A stretch of 64,000 nucleotides of DNA from Verrucomicrobiota bacterium (GTDB lineage: Bacteria; Verrucomicrobiota; Verrucomicrobiia; Limisphaerales; Palsa-1400). Each line of letters begins with the position of its first letter. Positions within the stretch are counted from its first letter, which is position 1. The notes beneath the pieces were generated by a model that did no database searches, was not told the DNA's origin, and worked only from the letters and a program-made list of their open reading frames with translations. Of the stretch, positions 1-64,000 are shown piece after piece. The DNA lies in assembly GCA_049510745.1 (NCBI GenBank), contig JBEKYR010000004.1:128001-192000 (forward strand). Reading direction: 5' to 3'. The translations under genes were made by a program, and so were the position numbers.

Positions 1-759
1 GTGACGTATCATGTCCTGCGGCAATTGGGAATGAGTCCGGGCCGGCTTAAAGCGTTTACCTTGAGTTTGGGCGAGGGGCCGGATTTGCAGCAGGCGCGCG
101 ACTTTCTGGAACGGCTGGGCCTGGGCTTGTTTCTTGAACCGATCGAAGGCGATCTGGCGTCACTGGACATCACCGAGACGCTTCGCGTGATTGAAGATTA
201 CAAACCGCTGGATGTGGAGTGCGCTTCGATGGGCCTTGCGCTGTGCGGCGGCGTCCGCGCGCGTTATCCGCAGTGGAAGCATCTCGTTGATGGCGACGGC
301 GGAGACGAGAACTTGAAAGACTATCCCATCGAGGAAAATCCGGAGCTGACCATCCGCAGTGTAGTGAACAATTTGATGCTTTATCAGGAAGGCTGGGGTG
401 TGGGCCGCATCAAACATTCACTCACTTACAGCGGCGGGTTGAGCCGGAGCTACTCCCGGACCTATGCCCCGGCCCGCCATTATGGCTTCGAAGGCTTCAG
501 CCCGTTCACTCGTCCGAACGTCGTTGAAGTGGCGGAGGGCATTCCGTTTGCCGCCCTGACCGGGATGTCGGTGGAAAAGCTTTATGCGCTGAAAGGTGAA
601 ATCGTCGCGCGCGGCGTCAAGGCCGTCACCGGTCTCGATTTCCCGGTATTTCCCAAGCGCCGATTCCAGCACGGCGCCGTTGACATGGAACGCCTGCGAC
701 AACACGCTTCCGGCCGGGAATCCGAATACCGAAAGAGCTTCCTGGCGCTTTATAATTAA
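1..759 (+). CDS. Asparagine synthetase-like protein, C-terminal part (5' end outside the window)
   Basis: ORF is open from the window edge. DGDGGDE resembles the SGEGADE motif of the Asn synthase domain, and SPF...KRRFQHG matches its C-terminal pattern. Confidence 0.7.
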   Translation: MTYHVLRQLGMSPGRLKAFTLSLGEGPDLQQARDFLERLGLGLFLEPIEGDLASLDITETLRVIEDYKPLDVECASMGLALCGGVRARYPQWKHLVDGDGGDENLKDYPIEENPELTIRSVVNNLMLYQEGWGVGRIKHSLTYSGGLSRSYSRTYAPARHYGFEGFSPFTRPNVVEVAEGIPFAALTGMSVEKLYALKGEIVARGVKAVTGLDFPVFPKRRFQHGAVDMERLRQHASGRESEYRKSFLALYN

Positions 760-807
760 GGCGGAAACATCCGGTTGAACGACGGATGATTTGGAAACGC
801 CGCCTGG

Positions 808-1767
808 TCATTTGCCGCCGCACTCCGGACACTGGACCGCGAGCTCAGTTTGTTGTGACAGATTGACGGCGTGAATTCGTTGGCGCCGTTTTTCCAGGCA
901 CGCCGGGCATTTTGAAAACCGGCGCAGGTCCCAAGTGTCGGCGAAGACCCGTCCGCTTCCTGCAATATTGAGAGCCAGCTCTTGAGCTTTTTCCAGGGTG
1001 GAAAGACGCGGCGGCGCGTACTCACCCGTCTCCATTAAGCGCTCCAGCGCGCCGTTTCCGGCCCGGGTCGGAATCAGCGAAACCACGTTCGCACCGCAGT
1101 GGAACGCGAACTCGGCGGATTTGACTGCCCAATCCAGCCCTTCTGTTTCGTCCATAAACGGCGGTTTCACGAGGACGAAGGCGCGGACGAAGATTGCGTT
1201 CTCGCGCAGGAATTCCGCCGCGCGAACAAAATGGTCCGGGGAAAATCTCTTGTTCAACCGGGGCAGCACTTGCGGATGCACCGTTTCCAACCCCAGCGCA
1301 ACTTCGAGCGAGCCGGGCAGCAAGTCGCGAAATCTCAGGGCCTTTTCCCCCACCAGTCGCGGGTGTGACTCAATCACGACGTGCTCCGCCGATGACACTG
1401 CCAGCGCAATCGCGGAATAATCCCCGGGCGGTATGGCGGCGGCGTCGAAAAAACTGCCGCTGTTGTACAGTTTGATCTGCTTCGGGCTGCCCTCCAGCCG
1501 CGACAGCGCGTAACGGATCTGTCCGGGAATCGCGCCGAGGGGAACGGTTTGGGTCGTTGTGTTCTTCCACAAATCGCACATCAAACAACGCCACGGGCAT
1601 TCCTTGTTCGTCAGCCAAATGACGCCCGAACTCACGATGCGCCCCGCGCGTGTCCGCTCCTGCTCGAGGAAAAAGCCGTGCGGCCTGAACGGATCGACGC
1701 GGTTGCGCTGCGGGCGAAGCGCGGTAATCCATGCAGTCTGCTCGCGGTCTGAAAAAACTGGATGCAT
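808..1767 (-). CDS. Radical SAM protein, TIGR01210/RaSEA (archaeosine synthase beta)-like
   Basis: CxxxCxxC (CPWRCLMC), KLYNSGSFFD, ESHP, LGLET and FVLVKPPF motifs, plus extra C-terminal CPAC...CPEC. ATG 1767 chosen over TTG 1773. Confidence 0.8.
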   Translation of the reverse strand: MHPVFSDREQTAWITALRPQRNRVDPFRPHGFFLEQERTRAGRIVSSGVIWLTNKECPWRCLMCDLWKNTTTQTVPLGAIPGQIRYALSRLEGSPKQIKLYNSGSFFDAAAIPPGDYSAIALAVSSAEHVVIESHPRLVGEKALRFRDLLPGSLEVALGLETVHPQVLPRLNKRFSPDHFVRAAEFLRENAIFVRAFVLVKPPFMDETEGLDWAVKSAEFAFHCGANVVSLIPTRAGNGALERLMETGEYAPPRLSTLEKAQELALNIAGSGRVFADTWDLRRFSKCPACLEKRRQRIHAVNLSQQTELAVQCPECGGK

Positions 1768-1950
1768 TGCCAAAGGACGGTGATTCTATCCGGCTCGGAA
1801 CCGTTTGAAAATGAGATTCGCCCGTGCCAGGGTTTTAGGGAAGCATCAGCCCCGATATCAGCGGTTGAAATGTTCAAAATGCAAACCCGGAGGATTTGTT
1901 TTGCATATTTGAACAGATGGCTTTTATCATAACGCCAGCCGGCCAGGAAC

Positions 1951-3039
1951 ATGAGAATCAACGAGACCCTGGGAAAACGCGGAATCCGATGGCTGTTGGG
2001 ATTCGTCTTTTGGACGTTCATCGGCCTGTCGTTTGCCTTTCAGTTTTATATTTCCAGCGCGAAGGCCGGTCTGGATGTGAGCTGGAGGCAGGCGGTCAGC
2101 TACGCGCTGGGCGATTGGTATGTTTTTGCCCTGTTGTCCATTCCGGTCACCTCGCTCGCGCGGCGGTTTCGTTTTGAATCCGGAACCCGGGTCAAAAGCG
2201 CCGCCGTGCATGTATCCGGCAGCATCGCGTTCTCGCTGGCGTACATGGTTTTGCGCGCCTGGGTTGGGAGATGGCAAAGCGGCGGCAGTTTCTCCGAGGC
2301 CTTCCGGCCGTTGCTGGTGAAGACCTGGCATTTCAACCTGTTGATCTACTGGGTCATTGTTGCAGTGAGTTTCGCTTTTGACTATTACCGCAAATACCGC
2401 GAACGCGAGTTAAGCGCGGCGGAACTGCAGAAACAACTCGCCCACGCGAAACTGCAGGCGCTGCAAATGCAACTGAACCCGCATTTCCTCTTCAACAGCC
2501 TCCACTCGATCTCCGCGCTGATGCACGAGGATGTCGAGCGGGCCGACAGCATGATTGCAAGGTTGAGCGACCTGTTGCGCGCCGCGCTCGACAGCTCTGA
2601 CACACTGGAAGTCCCCTTGCGCCAGGAGTTCGATCTGCTTGAACGATACCTCGCCATCGAACAGATTCGTTTCGGTGACCGGCTGGATGTGAAGATCGAT
2701 GCGCCCCCGGAAATCCTGGACGCGCAGGTGCCGAATCTGATCCTGCAACCGCTGGTCGAAAATGCGATCCGCCACGGCATCGAGCCGCGGGCAAAGCGGG
2801 GACGCGTTGAACTGCGCGCTCAACGGGCGGACGGCACCCTGACCTTGGAAGTGTCTGATAACGGGCCGGGATTGCCGTCCCGCGAACCGATCAACGAAGG
2901 CGTCGGCTTGTCCAACACGCGAACGCGATTGCGGACCCTTTACGGCGAGGCCCACAGTTTCGAGCTTCGCCAGTCGCCCGAAGGCGGACTGCTCGTCCGC
3001 CTGACCATTCCTTTTCGAACCGCGAACAAACCCTTATGA
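1951..3039 (+). CDS. LytS/YehU-family sensor histidine kinase
   Basis: N-terminal TM helices, QLNPHFLFNSL H-box, LQPLVENAIRHG N-box, DNGPG, GVGLSN. Confidence 0.95.
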   Translation: MRINETLGKRGIRWLLGFVFWTFIGLSFAFQFYISSAKAGLDVSWRQAVSYALGDWYVFALLSIPVTSLARRFRFESGTRVKSAAVHVSGSIAFSLAYMVLRAWVGRWQSGGSFSEAFRPLLVKTWHFNLLIYWVIVAVSFAFDYYRKYRERELSAAELQKQLAHAKLQALQMQLNPHFLFNSLHSISALMHEDVERADSMIARLSDLLRAALDSSDTLEVPLRQEFDLLERYLAIEQIRFGDRLDVKIDAPPEILDAQVPNLILQPLVENAIRHGIEPRAKRGRVELRAQRADGTLTLEVSDNGPGLPSREPINEGVGLSNTRTRLRTLYGEAHSFELRQSPEGGLLVRLTIPFRTANKPL

Positions 3040-3794
3040 AGATCCGCACCCTCATCGTAGATGACGAATCGCTGGCGCGCAACCGGCTCCGCCAATTGCT
3101 CGAGAACCAACCGGACGTTGAGCTCGTTGGTGAATGCGCGGACGGCCGTGAGGCGGTGGCGACGATCCAGAAACTGAAACCAGACCTCATTTTTCTCGAC
3201 ATCCAAATGCCGGAACTGGACGGGTTCGGCGTGGTGCAAGAGATCGCCGCGGACTGCGCACCGGTCGTGGTGTTCGTGACGGCCCATGACAAATTCGCGT
3301 TGCGCGCTTTTGAGATCCATGCGGTGGATTACCTGTTGAAGCCATTCGATCGCGAGCGGTTTCAGAAAGCATTGCACCGCGCGGTCGAGCACGTAAAGCA
3401 TCACGGCGACGGCGAACTGATCGAGCGGCAGGCCGCTTTGATCGCCGAGCTGAAGTCCCCGAAGATCACCGACCGTCTGGCTGTGAAATCGGGCGGGCAC
3501 ATTGCCTGGTTGAAGCTTGAGGACGTGGACTGGATCAGCGCCGCCGACAATTATGCCGAGTTGCACGTTGGCCCGAAATCGCATTTGCTGCGCGAGACGC
3601 TGGCCAGCTTGGAAACAAGACTGGCGCCCGACAAGTTTGTCCGCATCAGCCGCTCCGTCATCGTCAATCTCGGGCGCATCAAAGAACTGAAGCGGTTGTT
3701 TTACGGTGGTTACGAACTGATGCTTCAGGACGGCACCAAGCTGACCTTGAGCCGGCGTTATCGGGATAAGTTGCGGCAACTGGGCATTGATTAA
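3036..3794 (+). CDS. LytTR-family response regulator
   Basis: Receiver motifs IVDDE, FLDIQMP, VTAHD, DYLLKP; C-terminal LytTR domain (FVRISRSVIVN...SRRY). ATGA overlap with the kinase gene. Confidence 0.95.
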   Translation: MKIRTLIVDDESLARNRLRQLLENQPDVELVGECADGREAVATIQKLKPDLIFLDIQMPELDGFGVVQEIAADCAPVVVFVTAHDKFALRAFEIHAVDYLLKPFDRERFQKALHRAVEHVKHHGDGELIERQAALIAELKSPKITDRLAVKSGGHIAWLKLEDVDWISAADNYAELHVGPKSHLLRETLASLETRLAPDKFVRISRSVIVNLGRIKELKRLFYGGYELMLQDGTKLTLSRRYRDKLRQLGID

Positions 3795-3843
3795 GCCGTC
3801 TCTATCCCGAAGGAGCGGCGGGGAACACTGGACCTTCGGCGGA

Positions 3844-3875
3844 CCTTTTGTCCCCAAATCCGAACCGCTTATCCC
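3844..3875 (+). promoter_or_regulatory. Candidate LytTR tandem binding site
   Basis: CCTTTTGTCCC (3844) and CCGCTTATCCC (3865) lie 21 bp apart, between the LytTR gene and the porin gene. Confidence 0.5.
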
Positions 3876-4026
3876 AATGAACGTGTGTTCCTCTCCGCTG
3901 TTGTACATTTCTTGTCCATCACACGACAATTTAAAGCTATCCGATATGATGAATCATGAATTTTGCATCGGTCTGCGTCTGCGGTTTGCCGTTCAACCAA
4001 AACGATCGGGGCCGCTCACCCGCCAA

Positions 4027-5436
4027 ATGAAAAAGAAACTCACGGTCGGGGCCATGCTCACGGCTGTCACCGGAACGCTCGTTGCGCAAGACAAACCGTT
4101 CCTCCAGGGGGGAACGGGGCAAATCCCTCCGCCTCCCGAGCCATCCGGGGTTGCCGAGTCTGCCGCCGGCGGGGGGATGGCGGCGCCCACTGCCGCGGCC
4201 AATCCTGTGGAAGAGCTTTTCAACGGCCGGGTTCCCGGCGCGTTGGCGCAGGGCGAGTTCAACCTCAACGTGCGCTTGCGTTATGAACAGGTGGATCAGG
4301 ATGGCACGCCTGGCATTGCCAAAAACTCGTATGCACCCACGTTGCGGACACGATTCGGCTACACCTCGGCGCCACTGGATGGATTTCAAGGCATGTTGGA
4401 AGCGGTGAATGTCTCCGTGCTGGGTCCGGAACACAATTACAACGCCGCCGGATCCAACGGCCAGGGCGCCCGTCCGTCCGTAGGTGACCCGCCGTTGACC
4501 CGGCTGGATCAGGCATGGCTGGCGTACGCGCACAGCAATTACTTCGGGATCAAAGTGGGCCAGCAGCAGATCAACCTGGACAACCAGCGTTTCATCGGCG
4601 ATGCGGGCTGGCGGCAGAACATGCAAACCTATGACGCGGCGAAGGTGCAAGGCTCGCCGGTCAAGGATCTCGACCTGGATTACTTCTATGTCTGGGACGT
4701 TCATCGCGTCTTCGGCGATGTGTCCGGCCTGCCTGCGGCTAACGGGGACTTTGACTCGCATTCGCACCTCATCAACGTCTCGTATTCGGGATGGGAATAT
4801 GGCCGGTTCGTCGGCTACGCCTATTTGCTGGACCTGCACAACGCCGCCGGAGACGCGAACTCCTGCGCCACTTACGGCGGCTACTTTGCCGGCGCCGCGC
4901 CCGTCAGTCAGAAAGTGACGATTGATTACCGCGCTGAGTTCGCCTGGCAGGATCAATACGCCGACAATCCGCAGAGATACAGTGCGGAATATTGCAACTT
5001 TGAACTCGGCGCCAACATCAAACCGGTGGCCTTGGGCGCAGGCTATGAGCTGCTGGGCAGCGGCGCCAACTCCGGCGCGGGCGGCGGACGAGTCGGCTTC
5101 AAAACTCCGCTGGCGAGCCCGCATCCATTCAACGGCTGGGCGGAGGTCTTCGTCACCCACCCGAACAACGGTTTGCAGGACATTTATGAATACGCACAAG
5201 TAACTTTGCCGGGGCAGATCCCGGTTCGTTTCCTCTATCACAAGTATGATGCCGACTGCGGCGGTGGCGACTACGGCCAGGAATTTGACGTGATGGCGTC
5301 CAAAAAATTCGGCAAATACTGGTCGGCCCTGGTTGAATGCGCCGATTATCTTGGTAAAAACGCAGCCGCGCCGGCGCTCCCCGCGGCGGGAGCGAACATT
5401 CAAAGATTCTGGGCCTCGGTGGAATTCAACTTTTAA
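4027..5436 (+). CDS. Alginate-export (AlgE)-family outer-membrane beta-barrel
   Basis: Signal peptide MKKKLTVGAMLTAV..., RLRYE, GQQQINLDNQRFIGDAGWRQNMQTYD, PLASPHPFNGWA, terminal Phe (VEFNF). Start moved from 3787 to ATG 4027. Confidence 0.85.
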   Translation: MKKKLTVGAMLTAVTGTLVAQDKPFLQGGTGQIPPPPEPSGVAESAAGGGMAAPTAAANPVEELFNGRVPGALAQGEFNLNVRLRYEQVDQDGTPGIAKNSYAPTLRTRFGYTSAPLDGFQGMLEAVNVSVLGPEHNYNAAGSNGQGARPSVGDPPLTRLDQAWLAYAHSNYFGIKVGQQQINLDNQRFIGDAGWRQNMQTYDAAKVQGSPVKDLDLDYFYVWDVHRVFGDVSGLPAANGDFDSHSHLINVSYSGWEYGRFVGYAYLLDLHNAAGDANSCATYGGYFAGAAPVSQKVTIDYRAEFAWQDQYADNPQRYSAEYCNFELGANIKPVALGAGYELLGSGANSGAGGGRVGFKTPLASPHPFNGWAEVFVTHPNNGLQDIYEYAQVTLPGQIPVRFLYHKYDADCGGGDYGQEFDVMASKKFGKYWSALVECADYLGKNAAAPALPAAGANIQRFWASVEFNF

Positions 5437-5453
5437 CGTGACATCATGAATCC

Positions 5454-8324
5454 ATGGGAGATGCTGAAATAGGACCCGCCAACGGACCGGCCAGGAAGAA
5501 ATATGTGCGCGCCATTGGCCCGCGCCTGCGCGTGCTGTTGTATTTCATTTTCGGCCTCATTGCCATCCTGGCCGCCAATTCCGTCTATCTCAGCGCCGTC
5601 ACCTTTCTCGAATGGCTCAAGAGCGACCCCGACACCAGCTACCAAAACTGGTTCTACATGGTGATGTTTGGAACGCACCTTGGCCTCGGTCTGTTGATCG
5701 TCCTGCCCATTGTCGTCTTCGGCGCCTTGCACATCAAAAATGCGCATGACCGCCCGAATCGCCGCGCCGCCAAGGTCGGCTACCTGCTTTTCTTCACGAC
5801 GCTGGTGGTCCTGGTCACCGGCCTGCTGTTGACGCGCGTTGACCTCTTCCATTTCAAGAACGTGGGGCTGAAGGACCCGCGCCTGCGTTCCATCGCCTAC
5901 TGGGCGCACGTGATCACACCTCTTGCGGCGGTCTGGCTTTACATCCTGCATCGGCTGGCTGGACCGCGGATCAAATGGAAACTCGGCTTGCGCTGGGGTG
6001 GCGCCGTCGGGGCGCTCACGGTTGGCATGGTGTTGTTGCACACGGCGCATCCGAGGAAAAACCAAATCGGCTCAACCGAAGGCAAAAAATATTTTGAACC
6101 GTCGCTGGCCCGGACGGCATCGGGGAATTTCATTCCGGCACGGACCTTGATGATGGACAGCTACTGCTTGAATTGCCATCAGGACGCGTACAAGGGGTGG
6201 TTTCACAGCGCGCACCATTTCAGCTCGTTCAACAACGCGCCGTATCTCTTCAGCGTGCGCGAGACCCGGCAGGTTTCACTCAAGCGCGACGGCAATGTGA
6301 AGGCAGCCCGCTGGTGCGCCGGGTGCCACGACGTGGTGCCATTCTTCAGCGGCGCCTTTGACGACCCCAATTTCGACGATGTGCATCATCCCACGGCTCA
6401 GGCGGGAATCACTTGCACCGCTTGCCACGCGATCACCCACGTCAACAGCACAAAAGGCAACGCGGATTACACCATTGACGAGCCGATTCACTATCCGTTC
6501 GCCTACAGCACCAATCGTGTGCTGCAATACGTCAACCAGCAATTGGTGAAAGCCAAGCCCGAGTTCCACAAGAAGACGTTCCTCAAGCCGTTCATGCGCA
6601 GCGCCGAGTTCTGTTCCACCTGCCACAAGGTCAGCATCCCCGGCGATCTGAATCACTACAAGGATTTCCTGCGCGGCCAGAATCATTACGACACCTATCT
6701 GTTGAGCGGTGTCTCGGGGCACGGCGCGCGCAGCTTTTACTATCCCGATCAGGCGAAACAGAACTGCGCCGCCTGCCACATGCCGTTGAAAGAATCCGAA
6801 GACTTCGGCGCGAATTTTTTCAATCCGACGAACCCTTCCGCCCGCTACATTCACGATCATCTTTTCCCGGGAGCCAACACGGGCATTCCATTCATTCGCA
6901 GCGACACCAACACCCTCAAAGCCGAGGAGGAATTCCTGAAAGGTTCGTTGCGCGTCGATATCTTCGGCCTCAAGGAAGGCGGTTCGATTGATGATCCGTT
7001 GACAGCGCCCTTGCGGCCCAAGGTGCCGATGCTCAAACGGGGACAGCGCTATTTGCTCGAAGTGGTGCTGCGCACGATGAAGGTCGGCCATCCGTTCACC
7101 CAGGGCACGGTGGATTCAAACGAGGTATGGGCGGATGGCAAAATAAAAAGCGGCGGAAAAATCGTCGGGCGCAGCGGCGGGCTTGGACCTCACAGGGAAG
7201 TGGATCCGTGGTCTCATTTCGTGAATGTCTATACGCTCGATCGCGACGGCAACCGCGTGGATCGCCGAAACCCGCAGGACATTTTCACGCCGCTCTACAA
7301 TCACCAGATTCCGCCCGGCGCGGGCCAGACTGTGCATTACGAATTCGTCGTTCCCGAAGATCAACGCGAGCCGCTGACTCTGGAGGTGAAACTGCAATAC
7401 CGCAAGTTCGACACGATCTACATGAACTACGTGTTCAACACGAACTATACCCGCGGCGCGCCGTTCACGGTGACGAATGACCTGCCCATCGTAACGATCG
7501 CCATGGACAAGATCACTTTCCCCGTCGAAGGCGTCAGCACAGTCGTAACCAATGAAGATTCCAAAATTCCGGGGTGGCAGCGCTGGAATGATTACGGCAT
7601 CGGTCTGTTTTCCGAGGGGAACGTCGGCGCCGAAAAAGGCGAATTAATCCAGGCCGAAGCGGCTTTCGAGCAGGTGGAGAAGCTCGGCCGAGCCGACGGT
7701 CCGGTGAATTTGGCGCGGGTTTACTTCAAGGAAGGCCGCCTGGACGACGCTGTCGCCGCGCTGCGACGCGCCGCGAGCTTTGATCCACCGGCTCCACGAT
7801 GGACCGTGGCGTGGTTCAACGGCTTGGTGGACAAACAAAACGGTTTTCTCGACAAAGCCATTACCGAATTCCGCAGCATTCTGGAAGATCGTTACGACGA
7901 ACTCGAACAACGGCGCTTCGATTTCAGCAAGGATTACGAAGTTCTCAACGAACTCGGCCAGGCTTGCTACGAACGGGCAAAAATGGAGCGCGGCAATCCG
8001 GAACGACAAAAGGAGTTTTTGAATCTCGCTGTCGAATCCTTCAAAAAAACCCTGGCGATTGATTCGGAAAACCTGACGGCTCACTATACGCTGGCGCTGA
8101 TTTATGCGCAGCTCGGCGACGAGGAGAAGGCCTCCTACCATAGGCAAGAGCATAGGAAGTATCTTCCGGACTACAACGCGCAAGACCGGGCGGTCAGCCT
8201 CGCCCGGCGCGCGGACCCCGCCGCTGATCACGCCGCCCAGGCAACAGTGATCTATCCGCTGCAACGGCCCGGCGCACCGGAACTGGATGAGTCCTATCGC
8301 GCGTTGCCGGCGGCTCTGAAATGA
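5454..8324 (+). CDS. Membrane-anchored pentaheme c-type cytochrome (c554/c552-like) with C-terminal TPR domain
   Basis: About 5 N-terminal TM helices with paired His; five CxxCH motifs (CLNCH, CAGCH, CTACH, CSTCH, CAACH); TPR-like C-terminus from RWNDYGIGL. Confidence 0.85.
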   Translation: MGDAEIGPANGPARKKYVRAIGPRLRVLLYFIFGLIAILAANSVYLSAVTFLEWLKSDPDTSYQNWFYMVMFGTHLGLGLLIVLPIVVFGALHIKNAHDRPNRRAAKVGYLLFFTTLVVLVTGLLLTRVDLFHFKNVGLKDPRLRSIAYWAHVITPLAAVWLYILHRLAGPRIKWKLGLRWGGAVGALTVGMVLLHTAHPRKNQIGSTEGKKYFEPSLARTASGNFIPARTLMMDSYCLNCHQDAYKGWFHSAHHFSSFNNAPYLFSVRETRQVSLKRDGNVKAARWCAGCHDVVPFFSGAFDDPNFDDVHHPTAQAGITCTACHAITHVNSTKGNADYTIDEPIHYPFAYSTNRVLQYVNQQLVKAKPEFHKKTFLKPFMRSAEFCSTCHKVSIPGDLNHYKDFLRGQNHYDTYLLSGVSGHGARSFYYPDQAKQNCAACHMPLKESEDFGANFFNPTNPSARYIHDHLFPGANTGIPFIRSDTNTLKAEEEFLKGSLRVDIFGLKEGGSIDDPLTAPLRPKVPMLKRGQRYLLEVVLRTMKVGHPFTQGTVDSNEVWADGKIKSGGKIVGRSGGLGPHREVDPWSHFVNVYTLDRDGNRVDRRNPQDIFTPLYNHQIPPGAGQTVHYEFVVPEDQREPLTLEVKLQYRKFDTIYMNYVFNTNYTRGAPFTVTNDLPIVTIAMDKITFPVEGVSTVVTNEDSKIPGWQRWNDYGIGLFSEGNVGAEKGELIQAEAAFEQVEKLGRADGPVNLARVYFKEGRLDDAVAALRRAASFDPPAPRWTVAWFNGLVDKQNGFLDKAITEFRSILEDRYDELEQRRFDFSKDYEVLNELGQACYERAKMERGNPERQKEFLNLAVESFKKTLAIDSENLTAHYTLALIYAQLGDEEKASYHRQEHRKYLPDYNAQDRAVSLARRADPAADHAAQATVIYPLQRPGAPELDESYRALPAALK

Positions 8325-8331
8325 TTGAGTT

Positions 8332-10197
8332 GTGAACAATAAGCCATCGCCTCCAACTTCACCCGAAACCGAAGAAGAACTGGTTCACGCCGATGACAGA
8401 ATCATTGGCAAAGCGGTTCGCTGGTCTCTGTGCGGGCTTGTTCTCGTTGCCGTTGTGGTGGGAGCAACCATCCTGGCACTCAAACGAAAACCGGCGCCGC
8501 GCCCGCCGCAGATCACCCGGTTGAGCGCTCCCGTCGCTCCCGAAACGCCGCAGGCCGGGATTCCGGTCGCGAAGTTCACGGATATCACCAAAGAAGCCGG
8601 CATCACGTTCGTTCACGTCAACGGCGCTTATGGCGAAAAACTGTTGCCGGAAACCATGGGCGGCGGTGTGGCCTTCTTTGATTTCGATGGCGACGGCAAC
8701 CAGGATCTGTTGTTTATCAACTCGTGTTACTGGCCGTGGCACACGCCCGAAGGCAAGCCCGCGCCCACTATGGCGCTCTATCACAACGACGGGCATGGTC
8801 ACTTTACGGATGTGACAAAGGGTTCAGGGCTGGACGTGAGTTTTTACGGGATGGGGGTTGCTATCGGAGATTACGACAATGACGGGCTGGACGACGTGTT
8901 CATCACGGCCGTTGGCGGCAACCATTTGTTCCATAACGAGGGCCACGGTAAATTCAAGGAGGTCACCGCGGAGACGGGTGTGGGCGGTTCAACCAACGAC
9001 TGGAGCACGTGCGCCGCGTTCTTTGATTATGACAATGACGGCAAGCTTGATCTTTTTGTCGGCAATTATGTCAAATGGTCGCGCGAGATTGATGCCGAGG
9101 TCGGCTACAAAATTGACGGCCGCACGCGCGCTTACGGTCAGCCGATGAATTTCCAGGGCGCTTTTCCGCGATTGTATCACAACGACGGCCACGGCCGTTT
9201 CACCGAGGTTTCCGCCCAAAGCGGATTACAGGTCAAAAATCCCGCGACCGGCGTGCCCGCCGCCAAAACTCTCGGCGTCGCCCCGGTGGACGTCAACAAC
9301 GATGGATGGGTTGACCTGGTGGTGGCCAACGACACTGTGCCGAATCTTGTTTTCATCAACCAGCACGACGGGACTTTCAAAGAGATCGGCGCAGAATCCG
9401 GCGTTGCCTTTGACAGCTACGGCAACACGCGCGGCGCGATGGGCATTGACGCGGCTTATTACCGGAACGACGGCAAGCTGGGCATCGCCATCGGCAATTT
9501 CGCAAATGAGATGACGGCTCTTTACGTCGCGCAAAATTCGCCGGCCACTTTTTCCGACGAGGCCATCACCGAAGGCGTCGGTCCGGACAGCCGGCGGTTC
9601 CTTAAATTCGGCCTGTTCTTTTTCGACTACGACTTGGACGGAAGGCTCGACCTGCTCACCGCCAACGGGCATTTGGAAGAAGAGATCAGCAAAATTCAAG
9701 CGAGCCAGACCTACGCGCAACCGGCGCAATTGTTTTGGAACGCCGGCGATCAGAGCCGTGGTTGCTTCGTTGTCGTTCCACCAGAAAAGGCCGGCGCCGA
9801 TCTTTTCAAGCCGATCGTCGGGCGCGGTTCAGCCTTTGCTGATATTGACGGCGATGGCGACCTGGACGTTGTGCTCACGCAGGTGGGAGGTCCGCCGTTG
9901 CTGCTGCGCAATGACCAAGATCTTCACCACCATTGGATTCGCCTGAAACTCGTTGGCACGAAAAGCAACCGCGACGCCATCGGCGCCTGGATCACGGTGC
10001 GCGTCGATGGCCGCACCCTGCGGCGCCAAGTCATGCCGACGCGCAGTTATCTCTCCCAATCCGAATTGCCGGTCACCATTGGCCTCGGCGACGCGGTGAA
10101 ACCAGACGACGTCGAAATTCTCTGGCCTAGCGGGATCAAGCAGAAAGTCGAAGCGGTGGCGGTGGATCACCCGATGGCGGTCACCGAGCGTCCGTAG
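8332..10197 (+). CDS. CRTAC1-family FG-GAP/VCBS repeat protein with ASPIC/UnbV domain
   Basis: N-terminal TM anchor, ETMGGG, repeated DxDxDGxxD motifs, SNRDAIGA...SYLSQSE...GLG...WPSG. Confidence 0.9.
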   Translation: MNNKPSPPTSPETEEELVHADDRIIGKAVRWSLCGLVLVAVVVGATILALKRKPAPRPPQITRLSAPVAPETPQAGIPVAKFTDITKEAGITFVHVNGAYGEKLLPETMGGGVAFFDFDGDGNQDLLFINSCYWPWHTPEGKPAPTMALYHNDGHGHFTDVTKGSGLDVSFYGMGVAIGDYDNDGLDDVFITAVGGNHLFHNEGHGKFKEVTAETGVGGSTNDWSTCAAFFDYDNDGKLDLFVGNYVKWSREIDAEVGYKIDGRTRAYGQPMNFQGAFPRLYHNDGHGRFTEVSAQSGLQVKNPATGVPAAKTLGVAPVDVNNDGWVDLVVANDTVPNLVFINQHDGTFKEIGAESGVAFDSYGNTRGAMGIDAAYYRNDGKLGIAIGNFANEMTALYVAQNSPATFSDEAITEGVGPDSRRFLKFGLFFFDYDLDGRLDLLTANGHLEEEISKIQASQTYAQPAQLFWNAGDQSRGCFVVVPPEKAGADLFKPIVGRGSAFADIDGDGDLDVVLTQVGGPPLLLRNDQDLHHHWIRLKLVGTKSNRDAIGAWITVRVDGRTLRRQVMPTRSYLSQSELPVTIGLGDAVKPDDVEILWPSGIKQKVEAVAVDHPMAVTERP

Positions 10198-10648
10198 GCG
10201 TTGGCGCGCGGATTTCCGAGTGGCGGATTTGTCCGCCGAGGTTTGCCGTCCAGATCAGGATAAGGCCTACGATCACTGTTGCGAACAACATCGTGATCCC
10301 GAACCAACGAGCGGGGGTTCTGTCCCGAAAGAGAAGCAATCCGGCCAATGCGATGACGCCGAGCAGGCTGCAACCTGCCAATGCCAATGCTGCCACCGTT
10401 TGATGCCGTTCAAGAATGGTATCTACAAATCCCGGCAAGCCCTTCACGGCGCCTGACGCTGGTTTCCCCGTCAGATACAGAGGCAAAGTCAAGACGGCTG
10501 CCGCCACGATTGTTGCCAGCGCGATCTTTTGGTCTTCAGAATTGCCGCGCCACAGACCGATGATCAGCAAGACGAATGCAAAGAGAATTGCCATAATTGG
10601 CGCGTGACACAGGAGCAAATGAATGTGAGCGGCGGTGACTGTGTTCAT
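10181..10648 (-). CDS. DUF2231-like 4-TM membrane protein
   Basis: HIHLLLCHAP, YLTG, ERH, TANLGGQIRHSEIR; four hydrophobic segments. Confidence 0.65.
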   Translation of the reverse strand: MNTVTAAHIHLLLCHAPIMAILFAFVLLIIGLWRGNSEDQKIALATIVAAAVLTLPLYLTGKPASGAVKGLPGFVDTILERHQTVAALALAGCSLLGVIALAGLLLFRDRTPARWFGITMLFATVIVGLILIWTANLGGQIRHSEIRAPTPTDAR

Positions 10649-10671
10649 GAGTTATACTCGCTTCTGGTTGG

Positions 10672-11271
10672 CTAAAACTCCAGCGGCACACGGACGATCA
10701 GGCCGCCCATGACATCGCCGGTCTTGAAATCCTTCCTCGGGTTGGCGGCATTCCGATTATGGCAATCGGCACAGGCGTTGACGGTGGCCGCCTCGGCATA
10801 GACGGCGGTGAAATAACGGCGGCCGCCGAGCGATTCCCCGGCATAATAATTCGTGCCGGGATGATCGGCGACGAATCGCAAGCCGGTTTTTTCCGTGTCG
10901 GTTTCCGGTCCGTTCTTTGGATTGATCGGCCACAGGGAGCGAAGGACGTAGTGGAACTCAGCACCCTGCTGTTGAACGGCTTCGGATGCCTGGCGCAGCA
11001 TCCGGGCGTGCATGGCCATGAGGACTTCGTCCGGCCCCGGCGCGCCGCCCGGCGGGCAGGCTTGCAAGACCAGCCGGCCATAGGTTTCCTGGTCGGCGGC
11101 AATCACGGCATGAAGAGCATCGGCCATCTCCTGCGGCTTGAATGCCACCGCCGGTTCCGGCGGCGGCGGGGCCTGTTTGGCTGGTTGCTGCCCGCAACCG
11201 GCGCCGGCCAGGAAAACCAGGCCCGCCAGGGTGAAACCGGGGAAATTGGCTGCTGTTTTTATTTTGTTCAT
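10672..11271 (-). CDS. DUF3365 (Tll0287-like) monoheme lipoprotein
   Basis: Lipobox GAGC; SLWPINPKNGP...CADCH...GDVMGGLIVRVPL. Confidence 0.85.
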   Translation of the reverse strand: MNKIKTAANFPGFTLAGLVFLAGAGCGQQPAKQAPPPPEPAVAFKPQEMADALHAVIAADQETYGRLVLQACPPGGAPGPDEVLMAMHARMLRQASEAVQQQGAEFHYVLRSLWPINPKNGPETDTEKTGLRFVADHPGTNYYAGESLGGRRYFTAVYAEAATVNACADCHNRNAANPRKDFKTGDVMGGLIVRVPLEF

Positions 11272-12380
11272 GGTCTTTGTTCGTTGTTCGCTTCCGCAGG
11301 AAGGAACCGCCCGCCATGCGCTTTTAACAACTGAAGGTTTGCCTCTCGATTGCCCTGCGAGTCAAAAACAAAAATTCCGGACGCGCCGGTGAAGGAAAAG
11401 TCAATTGGAAAAGCCTCATGCGCCGGACGACCGCCGCTTTGCCGCAGTATGCGGATCAACAACGCCGCCGCGTCGTAAGCCGCCGCAGCCGTCGCGTCCG
11501 GCTCGTGGCCGAAACGCCCGCGGAAGGCGGCGGTGAAACGGTGGAACGCGGCAGTAGCATCCGGTTCCAAAACGGGGGCGGATACTACAAATCCTTCCAT
11601 GGCGTCACCCGCGGTTATCGCGAAGTCAGCCGCGCGCAACCGGCCCGGCCCGGCCAGCGTGCCGGTGAACCCGGCGGTTCGCAATGCTCTCGCCAGTTTC
11701 CCGGCCGCCGCCGGATCCAGCCAGAGCAGAACGGCGTCGGGATGAGTCGCCAGGATTTTTTTGTCAAGCCGGGCCAGGTTTGTGAACGACGGATTCAGGT
11801 CAATTATTATCTCAAGGGTGCAATCACTGTTGGTCGCGGTTTCCCCAAGGTCGCGGGCCGATTCGCGTCCGCCGCGTCCGTCGCGAACCACGGCGGTCCA
11901 ATGGCGGGCAGGGATGCGGGTGAACAGCGTTTTTGCCTCCTCGATGGTGCGGGGAACAACGCGCGCCATCCAAGGGACGCCTGTGTGACTGACAGAAGAG
12001 TCGGCACAGAGAGACATCACCGGCACAGCCGTGCGGCCGGACACCTGCAACACCAAATGCGTGGCCGCGCCATCCGGCGGCGCAATCAAGCCCAGCGCGC
12101 CGTCGTCGGTGACCATCCGGGCGGCTTCCACGCCGTCCGCGCCCCATTGCCCGGAACGTCCGCGAATCACCAGGCTCGCGCGCGGTCCGGGAGATTGATT
12201 GGCCACCTCCACACCGAGCGTCGCGCCCTCACGCAGGCCGGCGGCCTGGGGTTCCTCGGGCGGGACGAGCAGGCCGATGACGAGGTTGGGATTTTGCGCA
12301 ACCGCTTCACCCGCATGCAAACACGCCGCGCCTGCCATCAGGGCAATGGCGGCAACGGTGGAACGCGCGTTGAAGTGCAT
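11268..12380 (-). CDS. Type I periplasmic (LivJ-like) solute-binding protein
   Basis: Signal peptide, GATLGVEVAN, RVVP, AAAYDAA, FTGASGIFVFDSQGNR. Confidence 0.8.
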   Translation of the reverse strand: MHFNARSTVAAIALMAGAACLHAGEAVAQNPNLVIGLLVPPEEPQAAGLREGATLGVEVANQSPGPRASLVIRGRSGQWGADGVEAARMVTDDGALGLIAPPDGAATHLVLQVSGRTAVPVMSLCADSSVSHTGVPWMARVVPRTIEEAKTLFTRIPARHWTAVVRDGRGGRESARDLGETATNSDCTLEIIIDLNPSFTNLARLDKKILATHPDAVLLWLDPAAAGKLARALRTAGFTGTLAGPGRLRAADFAITAGDAMEGFVVSAPVLEPDATAAFHRFTAAFRGRFGHEPDATAAAAYDAAALLIRILRQSGGRPAHEAFPIDFSFTGASGIFVFDSQGNREANLQLLKAHGGRFLPAEANNEQRP

Positions 12381-12383
12381 CCC

Positions 12384-13763
12384 TTACTTCGCCGCGGTCT
12401 TGACCGGCTTTGAGGTCGGCTCCGGGAAGTAATGCCAGCGGCCTTGCCGGTATTCGGCATAGACAATCGGCGCGATGTTGTCCCAGCGGCCGTCAAAGCG
12501 CATGTGACCGGTCACGCCGTTGTATTCGTCCGTGGCGGCCATCACGTCGCGGATGCGGTAGCGGTTCGGCCCGGCCTTCTTGATCGCGGCGATGAGCATT
12601 TGCGCGCCGTCGTAGCTGAAACCGGCGTAGATATCCGGCTTGATGCCGTAACGCTTTTCGAAGCGCGCCACAAAACCCGTCCACGCCGGGTCGGTTTTGT
12701 CCGGGTCGAAAAAGTAGGCTGCGGATGTTCCTTCCGCCGCCAAGCCGGCGAGTTTGACGAAATCCGGGTCCACGAGCCGGTCAAAGCCGTAGAACGCGGC
12801 CTTCACGCCCACCGCCCGCAGTTGCGCGGCCGCCGGGCCGGTCTCGGCGGCATTGCCCCAAAAGACGACGGCCTGAGGGTTCGCCTGTTTGATGACGGCC
12901 ACCTGCGTGTCGAACGTGCGGTCGCCGTCCTTGAAATTGATTTCCTGCAACACCGGATGGCCCAGCCGGCGCACGGCGTCCACAAAGGGCCGGACGCCCA
13001 TGCGGCCGGGACGGCTGTTGCCACGCAGCACCACGATGTTGGTCAGCCCGCGCTCCTCCACCATCAGCCGGGCCAGCAGATAACCCTGCTGCCGGTTGTC
13101 GGGAAAAACGCGCAACAGCCAGGGAATCTGCGTCTCGGTCAGCGAGGGATCGGGGTCGGAACAATTCACCATGAACGTCTCGATTTTCAACACCGCGCGG
13201 AGCGCGACGTGGGTGGCGTCGCCGTCAATCGTGCCGAGGAATGCCAGCACATTAGTGTCGGCGAATTCGACCGCGATGTTCGCGGCGCTGCCCCACTGCG
13301 GCGAGTCGGCTTTGGCGATAAGCTCGAAAGGCAGTTCGCCGGGCTGGCGCGCGGCATTGGCTTCCTCGAGGGCCAGCGTGACACCGCGTTTGGTCATTTC
13401 GCCGCGCGCGGCTTCCGGGCCATCGGGTGCCGGACTGAGCAGCCCGACCCGGAGCGTTTTCAAGTCGGGCGGAGCGGGATAATCCCGGCCTGGCCCGTAG
13501 AAATTCAGGCGCGTCAGCCAGTAACGGTAATAAGGTTCGATGTTGCGATAGGGCAACATTTCCTCCGGCACGTTTCCGTAGAAGGGATAGACACCTCCGT
13601 AGAACGGATAGCCCTTGTCGGGCTTCTGCGCTGCTGGCGCGCCTGGCGGCAGGACCGGTTCGGCGATATAGTTGGTGTTGGTATCCTCCTTGTCTTCGTA
13701 GGCGCACCAACCGGCCGGCGCGACGGCCAGCGCACAGATCGCCATCAGGAATACTTTTTTCAT
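12384..13763 (-). CDS. Type I periplasmic (LivJ-like) solute-binding protein with N-terminal extension
   Basis: Signal peptide, LALEEANA, DPSLTETQIPWLLRVFPDNRQQG, FSYDG, GVTGHMRFD. Confidence 0.85.
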   Translation of the reverse strand: MKKVFLMAICALAVAPAGWCAYEDKEDTNTNYIAEPVLPPGAPAAQKPDKGYPFYGGVYPFYGNVPEEMLPYRNIEPYYRYWLTRLNFYGPGRDYPAPPDLKTLRVGLLSPAPDGPEAARGEMTKRGVTLALEEANAARQPGELPFELIAKADSPQWGSAANIAVEFADTNVLAFLGTIDGDATHVALRAVLKIETFMVNCSDPDPSLTETQIPWLLRVFPDNRQQGYLLARLMVEERGLTNIVVLRGNSRPGRMGVRPFVDAVRRLGHPVLQEINFKDGDRTFDTQVAVIKQANPQAVVFWGNAAETGPAAAQLRAVGVKAAFYGFDRLVDPDFVKLAGLAAEGTSAAYFFDPDKTDPAWTGFVARFEKRYGIKPDIYAGFSYDGAQMLIAAIKKAGPNRYRIRDVMAATDEYNGVTGHMRFDGRWDNIAPIVYAEYRQGRWHYFPEPTSKPVKTAAK

Positions 13764-13772
13764 GGATGCCTC

Positions 13773-14381
13773 CTATCCAACGAGAATGGCAATGGCTTCA
13801 ATTTCCACGAGCAGATCACTCCGGCAAAGTCTCCCCTGAACCCCGGTGCTGGCCGGGAACGGATCCAGTCCCAGCGCGCGGTAAAACTCGTTGCGGATGG
13901 AATTGAACTCGCCGTAGTCGCGCTCGATGTCGCGGATGTAGCAGGTCGTTCGGACGACGTCATGCCAGGTGGCTCCCTGGCTTTCGAGCAGCCCGGTCAG
14001 GTTGTGATAGGTGCGCCAGAGTTGGGCGCGGAAATCGCCGGGATACATCGTCTCGCCATCCGGGCCGACGCTGGCGGTGCCACTGAAGTAAAGTTGCGTG
14101 ATGCCGCCGGGCAGGTCCACGCGCAGGCCGCGCACGAAGGCCGCGCCATATTCCGGGGCTTCGTTCAAGACCTTCGGCTCGGCGATGGCTTTCTTGCCGA
14201 CCGGGGTCCGGCCTTTTGGCAAACGCTTGATGGCGCGGGGAGGGGATGGCTCGCAGGGAGGCAGCCCGAGCGCGCGGCGCTCAATTTTTTCCGCGTCGGA
14301 ATAGTTGACAACCCGGTCCGCTTGACTGCCGGGAATGACAAAGTTCGTTTTCATAATGTTCGTTGACCTTTCTTGAATCAT
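13773..14381 (-). CDS. Rid/YjgF-superfamily protein, FkbO/Hyg5-like subgroup
   Basis: FSGTASV, GDFRAQ, VVRTTCYIRD, PASTGV, LCRSDLLVEIEAIA. Confidence 0.8.
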   Translation of the reverse strand: MIQERSTNIMKTNFVIPGSQADRVVNYSDAEKIERRALGLPPCEPSPPRAIKRLPKGRTPVGKKAIAEPKVLNEAPEYGAAFVRGLRVDLPGGITQLYFSGTASVGPDGETMYPGDFRAQLWRTYHNLTGLLESQGATWHDVVRTTCYIRDIERDYGEFNSIRNEFYRALGLDPFPASTGVQGRLCRSDLLVEIEAIAILVG

Positions 14382-14383
14382 CG

Positions 14384-15526
14384 TTATTTGGCGTCCGCGA
14401 CCTTGGCGGGTTTCGGCGGAGCCGCGAAATAGGCGCGCGACAGCCCGTCGGAAGTGGCGAACCAGGCTTCGTGGTCGTCCACCCAGATGCCGAGGACAAA
14501 ATCATTCGGCAGCTTCGTGGACATCGTCCGTGTCTCGACGGTCTGGCCCGGGCGCGTGATTTCAACGATGCCTTCGCCCTTTTCGTTGGTGCGATAATTG
14601 ACCCAGGTGTCGCCGTCGGTCACGGAAAGGCCGCGGTCGGTGCCCACCCAGGCGACACGGCCATGCGGCCAGATGAAGTTGACGAAATTGGAGACGAGCG
14701 GCGATTTTTTCTCCTCCCAGGTGCGCCAGCGCGAGCCGTCGTAGCGCGCCATGCCAAAATAGGTGGCCTGCCAGAGAATGCCGTCCTCCCAGGCTACCCA
14801 GGAAGTGATGTCGCTAATCGGGCCGGCGTCATGCACCAACTCGAAATGAAAATCGCGGTCGGGGTCGCGGTGTTCCTTGAAAATCTTATTGGCCAGTTCG
14901 TATTCGAGAATGCCGCCGCCCCACACCCCCACGAAGATGCGGTCTTTCGCGCCTTTCACCGCATAGACCCACGGCTCGTGCATGACCGTGTTGCTCTGGT
15001 CAAAGATGGACCATTCCCCGGTCTTGAGATTCAATGCTCCCAAGCCCGCAGCGGTGGCGACCCAGAGCGTGTCGTCCAGGATGTCCACTCCATAAACCAC
15101 GTTGTTCGGCAGGCCGCTGTCGGTTTGCAGATAGCTGGTGATGCGTCCGGCGCTGTAGCGATTCAACCCGCGCATCGTGCCGATCCACATGTCGCCGGTG
15201 CGCTTGTCTTCCACCATGCACAAAACCATCTTGTGGCTCAGGCCGTCTTCGAAGCCGATGCGGCGAAACTTTCCGTCCTCGCGCACCAAGACGCCGTTGT
15301 AGGTGCCTACCCAGAGCTTGCCATCGCTGGCGCGCAAGACGCAGTGGGCCTTGTGGGTGGGCATTCCGTCCTTCATCTGGAAGTTTTCAAACCGGTCAAT
15401 CAACGGGAAGGGCAGGTCGTCCGTGCCCGTTGCCGCGGCGCGGACGCAGGGCGCGACCAGGAACAGGCAGAACGCCAACCCGGCCGTGAGGATTAGTGAA
15501 CTTAACTTGGTTTTCATGGTATGCAT
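14384..15526 (-). CDS. Secreted beta-propeller (two-component regulator propeller repeats), no kinase domain
   Basis: Signal peptide; repeated LWVGT/MWIGT/GLSHK/GLPNN/LPNDFV blades. Confidence 0.75.
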   Translation of the reverse strand: MHTMKTKLSSLILTAGLAFCLFLVAPCVRAAATGTDDLPFPLIDRFENFQMKDGMPTHKAHCVLRASDGKLWVGTYNGVLVREDGKFRRIGFEDGLSHKMVLCMVEDKRTGDMWIGTMRGLNRYSAGRITSYLQTDSGLPNNVVYGVDILDDTLWVATAAGLGALNLKTGEWSIFDQSNTVMHEPWVYAVKGAKDRIFVGVWGGGILEYELANKIFKEHRDPDRDFHFELVHDAGPISDITSWVAWEDGILWQATYFGMARYDGSRWRTWEEKKSPLVSNFVNFIWPHGRVAWVGTDRGLSVTDGDTWVNYRTNEKGEGIVEITRPGQTVETRTMSTKLPNDFVLGIWVDDHEAWFATSDGLSRAYFAAPPKPAKVADAK

Positions 15527-15536
15527 TCCTCCGGGT

Positions 15537-17483
15537 TTACAGTGTTTTCAGAAAGTCGATCAAATCGTTGAGCTGGATTTTGTTCATATAACTGCTCACG
15601 CCGTGCATGTCGTTCGTATTGTAGGTGGTCCAGAGTTCCTCCAGTGTCTGGGCCCGGCCGTCGTGAAGATACGGCGCGGTGGTGGCGATGCCCAACAGGT
15701 GCGGGGTGTCGAACATCCCTCCGGTGCCCACATCGAAAGAGAGCCGCACCGAGTAAAGCGGCGGACGATGGCAGGTCGAGCACCGGCGTTCCTGCGGAAT
15801 CTCCTTGCCGTCCGGGGTCCTGGTGGCGAAGAAAATCGCGTTGCCGCGTTCTTGCGCCGGCGTCAACCTTCCATCCGCGCTCCTTGCGACGCGCGACGGC
15901 GGCAGTGACTTGATGAATGTCGTCAAGTCCCGCAAATCTCCCGGCGGAATCGGGTCGGTGCGCATCAACACCCGGGCGAATCGCGGGCCGCACTGCACTT
16001 CGAGGCTGGGATTTTTCCCGTTCCACTTGAACGGCTCGGTTCCGGCCACGCCCATCAGACTGCGGTTGTCCAGCAGGTTGTCGCCAATGCCGCTGGTGTC
16101 AAAATCATAACTGAGGCCGTCCACGTGGCCGTCGGGATGGCAGGAGCGGCAGGAAAACTGATTCTGGAACGTGTAACCCGCCTTCGTGAAAACCCTCTCA
16201 CCACGCCGGATCGGGTCGTTCAATCCGCCGTCGCCCAACACGATCCGGCCCCGCGCGCACAGGCTCCTGGCGTCCAACACGAGGATGCTGTCGGCAAGCC
16301 GCTCCGCAACGAACAGCGTGCCGCCATCCGGGCTGATCGCCAGTTGCTTCGGATTGCGGCGGGTGGGAATGCGGGCCGTGACGTATTCGGGTGAAAGCGA
16401 AAGGTCGTAAACCGCCTCCCGTTTCGTGGCCGGGTCCGCTTTTTCCAGCCAGGCCGCCAGTTTCTCCAAGTCCACGACCGTGACCACGTCGCCGCCGCCG
16501 GAGGCGATGAAGGCGCGGCGGCCAGCCGGGTCCGTCACGACTGCCGACGGATCGGCAAAATAATTGTTTGCCTCGTCGAGCGGCATCTGGATGACCGTGC
16601 CGGTTTTGATGTCCGTGACCGCCAGTCCGCTGGACATCACCCAGCCGCCGGCCACCTGCGTGATGGGGACAAGATTGCGCACCTTGACCAGCGACGTCAG
16701 CATCCATGGCCGCGAGGGCACGGCGCAAACGCCTTCCGACAGATGGGCCGAATCCAATGATTCGCGCCGCACCGTGCGCGCTGTCATCGGGTCAATCTCG
16801 GTGATTTCCGACGCGGGACCTGCCATAACCGGGCCCAGTCTGACCAAGCGGTTGGCGGCGAAAGCGCGAGTTCCGTCCGGAGTGATGGCCACGGCATACG
16901 GCTGGCGTCCGGCCAGGGGCCGGCCCAGTTCCTGCAATGGCGAGACGGAAAGCACCGAAATGTCATCCGACATGGAATTGGCCACCACAAGCCGGTCGCC
17001 GGACGCTGTGCGGCAAAAGGCCACCGCCACAGGCCCCATTCCCACCGGCGCCGACGCGGTTTCGCTCAAAGTTTGCGTGTCCAGCACCGCCAGGCGGTCG
17101 CCGTCCCGGCAGGTGACGAAGAGGCTTTTGCCCGCCGCATCCAAAGCCAGTCCGAATGGCCGGCCCGCCACTTTGGCCCGGCGGAGCACCTTCCGCGAGG
17201 CAATGTCCGCCTCGGCCACTTCATCGCGATCATCAAGGGCGATGTAAATCTTCTTTCCGTCCGGCGAAACCGCCAGGCCGGCAGGGGCATCGTGGTGGGG
17301 CCTGGGTTTCGCCCACGGAAGACGGGCAGTTGAAACGAAATGGCAGTTGAAACAGGTGACCTTCGCGAGGTCTTTTTGACCCGACATCCGCCGCATGTGA
17401 TCTGTCCAGTCGTGCTTAAGCCCAAGACCCGGCCCGACAAATCCCGCCAAGATCAATGCGAATGAAACGCAGCGTCTTTTCAT
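15537..17483 (-). CDS. YVTN beta-propeller fused to a di-heme cytochrome c peroxidase-like domain (hydrazine synthase beta/gamma-like), 3 CxxCH
   Basis: CFNCH near the N-terminus; propeller blades (PAGLAVSPDG, PFGLAL, PYAVAITPDG, PKQLAISPDG); GERVF...CRSCH, PFKWNG, GNAIFF...CSTCH, DTPHL...TAPYLHDG. Confidence 0.8.
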   Translation of the reverse strand: MKRRCVSFALILAGFVGPGLGLKHDWTDHMRRMSGQKDLAKVTCFNCHFVSTARLPWAKPRPHHDAPAGLAVSPDGKKIYIALDDRDEVAEADIASRKVLRRAKVAGRPFGLALDAAGKSLFVTCRDGDRLAVLDTQTLSETASAPVGMGPVAVAFCRTASGDRLVVANSMSDDISVLSVSPLQELGRPLAGRQPYAVAITPDGTRAFAANRLVRLGPVMAGPASEITEIDPMTARTVRRESLDSAHLSEGVCAVPSRPWMLTSLVKVRNLVPITQVAGGWVMSSGLAVTDIKTGTVIQMPLDEANNYFADPSAVVTDPAGRRAFIASGGGDVVTVVDLEKLAAWLEKADPATKREAVYDLSLSPEYVTARIPTRRNPKQLAISPDGGTLFVAERLADSILVLDARSLCARGRIVLGDGGLNDPIRRGERVFTKAGYTFQNQFSCRSCHPDGHVDGLSYDFDTSGIGDNLLDNRSLMGVAGTEPFKWNGKNPSLEVQCGPRFARVLMRTDPIPPGDLRDLTTFIKSLPPSRVARSADGRLTPAQERGNAIFFATRTPDGKEIPQERRCSTCHRPPLYSVRLSFDVGTGGMFDTPHLLGIATTAPYLHDGRAQTLEELWTTYNTNDMHGVSSYMNKIQLNDLIDFLKTL

Positions 17484-18943
17484 TTCTCAGATTTGGCCTT
17501 GGCCAGCTTTGCCGTTTCCAAACTCAGGCACGGCACAGGCGCGTTCACGGCCAGCGGGCGATGGTTGTGCGGAGCGCGATTGGGAGGTGGGTGACAGCCG
17601 ATGCAGGAGCGGTTTTCGCCCGGACGCACCCACATGAAGGGACGCTGCCGCCGAAGGGTTCGTCCGCTTTCGCCAATCACTTCAAAGCCCAAAGGCATAT
17701 CCGCCGGCACTTCGGCGAGAAATGAGCCGTCGGCTTGCACCGGAACCTCTCCGAGCGGCCGGACAATTCCCGGCGAGATCTCCGCGGTCACACGGACGCG
17801 AGTTGCCGAAGGCGGCGGCCCATCATTGTCAGAAGAGTCCCGCGTGAAGTTCGCGTCGAGACAAAGAATTTTTCCGGTCCGCTTTGTGAAATCCAGAGTT
17901 GAAAGCCGTCCCAGGGGCGGGCGATGAGCAGAGACTTCGACCGCCTCCAGAAAGCCCCACTTCGGATCGGCAACGAGTGGCGCGCCTAAAGTGGTGGCGC
18001 TTGCGCTGAGGCGGAACACCGCCGGTAAAGTCCAATTGCCCGGCAGCCCCGCGGCGCAAGCCAGGAAATCCTCATCGCCGGCCGGTTGCACCGACAGGAG
18101 ACGCGCCATCACGTTCGAGAGCAACAGCGAACCATCCTGGCAAGGTCGTGCCATGCGGACGAATTCCGCCAGACCCTCCGGCGAACCGGAGCCGGCTTTG
18201 GGAACGAGGAAGGCAACCCGACCGCCGGAAATCTGACGGGGTTGTGCCATCAGTGACACCGGAAGTTTTTGTTCGGCGAACTCTGTAATCTCCGTGCCGT
18301 CGTTGTTGATCGTGTAAAGCGCGCATTCAGGCGCGGAGCCCGGCGACGGACTTTGCAGGGCGGCGAACAGAATTCTGCCATCCGAGAGCACCGTGGAGTC
18401 GAGGACCGGACTCGAACCGAACGTGAGCTGGCGGGGCTGGCCGCCCGGCGATTGCACGAACAGCGCCGACGGGCGCCGGCTTGCTTTTGCGCCATCGATT
18501 TTGGGCACCGGTGAAATGAAAACGAGACTCCCGTTGGGCAAGAGTGTCGGACTCATGGCGCCGCCAGGCATCGAGGTCAAAACGCGCGGACCCCAGCCTG
18601 CCAATAGCGTTTCATAAATTTGCCAGTCGCTTGCGGCTGTGGCCTTGCCGACGAAGAAAATGCGCTCTCCGTCATACGAAACAACCGGACTGCCGGCGGC
18701 AACGAGAGATTCCGAAAGGATTTTCTCGTGTCTTGCGTCAAAAGGCGCTTCCCGGAGAACCACGCGGCTGCCGATTGGATAACGCGCCTCGAGAACATCC
18801 GTTGCCGGATGAATTGCGGCCGAAGCCGGCGCCTTCGTCAAAACCAGCGAGCCGGATGGCGCGGGCCGGTCGCATCCGGCGCCAACGAGAAGGAGCAGAC
18901 CAACGGCAGAGCATTCGATTTGGGAAATACGTTCCGCTTTCAC
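17480..18943 (-). CDS. Lipoprotein with TolB-like propeller and hydrazine synthase alpha middle domain
   Basis: Lipobox GAGC; LSDGRILF, YTINNDGT; LGEVPVQADGSFLAEVPADMPLGF...WVRPGENRSCIGCH is the pattern I recognise for the HZS alpha middle domain. Confidence 0.8.
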   Translation of the reverse strand: MKAERISQIECSAVGLLLLVGAGCDRPAPSGSLVLTKAPASAAIHPATDVLEARYPIGSRVVLREAPFDARHEKILSESLVAAGSPVVSYDGERIFFVGKATAASDWQIYETLLAGWGPRVLTSMPGGAMSPTLLPNGSLVFISPVPKIDGAKASRRPSALFVQSPGGQPRQLTFGSSPVLDSTVLSDGRILFAALQSPSPGSAPECALYTINNDGTEITEFAEQKLPVSLMAQPRQISGGRVAFLVPKAGSGSPEGLAEFVRMARPCQDGSLLLSNVMARLLSVQPAGDEDFLACAAGLPGNWTLPAVFRLSASATTLGAPLVADPKWGFLEAVEVSAHRPPLGRLSTLDFTKRTGKILCLDANFTRDSSDNDGPPPSATRVRVTAEISPGIVRPLGEVPVQADGSFLAEVPADMPLGFEVIGESGRTLRRQRPFMWVRPGENRSCIGCHPPPNRAPHNHRPLAVNAPVPCLSLETAKLAKAKSEK

Positions 18944-20679
18944 GGTGCCTTTTGTTCGGCGGGTTCACGCACTTTGAAGATTTGATCCACAGGAACGTTG
19001 GTCAACTCCTGGACCACTCCGCTCGGCCATCGAATTTCCATGCGATCCACCATCGTCGCTTTGCCGAGACCGAAATGCAGGCGCCGGTCACTCTGCATCA
19101 GGAAACCGAACGCGCAGCGCGCTTCACTGAAGAGGGTCTTGCCGCCCGCGGTGAGCTTCACTTTTGCGCCAAAGCCATCCCGATTGCTCTTCACCCCCTG
19201 CAAATCAAGCGTCAGCCAGTGGTTGCCGGATTTATCGCGGTTGTGAAGCAGAAACGGACGGTCCCCGATCGTGGTGACTATTATGTCCATTCGACCGTCA
19301 TTGTCATAATCGGCGACCGCAGATCCTCGCGCATTAATCTTGGTTTTGAAATAAGCGCCACCCTTTGCCGCGGCATCCGTGAATGTGCCGTCGCCGCGGT
19401 TTTCCAACAGCAGACTTTCCCAGCCGACCAGGTAATGCGGATCGCCGTTGGCAATGAAGATGTCGAGCTTGCCGGAATTGTCGAAGTCGAGGGCACAGCC
19501 GCCCCAACCGACGAATTGCGCGGTCAGCGCGCCGAGACCGGATGCCATCATGCGGTCGTCATAAATTCCGTTAGTTCTGCCCATGTAAAGCGAACCATAC
19601 CCAAGGCGCGTGATGAGCAGGTCCTGCAGGCCGTCGCCCTTGAAATCGGCTATCGTAGCCGCCATTGAGCCGGCGGCCTCGCCCATGGCGTTGAAGGCCA
19701 CGCCAGCCTGGAGCGCGATGTCTTTGAAGTGGCCCCTGCCGTCGTTGACCAGCAGCAGATTCGGCGTGCCGTCGTTGGAGACATAAAGATCCGGCGCGCC
19801 GTCGCCGTTGCAATCAAACGTCGCCACCGACATCGCCCGGTGTCCGGCAATTTCGATGCCGGAAGATTTGCTGACGTCCTCGAACGTGCCGTCACCGCGA
19901 TTGTGATAGAGCTTGTTGAACTGAGGCTTGTAGGAGAGCGGGCCGGGATACGCGTCGGGATTGTAATAAAGCTGGTAATTAGGATCAAAGGCGAGATAAT
20001 TCGCAACGAAGAGATCGAGCTTGCCATCGTTATCCGCGTCGAGCCAGACCGCGCCAATGCCTGTGCCGCCGAGATTGGCGACCCCTGCTTTTTCAGTCAC
20101 GTCTTCAAAAGTGCCGTCGCCTCGATTGTGATAAAGATAGCAGCGCCCCACACCAACGACGAAAAGGTCCTCATGCCCGTCGTTGTCGTAGTCACCGGCG
20201 ATCGCGGCCGTGCAATAGCCCATGCCGCTCAAACCGGCTTTTTCTGTGACGTCCTCGAACGTGCCGTCATGCCGGTTGCGGTAAAGACGATTGGGCTGGC
20301 GGACGGTGCCGGGCGGGTGATGCGTGACGCCGTCCAGCGGCCCGGAATTGACGAGGAACAAATCGGGCCAACCATCGCCATCATAGTCAAGCCAACAACC
20401 CCCCGCGCCGTTGGATTCCAGGATGTTGGCAATTTTTGAATCACAGAACTGGTGGACGAACTTGATGCCGGCCTTGGCGGTGACATCCTCGAACAAATCG
20501 TCCGGCCCGGCGGGAATCGGAGGCGTTGTCGCGCGACTCGGCGATGCTTGGGGCGGGCTGGAAGGCGAACGCCGCGTGATCGTTTTAACGCCGGCAACAG
20601 CCAGCGCCACAACCAGAATTAGCAACAAGGCGACCCCGATCTTGCGAGAACTTTTTTTTTGCTGGTTCATAGTTGACAT
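18940..20679 (-). CDS. CRTAC1-family FG-GAP protein with ASPIC/UnbV domain
   Basis: TM anchor, ESNGAG, DYDGDGWPD repeats, SNRDGFGA...QSDRRLHFGLG...WPSG. Confidence 0.9.
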   Translation of the reverse strand: MSTMNQQKKSSRKIGVALLLILVVALAVAGVKTITRRSPSSPPQASPSRATTPPIPAGPDDLFEDVTAKAGIKFVHQFCDSKIANILESNGAGGCWLDYDGDGWPDLFLVNSGPLDGVTHHPPGTVRQPNRLYRNRHDGTFEDVTEKAGLSGMGYCTAAIAGDYDNDGHEDLFVVGVGRCYLYHNRGDGTFEDVTEKAGVANLGGTGIGAVWLDADNDGKLDLFVANYLAFDPNYQLYYNPDAYPGPLSYKPQFNKLYHNRGDGTFEDVSKSSGIEIAGHRAMSVATFDCNGDGAPDLYVSNDGTPNLLLVNDGRGHFKDIALQAGVAFNAMGEAAGSMAATIADFKGDGLQDLLITRLGYGSLYMGRTNGIYDDRMMASGLGALTAQFVGWGGCALDFDNSGKLDIFIANGDPHYLVGWESLLLENRGDGTFTDAAAKGGAYFKTKINARGSAVADYDNDGRMDIIVTTIGDRPFLLHNRDKSGNHWLTLDLQGVKSNRDGFGAKVKLTAGGKTLFSEARCAFGFLMQSDRRLHFGLGKATMVDRMEIRWPSGVVQELTNVPVDQIFKVREPAEQKAP

Positions 20680-20802
20680 TTCCGCGGCGCGAAGAAACCA
20701 CTGCCGTTCAAGCCCATAACGAAAACCTAATCTGACATTAGGCGCACTAAGCTACGCGCGCGTTCAGATTAGCGGTGGAACCGTGATGAAAAAAAGAATG
20801 CC

Positions 20803-20834
20803 GGGCCGGACGGCTCGTTTTCTGGGATAAACGG
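20803..20834 (-). promoter_or_regulatory. Candidate LytTR tandem binding site
   Basis: Minus-strand CCGTTTATCCC (20834-20824) and CCGTCCGGCCC (20813-20803) lie 21 bp apart, about 125 bp upstream of the minus-strand operon. Confidence 0.5.
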
Positions 20835-20934
20835 AGTGTATCAAGCTGGAAATGACAATTCGTCCTGCTCCGTCCTGCTTTATGTGCATTTCACTTTCCC
20901 TTTCTTCTCATTCGAGGTTAAGTAGGCGCCGGAT

Positions 20935-23900
20935 ATGTCAAAGCGAATCGTTTTAATCGCCCTTGGAGTCGGAGTCATCTTGATTTTGGCGGTGATTGTC
21001 CTTCTCTCTCGCCAATCCCGAAGTGCTCAGGAGCAATTCACGCGCTTGATGGTTCGTGGCAATGGTTATTTGGAAAAGGGGGACGCGACCAACGCCATCA
21101 GCGCTTGCTTGCAAGTCGTGAAGCTGGCGCCGGAAAATCTCGACGCGCGGCTGAACCTCGCCAACGCGTATTTGCTCGCCGGAGATTTGCCGGGTGTGAT
21201 CGAGCAATGCCGGCAGGCGGTGGCTATCGACCATAACAGTGCCGCGGCCTACTACCTGATGGGTTGCGCTTATCTGCGGCAAAATCAGGCGGAGCGAGCC
21301 GTCCAGTCGTTTCAACAATCGAAACAGATTGATCCCGCCGTTACTGCGCTGGACTTCCAACTTGGTTTGGCCCAAGCCGCCCTGAGCCATGTGCAGGACG
21401 CGATCAGCCAATTTCAAACGGTCGTTCGTTTCGATCCGGACCATCCTTCAGCGCACTATCAACTCAGCAAGCTTTATCAACATGAGGGCCGCCTCGACGA
21501 CGCGGCGCGTGAGATGCAGATGCACCAGGAAGTTTTGGCTAAACATGCCGCCAACGCAAGTGGCCCGGCTGCTTTCGAACGATGCAAATATACGCAACCC
21601 AGAATCGCCTTTGTGCTGGAACAACCGGATCGCCGGGGAGTTCCCGTGCATTTCGTGGACGCCACCGCCACGGCATGTGCGCTAGCTTCCAACTATCATG
21701 CGCCGCTGGCGGTATTGGACCTCAACCATGACGGACGCAACAGCTTGTTCGTTTGCGAAGGCGACAAAGGTTTTCGCGTTTTGAACAATCAAAACGGGCG
21801 GTTTGAACCATTGAGTGAACTTTTGCCGGGCCGGTCGGGGGCGGTGTATCAACGTGCCTTGGTTGGTGACGTGAACAATGATCGTTTCGAGGATGTGATC
21901 GTTCTGGGCGAGCAAGTGTCGCACGCGTTCAAATTTGCCACCAATGGCCAGGCACGAGAGGTCACGACGTTTGCCGGCCTGAAGAATCTAAAAGCTCGCG
22001 ACGGCCTGCTGGCTGACCTGGACTTTACTGGAAAACTTGATTTGCTGGCGGTTCTGCCGGACGGAACCGGCCTGAGCCTTTACCAAAATCTCGGGAATTT
22101 TTATTTTCAAAACCAGACCAATTCGGGTCTGCCGGCGGCGGTGGACGGTGCCGCGCATGTTGCGGTCGAGGATTGGAACAACGAGGACGTGCCCGGCGTT
22201 TTCGTGACGCGTGCCGGCAAGCCGCCTCTCTTTTTCCCAAAACAGCGCGCCGGAACTTTTACCGCAACGAATACGCCCCCGGACTGGCCCGTGGGCGAAT
22301 GTATTGCGACGGGGGATCTGAACAATGATCTTCGACCCGACCTGGTCGTGGCGGGCGAGCGCAACCTGGAAATCGTTTTCGGCGGCCTGAAAGAGCGGAC
22401 AACCATTCCTCTGGATGGGCTGCGGGTAAAGGGGCTTCTGCTCGTGGACTACGACAATGACGGCTGGCTGGATATCATCGCCTACGGCAATGGCGTGCGG
22501 GTGTGGCGAAACTTGGGGAAGGCGGGATTTGTTGATGTGACCAAGGAGCTGGGCCTCGACCAAATCAATTCCGTGGACGCACTGGTGGCCGCAGATATCG
22601 ACAACGACGGGGCCACCGATCTGGTGTTGAGCGGGCCCAACGGCTTGCAGTTCTGGCGCAACGACGGCGGCAACGCCAACCGGCAATTGAAATTGCACCT
22701 GGCCTGCAATCGCTCGAACGCGAGCGCACTGGGGGTGCGCGTTGAGCTGGCTGCCGGAAATTGGAGGACGCTTCGCACGTTGCAGCAGCTTCCACTTGAG
22801 ATCGGCGTGGGGAAACACGACAAACTTGACGCGCTAAAAATCCGCTGGTTCGACACCGCGAGCACCCTGGTGGACGTGCCCGTTCAAACGAATCAACTGA
22901 CCGTGGATGAATTGACCGTGCCAACCGGCTCCTGTCCTTATCTGTACGCCTGGAACGGAAAACGTTTCCAGTTCGTGACCGACATCCTTGGCGCCGCCCC
23001 GCTCGGCTTGCCCGCGAGCAAAACGCGTTATTCCGACGCTGACCCGGAAGAGTTTCTCGCCTTGGGAGATGATCAAAAATGTCTGCCGAAGGACGGCCGC
23101 TACGAACTTCGAATCACCGAAGAGCTTCGGGAAGTGCTTTACCTCGACGAAGCCAAGCTGGTCGTGGTGGATCATCCTGCCGGCACGCTCGTTTGTCCGG
23201 CGGGCAAATTGGCGCCCGGCAGGCCGTTTCCACCGCACGGACTCTGGACGTTGCGTCCGCTGGCCCCACTTAAACGCGCGACCCGTAGCGACGGTCTTGA
23301 TGTGACGAGAGCTTTGAGCGCGACGGATGGCGAGATGGTTTCGCCGGTCCGCTTGCGCGAGCCCCAACTCCGCGGATTGGCTGAGCCTTTTTCCGTCACG
23401 ATGGATTTCGGCGAACTGGGAACGGATCTTCCGCTGGTTCTGGTTTTGAACGGCTGGTTGCGTTTCGGGGGCGGCATGGCAAATGTGGCCGCGTCGCTGG
23501 ATCCGAATCTCCCGTTTCCCTTCCCCACCCTTGAAACCGAATTGAGCGATGGTTCCTGGACGAATGTGGATGTCGTCGTCGGCGCGCCCTGCGGAAAAAC
23601 CAAAACGATTCTGGTTGATCTGGAGCACAAGCTTCCGCCGGGCGCCCGGCGGCTGCGACTGACCACCGCCTTTGAAATTTACTGGGATTCCGCCTTCCTC
23701 GCGGAAAAAATCACGGCTGAAAATAACCGTCAGGTCACTCTCGCGCCGGACCAAACGGATTTGCATTGGCGGGGATTTAGCGAGTTCATGCCGTTGCCCG
23801 ACTGGCTGCCGCTCACGCCGGATTACGAGAAGGTTCGATCCGACCCGCCCTGGCGGCGCACGCCCTCCGGCTGGTGCACACGCTACGGACCGGTGGACGA

Positions 23901-24213
23901 GCTGATTGCAAACAGTGACGACGCTCTGGTGTTGTTAAACGGCGGTGATGAGCTTGCGCTGTCTTTCAAAGCCGATCGTTTGCCGGTGAAGCCTGCAGGT
24001 TTTGTTCGGGACTTCTATCTTTACGTTGTCGGCTGGGACAAGGACGCTGATTTCCATGTCGCCCAGGGCTGGCGTGTCGAACCGTTGCCGTTTCACGGAA
24101 TGGACGATCAAAAATACGCTCATCCATCTCCGCCGGCGGCCGAGAAGGATTGGGTTGAGAAATACAACACGCGTTGGGTGGGGCCAATGGTGTTCAGCAA
24201 GCGGGTAAAATAA
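20935..24213 (+). CDS. TPR + FG-GAP + ASPIC/UnbV protein with C-terminal GSCP domain
   Basis: TM anchor, about 5 TPRs, DxDNDG repeats, SNASALG, TGSCPYLYAWNG domain. Confidence 0.85.
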   Translation: MSKRIVLIALGVGVILILAVIVLLSRQSRSAQEQFTRLMVRGNGYLEKGDATNAISACLQVVKLAPENLDARLNLANAYLLAGDLPGVIEQCRQAVAIDHNSAAAYYLMGCAYLRQNQAERAVQSFQQSKQIDPAVTALDFQLGLAQAALSHVQDAISQFQTVVRFDPDHPSAHYQLSKLYQHEGRLDDAAREMQMHQEVLAKHAANASGPAAFERCKYTQPRIAFVLEQPDRRGVPVHFVDATATACALASNYHAPLAVLDLNHDGRNSLFVCEGDKGFRVLNNQNGRFEPLSELLPGRSGAVYQRALVGDVNNDRFEDVIVLGEQVSHAFKFATNGQAREVTTFAGLKNLKARDGLLADLDFTGKLDLLAVLPDGTGLSLYQNLGNFYFQNQTNSGLPAAVDGAAHVAVEDWNNEDVPGVFVTRAGKPPLFFPKQRAGTFTATNTPPDWPVGECIATGDLNNDLRPDLVVAGERNLEIVFGGLKERTTIPLDGLRVKGLLLVDYDNDGWLDIIAYGNGVRVWRNLGKAGFVDVTKELGLDQINSVDALVAADIDNDGATDLVLSGPNGLQFWRNDGGNANRQLKLHLACNRSNASALGVRVELAAGNWRTLRTLQQLPLEIGVGKHDKLDALKIRWFDTASTLVDVPVQTNQLTVDELTVPTGSCPYLYAWNGKRFQFVTDILGAAPLGLPASKTRYSDADPEEFLALGDDQKCLPKDGRYELRITEELREVLYLDEAKLVVVDHPAGTLVCPAGKLAPGRPFPPHGLWTLRPLAPLKRATRSDGLDVTRALSATDGEMVSPVRLREPQLRGLAEPFSVTMDFGELGTDLPLVLVLNGWLRFGGGMANVAASLDPNLPFPFPTLETELSDGSWTNVDVVVGAPCGKTKTILVDLEHKLPPGARRLRLTTAFEIYWDSAFLAEKITAENNRQVTLAPDQTDLHWRGFSEFMPLPDWLPLTPDYEKVRSDPPWRRTPSGWCTRYGPVDELIANSDDALVLLNGGDELALSFKADRLPVKPAGFVRDFYLYVVGWDKDADFHVAQGWRVEPLPFHGMDDQKYAHPSPPAAEKDWVEKYNTRWVGPMVFSKRVK

Positions 24214-24235
24214 CCGCGCTCCAGCGAGCATCCAA

Positions 24236-27200
24236 TTACTTTCCGTGATTCTCCAGCGACCCGGACGAATCCGTCACCTGGCCGCTTTCATTGATGGTGA
24301 CCTTTGCCGCGCCGTTGGGCAGGTCGCTCTCGGTAATCTTGCCGCCGGGCCAGCGGATCCAGACTTTCGTCGGCGGTTCCGGACAACCCAGGACCTGTAC
24401 GACGCTGTCTTGCGACCAGTAACCGGAGCCGCCATGGATTTCGCGCGCAGGGCCGAAGCGCTGGCCGAACTCCAGGCGGATGGCGGCGCCGATGGCGTGG
24501 GGATTCCCCGGCGGCCCGATTAATCGCACACTCAACCCCGGTTTGGCGCCCCTGTTCTTGAATAACTTGGTTTCTGCGCCGTTTTGGGCCACGGCCAAGT
24601 CCACCCGGCCGTCGCCATTGAAATCGCCCACCGCCGCTCCGCGCTGTTCGCCGTAAATGATGATGCCCGATTCCTGTCCCGGCATGGCCTCCAACTTCCC
24701 GCCGCCCAGCCCGCGCAAGAGCAAGCCCCGCCCCGCATCCTGGCGAGGCTGGTCCGGGCGCACTTGAAAAAAGTTTTGGCTTAGAAAAACGTCTTCGTTT
24801 CCGTCGCCATCGAAATCCGCCACGTTGACGCCGAAGGCTGGGGCCAGTTGCGCCGGATACGGCAACGGGACGGCCTCGAAACCGTTCGTGCGGTTGAAAA
24901 ACACCGTGGACGCCAGCGTCGTGGCCTCCACGCGGCTGGCCGCCTTGGGCAGCGCCGCCAGGACTTTCTCGATGGAGGCTTCGCTGTATTCCTTGTGGGT
25001 GGGAAATGCGGTCACGAAAAACGGAAACGCCACCGCCATCGCGGACCGGTCGCGCATGGGCACGACCGCGTTGAGGAGCGGATCATAGACCGTTTCAATC
25101 AAGTCATCCACGCCGGTGTCGGAGAAATCGCCATAATACAACGCCGCCGGATGTTGGGCGCTGGCCCGATAATCCGAGTTCCATCCCCAGTTGCCGGCAA
25201 TGATGTCCAGCCGGCCGTCGCCATCAATGTCTCCCGTCGTCACCCCGCGCCACCAACCGGTGTATTGGTCCAGGCCGAGCTCCCTGGTAATTTCGTGCAA
25301 GTGGCCCTTTTGATTCTTGAAGACGCGAATCGGGCCCCACTCGCAGGCCAGGATCAAGTCGGGAAACCCGGCCCCGTCCAGATCGCTCCAGACCGCGCCG
25401 TTTACCAGGCCGACGTTTTCCAAGGCCCGGGTGTTTTCCAGGTCGAGCACAAGCTGTTTTCCATCGTCGCGATAAATCTTCGAGCTGGCCGCCTCGGGAT
25501 AATGGCCGGGAATCACGCGCCCGCCTACAAACACGTCGAGATGCCCGTCGCCATAAACGTCGGCCACGGCCACCGGCCCGGTGCTGGCCCGCTGTCCGGG
25601 AAAATTGGCAATCGGATCCAGGCGGTTCGAATTGCACGAAAATACCCAACCCGACGGGAGGGCGCCGCGGATTTCATAGCTGGCCTGGCCGACCACCCAG
25701 AAAGGGGCGCCGTTGGGTTGAATCCAGCCCACGATACTCGTCAAATCGTCGGCATTGGTCAGCGCCGATTCCAGACGCACGAACCGGTCGTTGCCTTCCG
25801 CGGCGAACGCCTCCAATCGCCCCCCGCGCGGCGAGCCGATGACCAGCGCCTCGTGCCCGTTGGTGTCGCAGCTTACCCAGGCGACCCCGGGGCCGTCACA
25901 GCTCAGCCTGTGGGGCAATAGCGGCTGAACCTGGAAGTCGTCAAAATCCGCCTTCTGATACTGGTGCCCAATGAGCGAACTGACATCCTCAAACAGAGGC
26001 TTGAGCGGTTCGGCTGGCGGGGCCGGTTTGACGGAACTTGCGCCCGCTTCGTCTATTTCATAGATGCGGTTCGGGCGGACATCGCGGACGGCGCTGACCT
26101 TGCCATCGCGCCAGGTCACTTCGAGGGCCATGCTCTGGCTTTTGCCCGCGGCAAACACGCGCGCCGGGTCCGAGCCGGAAAGATATAACCCGCCACTCTT
26201 CACTTCCGCGCTTTGCATCGGCACGGCGCCGTTGAACAGTTTGATTTTCGCCCCGATGCCCTGTGAATTGGGCGCCCGCCCTTTTACGCGCACGGCCACC
26301 CGCGGCGCGGTTGCGTTATTGCGATAGATTTCGGCCGGCCCGTTAAAGCCGTTGACCACCAAGTCCAACTTGCCTCTTCCGTCCAAATCGCCCAAGGCTA
26401 AGCCCGTGCGGATGCCCGGGTCCGCAAGCCCCCATTGCAGGCCAAAGTCCTGGAATTGCAGCCCCGGCTTCCCCAAATTCCGGAAGGCCACAATGGGGTT
26501 CGTGAGCGGCTCCCGCATGGAATTGTTTCGCAGCAGCCCCTCGGTGAGGCGTTCTTGCTTCGAGCGCTCGATCTCATGGCCATCGGGTCCGATCTTGGGC
26601 GGCACCAGACGCTTGGCCCGCTCCAACTCCAGAGCTTTGGCTGACGCATCGCGGTCCTGCACGTCCCGAAAGAAACCGGTAATGACCAAAATGTCATCCC
26701 AGCCATCGAGGTCCACGTCCAGAAAGACCGGTTGCCAGGACCATTCGGCGGCGGCCACACCGGCGAACGCGGCGATTTCTTCAAAAGTCCCGTCGCCGCG
26801 GTTGTGAAACAGCGTGTTGCGCGTCACTTGAGGGGGGTCCTCTGCGCCCGGACCGAACAAATAACTCATCTCGTCGAGATTCTGCTGTTTCCGCACACTC
26901 CAGCTTCGGCTCACCATGTCCGAAACGATGAAGTCCTCATGGCCATCGTGGTCGAGGTCGGCAAAATCCACCCCCATGGAACTGGCGCTGGTGTGGCGCT
27001 GGGTGGTTTTCGGAACGGCGCGAAAATGTCCGTGCCCGTCATTGATCCAAAAACGATCGGGCGTCCAAAAATCGTCGCAGACATAAAGGTCCGGGGCGCC
27101 GTCGCCATTCACATCGTGGAATTGCGCGCCATTGGCCCAATCTTTCGGCGCTTCGGTGAGCGGTTTTCCGGCCTCGTCCAGAAAAGCGCCGTTGGTCCAG

Positions 27201-28036
27201 GAGACCGGCGAAAAATTCCCGTGGCCGTCGTTCAGGTAGAGCTGTCCGGGTTCTCCATACGGATAAGCCTGATTGTGAGCGGTCGTCACCTCATTCTGCA
27301 ACCGCGGCGGAACCTTGAGTTGGCCGTTGACCACAAGGAGTGTGGCGTCTGCCCGGTCCTGCACCGAAGAGCTTTTATAATCAGCCACGTAAAGGTCGAG
27401 CGTCCCGTTGCCGTCCACGTCCGCCAGCGCCAGCGTGGCCGCGCAATGATCCGAGAGCAAGCCGGCGGAACCGCTGATGTCCGCAAACGTGCCATCGTGC
27501 TTGTTGGTGAACACCAGCACTCCGTGTCCCATGGTGCCGACCAGCAGATCCGGCCAGCCGTCGCCGTTGATGTCGGCAAAAACCGCTCCCCGGCAAATGT
27601 AGTTGGTGCAAACGATGCCCGACGCCGCGGTCACGTCTTTGAACTTGAAGCCGCCAAGGTTTCGGTAAAGCGCGCAATGTCCATCCAACGCGCAAAGGAA
27701 AATGTCCGGCAGGCCGTCTTTGTCGAAATCTCCCACCGCCACCCCCGAGCCTTCGGCCAGGATCCGGTTTTCGGCGATCGCGCGTTCACTCACCTGGTTG
27801 GTGAAATAGAGGCCCGTTTCGTCGGGCAGCAAGCGAGTGAAACCGGGCTTGCCCGGGGGCTCCGGAGGAAGCTCGGCCCAACGAAAACCCGTCTCCTCAT
27901 GCCATTGAAATCCCGCGGCGATGGCCGGCGCTTCCCAAAACAGGACCGCGAGAAGAGCCAACCACAACAATCCGCATCGGCGATTTTCCGTCGCGATGGA
28001 TTTGATTCTTACGGAGACACTCACACTGGAACGCAT
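24236..28036 (-). CDS. Large FG-GAP/VCBS protein with two ASPIC/UnbV domains
   Basis: Many DxxGDGxxD repeats; NSQGIGA...YLSGSD and NPHAIGA...GGSGYWSQDS...WPGG. Start placed at ATG 28036 (uncertain). Confidence 0.85.
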   Translation of the reverse strand: MRSSVSVSVRIKSIATENRRCGLLWLALLAVLFWEAPAIAAGFQWHEETGFRWAELPPEPPGKPGFTRLLPDETGLYFTNQVSERAIAENRILAEGSGVAVGDFDKDGLPDIFLCALDGHCALYRNLGGFKFKDVTAASGIVCTNYICRGAVFADINGDGWPDLLVGTMGHGVLVFTNKHDGTFADISGSAGLLSDHCAATLALADVDGNGTLDLYVADYKSSSVQDRADATLLVVNGQLKVPPRLQNEVTTAHNQAYPYGEPGQLYLNDGHGNFSPVSWTNGAFLDEAGKPLTEAPKDWANGAQFHDVNGDGAPDLYVCDDFWTPDRFWINDGHGHFRAVPKTTQRHTSASSMGVDFADLDHDGHEDFIVSDMVSRSWSVRKQQNLDEMSYLFGPGAEDPPQVTRNTLFHNRGDGTFEEIAAFAGVAAAEWSWQPVFLDVDLDGWDDILVITGFFRDVQDRDASAKALELERAKRLVPPKIGPDGHEIERSKQERLTEGLLRNNSMREPLTNPIVAFRNLGKPGLQFQDFGLQWGLADPGIRTGLALGDLDGRGKLDLVVNGFNGPAEIYRNNATAPRVAVRVKGRAPNSQGIGAKIKLFNGAVPMQSAEVKSGGLYLSGSDPARVFAAGKSQSMALEVTWRDGKVSAVRDVRPNRIYEIDEAGASSVKPAPPAEPLKPLFEDVSSLIGHQYQKADFDDFQVQPLLPHRLSCDGPGVAWVSCDTNGHEALVIGSPRGGRLEAFAAEGNDRFVRLESALTNADDLTSIVGWIQPNGAPFWVVGQASYEIRGALPSGWVFSCNSNRLDPIANFPGQRASTGPVAVADVYGDGHLDVFVGGRVIPGHYPEAASSKIYRDDGKQLVLDLENTRALENVGLVNGAVWSDLDGAGFPDLILACEWGPIRVFKNQKGHLHEITRELGLDQYTGWWRGVTTGDIDGDGRLDIIAGNWGWNSDYRASAQHPAALYYGDFSDTGVDDLIETVYDPLLNAVVPMRDRSAMAVAFPFFVTAFPTHKEYSEASIEKVLAALPKAASRVEATTLASTVFFNRTNGFEAVPLPYPAQLAPAFGVNVADFDGDGNEDVFLSQNFFQVRPDQPRQDAGRGLLLRGLGGGKLEAMPGQESGIIIYGEQRGAAVGDFNGDGRVDLAVAQNGAETKLFKNRGAKPGLSVRLIGPPGNPHAIGAAIRLEFGQRFGPAREIHGGSGYWSQDSVVQVLGCPEPPTKVWIRWPGGKITESDLPNGAAKVTINESGQVTDSSGSLENHGK

Positions 28037-28230
28037 GAACACAATGAAACAGGAATATTCATCCTGGCGCAAACAGATTGTTGGGTGCAAGTCCAAGCGC
28101 CTCCTGCCGAAACCGCAACATGACACTCAGGGCGTTTGGCCAAGCCAATGGGCGAATTGAAAGGCCGCCGGGCACTTTGCCGTTGTGCAAAAGCCGGCCG
28201 TGAACGCATTGTTCGGCAGCCCGGACAAGT

Positions 28231-28266
28231 AAAAAAGAGAGGCAGAGTTGTTGTCCTCTGCCTCTC
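28231..28266 (-). terminator. Rho-independent terminator
   Basis: Perfect 11-bp stem GAGAGGCAGAG/CTCTGCCTCTC (28237-28247, 28256-28266) with an 8-nt loop, followed by T6 on the minus strand, about 50 bp after the LamG gene stop. Confidence 0.85.
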
Positions 28267-28314
28267 CCAACGTAAGACCCCGAACCTCAATCCACGCCCA
28301 TCGCTACAGGGCTA

Positions 28315-31300
28315 TTATAGCCCTGCCTGGAAGAACTGGGCAACGCCAGTGGTCGAAGTCGTGTAGGACCCCGACACGCTCACACTGGTCCACGGCCCGT
28401 TCACGCTTGGCGCCGAGTACAGGGTGCCCGGCCCGGTTGTGCCGTCTGTCTGGTCCCAGGTTACCGTGACCGTGCCGTTTTTGTTATTGACGATCGTCAC
28501 ATTCGGTGGCAGCACCCGAACGATGACTGCCTCGACGCTGCCGCCTTGGGTGGAGAACGTCTGGTTCTGTCTCGTATAGTAAACTGGCGGAGACAGCACG
28601 TTGAAGCTGAATTGGGTGCCTGGGGCCGTGAAGGTGCCCACCACATACATATTGGCGCCCATTGACCACTGGGCAGAGACGTTGGCGAGATTGTTGGTAT
28701 CTTGCAGTTGCTGTGCGGGGAGGCTAATGGGGCCGCCGCGATCGTCCAGCCCGATCCACTGGAACGAATACCGTATTCCAGGCGTGAGGTTTTGCAATTG
28801 GGCCACAAAAGATGGAGGTACAACGCTGGCAGTCGGCGGGTAAACGAAGTTATCCAACACCGCGTCAAAGTTGGTGTCACCGGTTGTTTCGGCGTTGAAG
28901 GACCCGCCGACGCCGGCACTCCCCCCTGGGGTCAAAGTGGCCACTGAACCGTCAGTCACGAAGTTAACCACTATATTGCTGTTGTCCAGATACACGGTCT
29001 CGGCAGTGTTGCCGAGGGCTTCCGCCCCCACTATCAGCCCAGGAGGCGCCAGCAGTGTCGCTTCCGCAGTGGGGTTGGGATACTTCGGGGAATATATAAT
29101 CGGGGCTGGCGGCGAGAAGTGGATGCCGGTGACGCCGTTGAGAACAGTCAACGTGGCGGGCAGGCTGACGCTCGGCCCGTTGGCGTTGCTCACGGTGACC
29201 GTATAAGTGCCGGCATCACCGAATACGACCGGGTTGATGGTCAGCGCCGGGGAGTTGGCGCCGGAGATGCGCGTATTGTTCAGGATGTTGGCGCCGTTCA
29301 ACTCCCATTGGTAGGAAGTGATGGGCGCTGACGGATCACTGGCCGCCCGCACGACGAACGTCTGCGAGAAGGTGGAATAAACCGTGGCACTCAGCGGTGG
29401 GATGCCGATGAAAGGCGGCAGTCCGGCGAGATTCGCCGTCTGCAACTGGATGCCGTTCAAGATGCCGTTTGAGCCGGTAACCGTAAAGGACAGGTTTCCA
29501 GAGACGTCGGAGATGTTGGTGTTGACAAAGTAGTTGGCACCCAGGGTCAACGGGTCGCGGGGAATCCCCGCCACAACCCCGGAAACGCCGCCGCCGCTGA
29601 ACGTGCTTCCCTCAGCGGTTGAACTTCCGTTGTCGGCGCTATAATAGACGGCCTCATAGGCGGCGTTGGGATTCAGGCCGCTGATAGTCACTTTAAGTTC
29701 CGTGCCATCGGCGTAGCCCGCCATTAAGTTGTTTGTGGTCGTGTCGGCGTTATTCGGATCGTCAACGTAACCGCCGGCTACCACCGAAAACCCCAGCGGC
29801 GTCGGACCACCTGAGTAATCCTCCAGGTAGGACTTGGAGGCGCTATTGACATTGCCACCCCCGCTAACGACCTCATTCCACACGTCGCTCGGCAGGCCCA
29901 GCACCTGCTGCTGCCCTCCAGACACGGGGTTATTGAAGTCCGCGCTGATCGCAATGTTGACCAGCAACGGCCGGCCGCTAATGGTCAGGGTCGCAGGGCT
30001 GCTCATTGCCGGGGAGCCCCCTGTGCCGTTGACCGTGACGGTGTAAGTCGCCGCATCGGATGCGACGACTCCGTTAATGTCCAGCGTGTCTAAATGTGAG
30101 CCGGTGACGCGGCCACCATCGCTGAGAGCCACTCCGTTCGACTGCCACTGATAGCTCAACCCCGAGCCGATGGCCACCACGTGGAACCGGGCGATGCCTC
30201 CGAGGCTGACAGCCGGATCGGCGGGACCCCAAATGATGCTCGGGGCGACCGGCGGGCTGCCCACAGACGAGGCGTAAAGCGAGTAAATCTGGCTGCACGA
30301 CAGAGCCTGCCCAAAGACCGCGACATCAGCAATGGAGCCGTCGAAGTTGTTGGTGCCGCTCGCGTCCGCCGGATCGTCCCCGATCAAAGCGCTTCCGCTC
30401 CACGGTTCATTGGCGTTGCCATATTTAAAAACGTTGGCGGCAAGCGAACCGTTGTTATAAACGTAAGCCGTGGCTCTGGACGGTTCAACAACGAGGGCGA
30501 CGAACGACCAGGTGTTTTCCGGCACGATCAGACCGGAATTCCACTTCGAGGTATTCGGATCGCCATTATTCCAAAGGTAGCCCAGGGTATCGGTCGCTGG
30601 ACCGTAAATCAGACCCGCGCCCCTGGTTTTCACGCGCGTCAGCAACAGTGCCGTGCCGGGAGCCTGCGGCCCAGCCGGCTTGACCCAGGCGGTAATCGTA
30701 ACCGTGTTGGTGTTCAAATCCAGCGGCGGAACCGTGATGGACGAACCCGTCTCATTGAAGACAAAGCTCCCCGCGGTGTTTCCGACCTCGAATCCGCTAT
30801 AAGGCGAGATTGGCACGCCCGTTGCGCCCAACGTGGCGTTGCTGCCGACCCTGCCGTTAAGACCATTGATGTAATCCAAGGCAATTGCGCTGCCGACGGA
30901 ATCATTCAGCCGCCAGTACGCCACCGGATTAGCTGCATTGACCGCCATAGAGTAACCGGTGGGGGAAATCCCGGTGAGTGTGCTGGAGTTGGTGGCGGAG
31001 CCGTTCGCATTGCTGACGATCAAGCTGACGGTCGTAGCTCCGGCGGGAACATTGGCATAAACCAGCACGGGCGTTTGTGAACCCGAGACCCCGCCGCCGT
31101 CGGTCAGGTTAGCTCCATTTGCCTGCCATTGGTATGCCAGCCCGTTGTAGAAGGGATTGTTGGGGTTGCCGGGTTGGCTGGTAGTCATCAGTATATTGGG
31201 AACGCCGGCGGCGATGGTCGCATAATGCACCGTGCGCCCTGCGTATATCGTCTGGTTCACTGGCGGCAGATAGATAACAGGATTGGAAGGCGCCACTTGA

Positions 31301-31992
31301 AGCTGCAAGCCGTTCCAAGGAGCCACCCAGCCGTTACCCCCCACCCCAGCGCCGACCGTGTAAACGACGGTGCCGGCGCCGTCCGATGCCATTACGGTTT
31401 CGTCGAAATTCTGGCCGTCAATAAAGTGTGAATTGTTGACGAGATTGGCGTTCGTGGTCCAACAAACATTGGTTACGGTGCCGGCGTCGTTGGTCCAAGT
31501 GACCATGGCGCCTTGCCCGTTGCCATTGCCGTTGCCGTAATTAATCACGACATAATTTGTGTTTGGAATCAGGCCCGTGAATATCACTGTTTTTGTGTTT
31601 CCAAACGTGTACTGTCCCAGCACGCCGACTGTGGCATCCGTCGGGTCCAACGGATCTGTGCCCCCCCACCCAGTGCCGCCTGAGATCTCGACCGTAACAC
31701 CCGTGGTATTCCCCTGCACATCCAAAAGGGGGCCGAGGACGACGTCGCCGCCGCCTCCCATTCCCTGCCAGATATCACCGGGAAGACCCAACGCGCCGGC
31801 GCCGCTCATCGTAAAACCAGCGGTATAGTAAATATCGATCAAGTTCAAGCTTGATTGGGCAAATGAAACCGTCTGTATGGCGGCGGCCAAAACAAAACCG
31901 GTTATCAAGGGAAGCAATCGGCGCCAGCCTGCCCGCTGTTGGGGCACGCCACGTGGATCCGGTAAAGGCAGAGTGTGGGTTCGGTGTTTCAT
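28315..31992 (-). CDS. Secreted Ig-like repeat + LamG (ConA-like) surface protein
   Basis: Three Ig-like units (YQWQ/YQWE...YTVTV), PVAYWRLND...FDGSIADVAVF LamG domain, short C-terminal tail. Start placed at ATG 31992. Confidence 0.8.
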   Translation of the reverse strand: MKHRTHTLPLPDPRGVPQQRAGWRRLLPLITGFVLAAAIQTVSFAQSSLNLIDIYYTAGFTMSGAGALGLPGDIWQGMGGGGDVVLGPLLDVQGNTTGVTVEISGGTGWGGTDPLDPTDATVGVLGQYTFGNTKTVIFTGLIPNTNYVVINYGNGNGNGQGAMVTWTNDAGTVTNVCWTTNANLVNNSHFIDGQNFDETVMASDGAGTVVYTVGAGVGGNGWVAPWNGLQLQVAPSNPVIYLPPVNQTIYAGRTVHYATIAAGVPNILMTTSQPGNPNNPFYNGLAYQWQANGANLTDGGGVSGSQTPVLVYANVPAGATTVSLIVSNANGSATNSSTLTGISPTGYSMAVNAANPVAYWRLNDSVGSAIALDYINGLNGRVGSNATLGATGVPISPYSGFEVGNTAGSFVFNETGSSITVPPLDLNTNTVTITAWVKPAGPQAPGTALLLTRVKTRGAGLIYGPATDTLGYLWNNGDPNTSKWNSGLIVPENTWSFVALVVEPSRATAYVYNNGSLAANVFKYGNANEPWSGSALIGDDPADASGTNNFDGSIADVAVFGQALSCSQIYSLYASSVGSPPVAPSIIWGPADPAVSLGGIARFHVVAIGSGLSYQWQSNGVALSDGGRVTGSHLDTLDINGVVASDAATYTVTVNGTGGSPAMSSPATLTISGRPLLVNIAISADFNNPVSGGQQQVLGLPSDVWNEVVSGGGNVNSASKSYLEDYSGGPTPLGFSVVAGGYVDDPNNADTTTNNLMAGYADGTELKVTISGLNPNAAYEAVYYSADNGSSTAEGSTFSGGGVSGVVAGIPRDPLTLGANYFVNTNISDVSGNLSFTVTGSNGILNGIQLQTANLAGLPPFIGIPPLSATVYSTFSQTFVVRAASDPSAPITSYQWELNGANILNNTRISGANSPALTINPVVFGDAGTYTVTVSNANGPSVSLPATLTVLNGVTGIHFSPPAPIIYSPKYPNPTAEATLLAPPGLIVGAEALGNTAETVYLDNSNIVVNFVTDGSVATLTPGGSAGVGGSFNAETTGDTNFDAVLDNFVYPPTASVVPPSFVAQLQNLTPGIRYSFQWIGLDDRGGPISLPAQQLQDTNNLANVSAQWSMGANMYVVGTFTAPGTQFSFNVLSPPVYYTRQNQTFSTQGGSVEAVIVRVLPPNVTIVNNKNGTVTVTWDQTDGTTGPGTLYSAPSVNGPWTSVSVSGSYTTSTTGVAQFFQAGL

Positions 31993-32123
31993 AGTGTGTT
32001 TTGCGTTATTGTTTAACCTAACTTTCACATGTCGTTCGTCGCGCCAGTGGTGACCGCGGGTCACTCACGATATGGCACCACTGGACTTGATGGACATGAT
32101 AAGCAGATTTCCGAACTGGAGAA

Positions 32124-32143
32124 AATATGACATGTGTCATATT
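32124..32143. promoter_or_regulatory. Palindromic operator AATATGACA-TG-TGTCATATT
   Basis: Perfect 9-bp arms about 130 bp upstream of the LamG gene; related copies at 37078 and 44789. Confidence 0.6.
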
Positions 32144-32147
32144 CCGC

Positions 32148-32210
32148 CCGGTTACCCCATTGACCCTGCCGTTTACCCCATTGGCCCTGCCGGTTGCCCC
32201 ATCCGTGCGT
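32148..32210 (+). repeat. Three tandem 21-bp imperfect repeats
   Basis: CCGGTTACCCCATTGACCCTG / CCGTTTACCCCATTGGCCCTG / CCGGTTGCCCCATCCGTGCGT at 32148, 32169 and 32190. Confidence 0.8.
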
Positions 32211-32676
32211 GCGGTTCCGCCTTATTCATGTGCGGAGATACTTGGCGGCCGCCTCGGTTCGGCAGCGAACGTGAAGCTCCCTGAAGATGATTTTTGCGTC
32301 CCCCCTCATCCTTCCACCAGCGCCGATCGCGCTTTCCATTGACCTTGGGGAACTCCACGCCCCACCCATCTATGCCGTTATTTTTCTGCGGGACCGCTTT
32401 CATGATTGCCTTTCTGATTGTATTAGAGGGGGTTACGAGTTTTTGTATAAGTGGTTGGAATCCAGGTTAATAGGACGAAAAACTGTGTTTGTCACAAAAA
32501 GCCGGACGCAACGGTTTCAAATGGGTAGCCTCTTTGGTCATGAACGCGCTACCGTTGACGGGCACCCACCAATTGCTCACCTTACCTCCATTAAACATGG
32601 GTAAAAGTCCTCCATCCGCAACGCTGAATCTCTTGAATCAATTTCGGGTAAAGCTCACGTTTTGCGCCATATTGGC

Positions 32677-35600
32677 TTACGGCTGGCGCAGCAGATAGAA
32701 CCGCTGCGGCTCGTTGGCGTTGATGGCGTTAAAAACGCTGAAGCAGCCATTGCCGTCAAAGTTGCCGGCGCCGACTTGTGTCCAGTTGCTGAGTGGCATC
32801 GCCAAGTTGGTGGAGGACAAAACCCCGTAGGTGCCGCCCGGCCAACCGTTTGTGCCGCTGAACACCACATTGCCACCGGCAATCGAAGTATTGACGATAT
32901 GCGGTTGCGGAAGCGCCCAGGCGCCGACTTGAGCCGAGTTGGCGCTCTCGCCGAAGGCGTTTAACGCCGAGACGACGTAGTAATAGGCTGTGCCACCGAT
33001 CAGGCCGATGTCGGCGTAGTTCGTCGTGGTGACGTTGGCGACGGTGGTGTAAGGGCCGCCGTTGGTCAGCGAGCGTTCCACGTTGTAACTGGTCGCGTTG
33101 GAAGAAGCGTTCCAGGCCAGATTGATCTGGCTGGCGGATACGCCCAGCGCGCTCAGGCCGCTCGGAGGGAACACAGGAATGGACCACTGATAGCCATCAA
33201 ACTGCAACTCGGCCACGTTGCAATAACCGCCGGCAGGCGAAAGATAGCGGACATAGCGAAACGCCGCGGTATTGGTGATGGTTGCCGGCGTGAACACGCC
33301 CGTGGCCGGCTGCGCCGTCACGGTGCATAGCGTGACCGCGCCGCTGAAGGCCGCCTGGCTGGCGCCCTGGAAAATGCCGCCCACCATGCGCGATTCAGAA
33401 CCGGCGCGCGGACAATAGTTGATTTCCGTGATGACGTTGCTCACGCCCGCGCCAAAATCCAGCCCGACCCAGCAACCGTTTGCAGTGGGAGCGTCGAAGA
33501 ACGTGGCCAGGTTGTTGTCAAAAACATTGGTGATGGTGTTGCCTTCGTTGTCCCACGAGCCCGGCGTGCCGATGATGGCGCCGGTGAGCTTGGGGAAGCT
33601 CAACGCCGCTTGGGGGCCGTCAGGGGTTTCGCGGCCGGCGACTATGGCGCAGACCACGTAATAGCATCCGGCGCTGACAGGCGCCTCGATGTCAGTGTAG
33701 TTGGTGGTGGTGACGCCGGTGGCGATGGTCGTATAAGGGCCGCCGCTGGTGGTCGAGAGTTTGACGTTGTAACTGGTGGCGTTGGTCAGAGCGTTCCAGG
33801 TGAGGTTGACCTGGCTGCCGGACACCGCGAGGGCATCGGCCGCCAGAGGCGTAGGCGGCCAGCCTGGCGCGCTCACGTTATCAAACGTTGCCGCGCATAA
33901 GTCTGAGTTGTTATGACTGGTGACCGCCAAACCGACATACGCGGTGGAGACATTGGTCAACGTCGTGCTTCCAAGCTGCGTCCAGTTGGAGCCATGCGGG
34001 GAATAGTATCCGGTGAACGTGTTGCTGCTGCGCGTGAGCTTGACCCAGTAGGGCGCGCTCAGGCCGGGCGTGTTCTTGTTGTTGCAGTCCCCGCCGTCGC
34101 TCGAACGGTATTGAAAGGTCACGCCGTTGCCCGGCGTCACGGCAATGAACGCGTTGGCCGCGCCGGGATCCAGGCTGTCACGCATCATCACGCCGGCTTT
34201 GGACCACGGATCGATGTTCTGCAAAGAGACGACGCGGGCGATAATGTCACAGTTTCCGCCGTTGGTCTCCACATAAACGAAGCGGAAGGCGTCGGCCGCG
34301 TTCCAGATGTCGTCCCCGGACCCGGTCACCGTGAACACGCCGTTGGTGAGACCCGCACTGCCCCACACGCCCACTGTGCCCAGGTCCTGCGTCATCCAGG
34401 GCAAAGGCACATTGACGGTTGGGGTCGCACTGGCCTGGGCCGAGTTGTCGCTCTCGCCAGCGGTGCTACTGACCGCCGAGACGACGTAGTAATAGGTGGT
34501 GCGTCCGATCAGCCCGGTGTTGGTGTAGTTCGTCGTGGTGACATTGGCGATGGTCGTGTAAGGCCCGCCGCTGGTGGTGGCCTGTTTCACGTTGTAACTG
34601 GTGGCGTTGGTGGAAGCCCTCCAGCTCAAGGCCACCTGCTCGATGCCGGCTATTGCAACCAATCCGGCCGGCGTCGGCGCAGGCGGAGGCGCCCAGCCTG
34701 GCCCAGTCACGTGGTCAAACGTTGCCGTGCATAAGGTATAGGCGTCATGGCCGGTGACCGCCAAACCGATATACGCCGTGGAGGCCATGGCCAACGTCGT
34801 GCTTCCAAGCTGTGTCCAGCTCTCGCCATCTGTGGAGTAGTATCCGGTGAACGTGTTGCCGTTGCGGACGAGTTTGACCCAGCAGGGCGCGGTCAAGCCG
34901 CTCGCGCTGTTCGAGCTTGTCCCGCCGCCGGTGCTCGAACGGTATTGCCAGGTCACGCCGTTGCCCGGCGTCACGGCGATCAAGGCGTTGGCCGCGTTGT
35001 CCGCCAGGCTCTCGCGGATCATCACACCGGCTTTTGACCACGGATTAATGTTCTCAACCGAGGCAGAGGTAACGCGGGCAATGATGGTGCAATTGCCGTT
35101 GGTGGACACATGGACAAAACGGAATGCGTCGGCCGTGTTTCCGATGTCCGCTCCGCATCCAATCACCGTGAACACGCCGTTGGTAAAACTCTCCCCGCCC
35201 GTCAACCCCCCCGCGCCTATGTCCTGCGTCAGCCAGGGAGAAGGCACATTGACGGTTGGGATCACACTGGCCTGGCCCGAGTTGGCGCTCTCGCCACCCA
35301 GGTTCAGCGCCGACACCACGTAGTAATAGGTTGTGCCACCGATCACGGTTGTGCCACCAATCACTCCGGTGTCGGTGTAGTTCGTCCCCGCCACGTTGGC
35401 GACGGGGGTGTAAGGCCCGCCGTTGGTGGTGGCCCGTTTCACGTTGTAAGTGGTGGCGTTGGTGATGGCAGTCCATCGCAACACCGCTTGCTCGGCGCCG
35501 GCTCTTGCAACTAAACTGCCTGGCGCCAGCGGTGGAGTCGGCAGGGTGGTGCAATTGAACGTCCACCACTCGACGTTGAACAGGTAACCGCTGCCGCCGG

Positions 35601-36822
35601 TGAATTTCAGGTATAAGTCATGTATCCCGGCAGCGCCGCTGACTGCACAGGATCGGGTTACCCAAGTTTGCCAGCCGCCGGTGCCCGGCACGGCGCAGGT
35701 TCCCACCAGCGTCCCGTTGGTGCTGTCGAGGCGGAGTTCAATGTTCCCGCCACTGGTGGCCGAGGCCACTCTGGCATTGAAGGAAACCGCGCCGACGCCG
35801 AAATCAACGTTGTTGAAGACAAGATAGTTCCCATTCTGAATAGTTCCGACGTCCTGCCCGCCTTCGCTGCAAGTTTCAGGCACGACTCCTCCCACTTGAA
35901 TGTCGTAAGTCACCGCTGCGACCTGCGAATAGGCTGAACGCGGGCACGGCGGATACCTGAATCCAGCCGCGTCCGCCATTTGGAGAAAGTTCCACATGGC
36001 AGGTCTCCACACGCCGGCATCGTGGCCTTCTCCCAAGACGGGCAACCAGCCATGGGGAATATTATTGGAAACGCAATAGTTATGTAAATCCTGGCTGGGA
36101 GGATAAAAGCCATCCCAATCCGCAGTCCCGCAGGTAAGAAGCAGGCATTTCAGCACCTGTTTAGCCTGGGCCCCGCCATTAGGAAACAAACCCGGACCCT
36201 GGCCGCTGCTGAAAAACGCCGGGGAAGACGGGCTGATATTGTGGAATGTGTTCAGATTTGCACACCCTATATCTGCGCAATACATGCCGCCCCAGGAATA
36301 GCCGTAAACCCCCCGATGATCGGCGTCAGCATAAGTGGAATAATGTGAATCAATGTAAGGGATAACGCAGTTGATCGTATCAGCGCTGGGACTTCCGTTG
36401 ACTTGATCGTTCACTGCCACTATGATCAGGGGCTTGATTATCCCCTGGCCAATGAGATTATCGGCCACAACACCCGAATAGACGCACCAGTCGTCGAAGA
36501 TAGTGTCGATGCCGGCGCCGATGCCCTGATAGGCGTAAATGACGCCGTACTTTTGGCTCGTGTTATACCCCGGCGGCGTGTAAACCATCATCTGAACGTT
36601 GGTCCCATACACCGACGAATAATAGGTGATGGTATTAACCGCGCCCGCCGGGTAAAGGCCCCCCGTGTCATAGTTTGTTGACGGGGGCATGATTGGAAGC
36701 GGTTGCGCCATTATAAATCCAGGCATGGCGAGAAGTCCCGCCAGAGTGACAAAGGCTTGTCTCATTTTCCTGCCTAATTCAATGATCGATGTTGTTCGTT
36801 TCATTTGTGGTTTTCCTTTCAT
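32677..36822 (-). CDS. Modular secreted esterase: CE1 (feruloyl esterase-like) + CBM6 + FN3 and duplicated beta-sandwich modules + C-terminal tail
   Basis: VYTPPGY, GYSWGG nucleophile, GHDAGVW; CBM6 (VDFG...GGWQTW...HDLYLKF); four FN3-like repeats; two KAGVMxR modules. Start codon uncertain. Confidence 0.85.
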   Translation of the reverse strand: MKGKPQMKRTTSIIELGRKMRQAFVTLAGLLAMPGFIMAQPLPIMPPSTNYDTGGLYPAGAVNTITYYSSVYGTNVQMMVYTPPGYNTSQKYGVIYAYQGIGAGIDTIFDDWCVYSGVVADNLIGQGIIKPLIIVAVNDQVNGSPSADTINCVIPYIDSHYSTYADADHRGVYGYSWGGMYCADIGCANLNTFHNISPSSPAFFSSGQGPGLFPNGGAQAKQVLKCLLLTCGTADWDGFYPPSQDLHNYCVSNNIPHGWLPVLGEGHDAGVWRPAMWNFLQMADAAGFRYPPCPRSAYSQVAAVTYDIQVGGVVPETCSEGGQDVGTIQNGNYLVFNNVDFGVGAVSFNARVASATSGGNIELRLDSTNGTLVGTCAVPGTGGWQTWVTRSCAVSGAAGIHDLYLKFTGGSGYLFNVEWWTFNCTTLPTPPLAPGSLVARAGAEQAVLRWTAITNATTYNVKRATTNGGPYTPVANVAGTNYTDTGVIGGTTVIGGTTYYYVVSALNLGGESANSGQASVIPTVNVPSPWLTQDIGAGGLTGGESFTNGVFTVIGCGADIGNTADAFRFVHVSTNGNCTIIARVTSASVENINPWSKAGVMIRESLADNAANALIAVTPGNGVTWQYRSSTGGGTSSNSASGLTAPCWVKLVRNGNTFTGYYSTDGESWTQLGSTTLAMASTAYIGLAVTGHDAYTLCTATFDHVTGPGWAPPPAPTPAGLVAIAGIEQVALSWRASTNATSYNVKQATTSGGPYTTIANVTTTNYTNTGLIGRTTYYYVVSAVSSTAGESDNSAQASATPTVNVPLPWMTQDLGTVGVWGSAGLTNGVFTVTGSGDDIWNAADAFRFVYVETNGGNCDIIARVVSLQNIDPWSKAGVMMRDSLDPGAANAFIAVTPGNGVTFQYRSSDGGDCNNKNTPGLSAPYWVKLTRSSNTFTGYYSPHGSNWTQLGSTTLTNVSTAYVGLAVTSHNNSDLCAATFDNVSAPGWPPTPLAADALAVSGSQVNLTWNALTNATSYNVKLSTTSGGPYTTIATGVTTTNYTDIEAPVSAGCYYVVCAIVAGRETPDGPQAALSFPKLTGAIIGTPGSWDNEGNTITNVFDNNLATFFDAPTANGCWVGLDFGAGVSNVITEINYCPRAGSESRMVGGIFQGASQAAFSGAVTLCTVTAQPATGVFTPATITNTAAFRYVRYLSPAGGYCNVAELQFDGYQWSIPVFPPSGLSALGVSASQINLAWNASSNATSYNVERSLTNGGPYTTVANVTTTNYADIGLIGGTAYYYVVSALNAFGESANSAQVGAWALPQPHIVNTSIAGGNVVFSGTNGWPGGTYGVLSSTNLAMPLSNWTQVGAGNFDGNGCFSVFNAINANEPQRFYLLRQP

Positions 36823-36904
36823 TTCATTTGCCGTTAACAGTCAAAATCGTCAGCATCTTCATGTCAGACATATTCATTGTGAGCCGCAACAGCCGCTTCG
36901 ATGC

Positions 36905-37003
36905 TTATGGCTGGCGCAGCAGATAGAACCGCTGCGGCTCGTGCCGGAGGCGTGGAGGCGCTCCGCGCGCGCATGAAATCAGAACGGCGATTGATATCGT
37001 CAT
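36905..37003 (-). pseudogene. Collapsed remnant of a secreted-protein gene (signal-like N-terminus joined to the C-terminal tail)
   Basis: 32-aa ORF MTISIAVLISCARGAPPRLRHEPQRFYLLRQP*; 36903-36942 matches 32675-32714 at 39/40 nt. Confidence 0.7.
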
Positions 37004-37077
37004 GATGCGCGTGAAAGTCCTCCATTCATAACACTAAATCTACCCTATCATGTTCAGGTGAAGTCACGTTTCAGCAA

Positions 37078-37095
37078 ATATGACAAATGACATAT
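37078..37095. promoter_or_regulatory. Operator copy ATATGACA-AA-TGACATAT
   Basis: One arm mismatch to the 32125 palindrome; lies upstream of the remnant and the esterase gene. Confidence 0.5.
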
Positions 37096-37650
37096 AGCGG
37101 TCTGGTGTCCGCTTCAGGCAAGCTGAAAATAACTTCCGAGTGGCGGCATCGACTCAGAAAAGACCCTGACGTCGCTTCCCCCGCCGGCGCAATCGTCCTG
37201 CGTGTGGAAAGCACAGAATTGATCACAGGCAGTGCTCTGACAGGGCGGCAGGCGGGACCGGGGAAGTTTTTGATGGTTGGATTTGCCGCGGGTCTGCTGA
37301 CTCGGCAATTTCGCAAGGCGATTACAGAACGTTTGGTCAGGGTTGGCTCGCACCGCTTTGAACGGCGAGCAAGTGCGGAGCTGTTGTGTTGCAGAGCTAA
37401 ACCTGGCCAGCCGGAAAAACTCCCATGAATCTGGTTCATGGCTGCGGTTACAATTGTGTTTCGACAACACCTCCATCTGCCGAATGTTATATTGTCGCAC
37501 TGCAATAAATCGTGTAATGTTAATATGCTTCGAACACAATTGGTCCGCCGCCCTGGTGCCGCATGAGGTGAGTGGGGGCGGCGGAGTTTAAAGTCGAAAT
37601 CTCGTTCATGGAGAATCGCACCTACGACCTGAATTCAAACAACACCCTAC

Positions 37651-37908
37651 ATGAGAAAACGTCTGTCCTTCATTTTGATCATTGGAGTTTTGGCCATGTC
37701 CGTTGCCTCCGCAGAGGCCGCGGTTACCGCATCGAAGGAGTTGCCCGATGGGGCGCAGTTCACCGTTAATGGCGGCACGCTCCGCATCCAGTTCTGGTCG
37801 GAGGACATTGTCCGCGTCACCTACGGCAGTGCAGCCGAGCTGCCGGCGCTCAAGAGCCTTTCCGTCGTCGCCAGTCCGGCAGCCGTTCATTGGTGGAAAT
37901 CTGAGTAA
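37651..37908 (+). pseudogene. N-terminal fragment of a GH31 alpha-xylosidase/glucosidase-like gene
   Basis: Signal peptide plus LRIQFWSEDIVRVTY...KSLSVV (GH31 N-terminal-like), stopping at 85 aa with no catalytic domain. Confidence 0.6.
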
Positions 37909-37999
37909 ATCAAAATAAAAAGAGGCTGACATGATTGGTCGTCTTTTGCATTTGTCATGTTTCCGCAGGATATGCCGTTCTGTTCTGGCGGGCAAGACA

Positions 38000-40345
38000 A
38001 TGAACCAATTCCGGATTTTCCTGGTTGGCTCCTTGTTAACATTCTCGGCCCCGGCTTCAGCCATCGCTGCTGAAAAGCAGATGTTCGAGGCGGAAACTGC
38101 CGAACTTATCGGCGGGGCATCCAAGGTGGCTGACGGTGCGGCCTCAGGAGGGTATCTAGTCGGATTGAGCAAGCCCGGCCAAGGCGTCAAGTTCGGCGGA
38201 CTTCCGGTTGCCGGCAAATTGGCAATCCGCTATGCGTCCGTCGAAGTGGGCACGATCAGTGTCGCCGTCAACGACCAGCCGGCACGCAAGTTAAACGTTC
38301 ATTCTTCCGGGGCTGTCACCGGTTCCTTTCTCCATGCGATCATTGACGTCGCGATTCCCGCCGGCGCCATTCTGACCGTCAGTCTGGCGACCAACGATGT
38401 CGCGGTGAACGTTGACCGGATCGTTGTCGGCGACGGAGATTTGGGGCTGCCACCCGACATTTGGAACTTGCCGGCGTTACCGGTGGCCGCCGGGCCTTAT
38501 CCCGCCGACTGGAAGGGGTTGAGCCGGCTTTACACCGTGCCGGAGTGGTGGCGCGATGCCAAGTTCGGCGCGTGGGCGCACTGGGACCCGCAGTCCATGC
38601 CCGAAGACGGCGACTGGTATGCGCGCGGCATGTATATTGAGGGCAATGCGCAATATAATTACCACCGCACCCACTTCGGCCATCCGTCGGAATATGGTTA
38701 CAAGGACATTTGCAATAACTGGGTGATTGACCAGTGGAAACCCGATGAGTTGATGGATTTGTATGTCGAAATGGGAGCGCGGTATTTCATGGCCATGGGC
38801 GTTCATCATGACAACTTTGATTGCTGGGATTCGGCCTATCAGCCCTGGAACTCCGTCCGCGTCGGCCCCAAGGTGGACATCGTGGGCACGTGGGAAAAAG
38901 TCGCGCGCCAGCACGGTCTGCGGTTCGGCATCGGTTTTCACAACACTCCGGGGCGAACCTGGGGCCAGTTTATGCCGGTGCGCTACACCCACGACAAGGA
39001 GGGGCCGAAACAGGGCGTGCCCTACGATGCGCTGCAAACGATTCTGGACGGAAAAGGGAAATGGTGGGAAGGCATGGATCCGGTGGACCTTTACGGGCCG
39101 GTTCACACCGACAAGGATCCGTTGCATTCGCCCTTTGCCAACCAATTCATGTGGCGGGTGGATGACGCCATCACCAAGTATCACCCGGATGTGATTTACT
39201 TCGACGAGCACGCGGGCGATTCGCAAGTGGATTTGGGCGTCCACATGGGACTGGGTTTTCTCGCTCCGCCCCTGGCCGCTAACTACTACAATAAGTCCCT
39301 GAAGTGGAACCAAGGGAAAATGGATGTCGTGATAAATCTTAAGGGCGTGGGCGGACGTTACAACAGTTTCCAAAACAGCCCTGATCTGCTTCCTTACGTT
39401 GACCGGTCCCTGGTCAAAAGCACCGAGGCCATCATCGAATCGCAGATCATGGCGTATCCATTCCAGACCGAAACGAGCATCGCCGACTGGCACTATCGAA
39501 CCGGGCAGAGATACATGGATGCCAGAAGCGTAATCCGGTCGCTGATGCAAAACGTCTCTCGCAACGGCACAATGTTGCTCAACCTCACCCAGCACGGCCG
39601 GGGCGATCTGGATCCGCAGTTGATCCGCATTTGCAAAGACGTGGGCGCCTGGTTGAAAATCAACGGCGAAGCGGTTTACGGATCCCGGCCGTTTGAAGTC
39701 TTCGGCGAAAACTCGGTTTGTTATACTCGCAACAACGGCAAGGTATACGCCACGCTCCTGGACTGGAAAGGTGATCCGATCACCCTCAAGGCTCTGTGCG
39801 CCGGCGGGGCGACCCTGGGCAAAGTGTCCAAAGTCGAACTGCTCGGCTCCGATCTCGCGCTGACGTTCGTTCAAGACGACCAGGGGTTGAAGGTGACACC
39901 TGCCGGACCGGCGGAGCCATTGGCTGGAATCACTAACCAGCAACTGGCATCGGGGTGCCGGGTCCTGCGCATCACCCATGACAAGGGCTGGTTCAATGAC
40001 GACGACCCGGGTGCCGTAGCCGCCGGATGGGTTCGCCGCTGCAACTTGGGCACCGGCGACTTCAACAACGACCTGACCCTCAGCGACACACCGGGGGATG
40101 TTTGGAGTTGTTCGTTTACGGGCAGCAGTCTCAAGGTCATCGCTCCAAGAGAGGCAGGAGCCGGAAAGATCGAAATTCAGATTGACGGCCAAAGCCGTGC
40201 GACGGCGGATCTGTCCACTCCCGGCACGCGCCAGGCCCAGCAGGTTGTGTGCGAAGTGACCGGTCTGACTGCGGGCAAACATGCCATTAGCATTGTCAAC
40301 CGGGGTCCCGGACCGGTGGCGGTCGATGCACTAATCGTCCGGTAA
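38000..40345 (+). CDS. GH29 alpha-L-fucosidase with N-terminal CBM35-like domain
   Basis: WWRDAKFGAWAHW, HHDNFDCWDS, VIYFD, NVSRNGTMLLN, WLKINGEAVYGSRP; FEAE...IRYAS N-terminal domain. Confidence 0.9.
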   Translation: MNQFRIFLVGSLLTFSAPASAIAAEKQMFEAETAELIGGASKVADGAASGGYLVGLSKPGQGVKFGGLPVAGKLAIRYASVEVGTISVAVNDQPARKLNVHSSGAVTGSFLHAIIDVAIPAGAILTVSLATNDVAVNVDRIVVGDGDLGLPPDIWNLPALPVAAGPYPADWKGLSRLYTVPEWWRDAKFGAWAHWDPQSMPEDGDWYARGMYIEGNAQYNYHRTHFGHPSEYGYKDICNNWVIDQWKPDELMDLYVEMGARYFMAMGVHHDNFDCWDSAYQPWNSVRVGPKVDIVGTWEKVARQHGLRFGIGFHNTPGRTWGQFMPVRYTHDKEGPKQGVPYDALQTILDGKGKWWEGMDPVDLYGPVHTDKDPLHSPFANQFMWRVDDAITKYHPDVIYFDEHAGDSQVDLGVHMGLGFLAPPLAANYYNKSLKWNQGKMDVVINLKGVGGRYNSFQNSPDLLPYVDRSLVKSTEAIIESQIMAYPFQTETSIADWHYRTGQRYMDARSVIRSLMQNVSRNGTMLLNLTQHGRGDLDPQLIRICKDVGAWLKINGEAVYGSRPFEVFGENSVCYTRNNGKVYATLLDWKGDPITLKALCAGGATLGKVSKVELLGSDLALTFVQDDQGLKVTPAGPAEPLAGITNQQLASGCRVLRITHDKGWFNDDDPGAVAAGWVRRCNLGTGDFNNDLTLSDTPGDVWSCSFTGSSLKVIAPREAGAGKIEIQIDGQSRATADLSTPGTRQAQQVVCEVTGLTAGKHAISIVNRGPGPVAVDALIVR

Positions 40346-40370
40346 GCGGCACGGGACGTGGCCTCTGTTG

Positions 40371-40460
40371 TACGAGCGCCGGCTTGGCAAATACGAACGC
40401 CACCGCCTTCAGGCGTTGAGCGACTTGATGAACGGCCGCAAAGAAAAGAAAGACAGTTAA
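40371..40460 (+). pseudogene. 3' remnant of an ArsR-family regulator gene
   Basis: YERRLGKYERHRLQALSDLMNGRKEKKDS* resembles the C-terminus of ArsR regulators encoded upstream of SRPBCC genes; no HTH or start upstream. Confidence 0.55.
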
Positions 40461-40464
40461 CAGC

Positions 40465-43056
40465 ATGAAAAAGGTCGGATTCGTTTATTTGACATACATT
40501 CGCACGACCCCGGAAAAGCTGTGGAAGGCGCTGACTGCAAGATTCTGCACTGCAGCCACCGGTTGCCTGATCGCCGTGCAAGCCTTCACTGCGTCTTCCG
40601 CCGCGCCTGCGGAGCTGAAGCGCGATACCAACTTCGATCGCGACTGGCGCTTCCTAAAAGGTGATGCACTCGGCGCAGAAAACGCCGCCTTCAATGACTC
40701 CGCCTGGCGAACCCTCGACCTGCCCCATGACTGGAGCCTTGAAGACCTGCAACCAGCAGCCGGGAATGGGTCCCCGGTTGCGCGTTCGGTCCTGCCGGAA
40801 CCGACGAACTCCCCCGCAACTGGCGGCGGTCACGGTCGCGGTCGCGTTAATTTTGAAGTGGTCGGGCCGTTCTCACCGGAAAGCCCCGGCGGCACGGCCA
40901 CGGGCTACACGCTCGGCGGCACCGGCTGGTACCGCAAGCACTTCGTGCTCGACAATCAGACTCTCGGAAAGCGAGTCAACATCGAGTTCGACGGCGTCTA
41001 TATGAATTCCGACGCGTGGCTCAATGGCCACCCTCTCGGCAACCATCCTTACGGCTACACCGCCTTCGCTTACGACCTCACGGAGTTCCTGAATCCGCCC
41101 GGACAGGAGAATGTGCTCGCCGTGCGCGTGCGCAATCTGGGCAGGAACAGCCGCTGGTACTCCGGTTCGGGCATTTACCGGCATGTCGTTCTCCGGGTGA
41201 CCGACCCGCTGCGCGTCGGCCAATGGGGCCTCAGCGTGACGACGCCCCAGGTCTCGAAGGAACGGGCGACAGTGAACGTGGTGACGATCGTGGAGAACGG
41301 GCGGAACGCCGAAATGGACATCCCCTTGCGTATAAAACTGCGCGGTCCAACCGGGCGGACCTTGCAATCTGGCGAAACCAACGTCCATTTGGCCGCTGGC
41401 GGCCATGCGGAAGTCCCACTGGGCTTCGAGGTCAAGTCGCCCCCGCTCTGGTCTCCCGATACTCCGGTCCTCTGCCAGGCCGAGGTGGAGCTTCTGGCCG
41501 GCGGCCAAGCGGTGGACGCGACCACAGCGGCCTTCGGCATCCGGGAGATCAAATTCTCCTTGGAGAACGGCTTCACGCTCAACGGCGCGCCGGAAAAACT
41601 GCGCGGCGGCTGTATGCATCATGATAACGGGCCGCTCGGCTCTGCGGCGATTGACCGCGCCGAAGAACGCCGGGTCGAGCTGATGAAAGCGAGCGGTTAC
41701 AACGCCATCCGCACAAGCCATAATCCGCCTTCATCGGCTTTTCTGGACGCCTGCGACCGGCTGGGCGTCCTGGTCCTGGACGAGGCCTTTGACTGCTGGG
41801 AGAAGGGCAAGAATCCCGAGGACTACGGCAAGTATTTCGATGATTGGTGGCAGCGCGACTTGGATGCGATGATCCTGCGCGACCGCAATCACCCGTGCGT
41901 CATCCTGTGGAGCATCGGCAACGAAATCCCCCAGCGCGCCGAAGAGCGCGGCTATGTGATCGCCAAGCAGTTGAGCGATGAGATCCGCCGCCTGGACCCC
42001 ACTCGCCCCGTCACCGAAGCCATCTGCGACTTCTGGGATCAGCCCGGCCGCCCCTGGTCGGACACCGAAAAAGCGTTTACCTTCCTCGACGTCGGCGGCT
42101 ACAACTACCAATTCGGGCAATACGAGGGGGACCACCAGAAATTCCCCAACCGCATCATTGTCGGCACCGAGTCGTATCCCAGCTCCATTGCGGCTCTCTG
42201 GCGCGTCGTGGAAACGAACTCGTACGTGCTCGGCGACTTCGTCTGGACCGGCATGGATTACCTCGGTGAGGCCGGCTGCGGCAACGCGCGCCTCGACAAC
42301 CAGCGCGGGACTTCCTGGCCGTGGTTCAACGCCTTTTGTGGCGATTTGGACCTGTGCGGTTTCAAGAAAGCGCCGTCCTACTACCGCGACGTGGTTTGGG
42401 GCCGCAGCGAATTGGAGGTGTTCGTCCATCGCCCGATCCCGCAAGGCCGCCGCGAGGTCGTCAGCGGCTGGGGTTGGCCCGATGAACTCCCAAGCTGGAC
42501 CTGGCCCGACTGTGAAGGCAAACCGATGCAGGTTGCCGTCTATTCACGGTGCGACACAGTGCGGCTGGAACTCAACGGCAAGGAAATCGCCACTCAGCAA
42601 ATCAACAACGGCGGCAGATTGACCGCGCGCTTCGAGGTCCCCTACGCGGCCGGCAAACTCAAGGCCGTCGGCCTCAAGAACGGAAAGACCGTCGCCACCC
42701 AGACTCTGCGCACCCTCGGCCCTGCGAAGAAGGTCCGGCTCAATGTTGACCGCGCTGCCATTCGCGCGGACCGCAACGACCTGGCCTATGTGACGGTGGA
42801 AATCACCGATGCTTCCGGTAACATTCTGCCGGACGCTTCGAACCTGGTGCGCTTCACGCTAAACGGTCCAGGCGAACTGGCCGGCGTCGGCAGCGGCGCC
42901 CCCAATGTGCCAGAGAGTTTCCGCCAGCCCCAGCACACCGCCTACCACGGACGCTGCCTGGCAATTCTGCGTCCGCTGGGTCCGACCGGCAAACTGGCCC
43001 TCCGTGCCGAGGCCGACGGCCTTTCGGCCGCGGAAGTCACGGTTCGTGTCAAGTAG
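40465..43056 (+). CDS. GH2 beta-galactosidase-like glycosidase with a chimeric SRPBCC-derived N-terminus
   Basis: LPHDWS, FDGVYMN, SRWYSGSGIYR, HHDNG, IRTSHNP, WSIGNE, GTES, WTGMDYLGE. Confidence 0.9.
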   Translation: MKKVGFVYLTYIRTTPEKLWKALTARFCTAATGCLIAVQAFTASSAAPAELKRDTNFDRDWRFLKGDALGAENAAFNDSAWRTLDLPHDWSLEDLQPAAGNGSPVARSVLPEPTNSPATGGGHGRGRVNFEVVGPFSPESPGGTATGYTLGGTGWYRKHFVLDNQTLGKRVNIEFDGVYMNSDAWLNGHPLGNHPYGYTAFAYDLTEFLNPPGQENVLAVRVRNLGRNSRWYSGSGIYRHVVLRVTDPLRVGQWGLSVTTPQVSKERATVNVVTIVENGRNAEMDIPLRIKLRGPTGRTLQSGETNVHLAAGGHAEVPLGFEVKSPPLWSPDTPVLCQAEVELLAGGQAVDATTAAFGIREIKFSLENGFTLNGAPEKLRGGCMHHDNGPLGSAAIDRAEERRVELMKASGYNAIRTSHNPPSSAFLDACDRLGVLVLDEAFDCWEKGKNPEDYGKYFDDWWQRDLDAMILRDRNHPCVILWSIGNEIPQRAEERGYVIAKQLSDEIRRLDPTRPVTEAICDFWDQPGRPWSDTEKAFTFLDVGGYNYQFGQYEGDHQKFPNRIIVGTESYPSSIAALWRVVETNSYVLGDFVWTGMDYLGEAGCGNARLDNQRGTSWPWFNAFCGDLDLCGFKKAPSYYRDVVWGRSELEVFVHRPIPQGRREVVSGWGWPDELPSWTWPDCEGKPMQVAVYSRCDTVRLELNGKEIATQQINNGGRLTARFEVPYAAGKLKAVGLKNGKTVATQTLRTLGPAKKVRLNVDRAAIRADRNDLAYVTVEITDASGNILPDASNLVRFTLNGPGELAGVGSGAPNVPESFRQPQHTAYHGRCLAILRPLGPTGKLALRAEADGLSAAEVTVRVK

Positions 43057-43111
43057 CCCACGGCCCCTGCGTCTCAAATCGTTTTACGCAAAATTATCCT
43101 TTGGACAGCAA

Positions 43112-44758
43112 GTGAAATCTGCCATCGCCATCGGGCTGACTGCGTGCTGGCTGGCGGCAACGGCACTGGCGGCCACTGAACCCGCGGTCATTCCGAAGCC
43201 GCAAAAGATGGAGCGCACGGAAGGCGAGTTCAAGTTGGCGCCTGATTTGGTCATTGCGACCGACGCGGCTTCCAAAGACACCGCCAAATTCTTGGCGGAA
43301 CGGCTGCGGCCGGCCACGGGTTATTCCATCAAGACCAAGGTGCGGAAGGGGCCAAACCAAACGTTCCGCGGCAGTGTGATTTTTCTGACTGCCGAGAATG
43401 CCAAAGCCGGCCTGGGCGCGGAAGGCTACGAATTAACTGTCGTGCCCGGCGTCATCACCCTTCAGGCACCGACGCAGGCGGGTTTGTTCTACGGCGCGCA
43501 AACGTTGCTGCAACTGCTGCCGCCGGAAATTTTTTCCGCCAAGGTTGTGAAGAACTTCGACTGGGAAATTCCCTGCGTAAAAATCACCGACGCGCCGCGC
43601 TTTCCCTGGCGCGGGCTGATGCTCGACGTGAGCCGCCATTTTTACACCAAACAGGAAGCGGAAAAAATGATGGACGTGATGGCACTGCACAAACTGAACA
43701 CCTTCCATTGGCATTTGGTGGACGACCAGGGCTGGCGTATCGAAATCAAAAAATATCCCAAGCTCACGAGCGTCGGCGCGTGGCGCGCAGGCGTGGGGTT
43801 TGGTTTGCCAACCAACTCAACGACGGCCTGCCGCAAGGACGGCCGCTACGGCGGATTTTATACGCAGAAAGACATCCGCGAGGTGGTGGCCTGCGCGCAG
43901 AAGCTGCACATCACCATCGTGCCCGAAATCGAAATGCCGGGCCACTCGCTCGCGGCGCTCTCGGCCTATCCGGAACTCGGCGCCGGGCCGGGACCGTTCC
44001 AGATTCCGCTCAAAGGCGGCGTCTTTCGCGGAATCTATTCTCCGGCCAAACCGGAGACGTTCGAGTTTTTGCAGAACGTGCTGACGGAAGTGTTTGAGCT
44101 TTTTCCCGGAAAATACATCCACATCGGCGGTGACGAGGTGCCAAAGGGGTCGTGGACCAACGACCCCGCCTGCCTGGCGCTGATGGAACGCGAGGGGCTG
44201 AAAAGCAAGGAGGAATTGCAGAGCTGGTTCACGCGGCGCATGGAAACATTCATCAACGCGCACGGCAAAACCCTCATCGGCTGGAGCGAAATTCTCCAGG
44301 GCGGCCTGGCGCAAAACGCGGTGGTGATGGACTGGATTGGCGGCGGCCGCGAAGCCGCCAGCGCAGGCCATGACGTGGTGATGTCGCCGACTGCGAATTG
44401 TTATTTTGATGGATACCAGGCTCGTGACCGCAAGACCGAGCCGCGCGCCAGCGGCGGATTCATGCCGTTGCGCAAAGTCTATGCTTTTGAGCCGGTGCCC
44501 CCGGGCCTTGCGCCGGAATTTGCCAGACACATTCTCGGCGGCCAGGGCAACCTCTGGACGGAAGTTGTTCCAAACTTGAAACACGCCGAATACATGATTT
44601 TCCCGCGGGTGTTCGCGATTGCGGAAGCGACCTGGTCCCCCAAAGAGGCGCGCGACTACGACGATTTTCTGCACCGCCTGAAAGCCGACGAGCATCGCCT
44701 GGATCAACTGGGCGTGAACTATCGCAGCTCGGCGCTCGGCGACGGCTCCGGTTCTTGA
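43112..44758 (+). CDS. GH20 beta-N-acetylhexosaminidase
   Basis: PRFPWRGLMLDVSRHF, HWHLVDDQGWR, PEIEMPGH, HIGGDE, GGQGNLWTE. GTG 43112 start precedes a signal peptide. Confidence 0.92.
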   Translation: MKSAIAIGLTACWLAATALAATEPAVIPKPQKMERTEGEFKLAPDLVIATDAASKDTAKFLAERLRPATGYSIKTKVRKGPNQTFRGSVIFLTAENAKAGLGAEGYELTVVPGVITLQAPTQAGLFYGAQTLLQLLPPEIFSAKVVKNFDWEIPCVKITDAPRFPWRGLMLDVSRHFYTKQEAEKMMDVMALHKLNTFHWHLVDDQGWRIEIKKYPKLTSVGAWRAGVGFGLPTNSTTACRKDGRYGGFYTQKDIREVVACAQKLHITIVPEIEMPGHSLAALSAYPELGAGPGPFQIPLKGGVFRGIYSPAKPETFEFLQNVLTEVFELFPGKYIHIGGDEVPKGSWTNDPACLALMEREGLKSKEELQSWFTRRMETFINAHGKTLIGWSEILQGGLAQNAVVMDWIGGGREAASAGHDVVMSPTANCYFDGYQARDRKTEPRASGGFMPLRKVYAFEPVPPGLAPEFARHILGGQGNLWTEVVPNLKHAEYMIFPRVFAIAEATWSPKEARDYDDFLHRLKADEHRLDQLGVNYRSSALGDGSGS

Positions 44759-44788
44759 AACCAAACCGAGGATGGCGGCATGGCAACG

Positions 44789-44806
44789 ACCTGACAGATG
44801 TCATAT
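44789..44806. promoter_or_regulatory. Operator copy ACCTGACA-GA-TGTCATAT
   Basis: TGACA-N2-TGTCA core about 35 bp upstream of the GH43 start. Confidence 0.5.
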
Positions 44807-44840
44807 ACAGAATCACCCGCCTTCGGGCTACTTGAACAGC

Positions 44841-46253
44841 ATGAAAAAGTCTGGAATTCAGAAACTCGCGTTGGGAACCGCCGCGGCCGCCGCAACGGCT
44901 CTAGGGACGATCTGCTATGCGGATAATCCAATCATACAAACGAAGTTTACCGCCGATCCGGCTCCGCTGGTCTATAAGGACACGGTTTACCTTTACACCA
45001 GCCATGACGAGGACGATGCCAAAGGTTTTAAGATGTTGAATTGGCTGCTCTATACTTCAACAGACATGGTCAACTGGACGGATCATGGAATCATAGGGGG
45101 TGTGGCGGCCCCCTATAGGACATTCAGCTGGGCGGACGGCTATAATGCATGGGCTCCTCAGTGCATCGACCGAAACGGCAAGTTTTATTTGTATTGCCCC
45201 TTTCCTTACAAGGGGCAGATGGTCATCGGCGTGGCGGTGTCGGAGAGTCCCTTCGGGCCGTTTACTGATCCTCTGGGAAAACCTTTGGTCGTGGGCAGCT
45301 ACGACCCTACCGTCTTCATCGACGATGACGGGCAGGCCTATCTCTGTTGGGGGGGGAATGGTCCTTGTTATTATGTGAAGTTAAATGAAGACATGATCTC
45401 TGTTTCGGGCAGCATCAACGTGGCCTCCATCGACTTCACCGGAACTCCACCCGAGGCGTCTTACACGGAAGGCCCGTGGTTGTGGAAGAACAACAGCCAT
45501 TACTACCTGGCCTGGGCGTCCCGCTGCTGTCCCGAAGGCATCGGGTATGGAATGAGCGACAGTCCTACGGGGCCGTGGAAGTGCAAGGGAACGATCATGG
45601 ATCCGAACCCCAAGTCCTCCGGGAACCATCCGGGAATAATTGATTACAAGGGGAAGTCATACGTTTTCGGCTTCAATTACGCGGTGAATTTCGCGCTGAC
45701 CAACGTCCATCGTGAAAGGCGTTCGATCTGCGTGGAAGAAATGACCTATAACGCCGACGGGACCATTCCGAAGGTTCCGTGGTGGAGCAAGGAGGGGGCG
45801 CCTCAGATCGGCACGTTGAATCCGTATGTCCGGACCGAAGCGGAAACCATTTGCTGGTCATCAGGCGTCAAGACGGAACCCTGCAGCGAGGGCGGAATGG
45901 ATGTGTGCCATATTGAAAACGGGGACTACATAAAGGTCAAGGGCGTGGATTTTGGTTCCGGCGCAAAATCCTTCGAAGCCCGAGTGGCCTCGGCAACCAA
46001 GGGCGGGAAGATTGAGCTCCGCCTGGACAGCCTAACCGGGACGGTGGTGGGGACTTGCCAAGTTCCAGGCACCGGCGGCTGGCAGACTTGGGTGACCAAG
46101 TCCTGCAAAGTCCGCCATGCCGCCGGGGTGCATGACTTGTATTTGAACTTCACCGGCGAGAGCGGCAGCCTGTTTGCGTTCAACTGGTGGAAGTTCGAAT
46201 CCGGCTCTGGCGAGGCCCGGAAGCAGGCGGGTGATGTTCTGGACACTTTCTAG
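44841..46253 (+). CDS. GH43 arabinoxylan arabinofuranohydrolase/xylosidase + CBM6
   Basis: TADPAP, WAP, YDPTVFIDDDGQAYL, YTEGPW, GNHPG; C-terminal CBM6. Confidence 0.9.
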   Translation: MKKSGIQKLALGTAAAAATALGTICYADNPIIQTKFTADPAPLVYKDTVYLYTSHDEDDAKGFKMLNWLLYTSTDMVNWTDHGIIGGVAAPYRTFSWADGYNAWAPQCIDRNGKFYLYCPFPYKGQMVIGVAVSESPFGPFTDPLGKPLVVGSYDPTVFIDDDGQAYLCWGGNGPCYYVKLNEDMISVSGSINVASIDFTGTPPEASYTEGPWLWKNNSHYYLAWASRCCPEGIGYGMSDSPTGPWKCKGTIMDPNPKSSGNHPGIIDYKGKSYVFGFNYAVNFALTNVHRERRSICVEEMTYNADGTIPKVPWWSKEGAPQIGTLNPYVRTEAETICWSSGVKTEPCSEGGMDVCHIENGDYIKVKGVDFGSGAKSFEARVASATKGGKIELRLDSLTGTVVGTCQVPGTGGWQTWVTKSCKVRHAAGVHDLYLNFTGESGSLFAFNWWKFESGSGEARKQAGDVLDTF

Positions 46254-46280
46254 CCGCCACCTGCCATCGCAGCCTGCCCA

Positions 46281-47882
46281 ATGCTCTTCCACACCTGGCC
46301 CTTCCTGGTCTTCCTGATGGTGGTGCTGCCGGGCTTCTTTGCCCTGCGAAACACCAGGTTGTGGCTGCCGTGGCTGACGCTCGCCTCCTATTTCTTTTAC
46401 GGCTGGTGGAATCCCTATTACCTGCTCCTGGTCTTGTATTCCACCCTGCTGGACTTCGGTTTGGTGGCGCTCATGGACCATTGCCCGCCCCAAGGAGGCG
46501 GGGTGGACGTCAAAGCGCGCTTGATGCGATTGGACTTTGGCGACCGGGTGCTGAAATTTGCCTTTCTGGGATCCATCTTCGCCGCCCTGGCAATCCTCGT
46601 CCTGGCAGGAGTGGGGGTCAGGACGCTTCGCCCCGCGATGGCGGGCTTGGGCGTGCTCGTCCTCCTGATGGGCCTGGGGGCGCTCTATGGCAGTCGCAAA
46701 ATCTGGCTGCTCATCAGTCTCGTCAATAATTTGGCCTTGCTGCTCTTTTTTAAATATGCCCGGTTCGTCATTCAGAACCTCAACGCGGCGTTTTCCTGGG
46801 TCCACCTTCCCTTGAAACTGGCTGATCCTTCGACCCTCATGCCTCTGGGCTTCGAGTATCTGTTGCCCGTAGGCATCTCGTTCTTCACCTTCCAATCCCT
46901 GAGTTACACGATTGATTTCTACTTCGGCAAAGTCCCTCGAGAGCGCAACCTGCTGCGATTTGCCACATTCGTCTGCTTCTTCCCGCAATTGATGGCCGGG
47001 CCCATCGAGCGCGCGCGTCATCTCCTGCCTCAATTCAACCAGTTCCCGCCCATTCGAATGCGGAACTTCACCGATGGCGCCTCCTTGTTCCTGGCGGGTT
47101 TGTTCAAGAAGCTGGCGCTGGCCAACTATTTCTCTTTCTACGTCGAGCGGGTCTATCAAGACCCTGGAGCCTCCGGCGCCCCGGCCTTGTTCTTGGCTAC
47201 GGTTGTCTTTGGCTGGCAGATCTTTTTTGATTTCAGCGGCTACACCGACATGGCGCGAGGCGTGGCCAAGGTCATGGGGTTCAACCTGATCCTCAATTTC
47301 AACAATCCCTATCTGGCGACGGGCCTGGGTGATTTCTGGTCACGCTGGCACATCAGTCTGTCAAGCTGGTTCCGAGACTACGTGTACATTCCCCTCGGCG
47401 GCAACCGGAGCGGCACCCTGCTGACGTACCGGAACTTGTTCCTCACGTTCTTCATCTCCGGCATCTGGCATGGCGCCAATTGGACGTTTATGATCTGGGG
47501 CGCCCTTCATGGCTTGGGAGTCCTGATCACCCGTGAGTTGGAACGCTCGACGCTCTATCGCGAACGGGTGCCTAAGCTGCTCAAGCAGTTTGGGGTGTTT
47601 CTATTCGTGTCCTTTACCTGGATTTTCTTTCGGGCGGATTCGCTCAATGATGCGTGTCTGATAGTCCGGCGCATTTTCAATTCGGCCTGGCAGGACCCTC
47701 GGATTCCTCTCCTCATGCTGGTCTTGATAACCGTGATCTGGCTCTACCAGTTCTTATACGAATCGAGGTTCAGGGAGCTATTGGCCGCTTCATTCGTCCG
47801 TGTGGGTCTGGCGGCCGCCATGCTCATTTACCTTTGCATCTGCTCCTCCGGCGGCGGCGCTTTCATCTACTTCCAATTCTGA
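46281..47882 (+). CDS. MBOAT O-acyltransferase (AlgI/PatA/DltB family)
   Basis: LPVGISFFTFQ, FFPQLMAGPI, DFSGYTD, FWSRWHISLSSWFRDYVYIPLGG, GIWHGA. Confidence 0.95.
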   Translation: MLFHTWPFLVFLMVVLPGFFALRNTRLWLPWLTLASYFFYGWWNPYYLLLVLYSTLLDFGLVALMDHCPPQGGGVDVKARLMRLDFGDRVLKFAFLGSIFAALAILVLAGVGVRTLRPAMAGLGVLVLLMGLGALYGSRKIWLLISLVNNLALLLFFKYARFVIQNLNAAFSWVHLPLKLADPSTLMPLGFEYLLPVGISFFTFQSLSYTIDFYFGKVPRERNLLRFATFVCFFPQLMAGPIERARHLLPQFNQFPPIRMRNFTDGASLFLAGLFKKLALANYFSFYVERVYQDPGASGAPALFLATVVFGWQIFFDFSGYTDMARGVAKVMGFNLILNFNNPYLATGLGDFWSRWHISLSSWFRDYVYIPLGGNRSGTLLTYRNLFLTFFISGIWHGANWTFMIWGALHGLGVLITRELERSTLYRERVPKLLKQFGVFLFVSFTWIFFRADSLNDACLIVRRIFNSAWQDPRIPLLMLVLITVIWLYQFLYESRFRELLAASFVRVGLAAAMLIYLCICSSGGGAFIYFQF

Positions 47883-47883
47883 C

Positions 47884-49074
47884 ATGGGCACTCTGAACTC
47901 AACCTCAGCTCCGCAGACGGCCTCCCCCGCTTCCGTCGCAAAAAACGAGGTCCCCTTTGGAGTCAACGAACTCCGGCTCGACGCCCGCCAATGGGCCGCT
48001 GCCTTGCTCATCGTGGCGACGGTGCTTTTGCTCACGCCTTGGGTTTGGGAACGTTTGCAACGGTTTGAAACTGGCCCGGACTACCGGCTGCCATATCAGC
48101 TCAGCAAGGACTATTGGCTCTACGGCTGTCGAGTGGGCCAGGTCGTCAACAAGAACAAAGTGCTTCTGCTGGGCGACTCGGTCGTCTGGGGCGAATACGT
48201 CGCCCCGGATGGCACTTTGGCTCATTTTCTCAATCAACAGGCCTGCGCGACCAACCGGTTTGTCAATCTCGGCATCAATGGCCTCTTCCCGCTGGCGCAG
48301 GAAGGCCTCATCAACTACTACGGCCGGTCACTGCGGCACGAAAAGATCCTCCTTCAACTCAATCTCCTTTGGCTCACCAGCCCCAAGGCCGACCTGAGCT
48401 CCGAAAAGGAAGCCCCCTTCAATCATTCCGGCCTCGTGCCCCAATTCACACCGCGCATCCCCTGCTACCACGCCGATGCCAACGAGCGGCTAGGCACCAT
48501 CATCCAGCGGACCGTCCCTTTCCTGCAATGGGTCGGACACATGCAGAACGCCTATTTTGACCAAAAGAGCATCCTGAGATGGACGCTGGAGGAGGACGGG
48601 GGCAGTCCGCCGCGTTATCCGAATGTCTATCGGAATCCATTGGCTCAAATCTCACTTACCGTGCCGTCCGCTCCGGTGGACGATCCCCAGCGAGGACCGA
48701 ACAGCCCGCGGCATAAGGCCTGGTCAGCGGAAGGGCAAGCTCCAACCCGATTCGAATGGGTGAACCTCGATGCCTCCCTGCAGTGGCACGCCTTCAAGCG
48801 GTTGGTCAAAGAACTGCGCACGCGGGGCAATTCTGTGTTCGTTGTGCTTGGCCCCTTTAATGAGCATCTGGTGGCCGAAGACAACAGGGCAACTTACCGC
48901 AAATTGCGGGGCGAGATTAGCGAGTGGCTGAAGCAGAACCGGATCCCCAACGCCATCCCGGAATCCCTGCCGAGCGAACTTTACGCCGATGCCAGCCATC
49001 CGCTGACACAGGGTTACCAAACGCTGGCCGAGCGCATTTATGCCGACCCGCAATTGCGGAGTTGGCTCAGATGA
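47884..49074 (+). CDS. Membrane-anchored SGNH-like protein (AlgJ/PatB/DltD-like partner)
   Basis: One TM, GDSVVWG, NLGING, C-terminal DASH (DxxH); starts 1 bp after the MBOAT stop. Confidence 0.65.
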   Translation: MGTLNSTSAPQTASPASVAKNEVPFGVNELRLDARQWAAALLIVATVLLLTPWVWERLQRFETGPDYRLPYQLSKDYWLYGCRVGQVVNKNKVLLLGDSVVWGEYVAPDGTLAHFLNQQACATNRFVNLGINGLFPLAQEGLINYYGRSLRHEKILLQLNLLWLTSPKADLSSEKEAPFNHSGLVPQFTPRIPCYHADANERLGTIIQRTVPFLQWVGHMQNAYFDQKSILRWTLEEDGGSPPRYPNVYRNPLAQISLTVPSAPVDDPQRGPNSPRHKAWSAEGQAPTRFEWVNLDASLQWHAFKRLVKELRTRGNSVFVVLGPFNEHLVAEDNRATYRKLRGEISEWLKQNRIPNAIPESLPSELYADASHPLTQGYQTLAERIYADPQLRSWLR

Positions 49075-49111
49075 TGGTCCATGTTAAAAGCGTCGCCACG
49101 GAAACATCTTT

Positions 49112-51361
49112 ATGACACGAACTGAAGCTCAATCCACTAAACGGCAAAACCGGGCAACCGCCTGCATACTCTCAACCATGCTCGCGACTGGCGCCCTCCT
49201 TAATGCGCTTGGCGCAAGCGTGGAGCCTAATTTGCTTAAAAACGCCGGTTTCGAAGAATCGGCCGACAAAGGAAATCCGCCGCACTGGAGCACGGCCGTC
49301 GGCAGCAATGGCAAACCACAGGTCACCGATCAAGCTTCTCATGGCGGCCGAAAGGCCTTGGCCATTCCCGAATACACGGCGGTGGAACAAAAGGTCGAAC
49401 TGGCCAAAGCCGGCGCCTACCTGGCTCGTGCATGGGTCAAGTCCGAAGCCCAACAAACCATCACCTTTGTGGTGCAGGATACCAACCAGCCCTGGGTTGG
49501 GTACACCTGCGCGGAAATCAAGGTGCCCAGCAATCAATGGGTGCAAGTCGAGGCCTTCTGCTCCTTGGATAAAGACGGCAGCCTCACTGTCACGCTGGGC
49601 GGAGTATCGAAGGATTTCCGCCTCTACCACGGCGTGAGCGCGGTCATGGGAAGCCCCATCCTTGTCGATGACCTCGAACTCTTCCGATACCAGCCCGGCG
49701 ACGGCCCGGTGACCGTGTGGGAAGTCAAGCAGGGAGCCTTGGATTGGTCCAGGCGCGGTCAATGGTCACAAGTCAGAACCCCGGCCAAATCCATCGCGGG
49801 CGACTGCGTCATCCAAAGCCCGCGCCTGGCCGGTATTGTGCGCAAGACCGACGGCAGCCTGGAAATCTCATCCATACTAAATGGCCAGCTCAAGCCGCGC
49901 TGCACGCTGATCCCCTCGATCCCCATCCCCGCCGCCAGGTGCGGCCTCGTCACAGCGAAGAATCGGAGGGGCATTCGCGTCAGTTCCGATGAGGGAGACC
50001 GCTCCTACACCGCCTGGTTCACCTCTGAAGGTCTGATCAGCCTGGCCGCCGACCACATACCGCAATTCCAGGTCAAGGATTGCCACCTGCGTTATGGGCT
50101 GCTGCCTTCGTTCGTGGGCACGGACATCTGTTACGCGCCCAAGAAAATGCCGGGTGGCAACGCCTTCAACCTGCCCTCGACGCAGTGGCTGGTTGGACTC
50201 GTGGACGGGAACGACAGCATGCTCGTCACGGTCTGGGAATCCGACGCGCAGGCGGTGTCGATGGGACTCGTGGGGGAGGGAGACAACCGCCTCATTGATT
50301 CTCTGACGATCTCCACTGCGAACGCCGGCTTTTCCCTGTCGTTGGTCGAGCACACCAACCTGTGGCACCGGGAAGACCTAAAAGAGGATTGGCTCGCCGA
50401 ATATGTCCCGATTGACTGGCAACGCCCGTTCCCGGCCCAGTGGATGTGTCACTTCTTTGTCACTCCTGGAGGCAAGCCCACGTTTCGGCAACCTTGCCTG
50501 AACTACTCTTTCCCCATCGCCTGTGCCAAGACGCGAGTGTGGGCCACCTGGTTTGAGGATTGGAATCACTATCCCTTCTTCTTCGACGGGCCGCGAACCA
50601 TGTTCCACTTCGAAAAATCCTTCATCCCGAATGGTGAAGCCCTGATTTACTTCCTTCAACCCGCCGCCGCCGACCTTTATTCGCCGTGCGAAATCGTCCA
50701 GCAGGCTTTGGGCCGGGAGAAGGCGATGGTGCTTTTTGATTTCGACGCCAATCGCCTGCGCAAGTTGAAATACTCCACGCCCGACGAGTTCATGTATGAC
50801 CGGCCGGTGTGCGCCACCACCACGCGTCTTTTCAGGATCAAGAAGGAGGACAAAGCCACGGTGGGTGTGAATCTGGCCACCCATCTCTACGAGTTTATCC
50901 GGGAAATCAGGCTGCGCGTTGACGATTACGGCGCCTTTTTCGCCCAAACCCAAGACTACCTGGAAAGCCAGAAGAAGGCCCAACCGGAACTGAACGATTA
51001 CCTGGAGGAGATGGAAGCGATGGTGGCCGAAGCCCAAGTCAAATCCCGCGAGATTTACGCGACCAGCCTGCCCGCCGTGCAAGAAAAAACCGAGGCGATC
51101 AAGAAGCTCCTGCTGGAAGGAACAGGAGATGGGTTCAGTTTTGGGATTTTGGATTGCAGACCCACCGCCGGTTCGCAAGATGACACCTGCCGCCGCTGCA
51201 GTCGATCGGTCATGCGGTTGGTGCAAACAGCCGCTCTGAAGTGTGGCGATTCCCCTCAAAAAGCCGTCATCGCCAAGCATATTTGGGATCAATCGCGCGT
51301 CATTTTGCGGCAACCGACGCGTTGGGAATCGCGACGGACCTTGTGGTTCTTTGAGCCGTGA
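49112..51361 (+). CDS. Secreted hypothetical protein with N-terminal CBM4/9-like domain
   Basis: Signal-like N-terminus, NLLKNAGFEE...VDDLEL galactose-binding-like domain, helical Cys-bearing C-terminus. Confidence 0.6.
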   Translation: MTRTEAQSTKRQNRATACILSTMLATGALLNALGASVEPNLLKNAGFEESADKGNPPHWSTAVGSNGKPQVTDQASHGGRKALAIPEYTAVEQKVELAKAGAYLARAWVKSEAQQTITFVVQDTNQPWVGYTCAEIKVPSNQWVQVEAFCSLDKDGSLTVTLGGVSKDFRLYHGVSAVMGSPILVDDLELFRYQPGDGPVTVWEVKQGALDWSRRGQWSQVRTPAKSIAGDCVIQSPRLAGIVRKTDGSLEISSILNGQLKPRCTLIPSIPIPAARCGLVTAKNRRGIRVSSDEGDRSYTAWFTSEGLISLAADHIPQFQVKDCHLRYGLLPSFVGTDICYAPKKMPGGNAFNLPSTQWLVGLVDGNDSMLVTVWESDAQAVSMGLVGEGDNRLIDSLTISTANAGFSLSLVEHTNLWHREDLKEDWLAEYVPIDWQRPFPAQWMCHFFVTPGGKPTFRQPCLNYSFPIACAKTRVWATWFEDWNHYPFFFDGPRTMFHFEKSFIPNGEALIYFLQPAAADLYSPCEIVQQALGREKAMVLFDFDANRLRKLKYSTPDEFMYDRPVCATTTRLFRIKKEDKATVGVNLATHLYEFIREIRLRVDDYGAFFAQTQDYLESQKKAQPELNDYLEEMEAMVAEAQVKSREIYATSLPAVQEKTEAIKKLLLEGTGDGFSFGILDCRPTAGSQDDTCRRCSRSVMRLVQTAALKCGDSPQKAVIAKHIWDQSRVILRQPTRWESRRTLWFFEP

Positions 51362-52326
51362 ACCAAACCGTCATCAGTTTGTCCATGAACCTTGCGCCCA
51401 CGCCGACCTTTCCACCTGAAATGAGAATCGAACCTTTTCTCCCGTCGTCTCGCCGGAGCGCGCAGCGCGGCGCTTCCCAACTGCCGTCTTGTCCAACGGC
51501 CGCCCTCTGCTGTTCCGTTCTGGCTGCGATGGTTTTGACCGGATGCAGCCCAGCGACCGAGCCTTCACCAACCGCGGCCAGTTCCGTCGTGAAGACCAAG
51601 TGTGGCAGTGACATGGTCGCCATTCCCGCGGGCCAATTCACGATGGGGTCCAAAGAGGGGCCGATTGACGTGAAGCCGGAACACGTGGTCAGAATTGACG
51701 CGTTTCTCATGGATCAGCGGGAGATCACGCAGGCAGCTTATGAAGCGGTCACAGGCAGCAACCCCTCGCGGCGCAAAAATCCCAAGAACCCAGTCGAGCA
51801 AGTCACCTGGTCCGCCGCGGCGCGATTCTGCAATGCCCGGTCGCTGCAAGAGGGCCTGACGCCCTGCTATGACACGAACACCTGGGAGTGCGATTTTTCA
51901 GCCACTGGATACCGGCTGCCCACCGAAGCGGAATGGGAGTACGCGTGCCGCGCGGGCAGCACCACTCAATATTACTATGGCGATAATCCGGAGGAACTGA
52001 AATCCCATGCATGGTTCGAGGGCAACTCCGAAGGTCATCCGCATCCGGTTGCCCAGCGCAAGCCCAACGCCTGGAACCTCTTCGACATGGCCGGAAACGT
52101 GTGGGAATGGTGCAACGATTATTACGGCGCCAAGTACTATCGCCAAAGCCCCGCAGACAATCCCCATGGGCCGAAGGAAGGCGAAAAGCGCGTGCTCAGA
52201 GGCGGAGCCTGGTCCGCCAGCTCCGCCAATTGCACTTCCTGGGTGCGGAACTGTGACGAGGCTGGTTTGACCGACATCTGCCTGACCGGGGATTCCAACG
52301 GCTTCCGGTGCGTGCGCAAGAAGTGA
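51358..52326 (+). CDS. Formylglycine-generating-enzyme (SUMF1) domain lipoprotein
   Basis: LTGC lipobox, FTMGS, PVEQVTW, RLPTEAEWEYACRAG, DMAGNVWEW, RGGAW, GFRCV. Confidence 0.9.
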   Translation: MNQTVISLSMNLAPTPTFPPEMRIEPFLPSSRRSAQRGASQLPSCPTAALCCSVLAAMVLTGCSPATEPSPTAASSVVKTKCGSDMVAIPAGQFTMGSKEGPIDVKPEHVVRIDAFLMDQREITQAAYEAVTGSNPSRRKNPKNPVEQVTWSAAARFCNARSLQEGLTPCYDTNTWECDFSATGYRLPTEAEWEYACRAGSTTQYYYGDNPEELKSHAWFEGNSEGHPHPVAQRKPNAWNLFDMAGNVWEWCNDYYGAKYYRQSPADNPHGPKEGEKRVLRGGAWSASSANCTSWVRNCDEAGLTDICLTGDSNGFRCVRKK

Positions 52327-52625
52327 GCTTGGGATCGCTCGCCAGTGCGGTGACGTTTGGCGGGTGGTTTGGCGGCCGTATAGGCGCTTGCATGAATCGG
52401 CGGGTCATGGCCCAGAACATCGATAGATTTGTTGCGCCTTTCCGAGAGCGCGACAACGGTTCCTGGGAAAGCGAATACTGGGGCAAATGGTTCACCTCCG
52501 CAGCCTTCGGTTATCTTTATCAGCCCTCGGCGGAACACAAGGCCAAGATTGACCAGGCCGTGCGCGCCCTGCTTCAGACCCAGAGCCCGGACGGACAGAT
52601 CACACCCGGTGATCCTCGCGGATGA
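52327..52625 (+). pseudogene. Internal fragment of a GH127/GH146-like glycosidase
   Basis: GGWFGGRIGAC...RVMAQ...PF...WESEYWGKWFTSA...TQSPDG; no signal peptide, and the frame runs into the end of metV. Confidence 0.65.
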
Positions 52626-53268
52626 TTGTGCGGCAGCCGCCGGCCTGGCTGGAACGCCAGTTCTTGGGCGGTTTCGTCTTCTTGAGTTGGTCCAATTGAC
52701 CGATTTCCTTGAGACGCAGGTAGATGAGTTGCCAGGCACAAGGGCGGGCCGGGTCCACTTCGCAGTGGTCTTCACGGGAGCCGCTGCACGGGCCATTGAG
52801 CATGCGTTTGGCACAGCGGGTGACCGGGCAAATGCCGCCGTAGAGGTGGAGCACACAGGCGCCACACGCGCCACATTTTTCCGCCCAGACTCCGCGTTCC
52901 TCGAGGATGCCGATGAATGCGGTGTCCAAGCCGGCATAGACCGGTTTGCCGCTGTAACGCTCGGCCAGGGCCTGCACGCCGGCGCCGCAACCCAGGGACA
53001 AGACGGCGTCGTGGTTCTTGATGGCCTCGGCCGCTTGCTCGAGGAAGACGTTGTCGCACTGGCGTTCGATGGTGGCTTCATCGACTTCGAGGGGGAGGCC
53101 TTTGAGTTTTGCCGCCATGCGCAACGCGGAGGCGATGATGCTGACTTCGCGTTGTCCGCCGGCCAGGCAGACGGTGACGCAGGTGCCACAACCGAGCAAG
53201 AGCAGCTTTCGGTGTTTTTCCACTATGGCCAGCAGGTCAGGGATGTTCTTTCTTTGTGCAACGATCAT
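52600..53268 (-). CDS. metV: MetV-like (methylene-THF reductase C-terminal domain) Fe-S protein
   Basis: GCGTCVTVC, ERQC, GCGAG, CGACGAC...CPVTRCAK...NGPC...CEV...CAW. ATG 53268 overlaps the mvhD stop. Confidence 0.85.
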   Translation of the reverse strand: MIVAQRKNIPDLLAIVEKHRKLLLLGCGTCVTVCLAGGQREVSIIASALRMAAKLKGLPLEVDEATIERQCDNVFLEQAAEAIKNHDAVLSLGCGAGVQALAERYSGKPVYAGLDTAFIGILEERGVWAEKCGACGACVLHLYGGICPVTRCAKRMLNGPCSGSREDHCEVDPARPCAWQLIYLRLKEIGQLDQLKKTKPPKNWRSSQAGGCRTIIREDHRV

Positions 53269-53711
53269 GAGCAGTTCTCCGGTTTGGGCGAACCATCGGG
53301 TTTGATGGGGTTCGGGCCCAGTTTGCGAATGGTTTGGACCATGTCGGTAATCGTATCCGCCAGGGGCCGGGCCATGGCGGCGGAAATGTTGACCATGCGG
53401 ATGCGGTCCTTTTCGAGGCCGATTTCCAGCAGCAGGTCCCGGGTATAATTGACCCGGCGTTTGGCGCAAAGATTACCTTCGACAAAATGGCAGCCGCCTT
53501 CCAGGCAGCCGGCGACCAGCACGCCGTCCGCGCCGTGTTCCAATGCCTTCATGAAATACTCCGTTTCCAGCCGGCCGGTGCAGGGAGTGCGGATGATGCG
53601 CACATTGGGCGGGTACTGGATGCGCATCGAGCCGGCCAGGTCAGCGGAGGAATAGGCGCAGTAGTGGCAGCAAAAGGCCACAATCTTGGGTTGAAAGGCT
53701 TCGGCTTGCAT
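53265..53711 (-). CDS. mvhD: MvhD/FlpD [2Fe-2S] subunit
   Basis: FCCHYCAYSSADLAG, PCTGR, GADGVLVAGC...CHFVEGN. Confidence 0.95.
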   Translation of the reverse strand: MQAEAFQPKIVAFCCHYCAYSSADLAGSMRIQYPPNVRIIRTPCTGRLETEYFMKALEHGADGVLVAGCLEGGCHFVEGNLCAKRRVNYTRDLLLEIGLEKDRIRMVNISAAMARPLADTITDMVQTIRKLGPNPIKPDGSPKPENCS

Positions 53712-53714
53712 GGC

Positions 53715-56700
53715 TCAGACGGTTTCCACCAACTCCCTTTCCGGGTGGGCGGCAGTCAAAAGTTCGCCGTTCCGCTCCGGGAACAATTGCCGGATCATGA
53801 CCAGGAACTGGTCGGTTTCAAAGTGATGCAGTTGGATGGCGCGGGCGGGACACTCGGCGGCGCAGATGCCGCAGCCCATGCACTTGGCGGCCTCGATCTG
53901 GCCCTTGCCGTCCTTGTTGCAGAACGGCGCGGAATACGGGCAGACGGTGACGCAGGTCATGCAGGAGATGCATTTCTGCTGGCTGACATAACAGACCTGG
54001 GCGCTGACGTCGAGTTGCGTTTTGGAAAGGACGGTGGCGGCGCGGGCGGCGGCGGCGCGCGCCTGGGAAATGTTCTCGTCGATGAACTTGGGCGAATGGG
54101 CCAGCCCGCAAAGGAAGACGCCTTCGGTGGCGAAATCCACCGGCCGCAGCTTCATGTGGGCTTCCACATAAAATCCGTCGGCGTTCAGCGGCACCTTGAG
54201 CATGTCGGAAATGCGCTTGTTGTTCTTCAGGTCGCTTTCAATGCCGGTGCTGAGGACAACATTGTCAGCTTCGACCTGGAGCGGTTCGGGGAAGTCGGGG
54301 CTTTTCAGGCTGACGACCAGGCCCTGAGTATCGCGCACCTCGGGCGGCGCTTCAGGCGTATAGCGGATAAAGACGACACCGGCCCGGCGGGCTTGCTGGT
54401 AGTAGAGTTCACGGAAGCCGTAAGTCCTGACGTCGCGGTAGAGGACGAAGACGTTGGCGGCGGGATCTTGTTTCTTGATGGCCAATGCATTCTTGATGGC
54501 CATCGAGCAGCAAATACGGCTGCAGAAAGGATGCTGCTCGTTGCGCGAGCCGACACACTGGATCATGACGATATTTTGTCCCTTCGCGGGATAGGCTTTG
54601 TCGTGCAACAGTTTTTCCAGCTCAACCTGCGTCAAGACGCCTGCGGAGCGGCCATACAAGAACTCGGAGGTCCTGGCTTGGCGCGCGCCGGTGGCGACGA
54701 TGATGGCGCCACCGGACACTTCGAGTGGCTGGCCGCCCTTGACCAGCGACAGATGGAATTTGCCGACGTGGCCTTTGATGGCGGAGATTTCTGTTTCCAG
54801 ATACAGCTTGATGTGGGGATGCTTCTCGACTTGCCGGATAAGGGCGTTGGTAAACTGAGCGAGGTCCGCGTGCTCGAAGGTGCTGTGAATCTCGTGCAGG
54901 GTCCCTCCCAGACGATTCGTCTGTTCCACCAGATGCACCGGAAATCCCTGATTCGCCAGCGCCAGGGCCGCGGTCATGCCACTCAAGCCGCCGCCGATGA
55001 CCAAGCCCGTCTGGTCAACCTGCAGCGTCCCGCCTTCCAGCGGCGAGAGCATCCGCGCCCGGGCGATGGCCATGTTGACCAGTTCAACCGCCTTTTCCGT
55101 GGCGGATTGCGGCGCCGCGGAATGCACCCAGGAGCACTGGTCGCGGATGTTGGCCATCTCGAACAAATGGGGATTCAACCCCGCTTCGCGCAAGGTTTCA
55201 CGGAACAAAGGCTCGTGCGTTCGCGGGGTGCAGGAGGCCACCACGATACGATTGAGCCGATGCTCGCGGATCGCATCCTTGATGTTCGACAAGCTCGTAT
55301 CGGAACAGGTGAACATGGTATGAGTCGCCAACACGACGCCCGGCTGGTTCGCGACGCTTTTCGCGACTCGCTCGACATCTACGACGGAGCCGATGTTCAT
55401 GCCGCAGTGGCAGACAAAGACCCCCACTCGCGCTGCTTCATCGGCGACATCATGCTCGGTGGGGTAACTCTTTTTGGTGATCAGCGTATTGCGCGCGGGC
55501 GCCAGCAATTCCATTGCCATGGACGCCGCGGCGCTGGCTTGGGTCACCGTTTCGGGAATGTCCTTGGGCTCCTGGAAGGCGCCGCCGACGAAGACGCCCG
55601 GCCGGGAGGTCGATAAGGGGGCCAGGCGGTCGGTGTGGCAGAAGCCAAAGTCGTTCAGCTTGATGTCGAGGCTGGCCGCGCACTTGGCCATGGACTTCGG
55701 CGGTTCCATGCCGACGGACAGAACGATCAGGTCAAAATCCTGCTGTTGAAGCTGGCTGTTGCCATCCAGAAATTGAACGCGCAGGTCTTTGCTGCCGGGG
55801 ACCTGAACAATCCGCGAGGGAATGCTTTTGACGTAGTGGATGTTTTTCTGCGCCCTGGCGCGCTCATAGTACTGGTCAAAATCCTTGCCGTAGGCGCGGA
55901 TATCCATGTAGAAGATGGTCGCGTCCAGGCCTTCGACGTGATCGCCCGCCACCATGGCCTGTTTGGTCGCCATCATGCAGCAGATGGACGAGCAATAGTC
56001 ATTGCCACAAGCCGAATCCCGCGAACCGACGCATTGGATCCAGGCGATGCGCTGGGCTTTGCGGCCATCGGACAGCCGGATGACATGCCCTTCAAACGGC
56101 CCCGCGGCCGAGAGCATGCGCTCGAATTGAACACTGGTAACGACGTTGGGATGGCGGCCATAACCGAATTCGCCTTTTCGTTTGGCATCGAATTCACCAA
56201 AGCCCGGGGTCAGGATGACAGCGCCCACCTCGAGCGTAACGGTCCGCTCCTTCATCGCGTGGTCGATGGCGTGCTGTTGGCAAGTCTCGACGCACCGATT
56301 GCACTCCGAGCACAGGGCGCAGTTAAGACAACGCTCCGCCTCCGCCAACGCTTGCTCCTCGGTCAGCCCTTTTTCGACTTCGTCGAAATTCCCCAGCCGA
56401 TTGGCTGGCGGCAGTTCGGCGGCGTGGGGCCGGTCCTTCTTCGCGACTTTCCCGGCATCGGGCAGCAGCTCCTCCGGCATGGGGTTGACCGTGCTCTCAA
56501 AACGGGCAGCCAGCAGGTCCTTGCCGGTCAAATAGCGTTCGATGGATTCGGCGACCCGTTTGCCGGCCGCGACCGCATCGATCACCGACGCGGGACCCGA
56601 GGCATTGTCGCCGCCGGCGAAAACGCCGGGGATGGAGGTTTGCCCGGTGACGGGGTCGGCTTTGAAGCAGCCTCTTTCGCTATCAACCGGGATATGCCCG

Positions 56701-58211
56701 AGCAACTGCTCATCCACCATCTGGCCGATGGCCACAATGATTTGGTCGGCTTCCAGAGTGGCCAGGTCGTTTTCGTCAAAGGCGGGACTAAACCGTTTCC
56801 GATCGTCGAAGACCCGGAGGCACCGTTTGATCTCGAGGCCGGTCACGGAACCATTCCCCGTGATGCGCTTGGGGCCCCAGCCGTCGCGGATCGTAATGTT
56901 TTCGGCCAGCGTGGCCTCGATTTCTTCCTTGTAGGCGGGCATTTCATCGCGCCGTTCCAGGCAAACCATCTCGACCTTCCTGGCGCCGAGGCGCAGGGCG
57001 GTCCGGGCGACATCCACCGCCACATTGCCGCCGCCAATCACCAGGACCCGGTCTTTCACCACCGGCTTCCGGGCCGAAGCCGCGTCCCGGAGGAATTCGA
57101 CACCATGAAACACGCCGTTGATTTGTTCGCCTTCGATGCGGAGCTTGCGGCTTTTCTGGGCGCCGGCGGAAAGGAATATGGCCTGATAATCCTGCCGGAG
57201 CGATTGGAAGGTGATGTTCTCGCCGATGCGGCAGTTATAGACGAACTTGACGCCCTTGCGGCGGATCAGTTCGACTTCATGGTCCAAAATGTCCTTCGGC
57301 AGCCGGTACTCAGGAATCCCCCAGCGGAGCATGCCGCCGGCGGCGCCGAGCGCTTCAAACACGGTGACGGCAAAACCGGCATCGGCAAGGTCAGCCGCCG
57401 CGGTCAATCCGGCCGGGCCGCCGCCAATCACAGCGACCTTTTTGGCGTCCGGCGCGGGAGATTTTTCTTCCGGCAAAGCTAGTTTCCCCGCCGCCAGCAT
57501 TTCGATTTCCTGGTCGGACGCGAACCGTTTCAACAACCGGATGGCGATGGGATCATCGGCCTTGCCGCGGGTGCAAACGGATTCGCAGGGATGGGTGCAA
57601 ATCCGGCCGCAGATCGCGGAGAGGGGATTTCGCTGGCGAACAAGGTTGACTGCCTTGAGGTATTCCTTCTTCTTGATGAGCTGAACGTAGCCTTGGACGT
57701 TGACCCTGGCCGGGCACTTCACCTTGCAGGGCGCGTGGCCGTGTTTGAGGATGCCAAAGATGTTGGGCGTGGCCTGAGCGTAGAGCTTGGCGATTCCCTT
57801 GCGCGTGCCGAGGCAGCGGTTGAACTCGTCCGGTATATCGACGGGGCACGCTTGGGTGCATTCGCTGCAGCCGGTGCATTTATCCTCGTCAACAAATCGC
57901 GGAAACCGCCGGACGGTGGCTTGAAAATGCCCCGGATCACCCTTCAGGCCGGTCAATTCCGAGAGTGTCAGGATCTCGACGTTGAGATTCCGCGCGCATT
58001 CCACCAGTTTGGGCGAGACAATGCAGGTCGCGCAATCGCCCGTCGGGAAAGTCTTGTCCAGGTGGGCCATCATGCCGCCGATGGCGGCGTCGCGCTCGAC
58101 GAGATAGACCTTGAAGCCGCTGTTGGCCAGGTCCAGCGAGGCCTGCACGCCGGCGATGCCGCCGCCCTGCACCAGCACCGCGCCAATCTTCTTGTCGTCG
58201 GATTTGCTCAT
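53715..58211 (-). CDS. hdrA: Large HdrA-like flavoprotein (HdrL type) with GltD-like NAD(P)H oxidoreductase insert and a second HdrA unit
   Basis: GGGIAG, LDKTFPTGDC, CGRICTHPCE, GGGPAG, GGGNVA, QCVGSR twice, CHCGMNI, CTPRTHE, RDQCSWVH, C-terminal 2x[4Fe-4S]. Confidence 0.92.
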   Translation of the reverse strand: MSKSDDKKIGAVLVQGGGIAGVQASLDLANSGFKVYLVERDAAIGGMMAHLDKTFPTGDCATCIVSPKLVECARNLNVEILTLSELTGLKGDPGHFQATVRRFPRFVDEDKCTGCSECTQACPVDIPDEFNRCLGTRKGIAKLYAQATPNIFGILKHGHAPCKVKCPARVNVQGYVQLIKKKEYLKAVNLVRQRNPLSAICGRICTHPCESVCTRGKADDPIAIRLLKRFASDQEIEMLAAGKLALPEEKSPAPDAKKVAVIGGGPAGLTAAADLADAGFAVTVFEALGAAGGMLRWGIPEYRLPKDILDHEVELIRRKGVKFVYNCRIGENITFQSLRQDYQAIFLSAGAQKSRKLRIEGEQINGVFHGVEFLRDAASARKPVVKDRVLVIGGGNVAVDVARTALRLGARKVEMVCLERRDEMPAYKEEIEATLAENITIRDGWGPKRITGNGSVTGLEIKRCLRVFDDRKRFSPAFDENDLATLEADQIIVAIGQMVDEQLLGHIPVDSERGCFKADPVTGQTSIPGVFAGGDNASGPASVIDAVAAGKRVAESIERYLTGKDLLAARFESTVNPMPEELLPDAGKVAKKDRPHAAELPPANRLGNFDEVEKGLTEEQALAEAERCLNCALCSECNRCVETCQQHAIDHAMKERTVTLEVGAVILTPGFGEFDAKRKGEFGYGRHPNVVTSVQFERMLSAAGPFEGHVIRLSDGRKAQRIAWIQCVGSRDSACGNDYCSSICCMMATKQAMVAGDHVEGLDATIFYMDIRAYGKDFDQYYERARAQKNIHYVKSIPSRIVQVPGSKDLRVQFLDGNSQLQQQDFDLIVLSVGMEPPKSMAKCAASLDIKLNDFGFCHTDRLAPLSTSRPGVFVGGAFQEPKDIPETVTQASAAASMAMELLAPARNTLITKKSYPTEHDVADEAARVGVFVCHCGMNIGSVVDVERVAKSVANQPGVVLATHTMFTCSDTSLSNIKDAIREHRLNRIVVASCTPRTHEPLFRETLREAGLNPHLFEMANIRDQCSWVHSAAPQSATEKAVELVNMAIARARMLSPLEGGTLQVDQTGLVIGGGLSGMTAALALANQGFPVHLVEQTNRLGGTLHEIHSTFEHADLAQFTNALIRQVEKHPHIKLYLETEISAIKGHVGKFHLSLVKGGQPLEVSGGAIIVATGARQARTSEFLYGRSAGVLTQVELEKLLHDKAYPAKGQNIVMIQCVGSRNEQHPFCSRICCSMAIKNALAIKKQDPAANVFVLYRDVRTYGFRELYYQQARRAGVVFIRYTPEAPPEVRDTQGLVVSLKSPDFPEPLQVEADNVVLSTGIESDLKNNKRISDMLKVPLNADGFYVEAHMKLRPVDFATEGVFLCGLAHSPKFIDENISQARAAAARAATVLSKTQLDVSAQVCYVSQQKCISCMTCVTVCPYSAPFCNKDGKGQIEAAKCMGCGICAAECPARAIQLHHFETDQFLVMIRQLFPERNGELLTAAHPERELVETV

Positions 58212-58212
58212 A

Positions 58213-59082
58213 TCAGTTTGCCGCTGCCTTCTCCAAAACCGTTGAAGCGGGAACCATCAGCTTCTCGAACCCGAGCTCCTCGGGCGCCAGCCCCAGACCA
58301 AGCCCAACCAGTTGGGTGATGTACACGATGGGCAAGTGATAGTTCTTACCGGTCTGTTTGTTGATATCCTGTTGGCGCAAATCCAGGTTGACCTGGCACA
58401 TCGGGCAACTGACCGCGATGCAGTCGGCGCCCGCCTGGCAGGCCATGTCGAGAATCGAATCCGTGAGCTGGACCACCACATCCGTTCGTGAAAGCGACAA
58501 CCCGCCGCCGCAACATTCGACCTTGCACGGCCAGTCCAGGCTTTGGCCGCCCATCGCTTTTACCAGGCGGTCCAGCGAGGTCGGATTTTCCGGGTCGTCG
58601 AATTTCAAAATCCTGGGTGGCCGGACCAGCAGGCACCCGTAGTAACAAGCCACCTTGAGGTTCTTGAGCGGCTTCTTAATGGCGCGGGAGATGGCCTTCA
58701 GGCCCACGTCGTCCAGGAGCACTTCGAGGAAATGCCGCACGTGAACCGAGCCGTCGTAATCGCGCTCCAGCGCCTGGCTGACCTGCTCGCGCATGCCGCG
58801 ATGGGCGGTGATTTCGTGGTTGGCCACTTTCATGCGGCTGAAGCAGGCGGCGCAACTGACTACCATGTCCAGTTTGAGGTCCTGGACTTTGGCCAGATTG
58901 GCAGCGGGGAGCGAGACAGCCAGGAAGGGATCGGTCTGGTGGCCGGCGGTCGCGCCACAACAGGTCCAGCCTTCGGGTTCAACCAGTTCAATGCCCAGCG
59001 CGCGCGCCACCGCCAAGGTGGATTGGTACATGTCCCGGGCGGTGGATTCAGCCGAGCACCCTGGAAAATACGCGTACCTCAT
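58213..59082 (-). CDS. hdrB: Heterodisulfide reductase subunit B-like
   Basis: YFPGC, WTCCG, YYGCLL, ECCGG, CPMC (two CCG domains). Confidence 0.93.
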   Translation of the reverse strand: MRYAYFPGCSAESTARDMYQSTLAVARALGIELVEPEGWTCCGATAGHQTDPFLAVSLPAANLAKVQDLKLDMVVSCAACFSRMKVANHEITAHRGMREQVSQALERDYDGSVHVRHFLEVLLDDVGLKAISRAIKKPLKNLKVACYYGCLLVRPPRILKFDDPENPTSLDRLVKAMGGQSLDWPCKVECCGGGLSLSRTDVVVQLTDSILDMACQAGADCIAVSCPMCQVNLDLRQQDINKQTGKNYHLPIVYITQLVGLGLGLAPEELGFEKLMVPASTVLEKAAAN

Positions 59083-59645
59083 GCTTGGGGTCCTTTATTC
59101 TGTCTGGAGCGCTTGAAGATGCGACCCACGGTTTTCCGGTCGCCACCCCGGGAAGGCAGCAAAGAAATCTTCCGTTTCTTGAGCATGGCTGGAAACTTCT
59201 CCACATCGTTCCTCCATTTCCCCGTGCCCAGTTTGTAGGCGACGACCATCCCCATCTCATAGCTGCGGCCAAACATTTCGACCGTCTTCAGAAAAGCCCG
59301 GTTAAACAGCGGCACATTGCCGGCTGGCCTGGATGCGCCGCGTTGAAGGGCCAGCAGGCGCAAGGCGTCAATGACCGCGGCGACATCAATCCCCATCGGA
59401 CAGCGCGCCGAACAGATCTCGCACGAGGCGCAGGTCCAGATGAGATCGCTCTCCAAGAGCTCATTGCCGGCGCCCAGATGCAGTTGGCGCATCAGTTCCG
59501 ACGGCCGCGACTTGGTCAGCTTGGCCACCGAACAACCACTGGAGCATTTCTTGCACTGGAAGCAGACGCTCAGATCGACGCCGCAGATTTGTTCCACCGC
59601 GTCTTTCAAGCCGGATCCGGTTTTCTTTTTGATGATGGTCATCAC
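59079..59645 (-). CDS. hdrC: Heterodisulfide reductase subunit C-like
   Basis: CFQCKKCSSGC and WTCASCEICSARCP. Confidence 0.93.
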   Translation of the reverse strand: MMTIIKKKTGSGLKDAVEQICGVDLSVCFQCKKCSSGCSVAKLTKSRPSELMRQLHLGAGNELLESDLIWTCASCEICSARCPMGIDVAAVIDALRLLALQRGASRPAGNVPLFNRAFLKTVEMFGRSYEMGMVVAYKLGTGKWRNDVEKFPAMLKKRKISLLPSRGGDRKTVGRIFKRSRQNKGPQA

Positions 59646-59659
59646 GGGAGGTTCTCCGG

Positions 59660-62290
59660 TTACTTGGCGGCCACCTCTTCGAGGCCCGCTTCGGCATCGT
59701 CGGTATTCTGCTCAACCAGGGCAGTCACGCTGGCGGGAACGACCTTGCGATACACGGCGGCGGGTTCGCGCCTCCGTCCGTTTTCGGTCAAGAGGTGCTC
59801 GATGGTGATTCCGAACAGCCGCTGATTCTCCTCGAGCAGCGGCAGGATCAATTCCCAGTCGGCATTGGTCAATCGGGCAAACTTGCCGCCGTTTAACTGC
59901 TGCTCGACCAACGTTCGGTTCGGATCGCGGACGAAAATGGCGCCGCCGGAAGCCAGGGAGAATAGATTGCTGCCGGGATAAGGCTCCGGCAGCGGAACCA
60001 ATTGGCCGTCGTCATCGAACTTGACGCCATTCAAGATCACGAACCCGCCGCCGTTATGAGGGTCGCCCGCCATGAAAGACTCTGCCAGGTAATCCAGGCA
60101 CGTGCCATTGATGATGACTTTGGGCCGGCCGACGGAGTTGATGAGCGGACGGCCGGCGGCGTTGCCGAGCACATAGACAGAGCCGCCTTTGGCGCCATAC
60201 ATAAAGGTTTGGCCCACGTCGCCGTGAATGACCAGCTTGCCTTCCTTGATAATCTGGCCCAACTGGTCCTGCGCGTTTCCATGCACCGTAATCGTCAGCC
60301 CATCGATGCCGGAGGCCAAGTAGTCTCCACTGCTGCCATACACATCGATGGTCACCTCCTCCGTATTAGGCCCCAGCCCGCACCCGAGAAATCGCTGGCC
60401 GATACAATTGAAGCTGATGAAGTGCCGCCACCCCATCATGTAGGCCTCCACGAGCAGGGCCGCGTCACAATGGTCGCCTTCCGGTGGAAAATGCGCGGTG
60501 TCGATCACCAGCGTGGTTTCGTTCTCCTGCGGTTTGCGCAGGTGCTGGCGGGACTCGAAATCGATGAGGCGAAATGCGCTCTTGCCGGCGTCTCTTGAGC
60601 CGATGTTGGGAAGATGGCTGAACAACTGGTTCCACTCGTTATGAATAATGTGGAGCAGATGGCTGCGCTTTTTGGCGCCGGTTGAGTAAATCCGGTCGTT
60701 GAGCAGGGTGAAAACCTCAATCGCAGTGGCGGTTTTGGACGGATCTTTCGCCTGCTGCGTGATCTGACGGCACGCCAGGCGAAACTCATCAAAGGTCCAT
60801 TGCGGCAGACGCCCGCGCATCGTCTCAAAAATCTCCACGCTGTCGAGCTTGTCGAAGGACGCTGGCGCTCCCGGCGGCGGCAATTCCCGCGAAAAATCGC
60901 ACGATTCCGTTCCTCTGGGCATGGGGACCGGTTTGCCGAATTTGTCGGTGCATGTGATCCGCATCTTGCCGGCGGCATCCTTTTGCAAATTGAAAATAAA
61001 GGCCCCGCCATCGTTGTGACTGCCGCCGCGCGCGTTCCAGTACCGGTCCGCCACCGGGCAAATCCGTTCGTCGTCCTTCGACAAGCTTAACAGCGTGGCA
61101 TCGATCGCTTGTTTTTCCGAACAAATCAGGCCCACCTGCACCTTGCCGTCGCAGAAAGCAAACACCTGCGGCCGAAGCATGGCGGTGTCGGTGATGCCCA
61201 TCAACTGGAACTGCTTTTCCCGGGCGAGCGTGCGGGCGATGATGAAGAACCAGGGACCATCGGGCGACCCGTGCATATGCGTGGCCTGGATCGCCCGGTA
61301 GATCTTTCTTTTCTCCGGATCGAGACGGTCAAAGTCCAGTTCCGTCGTGGGCGCCAGCGCCTCGATGATATATTCCAGCGGATAGTGGTAGGTCCGGCTC
61401 AGCAAATCGAAGAGCAGGGCCGAGACTTCCGTGTCGGTGAGGAACTGGGGATAGATCTGACGCTGCTTGAGGTACTCGCTGACGGAATGGTAATTGGCAA
61501 AGTCGCCGTTATGCACCAGGGCCATGTCAATGGCCGCAAACGGATGGGCGCCGCCCGGGTGCCAGACACGGCCCTTGGTCGGGAAACGTTGGTGGGCAAT
61601 CCATTCGTACGCGCACAGGTCCTCAATCTGGTAGTACTTGACGATCGCTTCGGCGAACCCGACGACCTTGAGGATCATGATGTCCCGCCCATGCGAGAGC
61701 ACGAAGGCCCGTTTCTCCCCGAGCGACGCGTAGTATTTCTGATTCAGGCTGAAGCTGTTCTGGTTGACAAACTCGGCTTCCGCTTCCTCGCGGCCCAGCG
61801 CCTGCAGATGGTTGCGGGCGATGAACGCGTCCAACACCTTCGGTTTTGCGCGCACAAAATAGCGGCTGACCGCCGGTGGCATCACCTCCAGCCCCGGCAC
61901 GGACTTCCAGTCTTGGAGCTGGTCGAGTTGGCCGGTCGCGGCGATGTCGAAGTGCGGGGTGATGAACTGCGCCTCGATTTCGGGCCGCACCTTGGGGTCG
62001 ATGAACGCCAGGTGCAGCAGGTAATGGCTATCAAGGACTTCGCGGCTGACCCCAAGCTGCTCGGGGACCAACCCCACCGCGGCGATGCCGCCTCCCTTTC
62101 CATTGCCCCGGTTGTGCATCTGGCGGGACGGTTCATAGATATGCTTGCCCGGCACAGGCTCGCTGCAACAGAAACCCACGACCCCGCAGCCCCCTTCCTC
62201 GGCTTCCTTCTTCAGGCTCGAGGCGTGGTTGAGAGACTGGGCCAGCCGTCTTCTGGAATCGGTCAGGCGCTTTATCAATTGACCGTTCAT
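59660..62290 (-). CDS. Glutamate synthase amidotransferase + GXGXG domain fusion (GltB1/GltB3-like)
   Basis: EGGCGVVG N-terminal nucleophile, HQRFPT, AHPF, HNGD, TDTE, DGP, LRP; C-terminal beta-helix G-repeats (LAESFMAG). ATG 62290. Confidence 0.88.
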   Translation of the reverse strand: MNGQLIKRLTDSRRRLAQSLNHASSLKKEAEEGGCGVVGFCCSEPVPGKHIYEPSRQMHNRGNGKGGGIAAVGLVPEQLGVSREVLDSHYLLHLAFIDPKVRPEIEAQFITPHFDIAATGQLDQLQDWKSVPGLEVMPPAVSRYFVRAKPKVLDAFIARNHLQALGREEAEAEFVNQNSFSLNQKYYASLGEKRAFVLSHGRDIMILKVVGFAEAIVKYYQIEDLCAYEWIAHQRFPTKGRVWHPGGAHPFAAIDMALVHNGDFANYHSVSEYLKQRQIYPQFLTDTEVSALLFDLLSRTYHYPLEYIIEALAPTTELDFDRLDPEKRKIYRAIQATHMHGSPDGPWFFIIARTLAREKQFQLMGITDTAMLRPQVFAFCDGKVQVGLICSEKQAIDATLLSLSKDDERICPVADRYWNARGGSHNDGGAFIFNLQKDAAGKMRITCTDKFGKPVPMPRGTESCDFSRELPPPGAPASFDKLDSVEIFETMRGRLPQWTFDEFRLACRQITQQAKDPSKTATAIEVFTLLNDRIYSTGAKKRSHLLHIIHNEWNQLFSHLPNIGSRDAGKSAFRLIDFESRQHLRKPQENETTLVIDTAHFPPEGDHCDAALLVEAYMMGWRHFISFNCIGQRFLGCGLGPNTEEVTIDVYGSSGDYLASGIDGLTITVHGNAQDQLGQIIKEGKLVIHGDVGQTFMYGAKGGSVYVLGNAAGRPLINSVGRPKVIINGTCLDYLAESFMAGDPHNGGGFVILNGVKFDDDGQLVPLPEPYPGSNLFSLASGGAIFVRDPNRTLVEQQLNGGKFARLTNADWELILPLLEENQRLFGITIEHLLTENGRRREPAAVYRKVVPASVTALVEQNTDDAEAGLEEVAAK

Positions 62291-63855
62291 GAGGTTTTCG
62301 CCGCGTCGTTGGTGTAATCCAGGTGCATCATCAGGTCGGTGCGTCCGCGCAACTCGCTCACGCTGCGCAGGCCGAGGCGTTGCAGAATCGAGACGAGCAC
62401 GTTGCGCCAGGCGCTGTAAAGGTTGACCAGCCGCTGCGTGCCCCAATCGATCTGCATCTTCTCGGAAAGCTCGGGGTCGGTCGTGGCAATGCCGCGCGGA
62501 CAACCGCGTCCGCTCTCACATCGGCCGCACCGCACACAACCCAGCGCCACCAATTCCGCCGTGCCGATGACCGCTCCATCGGCGCCCAGGGCGATGGCCT
62601 TGGCCACATCGTAGGCCGAGCGAATGCCGCCGCTGGCAATCAGGACCACCTTGTCCCGGACCCCTTCATCGGCCAGAAAACGGTGGACCTTGCCAATGGC
62701 GTATTCGATGGGCATGGCGATGTTCTTCTTGGCGATGTCCGGCGCCGCGCCGGTCCCGCCGTAGCCGCCGTCAATGTGGACGATGTGAGTGCCCGCGGAG
62801 TAACTGCCCACCGCGACCATATCCACGTCCGTCGGGGTGGAGACCTTCGTCGAGATCAAGGCGCGCCGGTTCACGTGCTTGACCCAGTCGATGTGCTTCA
62901 TGTGGTCTTCGATGGAATAGACGCTGTGGAAGGGGAACGGGGAAAAGAGCGAGAAACCCACCACCGCCTCCCGCATCCGGGCCACACTGAGCGTCACCTT
63001 GTCGCCCAACAGGTGCCCGCCCAATCCTGGCTTGGCGCCCTGGGCGTACTTGAACTCCACAATCGGCACACGCTGGATGGTCTCTTCGCGCACGCCGAAC
63101 AGGCCCGTCGCCACCTGCGTAATGACATGGTCGTCATAGGGCCGCATCCGCTCCATGTAGCCGCCTTCGCCCGTGCAGGTGAAGGTATTGAACGCGACCG
63201 CCGCCCGCGCTTTGGACAACTGGGTGACATTGCTCACTGACCCGAAGGACATGCCGCCGCCATACCAAGGCACATCAATCGTGAGCTTGGGCCGGCCATC
63301 GTCGCGCTTATTGAGCAGGAGGCGGGTGTCGATTTGCTCCGGGCGCAGGGCTACAGGCGGTCGAGCGGGGAATTTGAAGCGGAGCCGGTCGAACCCTCCG
63401 CCGGAACGGCCGCACTCATAATCGTAGTCGTAGTCTGCCGGCGGCACGTCGCCGGTTTCCGCCATCCTCCAGGTCGCCAGGATCAGATCGCTCGACCAGC
63501 GACTATCGCCCAGGGCCTGGCACATCGGATTCTCCCGCACCTGCAGCGCTCCCTGGGGGCAAAGCGACACGCAATAGCGCCCGGTCTTCTCACAGGCCGG
63601 TCCGATGCACAAGTGATGGAGCGGCTCGCCGAAGTATTTGTAGCCGGGGTTGCGCACGTGGACCTGGAAGGAACAAACCTCCGCGCACTTCCCGCAACGC
63701 CGGCAATCCTGGCTGCGATGGACAATGTACTTGGCGATCTCATTGCGGTAGCGCGACGGCGCCGGGCGGGTCACTCGCTCGACTCGTTCCTGCGGTACGC
63801 GGGTCTTGAGCGTGTTCTCGGGCAGCAAGTCTTCAATGCTTCTTTCTGGTGCCAT
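62287..63855 (-). CDS. Glutamate synthase FMN-binding subunit (GltB2-like) with N-terminal ferredoxin
   Basis: CRRCGKCAEVC, MSFGS, TGEGG, QGAKPGLGGHL, DGGYGGTGAAP, SGGIR, CVRCGRCESGRGCP. ATG 63855. Confidence 0.92.
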   Translation of the reverse strand: MAPERSIEDLLPENTLKTRVPQERVERVTRPAPSRYRNEIAKYIVHRSQDCRRCGKCAEVCSFQVHVRNPGYKYFGEPLHHLCIGPACEKTGRYCVSLCPQGALQVRENPMCQALGDSRWSSDLILATWRMAETGDVPPADYDYDYECGRSGGGFDRLRFKFPARPPVALRPEQIDTRLLLNKRDDGRPKLTIDVPWYGGGMSFGSVSNVTQLSKARAAVAFNTFTCTGEGGYMERMRPYDDHVITQVATGLFGVREETIQRVPIVEFKYAQGAKPGLGGHLLGDKVTLSVARMREAVVGFSLFSPFPFHSVYSIEDHMKHIDWVKHVNRRALISTKVSTPTDVDMVAVGSYSAGTHIVHIDGGYGGTGAAPDIAKKNIAMPIEYAIGKVHRFLADEGVRDKVVLIASGGIRSAYDVAKAIALGADGAVIGTAELVALGCVRCGRCESGRGCPRGIATTDPELSEKMQIDWGTQRLVNLYSAWRNVLVSILQRLGLRSVSELRGRTDLMMHLDYTNDAAKTS

Positions 63856-64000
63856 AAAGCTTTCCGAACGTTTCCTCCTCAAGTTGCTCGAAGAACATGG
63901 CGCGGCCGACATCGCCGCGCAGCCGGCGCGCCTCGCGCATGCCCATGGCCCCCATCACCTCGATCAACTGGTCGTGCCAGGCGGCGATGAGATTCGTCAT
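63833..64000 (-). CDS. C-terminus of a second glutamate synthase-related (GltB2-like) protein (partial)
   Basis: My translation NLIAAWHDQLIEVMGAMGMREARRLRGDVGRAMFFEQLEEETFGKLYGTRKKH* parallels the neighbour's NLYSAWRNVLVSILQRLGLRSVSELRG. Confidence 0.7.
   Translation of the reverse strand: MTNLIAAWHDQLIEVMGAMGMREARRLRGDVGRAMFFEQLEEETFGKLYGTRKKH

Follow-up and report, generated by a model that had tools for sequence, protein, structure and literature searches.

A ten-gene operon combining glutamate synthase, Hdr, MvhD and Met genes as a candidate NADH-fed glutamate synthase

The window, i.e. the whole analysed stretch of 64,000 nucleotides from a Verrucomicrobiota bacterium, ends within a ten-gene operon of the order mvhD' - metF* - gltB2x - gltB2 - gltB1/3 - hdrC - hdrB - hdrL - mvhD - metV. 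We think it rather probable (about 0.62) that the ten genes together encode one NADH-fed glutamate synthase that is wired through Hdr, Mvh and Met parts. All operon genes are located on the minus strand. The window shows eight of them, and the operon head lies beyond position 64000, where the rest of gltB2x, a metF homologue (metF*) and a second mvhD-like gene (mvhD') were found. The eight genes from the truncated gltB2x through metV were present at the place and on the strand given in a preliminary description of this DNA. In the following list L001 denotes the stretch G000:C4:190001-210000, and all other coordinates refer to the window.

mvhD', L001 4945-4142, minus strand: second MvhD-like [2Fe-2S] adaptor, 267 aa (PF02662, E 8e-24)
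metF*, L001 4145-3243, minus strand: protein with MTHFR fold, 300 aa (PF02219)
gltB2x, 63833..64000 (3' end; whole gene L001 3230-1833), minus strand: 465 aa (PF01645, E 3e-13)
gltB2, 62287..63855, minus strand: ferredoxin domain and FMN/Fe-S synthase barrel, 522 aa (PF01645, E 2e-90)
gltB1/3, 59660..62290, minus strand: class II (Ntn) amidotransferase fused to a GXGXG beta-helix, 876 aa (PF13522, PF01493)
hdrC, 59079..59645, minus strand: 188 aa, two CxxCxxCxxxC motifs
hdrB, 58213..59082, minus strand: 289 aa, two CCG domains (PF02754)
hdrL, 53715..58211, minus strand: Moorella-type HdrA, 1498 aa
mvhD, 53265..53711, minus strand: 148 aa (PF02662, E 2e-48)
metV, 52600..53268, minus strand: 222 aa (PF12225, E 4e-36)

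The junctions from gltB2 to metV measure -4, +14, -4, +1, +3 and -4 bp, so that the limit of 14 bp for overlaps and gaps in the preliminary description applies to these six; the gltB2x/gltB2 overlap is 23 bp if gltB2 starts with the ATG at 63855. A 45-bp repeat of the 3' end of tRNA-Lys(CTT), 93% identical, is located near the operon head (L001 5086-5130). A PF00589 search of the 70-kb interval revealed no integrase, and a plasmid search returned 13 weak records, none with 80% coverage.

The full ten-gene set in one order is found in 64 of 135 loci from eight phyla, and 10 further loci of the 135 show a circular permutation of this order; at locus L006 the tenth gene was confirmed separately, and a MAG titled Desulfosudis oleivorans (L132) is among the carriers of the cassette. 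Because hdrC follows gltB1/3 in 112 of the 123 loci that extend 700 bp or more downstream, the neighbourhood of glt and hdr genes is not due to chance. Thus, the synteny survey proposed in the preliminary description found both gene groups linked in other genomes. The pairwise distances of GltB1/3 and HdrL correlate with r 0.93 across 59 loci, a value that shared descent alone would yield. In one locus (L014) an hdrL with 90% identity is located on a different contig. The synthase family is common: of 201 genomes in one phylum sample 60 contain GltB2x, and an estimated 1800 or so stored stretches match the GltB1/3 patterns. Within a wider family of 40 loci from one phylum sample an MvhD-like gene stands beside the synthase core in 35, and L194 and L195 display the gene order mvhD-metV-metF-mvhD'-gltB2x. 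Since 38 of these 40 loci have the core without HdrCB, Hdr is one among several plug-in electron inputs of the synthase core. The GltB2 tree was discarded as a guide to the order of events, as the ten-gene clade is weakly supported (83/74) and one outgroup row was badly cut. An apparent GltB1/3-HdrC fusion in L068 was rejected as well; its linker, in which the conserved end of GltB3 is missing, looks like a frameshift.

The operon span is covered by contigs of four metatranscriptome runs belonging to three studies, and several junctions are bridged as well; with a similarity of mostly 90-99% these contigs stem from relatives, and they could be DNA. At the hdrC/gltB1-3 junction, the crossing pieces among those displayed extend only 25 letters into hdrC. 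A sigma-54 promoter was rejected, with 26 matches in L001 against 28.8 expected and hits in 2 of 86 upstream regions against a background of 1.1%. The same 86 upstream regions contained no NrpR box, eight patterns gave no shared upstream palindrome, and no sigma-70 site was found on the minus strand.

The synthase part looks catalytically intact, judged by its residues. GltB1/3 possesses a propeptide, and the Cys1, HQR and HNG motifs are present in all 111 full-length copies. We take the Cys1 behind the propeptide and the HNG oxyanion motif to be the Ntn amidotransferase site. Likewise, we assume K937, R957, E978, K999 and T1030 (numbering counted from the 2vdc alignment) to be the functional residues of the glutamate synthase FMN barrel. 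They are kept in GltB2 when aligned to 1ea0/2vdc, and the GltB2 motifs occur in 89 of 89 copies. The Fe-S cluster cysteines behind the barrel are present, four instead of three, and the GXGXG domain is available. The central domain of fused bacterial GltB is absent; as the annotation of the split-type cluster L174 shows none either, the absence speaks only against membership of the fused GltB type.

GltB2x combines a 2x[4Fe-4S] ferredoxin domain with a degenerate glutamate synthase FMN barrel that has no 2-oxoglutarate-binding loop. The GAKPG motif is found in 0 of 94 copies, and in L096, L097 and others the protein is fused to GltB2. The best fold match comprises residues 760-1161 of GltB (Z 22.6, rmsd 6.9, 321 aligned). 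Orthology to the central domain of GltB was rejected, as GltB2x hits PF01645 and the FMN domain rather than PF04898; we only infer that its role might be analogous. MvhD', with four Cys invariant in 59 of 59 copies, is predicted to dock on GltB2x. The modelled complex scored 0.74 and the best control 0.01, at least 88% of contacts were common to the model runs, and the partner pLDDT was at least 78; the mark for docking was reached by 116 of 157 solved pairs versus 2 of 215 mismatched pairs. This pass covers a single link and may stem from likeness to the solved MvhD-HdrA contact.

HdrL consists of two HdrA flavin halves, and its first ferredoxin domain is split by a GltD/NfnB-like NAD(H) module. 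The GltD-like module claimed for the HdrA chain was thereby confirmed, as residues from about 155 to 630 match GltD/NfnB-like families. The flavin signature of the first half (E697/K750) is present in 47 of 47 copies, that of the second half with E1199 in 44 and K1240 in 45 of 47; by column, the nucleotide site reads xLE in 42/47 and YRR in 5/47. HdrL proteins not belonging to the cassette share only 47-52% identity with that of the present operon. HdrB contains the ten cluster cysteines of two non-cubane cluster sites in 60 of 60 copies. Dedication to glutamate synthase cannot be read from the GltD-like insert: according to the available part of PMC9430772, HdrA of Moorella (1487 aa) is laid out in this way too, including the GltD insert and the residues E696/K750 and E1204/K1246. 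Nor is bifurcation established for hdrCBA-mvhD-metVF. As far as the accessible text of each source goes, it could not be demonstrated for the Moorella complex, which did not reduce ferredoxin (PMC8578096), and co-reduction was not seen with the Sporomusa complex (PMC9430772). In the present HdrL the ferredoxin-binding domain itself is present, and the NAD(H) module interrupts it at 5odc positions 288-291. This location may argue against ferredoxin as product, which we regard as unlikely. An energetics estimate indicates that NADH reduces 2-oxoglutarate/glutamine easily without bifurcation.

The folate question depends mainly on MetF*. Its fold agrees with 1v93 (Z 29.9, rmsd 2.7, 275 aligned) and the flavin-side motifs are kept. 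In the present operon the equivalent of Glu28 is kept, that of the folate-anchoring Asp120 is Tyr109 and that of Gln183 is His189. Asp120 of MTHFR is described as invariant and catalytically essential in the available part of PMC9900621. The corresponding column contains no Asp in 87 of 87 ten-gene MetF* copies, Tyr, His, Phe or Thr being found instead; SGD/TGD matches in 15 of the 87 are located elsewhere in the protein and were rejected as Asp120. MetF* forms one clade (SH-aLRT 100) nested among Asp-bearing MetFs, with the MetFs of HdrA-only loci as sister group (support 95). MetV contains the NGPC motif in 88 of 88 copies and, with a mean identity of 77%, shows the highest conservation among the seven genes compared. 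Acetyl-CoA synthase (PF03598) was detected in one of five carriers and was not found in the host genome, which is 94% complete. Because Asp120 is lost and the carriers are mostly without acetyl-CoA synthase, the Hdr-Met module is probably not a folate reductase. A remaining substrate of MetF* is conceivable, since Glu28 is kept in 49 of 49 copies and Gln183 in about half.

Of the 93 loci with at least 3 kb of flank, 27 have nitrogen genes beside them, kin not being independent; among random 8-kb windows drawn from the own genome the share is 0.9%. Such genes are also near 18 of the 40 wider-family loci. The complete 3.3-Mb chromosome G001 has its only glutamine synthetase match 2 kb from the cassette. 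Elsewhere, the host genome of the present operon contains a canonical gltB-gltD pair, a canonical metF and a second hdrCBA-mvhD.

For the NADH-fed synthase we propose the following course. GltB1/3 would release ammonia from glutamine and GltB2 would reduce the imine of 2-oxoglutarate at FMN, with GltB2x as non-catalytic partner and Fe-S wire that carries MvhD' at the predicted docking site. Electrons of NADH would enter at the GltD-like insert of HdrL and pass through the HdrA flavin to MvhD, and from there through MetV with MetF*, as scaffold or flavin relay, to MvhD'. HdrCB would provide a second port, most plausibly for thiol/disulfide, which would allow the HdrA flavin to combine electrons from NADH and the thiol (confurcation) or to split them; that the complex performs either is a possibility we hold tentatively, with the odds leaning against it. 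DsrC was considered as thiol partner and rejected, as it is found in only one of five carriers. Somewhat more doubtful still is a ten-subunit glutamate synthase with flavin-based bifurcation or confurcation, derived from an acetogen-type Hdr-Met complex by closure of the folate site and rewiring of the MvhD arm to nitrogen assimilation; during glutamate formation it would merge electrons of NADH and a thiol, or split those of NADH towards a low-potential carrier. The proposal that Hdr serves glutamate synthase thus stands in part: shared travel and divergence, intact synthase residues, nitrogen neighbours and the missing folate anchor of MetF*, which could otherwise have been a rival electron sink, are in favour of it, and the cores without HdrCB are against it.

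Other explanations have to be weighed against one NADH-fed glutamate synthase. If MetF* still used folate or another pterin, oxidation of methyl-THF could feed the synthase, with HdrL passing some electrons to NAD+. The couple from methyl-THF to the synthase would be downhill by an estimated 14-27 kJ, Glu28 and the flavin-side motifs are retained, and among 26 glutamate-synthase-linked MetFs outside the ten-gene clade 21 have Asp and one Glu, four not being read by the pattern; the Hdr-less, Asp-bearing relatives may work in this way. However, the replacement of Asp120 in every ten-gene copy, the variable Gln183, formyl-THF synthetase in only three of five carriers and the separate canonical MetF of the host make this route unlikely. 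A redox valve or catabolic enzyme, which dumps NADH or thiol electrons into glutamate or oxidizes glutamate in reverse, would agree with the canonical GltB present in four of five carriers tested, sometimes adjacent to the cassette, with glutamate dehydrogenase in the flanks of some loci and with the metatranscriptome contigs over the operon span. A second synthase beside canonical GltB also counts against our main reading. On the other hand, the invariant glutaminase site points to amination, the neighbours amt, PII, glnA and nrpR point to nitrogen limitation, and in G001 the cassette is the sole full-length synthase barrel, so that we consider a valve quite improbable.

It is also conceivable that the operon genes are transcribed together yet yield separate enzymes, one an Hdr-type oxidoreductase with a substrate of its own and the other a split glutamate synthase fed by free ferredoxin. 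With the interleaved gene order kept through circular permutation, an MvhD-type adaptor predicted on GltB2x and no evident folate role of MetF* to justify a separate enzyme, we give this very little chance. We regard as still more improbable that the substrate of the GltB-like core is a different amide or oxo acid, as it would be in an N-methylglutamate synthase, for instance. GltB1/3 is indeed divergent, with a weak amidotransferase Pfam match (E 5e-6), and MgsABC is likewise a three-part GltB homologue in the available part of PMC6237917. Yet the E978 loop and the Fe-S cysteines of GltB2 are both absent from the MgsC-like protein of L173, GmaS scored above cut-off in 0 of 5 carriers, and the synthetases adjoining the cassette score as type I GlnA; MgsABC adjoins gmaS, which the present operon does not.

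Several known systems share parts with the operon. Six gene types are common to HdrCBA-MvhD-MetVF of Moorella thermoacetica and Sporomusa ovata, as described in the accessible parts of PMC9430772, PMC8578096 and PMC8515935, and the flavin residues E697/K750 and E1199/K1240 of HdrL correspond closely to the Moorella pairs (PMC9430772, available part). In contrast to that complex, MetF has no Asp120, metV and metF are apart, the operon additionally includes a further MvhD and a glutamate synthase of three genes, and the carriers are mostly without the acetyl-CoA synthase of the Wood-Ljungdahl context. Azospirillum brasilense GltBD (PDB 1ea0, 2vdc, 6s6s) and the split archaeal-type GltB1/B2/B3 (L174) share the Cys1 amidotransferase, the FMN barrel residues and the GXGXG domain. 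Unlike in these enzymes, GltB1 is fused to GltB3, GltB2x with its own Fe-S clusters is present instead of a central domain, the cluster motif has four cysteines, no gltD belongs to the operon, and electrons likely arrive via an MvhD-type adaptor. HdrABC-MvhAGD of methanogens (PDB 5odc) has the E356/K409 flavin signature, the ten HdrB cysteines, HdrC and MvhD in common with the operon, which, however, contains no hydrogenase, has HdrA doubled in one chain and an NAD(H) module interrupting the ferredoxin-binding domain. The HdrL of Desulfobacterium autotrophicum also joins HdrA to an NADH module resembling the glutamate synthase small subunit and is followed by mvhD, but the available part of PMC2702500 places hdrL/hdrA by dsr and fdh genes, not gltB.

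Known electron donors of glutamate synthase are NAD(P)H via GltD, ferredoxin, or putatively F420. An F420-type glutamate synthase is named in the accessible portion of an ANME preprint. The GltB2x/MvhD-linked family points to a further route, an MvhD-type adaptor that takes exchangeable donor modules. The literature searched contained no description of the ten-gene cluster, and the statement that no biochemical characterisation of such a complex is known was upheld there. If the ten-subunit bifurcating reading is true, ammonia assimilation would gain its first bifurcating enzyme, which would stand at the end of a traceable series of plug-in electron inputs, from the adaptor only over MetVF with Asp and HdrA-MvhD-MetVF to full HdrCBL with MetF*. 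The ten-gene form would be a soluble complex of Hdr type whose terminal reaction is easy to assay, and it could make electron routing in the Moorella-type HdrCBA-MvhD-MetVF directly testable. Because automatic annotation names MetF* methylene-THF reductase, hdr-mvhD-metV-metF matches could wrongly be taken for evidence of acetogenesis in genomes from peat and sediment. Taken together, the gene content suggests that the operon likely encodes an undescribed NADH-fed nitrogen-assimilating machine, for which electron bifurcation is possible.

The eight genes of the preliminary description were found to belong to the stated families, and all of them lie on the minus strand. The operon extends past the window edge, where the remainder of gltB2x, a metF homologue (metF*) and a second mvhD-like gene (mvhD') complete the order mvhD'-metF*-gltB2x-gltB2-gltB1/3-hdrC-hdrB-hdrL-mvhD-metV. 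The junctions across these ten genes are -4, +12, -23, -4, +14, -4, +1, +3 and -4 bp. Elsewhere the genome carries a canonical gltB-gltD pair (contig C1), a canonical metF (C3) and a second hdrCBA-mvhD (C33).

Features at the operon borders (L001 comprises positions 190001-210000 of contig C4)
Window 52308-52625, plus strand: short GH127-like fragment (Pfam E 0.003), 3' end beneath the metV stop codon; it looks like a gene cut when the operon arrived.
L001 4142-4945, minus strand: mvhD', whose product here and in close relatives from the Verrucomicrobiota has an N-terminal extension of about 120 aa that is missing in other copies.
L001 5254-5289, minus strand: two tandem copies of a 17-bp direct repeat that precede the operon.
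L001 5250-5395: stretch with an 84% copy on contig C25; repeat and stretch are possibly a regulator site or a mobile-element remnant.

Two scans with GltB1/3 yielded 135 distinct loci after removal of 14 same-contig repeats; being the best matches to the queries, they are biased toward close relatives. All ten genes occur in the order of the window at 64 of the 135 loci, and ten loci show the permutation gltB1/3-hdrC-hdrB-hdrL-mvhD-metV-mvhD'-metF*-gltB2x, with the tenth gene coming next in one extended permuted locus and in L212 and L213. The majority of the remaining loci end at a contig edge and a few are Hdr-less forms. The glt and hdr genes are linked in other genomes too: hdrC follows gltB1/3 in 112 of the 123 loci with visible room. 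The nearest cassette relatives (GltB1/3 identity 91-94%) carry the record titles Verrucomicrobiota, Limisphaerales and Terracidiphilus; over the whole set the titles include Verrucomicrobiota, Planctomycetota, Bacteroidota, Ignavibacteriota, Spirochaetota, Thermodesulfobacteriota, Chloroflexota and Latescibacterota. Within a sample of the host order 4 of 151 genomes match, our own among them. Pairwise distances among seven genes correlate with r of 0.79-0.96 (59 loci), as expected when a block moves whole. Outside subscription reviews and supplements, literature searches found no published description of the ten-gene operon, and the accessible portions of PMC6085437, bioRxiv 2021.09.25.461819, PMC5736913, PMC2702500, PMC8515935, PMC9900621, PMC7596348, PMC6405883, PMC8578096, PMC7325909, PMC11338639, PMC6237917 and PMC9430772 contain no hdr-metVF joined with gltB. 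The operon is real and conserved, and it has apparently not been described before.

All sequence tests that were run identify the synthase of the operon as a split glutamate synthase. Alignment of GltB2 with the Azospirillum enzyme demonstrated that K937, R957, E978, K999 and T1030, which we take to act as synthase residues, are kept; the K937 and E978 motifs are present in 89/89 copies, and Cys1, HQR and HNG of GltB1/3 in 111/111, so that the core looks active. GltB2 groups with the true synthases, whereas in the MgsC-like protein of locus L173 both the E978 loop and the Fe-S cysteines are missing; GmaS was above the cut-off in none of five genomes carrying the cassette. GltB2x, a degenerate FMN barrel, has no substrate-loop motif in any of 94 copies but retains two ferredoxin motifs. 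Its predicted structure (pLDDT 76.8, low in the ferredoxin part) corresponds to the FMN domain of GltB, and L096, L097 and several loci of the wider GltB2x family encode it as a fusion with GltB2.

Of the 93 loci whose flanks reach at least 3 kb, 27 are bordered by nitrogen genes (gltBD, amt, PII, glnA, gdh, nrpR and a recurring protein with a partial PF01645 match), compared with 0.9% of random 8-kb windows of the own genome. On the complete chromosome of one carrier the cassette holds the only full-length synthase barrel and adjoins the only glutamine synthetase match. A canonical GltB is also present in four of five carriers, which counts against this role. A further protein of 525-600 aa that partly matches PF01645 (L064 2805-4604) recurs near both cassette types, with relatives at L034, L047, L058, L066, L178, L181, L184, L188, L196 and L197. 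Also beside the cassette are proteins that combine a common unlabelled N-terminal domain with a PEP-synthetase-like (PF01326) or a GAF/sigma-54 activator domain (L074 20153-22583, L111 833-3154 and relatives; one similarity cluster, 20 loci).

MetF* has the MTHFR fold, and Glu28 is kept in 49/49 copies. According to PMC9900621 the Asp of MTHFR is invariant and essential for catalysis, and the pterin is anchored by Asp120 and Gln183; in MetF* the Asp120 column holds Tyr, His, Phe or Thr in 87/87 and the Gln183 position varies. Because this Asp is replaced, the operon falls outside the Hdr-type methylene-THF reductases, and MetF* probably does not act as a folate reductase. Of five carriers, acetyl-CoA synthase was detected in one and formyl-THF synthetase in three. 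We favor an NADH-fed glutamate synthase wired via Hdr, Mvh and Met parts, with a probability of roughly 0.6. The Hdr module is of the Moorella type. HdrL carries E697 and K750 at the positions of E356 and K409 of HdrA in 5odc (47/47 copies), the flavin-site pair of its second half is kept in 44 and 45 of 47, and the ten cysteines of HdrB in 60/60. The YRR motif, which goes with NADP(H) according to PMC7596348, is absent from the nucleotide site in 42 of 47 HdrL copies, and NADH is therefore the predicted substrate. PMC9430772 reports this very layout for Moorella HdrA, so the GltD-like insert likely arrived with the Hdr module.

The insert splits the HdrL counterpart of the domain to which ferredoxin binds in the methanogen enzyme, and NAD(H) would occupy the place of ferredoxin. 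In a thermodynamic estimate, bifurcation from NADH to ferredoxin (-3 to -25 kJ) and confurcation of NADH plus thiol (-40 to -95 kJ) are both allowed, and neither is required. According to PMC8578096 and PMC9430772, the Moorella and Sporomusa complexes were not demonstrated to bifurcate or to reduce ferredoxin. Either process is a live but unproven extra on top of the NADH-fed synthase.

A three-chain model docked MvhD' onto the ferredoxin domain at the N terminus of GltB2x with a score of 0.74 (best control 0.01), at least 88% shared contacts and a partner pLDDT of at least 78; the score mark was reached by 116/157 solved and 2/215 mismatched pairs. A similar contact, MvhD on the ferredoxin domain of HdrA, exists in a solved structure, and the result may therefore reflect likeness. 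Contigs of four metatranscriptome runs span the operon and little of its flanks; they derive from relatives, possibly from DNA, and the key junction is crossed marginally in the pieces shown, which gives a hint of expression only.

The operon is likely to have inserted repeatedly at tRNA genes. In 16 of 75 relatives an intact tRNA gene (nine amino acids in all) is found no more than 1.5 kb upstream, compared with 2 of 59 downstream and a background of 1.7%.

Relatives with different tRNA genes 5' of mvhD'
L016, L018, L020, L022-L025, L027-L029
L031, L037, L038, L044, L140, L142

tRNA-Lys sites on contig C4
124991-125067: tRNA-Lys(CTT).
195086-195130: 45-bp direct repeat of the tRNA-Lys 3' end; the operon lies 140 bp downstream and the intact gene 70 kb away.

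The interval between these sites spans the whole window, its GC shows no difference, and no integrase was found within it; it is a candidate old island. On contigs C73-C75 of the bin, more than 20 tRNA genes, one of which has a TTA anticodon, stand in dense arrays of the kind typical for a phage or mobile element.

In an even sample of 201 genomes from the phylum of the complete chromosome, GltB2x was present in 60, only three at ten-gene-type identity. Forty of these 60 loci, picked mainly for room around the gene, comprised two ten-gene and 38 divergent loci. HdrC and HdrB were confined to the two ten-gene loci; an MvhD-like gene occurred in 35, MetV in 27, MetF in 24 and nitrogen genes in 18 of the 40. 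HdrA of 931-1020 aa was found at 5 of the 38 divergent loci, and the NAD(H) insert was absent in the sole one checked (L185). An FAD-linked oxidase gene replaces the adaptor in at least four wider-family loci. At L096 4669-9630, L097 2392-7381 and L200-L203 the core synthase has no MvhD adaptor and is instead preceded by a GlcD-like FAD oxidase that carries an Fe-S domain; this form is possibly a 2-hydroxyacid-fed glutamate synthase. Among 26 MetFs (wider-family copies and four from the earlier GltB1/3 scans) the acid is kept as Asp in 21 and Glu in one, with four unread. A quick tree built from 35 MetFs places the ten-gene copies in a single clade (100) that is nested among Asp-bearing MetFs and has copies from HdrA-only loci as its sister group (95); the GltB2 tree agrees weakly. 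As an inferred order of events, these results fit a synthase core that can exchange its electron inputs, the folate site being lost later.
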